Assembly (NCBI GenBank): GCA_963704365.1
Contig: OY969899.1
Location: 1,009,806-1,073,805 of the forward strand
Origin: Parachlamydiales bacterium
GTDB lineage: Bacteria > Chlamydiota > Chlamydiia > Chlamydiales > JAJFMK01
DNA: 64,000 nucleotides
Direction: 5' to 3'
The notes under the pieces were generated by a model. The model was not told the DNA's origin. It was given only the letters and a program-made list of their open reading frames with translations, and searched no databases. Made by a program: the position numbers and the translations under genes. Within the stretch, counting starts at the first letter, position 1, and each line of letters opens with the position of its first letter. This document shows positions 1-64,000 of this stretch, piece after piece.

Positions 1-288
1 GTTCCAGTCGATCCTTCTAGCCGAGCTAGACTATAAGGTTCTTTTGAGTCATTTTGGCAAGAATTGTAAAATTCATTTAGACTATGAAGGTCTCTTATAA
101 AATTATTCACGTGCATAGTGGTAGTGTTTGTAAACATGAAAAATATCCCATAGTGAAATCAAGATGATATCAAAACTTAAATTAAAGTTTTTATCAATGC
201 TCTTTTTTCCTTCCAAAATCGAAAGGGTCCTTCATTTTTCATAGCCTCTTCGCTTCGTGTCGCAGCATCCCGCTAATCCTGCCCATCC

Positions 289-319
289 CATACGCATCAA
301 CCTAAGCCTAGAGGTAGAT
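289..319 (+). repeat. Dispersed repeat, copy A (CATACGCATCAACCTAAGCCTAGAGGTAGAT)
   Basis: 31/31 nt identical to 63970-64000 at the far end of the window. An inverted partial copy lies at 591-623. Confidence 0.8.
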
Positions 320-406
320 GCTAAGCTAATTAACCACAAATAGATGGAATAAAAAAAGAGTAGAATATCAGAGTCGATCATTCTAGAAGGGGCAATTCAA
401 AATCCT

Positions 407-483
407 CTCTCTGTGCTCTCTGTGAGCTCTGTGGTAAAAAATAAAAAAAAGATCACCACAGAGCTCACGGAGAGCACAGAGAG
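407..483. repeat. Long hairpin with 29-bp arms built from a 9-nt periodic unit (CTCTCTGTG x3)
   Basis: Arm 407-435 pairs with arm 455-483, with one T/G (wobble) position. The loop is A-rich and 19 nt long (436-454). Confidence 0.85.
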
Positions 484-590
484 TAATCTTGGGCCTTTCT
501 TCGAAGATTTAAGCCGTTTTTGACTAAATTGATTTCCAAACGTTTCTTTGTAAGTAATTTGCTTTTAACAGATTGTTGAGAAATTGGTAT

Positions 591-623
591 TCCTTAAGTT
601 GATGCGTATGCCTGCCTATCCTG
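591..623 (-). repeat. Dispersed repeat, inverted partial copy
   Basis: The reverse complement of 598-623 (CAGGATAGGCAGGCATACGCATCAAC) matches 63956-63981 exactly. With 591-597 included it also matches copy A, with mismatches. Confidence 0.75.
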
Positions 624-728
624 TAATTTTTTATTTTTTACCCTGTTTTTTTCTCTGTTATGTCAATTTCTCTTGGAGAGAACAGCTATATCCTGTATCC
701 TTTTGTCTTTTAGATCTCGAGAATTGTT

Positions 729-1046
729 ATGCAAAAGAAAAAACATCCAGATTATCAACAAGTTCTTTTTATCGACTCCTCTACAGGGTTCAAGTTTGTC
801 TGCGGCTCAACACTGAAGCCAAAGGAAACGGCTACCCATGAAGGGAAAACATATCCTGTTTATCCCTTGTCGATTTCATCAGCTTCACACCCTCTTTTTA
901 CCGGCAGCAAACAGCTGGTCGACTCTGAAGGACGTGTTGACAAGTTCAAAAAACGTTATGAGCAAAAAGCTGCTGCTATTAAACCAGCTGCTGTTGAACC
1001 TGCCCCTGCTAAAAAAGCCGCGGCTAAAACCACTAAGAAAAAGTAA
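729..1046 (+). CDS. rpmE: 50S ribosomal protein L31, type B, with Ala/Lys-rich C-terminal tail
   Basis: 105-aa ORF with the L31 pattern [41 protein letters not shown]. It lacks the CxxC zinc motif (type B). The tail is [25 protein letters not shown]. Confidence 0.9.
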
Positions 1047-1055
1047 TATCTGATC

Positions 1056-2128
1056 ATGCTCCTTGAAAAGAAGGCTGAAGAATTGTTGTCTCGCCTTCCT
1101 GCATTGGAGGCAGAACTCAGTAACCCTGATTGTGTCCGGGACCAAAAAAGGTTTCGGGCCCTTTCTGGGGAGCACGCCTATCTAAACACCGTCAAAGAAA
1201 CTTTTCAAACACTTCAGAAAGCTCAAAAAGAGCTCGATGAGGCCAAATCCCTCCTCAAAAGTGAAACGGACCCCTCCTTTATTCCCGTCTTAGAAGAGGA
1301 GATCAAGAAGCTTACAGAGCTTCTTGAGAAAAAGGGGCAGAATTTGAGACGCTACTCGTACCGCCCGATCCCCTAGACAGCGCCAATTGCATCATCGAAA
1401 TCCGTGCCGGTACCGGCGGTGAAGAAGCAGCCCTATTCGTGGCCGATTGCGCCAGGATGTACAAACTTTTTGCCGACAGAATGGGATGGAAATATGAAGT
1501 TTTAAGTGCGACTGATGCCGATATGGGGGGATATAAAGAGTTCCTCATGACTCTGTCTGGTGAAAATGTCTATCGTCTCATGAAACATGAAGGGGGTACC
1601 CATCGGGTTCAACGTGTACCTGCAACAGAAGCTCAAGGGCGTATCCACACTTCAGCCGTTACCATGGCAGTTCTTGTCGAGCCTGCAGAAGATGAAGAGA
1701 TTGTCATCGATGAAAAAGATCTGCGCATAGATACCTACCGCTCCTCTGGCGCTGGCGGTCAGCACGTCAATACAACAGACAGTGCGGTCCGAATCACCCA
1801 CATGCCTTCCGGCATTGTGGTGGCTTCACAAGAAGAACGGAGCCAGCATAAAAACAAAGAAAAGGCGATGCGGGTCTTAAAAGCTAAACTCAAAGAATAT
1901 GAGTTGGAAAAAAAGAACAGCGAAATTGCCAAAGCCCGCTCTGAACAGGTCGGCTCTGGTGACCGTTCCGAGAGGATCCGCACCTACAACTTCCCCCAAA
2001 ACCGCTTAACAGATCACCGGATCAATTACACTTCTCACGATCTTGACAAGGTGATGGATGGGCAGTTGGAGAATATGACAGGGGCTCTTGTTAAACATTT
2101 TTATCAACACCGTTTAAGTGCCGAATGA
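1056..2128 (+). CDS. prfA: Peptide chain release factor 1, split across two frames (-1 shift needed near 1329-1337)
   Basis: ORF 1056-1376 is the RF1 N-terminal coiled coil. Frame -1 opens at 1328 and reads [32 protein letters not shown], then the RF1 PAT tripeptide ([10 protein letters not shown]) and GGQ (SGAGGQHVN). The joined length of about 357 aa is typical for RF1. Confidence 0.85.
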
Positions 2129-2949
2129 AGCAACTGGGCCCTTTCTTTCAGGCAACTTGCGCTGTTCTTGAAAGCATCGGAATCCAAAGGCAAGATGTCG
2201 CCGATCTGTTTCTTCACACCTACGGTGTCGATAGACTCACTATACTGACAGAACCTAACCGAGAGATTGATGAAAATCTAATTCTTGATGGGATCCATCG
2301 ACTGAAAGAAGGGGAACCGTTCGCCTATATTGTTGGAAAAACCCCCTTTTTTGGCTGCGAAATCAAAGTGAACCGCTCGGTTTTGATACCAAGGCAAGAA
2401 ACAGAACTGTTGGTAGCCTTCGTCCTAGAAGAAACTAAAAAAATGTCAGGCCTTGTCGTTGATCTTTGCACAGGGTCAGGCTGTATTGGTATTGCCCTAA
2501 AAAAGAGCCACCCTCAGTTTGACCTTATTTTGATCGACAACTCTGAAAAAGCTTTGCAGCTTGCTAAGGAAAATAGTGAGCTCAATGGAGTCGACGTTGA
2601 AATCCTATTAGGAGATTTTTTAGAACCTTTGAAGGGTAGAAAAATTGACATCCTTGTCTGCAATCCTCCCTATGTTTCCGCCGATGAGTATGAAAACTTG
2701 GGCAAAAGCGTGAAAGATTATGAGCCAAAAGAGGCCCTTGTCGCTAAAAACCATGGTCTATTTTTCTACGAAAAACTTGCAGAGCAGCTCCCCTCTTTGA
2801 TGGAAAGTGGGGCAGAGGTTTTTTTAGAGATCAGTTCCGAGCAAGGAATTAGCGTCCCCCTCCTCTTCAGTGGCCCTGAATGGACAGGGACAAAATGTCA
2901 TCTGGATTTAGCTTCCCATCCCCGCTTCGTCTCTGCATTGAAAAGTTAA
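2125..2949 (+). CDS. prmC: Release factor glutamine N5-methyltransferase (HemK/PrmC)
   Basis: 274 aa with NPPY motif (VCNPPYV) and SAM-binding [14 protein letters not shown] overlap with the prfA stop. Confidence 0.9.
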
Positions 2950-2992
2950 TACTATTCTTGTAGAATTTACTCGCTACAAATAGACAAGGCGA

Positions 2993-4309
2993 ATGCAAAA
3001 CTTTCTTTCCCAAAAATTCCAGGGGATCTTTTCTCGATTAACGGGCAAGTATCAGCTAACGGAAAAAAACATCTCTCAGGCCGTACAAGAGGTCAGAGAG
3101 GCTTTTTTGGAGGCTGATGTTTCTTATCCGGTGGTCAAGGTTTTGATCGACAGCATCAAGGAAAAAGCACTAGGGAAAAAAGTTTTAGGAGCCATCAAGC
3201 CAGGCCAGCAGTTCATCAAGGCAGTACACGATGAGTTAGTGGCTTTCATGGGGGGTGACCCTGCACCGCTTAACCTTTCGAACGAGCTGAATGTTTTTCT
3301 GGTTTGCGGATTACAAGGTTCTGGAAAGACAACTTTTGCGGCAAAATTGGCCCGTTTTTTGAAAAAATCGGGAGAGGCGAGCAAACCGCTCTTACTCGCT
3401 TGTGACCTGCAAAGGCCAGCGGCTGTTGAGCAGTTGAAAGTGCTGGGGGAACAGATTGGTGTAACGGTTTTTTCGATTGATGGAGAAAAAGACCCCCGTG
3501 TAGTTGCTAAAAAGGGTTTAGAGTTTGCAAAAAATGGCAACCATGACGTTGTCATTGCAGACACGGCTGGCCGTCTTCATATCGACGAAGCTTTGATGAC
3601 CGAGCTGAAAGAGATCAAAGGGCTTTTGAAGCCTTCTGAAGTTCTTTTTGTGGCCAATGCCACCTTTGGTCAGGATGCGGTCAAAACGGCTGAAGCCTTC
3701 CAGAAAGAACTTGGAATTACCGGTTCTGTTCTGACGATGTTGGATGGAAATACAAGAGGGGGGGCTGCCCTCTCGATCCGCCACATGACTGGGAAACCTC
3801 TAAAGTTTGAAGGGGTTGGTGAGCGGGTCGAAGATTTACAACCCTTCAACCCAAAATCGATGGCCGATCGGATTTTAGGAATGGGTGATACGATTAACCT
3901 CGTCCGTAAAGCTGAGGAACATTTTGATAAAGCCTCCATGGAAGACATGGAGAAAAAAATACTCGATGCGAGCTTCACCTATGCGGATCTGTCCAAACAG
4001 TTCCAGATGATGAAGAAGATGGGTTCGCTGAAAGGATTGCTTGGGATGTTGCCTGGTATGGGAAATATCAACTTGGGCGATCTCGACGAGAGAAAGTTTT
4101 TACATCTAGAGGCCATGATCCTCTCGATGACAAAAGATGAGCGAAATGGACGGGTTGAACTGACCATGTCTCGCCGCAAACGAATTGCTCGTGGAAGCGG
4201 CACAGTTTTAGATGAAGTGAATCGCTTGGTTAAAATGTATGGCCAGGCCAAAGAGTTTTTTAAGAAAGGTCCAAATATGAAGAATTTACAGAAGTTAATG
4301 GGAGGCTAG
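2993..4309 (+). CDS. ffh: Signal recognition particle protein Ffh (SRP54)
   Basis: 438 aa with GLQGSGKTT P-loop, DTAGR, and a Met-rich M domain (MMKKMGSLKGLLGMLPGMG). Confidence 0.95.
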   Translation: MQNFLSQKFQGIFSRLTGKYQLTEKNISQAVQEVREAFLEADVSYPVVKVLIDSIKEKALGKKVLGAIKPGQQFIKAVHDELVAFMGGDPAPLNLSNELNVFLVCGLQGSGKTTFAAKLARFLKKSGEASKPLLLACDLQRPAAVEQLKVLGEQIGVTVFSIDGEKDPRVVAKKGLEFAKNGNHDVVIADTAGRLHIDEALMTELKEIKGLLKPSEVLFVANATFGQDAVKTAEAFQKELGITGSVLTMLDGNTRGGAALSIRHMTGKPLKFEGVGERVEDLQPFNPKSMADRILGMGDTINLVRKAEEHFDKASMEDMEKKILDASFTYADLSKQFQMMKKMGSLKGLLGMLPGMGNINLGDLDERKFLHLEAMILSMTKDERNGRVELTMSRRKRIARGSGTVLDEVNRLVKMYGQAKEFFKKGPNMKNLQKLMGG

Positions 4310-4315
4310 AAAAGA

Positions 4316-4654
4316 GTGGCTTTAACAATTAGATTAAGACAACAAGGAAAAAGAAACCGGTTGAGCTACCGCCTTGTAGTTATCGAAGAAAAAGCAGCTC
4401 GTGAAGGCCGCTATGTTGAGAATTTGGGATGGTATGATCCCCATGCACCTAGCGAAGAGACCATGTTGAAATTTGATGCAGAGCGTATTGCCCATTGGTT
4501 AGCACTTGGTGCCTCAATTTCGGAGCATGCGACTTCATTGGTTAAACGGGTTTCTCCAGAAGTAATCAAAGTGCACCATGCAAGAGAAGTTACACGTCGT
4601 GCTAACGCCCTTGCTAAGAGAAAAGAGAGAAAGGCCCGTCAAGCCGCTGCGTAA
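4316..4654 (+). CDS. rpsP: 30S ribosomal protein S16
   Basis: GTG start. Begins MALTIRLRQQGKRNRLSYRLVV..GWYDP and has a basic C-terminal tail. Confidence 0.9.
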   Translation: MALTIRLRQQGKRNRLSYRLVVIEEKAAREGRYVENLGWYDPHAPSEETMLKFDAERIAHWLALGASISEHATSLVKRVSPEVIKVHHAREVTRRANALAKRKERKARQAAA

Positions 4655-5343
4655 TGGAGATTGAGCTTCTTTCCTTGTTTCCTGGCTATTTTGAGTCTCC
4701 CTTCAAGGAGTCCATTTTAGGCCGAGCTATCAAGGGTGGGCTTTTGAACGTGAATCTGGTGGATATCCGAGATTATACTGAGGATAAAAACCGCAGAGTG
4801 GATGATCGCCCTTATGGGGGTGGACCTGGAATGGTGATGATGCCAGGGCCTGTAGCCAATGCTATACGGGCCCGTAAAAAAGAGAACTCGACCGTTGTCT
4901 ATCTAGCACCTGAGGGAGAGCCCTTCACTGCGGCTCTTGCAAAGGAGTTTGCATCACTTGATCACTTAGTACTCCTTTCGGGACACTATGAAGGGATTGA
5001 TCAAAGGGTGATCGATTTAGAGGTGGACCGAACAGTCTCCGTAGGCGATTTTGTCCTCACGAGTGGGTGTACGGCCGCTTTATTGGTCCTTGATGCACTC
5101 GTAAGGTTTATTCCAGGAGCGTTGGGAGATGCTGCCTCAAGTGTAGAAGACTCGTTTGAGGGAGAAGGGTGGCTTGATTGCCCCCATTATACAAGACCTG
5201 ATCTGTTTGAAGGACAGCAGGTACCTGAAGTTTTAAAAAGTGGAGATCATGCTTTGATAAAAGCATGGCGTCGGGAACAGGCCCGGCAGAAAACTCTCCG
5301 CCACCGACCAGATTTGGTCGACAAAAAAGTTTTTTGGAGTTAG
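4654..5343 (+). CDS. trmD: tRNA (guanine37-N1)-methyltransferase
   Basis: 229 aa with [13 protein letters not shown] and [11 protein letters not shown] motifs. TAATG overlap with rpsP. Confidence 0.95.
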
Positions 5344-5345
5344 TT

Positions 5346-5762
5346 ATGACGTATTCAAAGTTAATTGAATCGATTGATCAAGATCAGCTGAAGAAAGAGA
5401 TCCCTGATTTTCGCGTGGGAGACCTTATCCGGGTTCACCTCCGTATTGCTGAAGGGGACAAAGAAAGGATCCAGATCTTTGCTGGAACTGTGATTGCTAA
5501 AAAAGGTTCAGGACTTTCTGAAACTTTCTCTCTGCACCGTGTAGCTTATGGCGAAGGGATGGAAAGGGTTTTTCTACTCCATAGCCCAAAAATTGCAAAG
5601 ATCGAAAACGTCCGTTCAGGAAAAGTTCGTCGTGCAAAGCTTTACTACATCCGTGGAAAGCAAGGGAAAGCTGCGAAGATCCAAGCTCGCCTTGGCGTTC
5701 GGAAGACCAAAGGGCCCGTCGTCGTGAGCGAAGAGAATGGTACAGCACCGACCGACGTTTGA
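5346..5762 (+). CDS. rplS: 50S ribosomal protein L19
   Basis: [37 protein letters not shown] chose the ATG at 5346 because the ORF-track start (5265) lies inside trmD. Confidence 0.9.
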
Positions 5763-6414
5763 GGTTGTTCCTGAAAAGGAGTGGCGCCGTCTGAAAAAAT
5801 TAACGAAGATCGAGGAAAAAGGTTATCGAGCTGGCTATATAACTATAGCTGGCGTCGATGAAGCCGGACGAGGGCCTCTAGCAGGGCCTGTGTTTGCTGC
5901 TGCCTGTATCATTCCTCGCAAACTTTTAATTCCCGGTGTCGATGATTGCAAAAAGCTGCTTCCTGCTAAACGGGAAGCGGTTTTTAAGTCGTTAGTTTCT
6001 CATCCCGAAATCATTTATGGTGTCGGAATGGTTGAACATGATGTGATCGACGAGATCAACATCTTCCAAGCCACCATCCAAGCGATGTTACTGGCTATTT
6101 CGCAGCTGCGAATAAAACCAGATTTTCTCCTAGTGGATGGACTAAGCCTCCCCCACACCGATATCCCCTGTGAAAAGGTGATCAAAGGAGATGAGCAGTG
6201 CTTGTCGATTGCAGCAGCCTCGGTCATTGCAAAAGTAAGCCGTGACAACTACATGCAAGCCATGCACGAAAAATACCCACAATATGGCTTTAACACCCAC
6301 AAAGGGTACGCCACAGAAAAACACCTGAAAGCTTTAAAGCTATACGGTCCATCCCCTATTCATAGGCTCACTTTCAAAAGTGTTGATCCTATAGAGGAGG
6401 AGGCCCTTGTATGA
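5737..6414 (+). CDS. rnhB: Ribonuclease HII
   Basis: [14 protein letters not shown] catalytic motif and [10 protein letters not shown]. The start is uncertain because it overlaps the rplS tail. Confidence 0.9.
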
Positions 6415-6857
6415 GACATTGGACTTCGACCCTTCTGTTAATCGAAGGGGATCAAGTGCTCTTGATCTACCACAAAAAATTCAATAAATGGACGCCACCT
6501 GGCGGTCATGTCGAAGGGGATGAACTTCTTCACGAAGCTGCTTTAAGAGAGGTGATGGAAGAGGTGGGCCTGCAAGCTGAAATCATTGGGGATGAACATC
6601 TCAATTTCTCGTACGACCTTGCTCATACTATCCCACGTCCTTTTTTGATCCAACTAGAGAATATCCCTGCATATAATGATCAGCCTGCACATCAGCACAT
6701 TGATGCTATTTATGTCGGCCGTGTGGTCGGAGATACAATGCCTAAAGGGTGTGAAAATGCTTGCTGGTACCCTCTGGACCAACTGAACGACCTTGAGATG
6801 TTCACTGAAACACGTGAAGCGATCTGGAAAGCCAGAGAGGTCTTTGCCCATGTCTAA
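6411..6857 (+). CDS. NUDIX hydrolase
   Basis: Nudix box GGHVEGDELLHEAALREVMEEVGL. ATGA overlap with rnhB. Confidence 0.85.
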   Translation: MRHWTSTLLLIEGDQVLLIYHKKFNKWTPPGGHVEGDELLHEAALREVMEEVGLQAEIIGDEHLNFSYDLAHTIPRPFLIQLENIPAYNDQPAHQHIDAIYVGRVVGDTMPKGCENACWYPLDQLNDLEMFTETREAIWKAREVFAHV

Positions 6858-7941
6858 TCCTCAAACGGTTGTCGTTGCAATGTCTGGAGGGGTAGATTCC
6901 TCTGTTGCTGCTAAAATGATGGTCGATCAAGGCTATCGCGCAGTAGGCATGACCATGCGCCTTTATAAAGGGGCAGAAGCAGAAGGTGCTTCTTGCTCCA
7001 CCCAAAGTTGCTGCGGGGAAGAGTCGGTCGATGATGCGCGCCTTGTTGCCAACACACTGGGTATCCCTTATTACGCCATCAACTTCAAACAAGAATTTTG
7101 GGATGAGGTGATCACCGTTTTTGCAGACCAATATTTTGCTGGAAGGACACCAAGCCCATGCATTCTCTGCAACCAAAAGCTGAAATTTGAATCGCTTTAT
7201 GATAAAGCGATGGAAATTGGAGCTGCCTATGTAGTGACAGGCCATTATGCTCGAATCGGATTTGACACAGTCAATGGGCGTTGGAACCTAATCAGAGGGA
7301 AAGATAGAAACAAGGACCAATCTTATTTCCTTTTCGGGATGACCCAAGAACAACTTTCTAAAACTCTTTTCCCTTGTGGCGAATTTAGTAAGCCTGAAAT
7401 TCGGCAATTCGCCGAAGAAGGGGATCTGGTCACCGCTAAAAAAAGGGAAAGCCAAGACATCTGCTTCATCCCTAACGGGGATTATGCAGGTTTTCTGGAA
7501 CGACATTTTCCTGAAAGGGCACAAGCTGCCAAAGGGAAAATCAAGAAGGCAGATGGCACCATTTTGGGCGATCATAACGGGATACATAGCCTAACGATTG
7601 GGCAAAGAAAATTGGGCGTAGCTTTCGGACAACCTCTCTATGTCAGCGGCATTGATGCGGTAACAAAAGAGGTCACTGTTGGTGAACGGCATCAAGTTGA
7701 AAAAAGAGAAATGACTGTTTCTCGTGTGAACTGGATTGCCAAAGAACCAAATGTTGGCGATTCTTATAAGCTTTCTGTCAGGATCCGTTCCCGTGGCCCA
7801 GAATCGGTTGCAACTGTTACAGCTTTGGAAAATAATCGGGCCGAAGTTGTATTTGACGAGCCGCAATTGGCCATCACACCAGGCCAAGCTGCCGTTTTCT
7901 ATGATGAAGACAAAGTGTTTGGTGGTGGTTGGATTGATTAA
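6850..7941 (+). CDS. mnmA: tRNA-specific 2-thiouridylase MnmA
   Basis: PP-loop VAMSGGVDSSVAA, GHYAR and DQSYFL motifs. Start trimmed to the ATG at 6850 (MSNPQTVVV). Confidence 0.95.
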   Translation: MSNPQTVVVAMSGGVDSSVAAKMMVDQGYRAVGMTMRLYKGAEAEGASCSTQSCCGEESVDDARLVANTLGIPYYAINFKQEFWDEVITVFADQYFAGRTPSPCILCNQKLKFESLYDKAMEIGAAYVVTGHYARIGFDTVNGRWNLIRGKDRNKDQSYFLFGMTQEQLSKTLFPCGEFSKPEIRQFAEEGDLVTAKKRESQDICFIPNGDYAGFLERHFPERAQAAKGKIKKADGTILGDHNGIHSLTIGQRKLGVAFGQPLYVSGIDAVTKEVTVGERHQVEKREMTVSRVNWIAKEPNVGDSYKLSVRIRSRGPESVATVTALENNRAEVVFDEPQLAITPGQAAVFYDEDKVFGGGWID

Positions 7942-8908
7942 GGTTTTAGTTGTTAAAACATCAAGTCTTGGTGATATCCTCCAAACATTTCCTGTTATAG
8001 CTACCCTTAAAAAGGCATTTCCCGATTGCACCATTGATTGGGTAGTCGAAAAAGGGGGTGCCGCTCTCATCACTGCCCACCCTCTGATCGATAATGCCCT
8101 CGTAGTGGATAGTAAAAAATGGGGTCACCTCCCTTCCCTTTTTAAACAGTTAAAAATGGTCCGCTCAAAAAAGTACGATGTCCTTTTGGATATGCAAAGC
8201 AATTCGAAATCGGCCCTGGTCACCTTTTTTTCTCGTGCTAAACGGAAGGTAGGGTTTGGATATAAAACGCGAAGAGAATGGCCCAATCTACTGGTCACTA
8301 ATGAAAAGTATGACTGTCCCATTGGACGTAACAGACGTCTTGATTATCTTTGGCTCGTAGAACAAGCTTTCAAAATTGAGCCTGTTTTGGAAGAAAAGGT
8401 CCAGTTGCAGATCAATGAGGAAGAAAAGCTCTTTTTAAAAACACTGCCGTCCCGTCCCACCCTTGTAGCCCCTGGTTCGATGTGGAAGAACAAAACGGTC
8501 AAAAAAGAGACACTCGTTCAATTTTTAAAAAGGCTTGAAGGACCTTTTATCTTCTCTTGGGGTAGCGCTGCTGAGAAACTAGAAGTGGACTATCTAGCTG
8601 AACAGTTCGGAGGGCATGTCCTTCCAAAGCTGTCTCTGCCACACCTGCAAAGGGTGATGGGCCTCTGTAAATTGGTTGTTTCTGCCGATTCGCTGCCACT
8701 CCATTTGGCCGGTACAGCTGGTGTACCCACCTATTCCTATTTTGGCCCATCCAGTGAACAGGTTTTTCGTCCTCTTGGCATCATCCACCAATCGATTCAG
8801 GGAGCTTGCCCTTATGGTGAAGTATTCGATCAACGTTGTCGTCACCTCCGCACCTGCAAGGATGCACCCTGCATCAACAACCTCGACCTAAGTAAGTTAG
8901 ATCAGTAA
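7934..8908 (+). CDS. Glycosyltransferase family 9 (heptosyltransferase-like)
   Basis: GT9 N-terminus KVLVVKTSSLGDILQTFP, and SADSLPLHLA near the C-terminus. The start is ambiguous (GTG 7922/7925 or TTG 7934). The track start 7736 lies inside mnmA. Confidence 0.8.
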   Translation: MIKVLVVKTSSLGDILQTFPVIATLKKAFPDCTIDWVVEKGGAALITAHPLIDNALVVDSKKWGHLPSLFKQLKMVRSKKYDVLLDMQSNSKSALVTFFSRAKRKVGFGYKTRREWPNLLVTNEKYDCPIGRNRRLDYLWLVEQAFKIEPVLEEKVQLQINEEEKLFLKTLPSRPTLVAPGSMWKNKTVKKETLVQFLKRLEGPFIFSWGSAAEKLEVDYLAEQFGGHVLPKLSLPHLQRVMGLCKLVVSADSLPLHLAGTAGVPTYSYFGPSSEQVFRPLGIIHQSIQGACPYGEVFDQRCRHLRTCKDAPCINNLDLSKLDQ

Positions 8909-9223
8909 CTAAAACCAGGAATTTCGTCTGTTTCGCAAAGCGTCTCTAGCGCCAAACTCCTGTTTCGCATTCATTAAAGCTTATTAAAAAATGCCTCAGA
9001 AACAAAGCCAAAGAGGACTTTAGAGCACTCCAAACGCTAAACCGTGATTTGTGTTTCTAATGATGAAGCTTAACTGAACAGTGTTTTTTAGTATCCGAAG
9101 GCTATCTTGCTCATCCTGTTATTTTCCTTTAAATGCTCTCTGCACTTTGTGTTAGTATGTTAGAACGTATAACTGGCTATAAATAAGGGTTCCGAGTAAA
9201 TTTTGAAGCCCAATGGAGAAATA

Positions 9224-9760
9224 ATGATCATCAACTTTTCTAATTTATTGAACGCAGTTCCCCTTTTTGGAATGGGTGTCACACTGTTTGACAACGCCTG
9301 GAAGATCAGCCCTCATAAAAATTACCCTCTTAAATATGGGAACGAACTTCCTGATGGCACTATAGAAGAATATATTCCAACACCTGATCAAATAAAAAAA
9401 GATGGTTATGGTCCTTCTTGGAGACTGATAGGTAACCCACACAATGCAAAGCTATACCTCACCCCCCTTTCTAAAATTGTTTATCTAGCTGCAAAGACGT
9501 TTATTACAGGGATGTGCTTTGTCATCATCGAAAAATATCTCGAAAAGCACTTTGTCACTCCCCTCCTTTCTATTGGGCACGGACCCGATTTAGATCTCCC
9601 AAGGCTTTTAAAAACAACATCCCAAGTGATAGGGCTTGTCTCAGGCTGGATTTTCTCTTATGTTGTTACAAGTGTTATGACTGACCGAATTGTAGCAAGC
9701 TTTGCCTATAACACACTGAATCGGATCGATCCATTTGGCCCTTCAACAGAGAAGAAATAA
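9224..9760 (+). CDS. Hypothetical small membrane protein (about 3 hydrophobic segments)
   Basis: GGAG 5 nt upstream of the ATG at 9224. Hydrophobic segments include VPLFGMGVTLF, FITGMCFVII and VIGLVSGWIFSYVVTSVM. No recognised family. Confidence 0.65.
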   Translation: MIINFSNLLNAVPLFGMGVTLFDNAWKISPHKNYPLKYGNELPDGTIEEYIPTPDQIKKDGYGPSWRLIGNPHNAKLYLTPLSKIVYLAAKTFITGMCFVIIEKYLEKHFVTPLLSIGHGPDLDLPRLLKTTSQVIGLVSGWIFSYVVTSVMTDRIVASFAYNTLNRIDPFGPSTEKK

Positions 9761-9798
9761 ATTAACATCTTAAAAAACAACCACAAAGGAACTAAACC

Positions 9799-10159
9799 AT
9801 GACTTATTTATCAATCGCAGGAAATTCAGCCGCAAACTTAGCTATGTCAGGCTGCTTTTCTTGTTTGGACAAGCGCAACGAGCTCAGGAACAGGAGATAA
9901 AGTCCGTTACAAATTAAATAATAATTATTTAGACATTGCAAAAACAGCATTTGCAGCGATAGCTTCATGCTATGTTTCAGATCGTATTCTTTCTGGCTTG
10001 TCGACTTCCCTTCCAACTGGTGTAGCAGGTACATTAGCTAAGCTCGCCCTTAGACTTTTTGCTGCTGAAAGCGTGAATAACTTCGTTAATGTGACCATTA
10101 CTCGCGGCACCAATTGGTACGGTTTCATCAGTTCTCAACTAAACAAAGCATCATCTTAA
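9799..10159 (+). pseudogene. Frameshifted paralog of the 10303-10620 small membrane protein
   Basis: ATG 9799 opens a 33-codon ORF that stops at 9898-9900. A second frame, open from 9842 to 10159, has no start codon. It ends ..FAAESVNNFVNVTITRGTNWYGF, which resembles ..FVAHFTINFVNDQITTAQNWSKGL of the neighbour. A strong terminator follows. Confidence 0.5.
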
Positions 10160-10187
10160 TTCTAAACAAATAATTTCCTTTAACTAT

Positions 10188-10222
10188 AGGAGAGGCCTTT
10201 TCTGGGTCTCTCCTTTTTTTTC
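10188..10222 (+). terminator. Rho-independent terminator
   Basis: AGGAGAGGCC / GGTCTCTCCT stem with one mismatch, followed by a T8 run. Confidence 0.7.
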
Positions 10223-10302
10223 CTTCTCAATTTGCCCCTTGGCTAAAATTTTAGCTTCCTTTACAAGGTAAAGAGAGATTCATCTCATATAAGGAGAACA
10301 CA

Positions 10303-10620
10303 ATGTTGACTACCTCAAATTTGTTATCAACAACTGCCTACTTGTCCTGGAATTACGGACAAGACGTTTTAAAAAAATCAAAGAACGACGGTTTGGTCGA
10401 GAAAGTAGCTAGGCTTATCATTCCAGGGCTTACCGCTCTCTTTTCCTTTGAAGCTGCAAATGGGCTTTACCCCGTGATTGCAGGAAGAGTCCATTTACCA
10501 ACTGGCGGATATCCCGGAATTCTTGGGAAATTTGTTTTTGGTGCTTTTGTAGCTCATTTCACAATCAACTTTGTAAACGATCAAATTACTACTGCCCAAA
10601 ACTGGTCAAAGGGCCTTTAA
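10303..10620 (+). CDS. Hypothetical small membrane protein (105 aa)
   Basis: AAGGAG RBS 6 nt upstream. Two hydrophobic segments (LIIPGLTALFSF.., GILGKFVFGAFVAHF). Confidence 0.7.
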   Translation: MLTTSNLLSTTAYLSWNYGQDVLKKSKNDGLVEKVARLIIPGLTALFSFEAANGLYPVIAGRVHLPTGGYPGILGKFVFGAFVAHFTINFVNDQITTAQNWSKGL

Positions 10621-10636
10621 CCTCACATCAAAAAAG

Positions 10637-10658
10637 GGTGCAAGAGAACACTTGCACC
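10637..10658 (+). terminator. Candidate terminator hairpin
   Basis: GGTGCAAG-AGAACA-CTTGCACC, an 8-bp stem. Only a weak T tract follows. Confidence 0.4.
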
Positions 10659-10769
10659 TTAAAGATCCCTAAAACTTGAAATAATGTCTTGCATAAGGTA
10701 GCCTGTTTTCTTAACGAGGTTTTATCATGCATCCCATTCTTATAGCTGGAACAGACTGTCTGCACAGCA

Positions 10770-11189
10770 GTGCAGGCTCTCATTGAATACAACATCTACT
10801 TCTTTCCCAAAAGTGCTTTAGATGGCGAAGATATTGAGAAAATTAAAGATGGGTTAGATGGCTATTCAGTTAGGCAAAAGATCTTTTTTGCTATCGCTCA
10901 GGTGGGCATCGCAACAGCTACTTATGCAGCAGTTGGCCTAGTTACTTATAAAATGTTTCCCCTTTTCATGCAGTTCCTGAGTGGCCCCCGTTTAGAGCTG
11001 CGCACTCAATCGATTCAAGGTCGCGTTGAAGTGATCAGAACGTTATCTCACTGGGCAGAAAGCTTTCCTAAAACTGGCGCTGAGAAAATGTACCTATTGG
11101 GTGTTCAATTCATTTCTGGTTTCTTGAGCTACAATAGGCTAGCTGAAAAAACTAGACCCCTTCTCCACCTTCTAACCAAAAAAGGTTAA
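10770..11189 (+). CDS. Hypothetical small membrane protein (start uncertain)
   Basis: 139-aa ORF from GTG 10770 with no RBS. It has a long hydrophobic block (FFAIAQVGIATATYAAVGLVTYKMFPLFMQF). A well-placed GAGG-N7-ATG at 10727 is in another frame. Confidence 0.55.
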   Translation: MQALIEYNIYFFPKSALDGEDIEKIKDGLDGYSVRQKIFFAIAQVGIATATYAAVGLVTYKMFPLFMQFLSGPRLELRTQSIQGRVEVIRTLSHWAESFPKTGAEKMYLLGVQFISGFLSYNRLAEKTRPLLHLLTKKG

Positions 11190-11200
11190 CAGAAGCACTA

Positions 11201-12016
11201 TCAAAAAAGGGGTGGGCTTGTGAAGCGGGTCTCTTTTCCTGTTTCTGGGTGAGGAAACACTAACGATTCAGCATGTAGCATGAGGCGGCCCGTTGGTTTG
11301 GGATGATAGAGACTATCTCCTACAATAGGGTGTCCTAAATAGGCCATATGGACACGGAGTTGATGCGTTCTACCTGTGATGGGATAAAGGGCGACACGGG
11401 TCATTTTCCCCTCCCTTTTGACCAGTTCCCAATCGGTTTCTGCTAGCTGGTCAGTTTCTTTGTGGGTCACCTGGAATCTTGGCCTTCCGCCCAAAGTTTT
11501 CCCTTCTCCGATATGTGTTTTTAAATGTCCCGCCCCCTTTAAATCTCCCTCAACAAGGGCGATGTACCGTTTTTGAACCTGTTTTTGTTCAAAGAGGGTC
11601 TGGAATTGCTCTCTCATCGATTCGTTTTTGGCAATCAACAAAAGACCTGATGTTTCTCGATCTAACCGATGGATCAAAGACCACCCTTTTCCTTGAATTG
11701 CTTGCAAAAGCTCTTGATCAACAGTCACATTGATCGGCTTATCGTAAACGACAAAACTTTCTTCTTCGTAAAGAATCCGTTTTGGGTCAAAAGCTATCGC
11801 TTTTTCAATAGGTGTATTAACAACAATCGTCTCGCCGCCAAAAAGGGGCCTTTTAGCCATCCTTTCGACCTTCCCATTGAGCTGGCAGGCCGATTGATCG
11901 AGAAGTTTTTTAACCGCTTTTTTGGATAGAGAGAGCTGTTCGGATAGGAAATCGTCTAGACATATTCCCCGTTTTTCAGGAGGAACCTTAAAACTGTTTG
12001 AGGAAACGTTCGTCAT
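11201..12016 (-). CDS. RluA-family 23S rRNA pseudouridine synthase with N-terminal S4 domain
   Basis: HRLDRETSGLLLIAK catalytic motif, KRYIALVEG, and GRTHQLRVH. Confidence 0.9.
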   Translation of the reverse strand: MTNVSSNSFKVPPEKRGICLDDFLSEQLSLSKKAVKKLLDQSACQLNGKVERMAKRPLFGGETIVVNTPIEKAIAFDPKRILYEEESFVVYDKPINVTVDQELLQAIQGKGWSLIHRLDRETSGLLLIAKNESMREQFQTLFEQKQVQKRYIALVEGDLKGAGHLKTHIGEGKTLGGRPRFQVTHKETDQLAETDWELVKREGKMTRVALYPITGRTHQLRVHMAYLGHPIVGDSLYHPKPTGRLMLHAESLVFPHPETGKETRFTSPPLF

Positions 12017-13031
12017 TTTCCATGAAGAGGCGGATGTCAGGAATCCCTTTTTCGATCATAACAAGCCTTCCAACGCCCATTCCCCACGCATAGCCAGAGT
12101 AAACTTCGGGGTCGATACCGCAGTTTTTAAGCACTTCAGGATGGATCATCCCAGCGCCAGAGATTTCAAGCCAACCGCTATGCTTGCAAACACGGCACCC
12201 TTCCCCTTTACAGAGAAAGCACTCTACATCTATTTCAAGACCAGGTTCCACAAAGGGGAAATAACTTGTGCGATAGCGGGTTTTAATCCCAGCATGGAAC
12301 AGCTTCCCCAAAAAGGTATCAAATGTCGACATCAGGTCGGCATAGGTGGCCCCTTTGTCGATATAAAAACCTTCTACTTGGTGAAATTGGACGTGAGAAC
12401 GGGCTGTGACAACCTCATTTCGATAGGCTTTTCCTGGAACAACCACACGGATGGGCGGTTTACCTTGTTCCATCACCCTTGCCTGTACATTAGAAGTGTG
12501 GGTACGTAATAAATACCCCCCCTCTAAATAAAAAGTATCCTGCATGTCTCTTGCTGGATGATCTGGGGCAAAATTGAGCGCTTCAAAGTTATAATAATCG
12601 GTGTCGATATCAGGTCCTAGCTGAACTGAAAACCCCATTCCGATCAAGATAACTAAAATCCGATCAAGCGTTGCTAAAATGGGATGGGCATTTCCTAAAG
12701 GACGAGATCTTCCAGGTAAAGAGACATCCATTTTTTCAGATTGAAGCCTTATTGTCTCTTCCTGTCTTTGAAGAGAATCTTTTGCTTGGCTGATTTTGTG
12801 GGTGAGCGATTCTTTGAGGTCGTTGATTTCTTTGCCAGCTTGAGGACGCTCTTCTGTAGAGACATTCTTCAACAGTGGCATCAACGCCTGAACAGGACCT
12901 TTGCGTCCTAGAACGTGGACCTCGAGGTCCTCAATTTCTTTGACCGTTTTGGCAGCAATCAATTGCTGCTCAAAACGGTCAGAAATGGCACTGATCTCCT
13001 TCTGGATCTCCTTCAGGATCTCAAGGGACAT
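11988..13031 (-). CDS. pheS: Phenylalanine--tRNA ligase alpha subunit
   Basis: 347 aa with class II motifs (HPARDMQDTFY, LRTHTS, FRNE, GAGMIHPEVL, GWAWGMG-like YAWGMGVGRL). Confidence 0.95.
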   Translation of the reverse strand: MSLEILKEIQKEISAISDRFEQQLIAAKTVKEIEDLEVHVLGRKGPVQALMPLLKNVSTEERPQAGKEINDLKESLTHKISQAKDSLQRQEETIRLQSEKMDVSLPGRSRPLGNAHPILATLDRILVILIGMGFSVQLGPDIDTDYYNFEALNFAPDHPARDMQDTFYLEGGYLLRTHTSNVQARVMEQGKPPIRVVVPGKAYRNEVVTARSHVQFHQVEGFYIDKGATYADLMSTFDTFLGKLFHAGIKTRYRTSYFPFVEPGLEIDVECFLCKGEGCRVCKHSGWLEISGAGMIHPEVLKNCGIDPEVYSGYAWGMGVGRLVMIEKGIPDIRLFMENDERFLKQF

Positions 13032-13397
13032 TTAAGCAGCTTTTGCTAAAGCGTGCTTTGCTGACTGAGCAACATGGTGGAAGTCTTGTGGGTGGGAAAT
13101 CGCCATTTCTGACAACATTTTCCGGTTTAAACGGCACCCAGCCAAGGCAAGACCATGTATAAGCTTATTGTAGGAAAGACCTTCGATTTTAGCTGCGCAG
13201 CTTAACCGTTGGATCCAAAGCCCTCTAAAATTCCGCTTTTTCTCTTTCCGGTGCATATAGCTATAAGCTAATGCCTTCATCACAGCATCACTAGTTTGAC
13301 GCAGGTGATTTCCTCTGTCGCCAAAGTAGCCTTTAGCAAACTTTTTGATCCGGTCTTTGCGCTTCTTCGAAGCGACAGCATTTGTTACTCTAACCAT
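13032..13397 (-). CDS. rplT: 50S ribosomal protein L20
   Basis: Begins MVRVTNAVASKKRKDRIKKFAKGYFG; also RNFRGLWIQRL. Confidence 0.95.
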   Translation of the reverse strand: MVRVTNAVASKKRKDRIKKFAKGYFGDRGNHLRQTSDAVMKALAYSYMHRKEKKRNFRGLWIQRLSCAAKIEGLSYNKLIHGLALAGCRLNRKMLSEMAISHPQDFHHVAQSAKHALAKAA

Positions 13398-13418
13398 TTT
13401 CTAATCCTAATTTCCTGC

Positions 13419-13616
13419 TTACAGCACACCCATGAGCATTTTGTAGGTCTTCAAGATCGTCTTGTCAACCAAACCGGCTCGTCTCAATTGACGCTTCCGT
13501 TTCCCAGATTTATGGGTCAAAAGGTGTCGCTTTCCAGCACGTTGCCGTTTCAATTTTCCAGTTCCAGTCAGCTTAAACTTTGCAGCGACTGACTTGCGTG
13601 TTTTCATTTTGGGCAC
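13419..13616 (-). CDS. rpmI: 50S ribosomal protein L35
   Basis: MPKMKTRKSVAAKFKLTGTGKLKRQRAGKRHLLTHKS. Confidence 0.95.
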   Translation of the reverse strand: MPKMKTRKSVAAKFKLTGTGKLKRQRAGKRHLLTHKSGKRKRQLRRAGLVDKTILKTYKMLMGVL

Positions 13617-13637
13617 GGCTAAAATTCTCCTAAAAAT

Positions 13638-14258
13638 CTACTCTATTTCTTCTTCACTAGTTCCGACAACCTCTTCCAGCTTACTCTTCAGAGACATGTC
13701 AGGTTTTTTTGCCCCCTCTACCGTTCCCTCTTTAGGAGGACGGACTGGAGGACGAATTTTTTTCGGGTTAGGTGACAAGACTGCGCTCATCATTTTTCCC
13801 AACATCTTTGGCACAGCTTCTATTAAGGCAATATCGGCTAGGTCATCGCACATTTTCTTGACCCAGCGCTCGCCCACTTCAGGGTGAGCCATCTCTCGGC
13901 CGCGGAAAGTGCAAGTTATTTTAACCTTATTTCCCTTTTCGATAAAGCCCCTTGCTTGACGACTCTTCGTTTCAAAATCATGTACGTCAATATTTGGTTT
14001 GACTTTGACCTCTTTCAGCTTGATCTGATGCTGGGATTTCTTGTTTTCCCTTTCCTTTTTCGTCTGATCGTACTTGAACTTTCCATGGTCCATGATCTTG
14101 CATACAGGAGGAACTGAGGTCCCAACAACCTCAACTAAGTCTAAAGCAACCTCTTCTGCCATTTGGAGCGCCTCATGGATAGAGACAACCCCTACTTGCT
14201 TTCCTTCATGATCAATTAACCGAACTCTTGCGGCCCGGATTTGCCTATTAATTTTCAA
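13638..14258 (-). CDS. infC: Translation initiation factor IF-3 with C-terminal extension
   Basis: INRQIRAARVRLIDHEGKQ.. and the IF3 C-domain. There is no ATG at the N-terminus (TTG 14258, ATT two codons later). A Pro/Lys/Glu-rich tail of about 45 aa follows. Confidence 0.9.
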   Translation of the reverse strand: MKINRQIRAARVRLIDHEGKQVGVVSIHEALQMAEEVALDLVEVVGTSVPPVCKIMDHGKFKYDQTKKERENKKSQHQIKLKEVKVKPNIDVHDFETKSRQARGFIEKGNKVKITCTFRGREMAHPEVGERWVKKMCDDLADIALIEAVPKMLGKMMSAVLSPNPKKIRPPVRPPKEGTVEGAKKPDMSLKSKLEEVVGTSEEEIE

Positions 14259-14277
14259 AGCTACAAAAAACCTCGTT

Positions 14278-15303
14278 CTAAAATGTCAGCCAACTTTTGA
14301 GCTGACCAATTAAACTCACATGTATAGGGTGGCAGACAACCTCTTTTTTAGGCGATGAAAACTTGGCTTTAGGCCCCATTTCGACAAAAGGACCCGGGAA
14401 TCGGGACCCAATCGGGTCGATAAAGTGCCATTGCAAGCCCCATTTTGTCTCTACCAGCTCAAACGGAGCAGGAGCCACCCCTTTAAGCCACCCTTCAATC
14501 TCTATTTTCCAAAAAGAAAAGTCCTTCTCGTTTCCAAAGACAAACCCTTCATCATGATCGGGCGTAAAAAAGAAAGATTTTCCTCTAGAAAAAGCCTCTT
14601 GCTCCACCTCTTCCATTTCGGCCGGGAAAAAGGGGATCAATTCTTTAAAGCCAAGAGATTCCCATCTTTGCCTAGAAGCCGCAAATAAGACATCTCTTTT
14701 TTCGATGGCCCACTTAGCGTCGATCCAATCTTCAAGTCCCACTTTTCGACCCTTGAAAAGCTTGGCAAAATTTTTCGCCTCTTTTTCATCTTCAAAAGCT
14801 GTGCCGATGACCTCGTAGACCCCCTCACCACCTTCATTCAATGCAAGAAGCTGCACAACACCCATATCAAACGTTGTCGATAAGATGGTAGGGTAAAAAG
14901 CTTCTTCAATATCATCTTGAAGCCGGATAAACGGGACAACCTCATCCTCTTTTTCTTCCAGTGCCTCCCCTTTTTCTTCTTTCCCATGGTGTTTTAAAAA
15001 AGAGGCTGCATTGGAGCGCATCATTTCCATACGCTGCAGTGCAATGTCCTCTTTTTTCAGACGCCTCATCTCTTCGATGATCAGTGTTAGAAAAAGTGGG
15101 GGAAGTGGTCCGTCGAAAAGAAAACGGCCCTTGAAACAAAATCCATCAACCTCTGACTCAAGCGGAATGCAATTTGGTAAAATATTTTTTAAAGCTGCAG
15201 AAAAGACCATTTTGGCAACATCCAGCCTTGGCCAAACTGTCTTACGATCTAAAGCTACTGGGTCAAACGTCACGTGGAAATAAAAACAGGGGAACTCACC
15301 CAT
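14278..15303 (-). CDS. Degenerate ThrRS N-terminal (editing/SAD domain)-like protein without a catalytic core
   Basis: By-eye collinearity with the ThrRS N2 domain and linker: ALKNILPN..DGFCFKGRF..IEEMRRL..ASFLKHHG and YEVIGTAFEDEKEAKNFAKLF. It sits exactly where thrS precedes infC in many bacteria. Confidence 0.5.
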   Translation of the reverse strand: MGEFPCFYFHVTFDPVALDRKTVWPRLDVAKMVFSAALKNILPNCIPLESEVDGFCFKGRFLFDGPLPPLFLTLIIEEMRRLKKEDIALQRMEMMRSNAASFLKHHGKEEKGEALEEKEDEVVPFIRLQDDIEEAFYPTILSTTFDMGVVQLLALNEGGEGVYEVIGTAFEDEKEAKNFAKLFKGRKVGLEDWIDAKWAIEKRDVLFAASRQRWESLGFKELIPFFPAEMEEVEQEAFSRGKSFFFTPDHDEGFVFGNEKDFSFWKIEIEGWLKGVAPAPFELVETKWGLQWHFIDPIGSRFPGPFVEMGPKAKFSSPKKEVVCHPIHVSLIGQLKSWLTF

Positions 15304-15562
15304 TATGGATGAAAAAGAAAATATAGTCCCACACCAATAGTGATTTTGGCAAGGATTACCTTATATGAGCCATTCCAGCTGTGCCTTCTCGACGATCTTC
15401 TGGGATCTTTTCGTCGGTTTTACCTCCTTTTTTCGAAGTCCATATACCTTAATGAGATATCAGGCTTCGAAAAATGGGGTAAACTCGCCTGAAAATCTCC
15501 CGAATCTCCTCGAGGATTTCAAAGCGGGAATGGCTCTATACTGGGAATGAAGTTTAAGAGGA

Positions 15563-15636
<74 letters not shown>

Positions 15637-15874
15637 GAGATCGCAACATGATGGCACAACCCTCGGGATTCTGGCAAGTGGCTCGATTAGGCTGAAAGGG
15701 CCGACATGTGAGAGCTAGATTGGCAAAGCCTTCGGTTAGGTAGTGAAATATAATTTGAAGCGCGAAGGTGCGACATACCCTTTTACATAAACATTCTGAG
15801 ATGATGAAGATCGACCCATAACCCCACCTTACGATTCTGTTAACGCTGAAAGAGAGTGGAAATAATACAAGCTT

Positions 15875-15904
15875 AAGGGGTCATTCTAAAAAATGCCCCT
15901 TTTT
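15875..15904 (+). terminator. Orphan Rho-independent terminator
   Basis: AAGGGG(T)CAT / ATGCCCCTT stem with an A-rich loop, then T5. There is no plus-strand CDS upstream of it. Confidence 0.5.
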
Positions 15905-15927
15905 AAAGTTGCCCCTCCAGGTACTTC

Positions 15928-15957
15928 TTGACATATTTTCTCTAATAGAGCTAATTT
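15928..15957 (+). promoter_or_regulatory. Candidate sigma70-type promoter of the first Sel1-repeat gene
   Basis: TTGACA-N18-TAATTT. The motif CTTGACATATTTT is duplicated upstream of the second paralog (18126-18138). Confidence 0.45.
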
Positions 15958-15983
15958 GAGTTTCCATTTAATGAGGAAAGGCC

Positions 15984-18041
15984 ATGTCTTTAGTTCCAAC
16001 AGCCGCTATCAATCATCTCTACAAAACAGCTCTGAACACCATTGTTGTGTGTACTTTTGTCTCTTATTACGAAATATTCAGAAAGGTTTTGTTAATCCCT
16101 CAAGGGTATACAAACCAAGTAGGTCAAGATTACAAACATCCTTCTCACCGTTACTTTGCTGAGAAAGACTTTAAAGACATGTTCTGTACCATCATTTGGG
16201 GAATTGGGCATTTAGCTCTCCGATATCTGGGTAACTACCGAAAAGAGAAAGGGGAAGCGCTTTACCAGAGTGCTTTAAGCGACGATGCCAATCGCATTAC
16301 TTTGCTGCAAGAAGCAGCTCACCAATATAGGCACTTAGAAGCCATCTTCAAGCTCGGAATCAGCCTTCGAGATGGTGATGGGGTGACAAAAAACCTTGAT
16401 GGTGCCATCAGGCTTTTCAAAGCTGGAGATGAGTTGGGCCATAAGGGATGCTCTTTTGCTCTTGGGCAACTTTGTTTAACAGGAGATTATGGAGACAAAG
16501 CAACCTGCTTCGAAAATGCTGACACTTATTTCAGAAAGGTTGACTCTACACCTTATACTCAGTATCTTTTAGCATTAGCAGAAGCTTTAGAGCCATGCAA
16601 ACAAGAAGCAGATGCTATCTGCACCCTAATCAAAGGGGCTTCCAATAAGTTTCTAGACGATTTTTCTCCGTCGGGTAAAGAACTAGCAAATTTTTTAGGC
16701 GTGGCTATCGAAAACAGCCAACTAGGCTCTCTTCTACCTCAAGCAGCGATTCCCCTTTTCAACTGCGTGGTAAAACATTGTCCACAAGATTCTCAAAAAG
16801 CAGAGGCCTATTTTCATCTCTATAAGCTCGACAAAAATCAAGAGCACTTAATTAAAGCGGCCAAATTAGGAAGCGTTGAAGTGACCCTCGAACTTGCAGA
16901 CCTGATAAGTAAACAGCCTTCCAAAGAAAACCTCCAAGAAGCACTCAGATGGCTTAATTCGATCCCTGAAGAAAAGCGAACAAGCGATGTCATCGCAAGA
17001 CAAGTTGTACTAACCACCGATCTTGCAGAACTTTTGCGTCAATCTGGATCACCTGCCGATCATCAAGAGGCTTTAAGATTACTCCAAATTATTCCTGAAG
17101 CAAAAAGAACCCCAGATATCAACATGTTGATGGGGCTGTTCTACTTAACTGGGTTTGGATCCGATGCATGCGATCCAACAAAAGCAGCAGAATACTTTGG
17201 GAAGGCAAACCAGACTAGCACAGTACATACGACGTATTTTGTTGCCCTGTCGGAGCTGTTGAAAACTTGCACTGATCAAGAGCTGGAGACATTTAGAGCT
17301 AGAGTAGGTGAAATAAATCAGACCCTCCGTTGGAGGAAAACCATCCCTTTAATGAACAATGTAGATGACGAGGATATAGCCTTAGCAGTGGCGCTACGTT
17401 CCTATGAGACGGTTATTGATCGTGAAACTGGCTCGCTACTTCCAGCAGAGGCTACCTCAGAGGCTAAAGTTGCTTTGACTCTGAAACTTCTAGACTTCTG
17501 TTCTAAAAACTCTTTACCTCCACTTGCTAAGAAGACAGCTCTTTCTCACCAAGCTATCTTACACCATGCACGTGGAAATTCTGCTGCTGAAATGGAGTGT
17601 CATATCAGTTATAAAAGGATTGATCCTGAGGATCCTAAAACTAGGATGATGCTCTACAGTCTTTATATGGAGCACTACAAGAAAACAAAAGTCCAATCGG
17701 ATCTAGACAATGCTTTACGTGAACTAGATGTAGCTGTTAAGAAAGAACACGCTCCAGCACAGTATGAGAATGCTTTACGCCTTATTAACGGAGACAAAAA
17801 AAATCAGAGCCAAAATAGTAGTTTCTTTTCCAAGGGCTCAAATAAGGAAAACACATTGGTTACGCCAGGACAAAAATTGATGCTTAAAGCTGCAAAGCAG
17901 GGTTATAAACCTGCTTTGAGTTTTGCTCAGCAAAGGGGCTGGGCAACTGGTATTAGCACAGAAACGCTTCAATCCAGCCGTGTTTCCATTAGTAGCCAAG
18001 CCGGAGCATCCACAGTTGGAAGCCTTCCTCCTCCGTACTAA
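15984..18041 (+). CDS. Sel1-like repeat protein with hydrophobic N-terminal region (685 aa)
   Basis: Repeated Sel1/TPR-like units (LGISLRDGDGVTKNLDGAIRLFKAGDELGHKGCSFALGQL; AAKQGYKPALSFAQQRGW). Paralogous to 18187-20049. Confidence 0.85.
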   Translation: MSLVPTAAINHLYKTALNTIVVCTFVSYYEIFRKVLLIPQGYTNQVGQDYKHPSHRYFAEKDFKDMFCTIIWGIGHLALRYLGNYRKEKGEALYQSALSDDANRITLLQEAAHQYRHLEAIFKLGISLRDGDGVTKNLDGAIRLFKAGDELGHKGCSFALGQLCLTGDYGDKATCFENADTYFRKVDSTPYTQYLLALAEALEPCKQEADAICTLIKGASNKFLDDFSPSGKELANFLGVAIENSQLGSLLPQAAIPLFNCVVKHCPQDSQKAEAYFHLYKLDKNQEHLIKAAKLGSVEVTLELADLISKQPSKENLQEALRWLNSIPEEKRTSDVIARQVVLTTDLAELLRQSGSPADHQEALRLLQIIPEAKRTPDINMLMGLFYLTGFGSDACDPTKAAEYFGKANQTSTVHTTYFVALSELLKTCTDQELETFRARVGEINQTLRWRKTIPLMNNVDDEDIALAVALRSYETVIDRETGSLLPAEATSEAKVALTLKLLDFCSKNSLPPLAKKTALSHQAILHHARGNSAAEMECHISYKRIDPEDPKTRMMLYSLYMEHYKKTKVQSDLDNALRELDVAVKKEHAPAQYENALRLINGDKKNQSQNSSFFSKGSNKENTLVTPGQKLMLKAAKQGYKPALSFAQQRGWATGISTETLQSSRVSISSQAGASTVGSLPPPY

Positions 18042-18126
18042 GAAGCTACACACCATTATAATAACCATACACCCATTCCCGCCTTTAACCCTTTGTGGAA
18101 AATAAGGCGGGAATTATGAACAACCC

Positions 18127-18156
18127 TTGACATATTTTATCAGGCAGCGCTAGGTT
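18127..18156 (+). promoter_or_regulatory. Candidate sigma70-type promoter of the second Sel1-repeat gene
   Basis: TTGACA-N18-TAGGTT, with the same -35 context as 15928-15957. Confidence 0.4.
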
Positions 18157-18186
18157 GTTTGCCTATTCTCTACTTAGGAAAAACCG

Positions 18187-64000: not shown

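Follow-up and report, generated by a model that had tools for sequence, protein, structure and literature searches.

An interrupted prfA in a Parachlamydiales genome very probably reflects an A6 run called as A5 in a Nanopore assembly

We analysed a window of 64 kb, by which we mean the whole stretch of 64,000 nucleotides taken from the Parachlamydiales contig OY969899.1. Near its start the genes follow the conserved order rpmE-prfA-prmC-ffh-rpsP-trmD, and the RF1 gene prfA is divided between two reading frames. Coordinates of the features discussed here are collected in Table 1. Frame 0 of prfA starts at 1056 and encodes correct RF1 through ...LTELLEKK, the last codon of which is AAG at 1332-1334; beyond this codon it reads 13 out-of-frame residues and ends at TAG. 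The -1 frame is open from 1328 through a TGA at 2126-2128, and its translation contains both the PAT tripeptide (the RF1-type P-x-T motif of stop-codon recognition) and the GGQ catalytic motif. Since the -1 frame is closed by TGA at 1325-1327 and frame 0 by TAG at 1374-1376, the change of frame must fall within 1328-1373, an overlap of 46 nt in which the A5G4 run (frame-0 codons GAG AAA AAG GGG) is the sole low-complexity site. A preliminary description of this DNA had reported the same stop, the same opening of the -1 frame and the same interval with its A5 (1329-1333) and G4 (1334-1337), and all of these are borne out by the sequence.

Table 1. Features at the prfA locus and CAGCTG sites at which the window differs from the SRR contigs
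Feature	Position in window	Strand	Basis and remarks
rpmE (ribosomal protein L31)	729..1046	+	ORF; PF01197 on matching genes; directly upstream of prfA
prfA 5' part, frame 0, 106 aa	1056..1376	+	ORF; PF03462 (PCRF)
-1 frame TGA	1325..1327	+	upstream bound for any frame change
A5 (1329-1333) then G4 (1334-1337)	1329..1337	+	putative missing-base site
prfA 3' part, -1 frame	1334..2128	+	PF03462 (PCRF) and PF00472 (RF-1)
prmC (release-factor glutamine methyltransferase)	2125..2949	+	ORF; intact; 4-nt overlap with prfA stop
ffh	2993..4309	+	ORF; stop is TAG; essential gene terminated via RF1
CAGGCTG in window, CAGCTG in SRR	9850 (9848-9854)		window-SRR contig comparison
CAACTG in window, CAGCTG in SRR	10333 (10330-10335)		window-SRR contig comparison
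CAGACTG in window, CAGCTG in SRR	10755 (10752-10758)		window-SRR contig comparison
CAGACTG in window, CAGCTG in SRR	55945 (55942-55948)		window-SRR contig comparison

Addition of one A to the run, which the preliminary description had proposed would restore the frame, yields a prfA product of 357 aa that passes both RF1 equivalog cutoffs (NF001859, 479.7 bits with a cutoff of 400; TIGR00019, 464.2 bits with a cutoff of 423.25) and scores under the cutoff of the prfB model. A tblastn search of the window with this repaired RF1 gave a 100% match at 1056-1289 and, for residues 94-357, a 100% match in the -1 frame part. The split is genuinely present in the window sequence, which holds no single uninterrupted prfA ORF; its reality in the organism is a separate matter. 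A 78-aa antisense ORF (1312-1548, minus strand) overlaps the break and lies wholly within conserved RF1 coding sequence; it is most likely spurious. On the other side of rpmE, a near-perfect long inverted repeat (ctctctctgtgctctctgtgagctctgtggt ... accacagagctcacggagagcacagagag) is present at 404-482 in the 590-bp gap 5' of that gene; its loop is rich in A. Window position 587, just past this repeat, is where four Logan contigs of different runs begin. The repeat may thus mark a break in the assembly graph or be an element that occurs more than once.

RF1 should be needed in this organism, as the preliminary description had argued from the TAG stop of ffh. TAG ends 13 of the 58 long ORFs in the window, one of these being the prfA fragment itself and the 12 others including ffh and trmD. 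Comparison of prfA with the sister species gave a dN/dS of 0.034 overall and 0.025 downstream of the break, and on this sequence evidence the gene has been under strong purifying selection. These observations bear on the reading in which A5 is real and prfA a fresh pseudogene, with RF1 either absent or supplied by another copy in the genome, which we consider very improbable. The split is indeed found in several assemblies, and among the RefSeq representative genomes 34 have a frameshifted prfA and no other copy, the status of which is unresolved (PMC12421855). Against inactivation stand the 12 other long ORFs that end in TAG within 64 kb, the intact prmC, and a gene with no decay that is one base apart from an intact allele; tblastn of the repaired RF1 also revealed no second RF1-like gene in the 64-kb window. 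The RefSeq cases resemble the present one in that the split is isolated, unconserved and free of frameshift elements, and sequencing errors were suspected by the authors of that survey behind isolated split prfA copies (PMC12421855). They differ from it in that here a second data set from the same strain shows an intact gene.

The best homologues of the repaired RF1 come from Parachlamydiales and other Chlamydiae, and prfA is contiguous in 80 of 80 related loci and in 120 of 120 homologues among the matches listed. The preliminary description had suggested a comparison of the length of the A-run with related strains. The closest species (90% protein identity) reads GAG AAA AAA GGG ACA at the site, and a JGI contig of the sister lineage reads GAG AAA AAA GGG GCA, that is, an in-frame A6G4 which encodes the predicted junction EKKGAEFE; among the relatives, L001 and L084 have A6G3. 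Since the relatives are in frame with A6, the allele of the window resembles A6G4 less one A. The relatives with A6G4 (L085 and L114) are represented by contigs of short-read style only, and no Nanopore contig with A6G4 was found. A scan of the JGI metagenomes with a pattern that covers both alleles (CTTCTTGAGAAAAAN{0,1}GGGGCAGAATTTGAGAC) gave zero matches, and the species is therefore absent from that collection. One of the two A6G3 contigs (L084, ENA ERZ25039528 contig_100603, sister species) is a low-coverage long-read contig with frameshifts throughout, in which prfA, prmC and ffh are each fragmented; it shows the route by which a C-terminal RF1 fragment (P0123) reached the protein database.

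Other assemblies of the same strain carry one or the other length of the run. Exact look-up of the truncated 106-aa product led to a flye-style ENA contig of 2.6 Mb (ERZ25039480) and to short Logan contigs of ERR11594402 and ERR11630400; A5 is present also in a 45-kb contig of ERZ25039528 and in a Logan contig of ERR11523671. Gene callers start the C-terminal product at the ATG at 1457 (223 aa), and this product occurs on large flye-style contigs only, while exact look-up of the 229-aa C-terminal ORF counted from its first start codon returned no record. The intact 357-aa protein, also looked up exactly, is not in the protein collection. With rpmE as anchor for fetching further assemblies of the strain, look-ups on L31 and on PrmC led to Logan contigs of SRR34864986, SRR34864995 and SRR34864996 with a single, uninterrupted prfA of 357 aa, the translation of which equals the repaired protein exactly. 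Compared with the window, these contigs (L087, L088, L090, L091 and L099) show one inserted A and zero other differences over 1.1-3.8 kb. A6, which the preliminary description had named as the observation that would reduce the break to a plain assembly error, is thus what DNA otherwise identical for up to 3.8 kb carries in effect. In total, A5 is found in six of six ERR or ERZ contigs and A6 in every SRR contig that spans the site.

The assemblies are otherwise essentially clonal, with at most 2 SNPs in ~35 kb, although they apparently derive from several samples and two projects. Two positions are likely true SNPs. Position 18553 is A in the window and in ERR11563597, and G in ERZ25039480 and SRR34864999; at 10278 SRR34864999 alone differs. 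Both alleles of 18553 are thus found inside the ERR/ERZ set, one of them in common with an SRR run, whereas A5 and A6 sort perfectly by data source.

The error signatures of the two sets of data were also compared. The comparison of the window with SRR contigs covers ~34.9 kb of the window. Apart from the prfA A-run, the two differ there at one or two positions that resemble SNPs and at four CAGCTG sites (Table 1). Of the 15 CAGCTG sites within these 34.9 kb, the window thus has 4 in corrupted form, and ERZ25039480 partly has the intact motif at these. Other ERR/ERZ contigs are corrupted at CAGCTG sites at 915-916, 6105-6107, 8719, 50832 and 55945-55949. In addition, T-run deletions break ffh in ERR11523671 (L094), a 2-bp insertion splits rnhB in ERR11594402 (L101), and indels are present also in L097, L112 and L084. 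The SRR contigs contain none of these errors and are mutually concordant. Both homopolymer indels and errors, including indels, at methylated motifs are documented residual errors of Nanopore consensus sequences (PMC12506013; PMC9262707), and the clustering at one palindrome points to CAGCTG (PvuII-type) DNA methylation that would confuse Nanopore basecalling. The small hypothetical ORFs at 9842-10159 and 10746-11189 are shifted by these indels (119 aa and 153 aa elsewhere, respectively), and the minus-strand ORF at 55922-57181 is shortened to 419 aa from 431 aa elsewhere.

Judging from these error signatures, the ERR/ERZ sources that bear A5 look like Nanopore data and the SRR runs like data from an accurate platform. 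The ERZ250395xx series includes contig_95753, which in the genome collection is a contig of the Microflora Danica MAG MFD04780.bin.2.176; the long-read MAGs of that project are Nanopore-only and were polished with one round of Medaka and without short reads (PMC12313526). The sequence CTTGAG (1323-1328), which we take to be the recognition sequence of BpuEI-type enzymes, stands directly 5' of the A-run and, if methylated, could bias the call of its length. Zero errors were seen at other CTTGAG / CTCAAG sites in the compared regions, and a methylated CTTGAG as the cause of a site-specific undercall is speculative.

A break that can be bridged by a -1 shift also raises the question of recoding. 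Set beside the zero-frame heptamer X_XXY_YYZ of dnaX-type sites, the candidate slippery site is G_AAA_AAG at 1328-1334, on which re-pairing in the A-site (AAG to AAA) is ideal; re-pairing in the P-site (AAA to GAA) is imperfect and depends on wobble or a mismatch at the first position. The dnaX site has AAA-AAG as its slippery core, which counts in favour of slippage here. Sites of the dnaX type are stimulated by an internal SD ~10-14 nt before the heptamer, by a stable structure 5-9 nt after it, or by both. In prfA the closest SD-like sequence is GAGGAG (1296-1301), the end of which lies 26 nt upstream of the shift site. The 90 nt downstream (1335-1424) fold with -20.5 kcal/mol as compared to -23.6 on average for shuffled sequences (z = +0.95) and thus no better than these, and a search of Rfam at the prfA site gave no relevant element, its chance matches lying far under threshold. 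The dnaX frameshift (A_AAA_AAG, with an SD on its 5' side and a hairpin on its 3' side) and the prfA site have in common the AAA-AAG pair and a -1 shift that leads to a functional product. In contrast to dnaX, the prfA site starts with G and not A, is without an SD at effective spacing and without a hairpin, and belongs to a split that is unconserved and that has an in-frame allele in the same strain.

It would still be conceivable, though we regard it as unlikely, that the ERR/ERZ population carries a real A5 allele, arisen through a very recent one-base deletion, and makes low levels of RF1 through unprogrammed -1 slippage of tRNA-Lys on G_AAA_AAG. Such slippage would fit the -1 frame that is open from 1328, since tandem slippage would give the native ...LLEKKGAEFE..., and RF1 should be indispensable where TAG is in use; the occurrence of A5 in six contigs from several samples, with every other compared homopolymer correct, also speaks for a real allele. 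The allele, however, sorts by data source and not by haplotype, and the site has no SD near enough, no downstream fold and no Rfam element. Because its flanks are identical to those of the in-frame allele, no feature that promotes shifting can have evolved. A frameshift in an essential gene that is fixed across several sites also has a very low prior as compared to a Nanopore indel.

An evolved event, that is, a programmed frameshift or transcriptional slippage regulating RF1 in the way of prfB autoregulation, seems to us hardly credible. The classic gene autoregulated by frameshifting is that of release factor 2, prfB, and its +1 shift (CUU UGA C preceded by an SD) shares with the present case a release-factor gene in which the premature stop is its own cognate codon, the frame-0 stop of prfA being TAG. 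However, the shift in prfA would run in the opposite direction (-1, not +1) and take place 40 nt upstream of TAG instead of at it, with no adjacent SD, whereas in prfB the SD lies 3 nt upstream. The split moreover occurs in no relative, an in-frame allele is present in the strain itself, and neither the fold nor the Rfam search produced a stimulator. Runs known to support slippage of RNA polymerase have ~9 A or more, and A5 is far shorter. The poly(A) transcriptional slippage of Buchnera and Blochmannia is comparable in that an A-run in a host-associated bacterium is concerned and correction of the indel would take place in the RNA; the tracts there are ~9 A or longer, unlike the A5 of prfA, which is too short for appreciable slippage of the polymerase. 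In a survey that covered more than 12,000 genomes, evidence of programmed frameshifting in prfA was not found, and a prfB-like frameshift has never been shown for this gene (PMC12421855).

We return to the error signatures. The break in prfA is very probably an assembly artefact in which a true A6 was called A5. The source organism would have a plain, uninterrupted prfA that reads GAG AAA AAA GGG GCA (E K K G A) and encodes an RF1 of 357 aa; the window would be a Nanopore-only metagenome assembly in which the A6 run was miscalled, and neither frameshifting nor slippage nor pseudogenisation would be at work. This reading is favoured by the presence of A6 in otherwise identical DNA and by the confinement of A5 to one family of data sources with other errors of the Nanopore type. 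The variant follows the source and not the haplotype, and the same assemblies carry further errors typical of the platform. At the moderate coverage of a metagenome bin, about one residual Nanopore indel per tens of kb is expected. Since residual consensus errors are systematic, and since a far smaller prior attaches to a frameshift fixed in an essential, single-copy gene of a population otherwise identical to an in-frame one, the artefact is to be preferred. Of the three options left by the preliminary description, a homopolymer sequencing error is thus strongly favoured through the A6 contigs of the SRR runs, and slippage-dependent expression and recent inactivation are unsupported.

Several observations count against an artefact. 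A5 is repeated in six contigs, three of which are raw k-mer (Logan) assemblies, and its recurrence in these demands a strong bias at the level of the reads. All other 326 homopolymers of at least 5 nt (125 of them at least 6 nt) agree over the 34.9 kb; correctly called runs for comparison are A6G4 at 11203, C4T6 at 20855 and C5T6 at 2342. A generic error of the A6G4 context was considered and rejected, other such sites in the window being correct. The prfA A-run lies outside any CAGCTG motif, ERR11630400 shows zero direct Nanopore error signature, and ERZ25039480 has A5 although it is a good assembly with one other error in ~35 kb. As compared to the residual indels of Nanopore-only assemblies (R10.4-type, Medaka-polished), the break in prfA is alike in that a one-base homopolymer deletion splits a conserved gene and recurs in assemblies made with one chemistry but not in the strain's other read sets, and in that it is accompanied by errors clustered at a single palindrome, CAGCTG. 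The differences are that the run is just 6 nt, a length usually called right, that the platform is here deduced, that other A6G4 and C4T6 sites of the window are correct and that the prfA site is outside CAGCTG.

At face value, the window would have provided the first case of a -1 frameshift needed for the expression of RF1, a case which dissolves on inspection. If A5 were genuine, an essential single-copy RF1 would be expressed solely by unprogrammed -1 slippage, and a 'savior' frameshift would have been caught at its origin beside an otherwise identical in-frame population. Conserved genes that are split in Nanopore-only MAGs should be checked in other read sets before recoding is proposed, and the contigs studied here hold many further indels at CAGCTG sites that truncate small genes. 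For this organism, the split of prfA is in all likelihood not a real biological feature and the gene an ordinary one; the genome and its sibling assemblies should accordingly be annotated with an intact prfA carrying A6.
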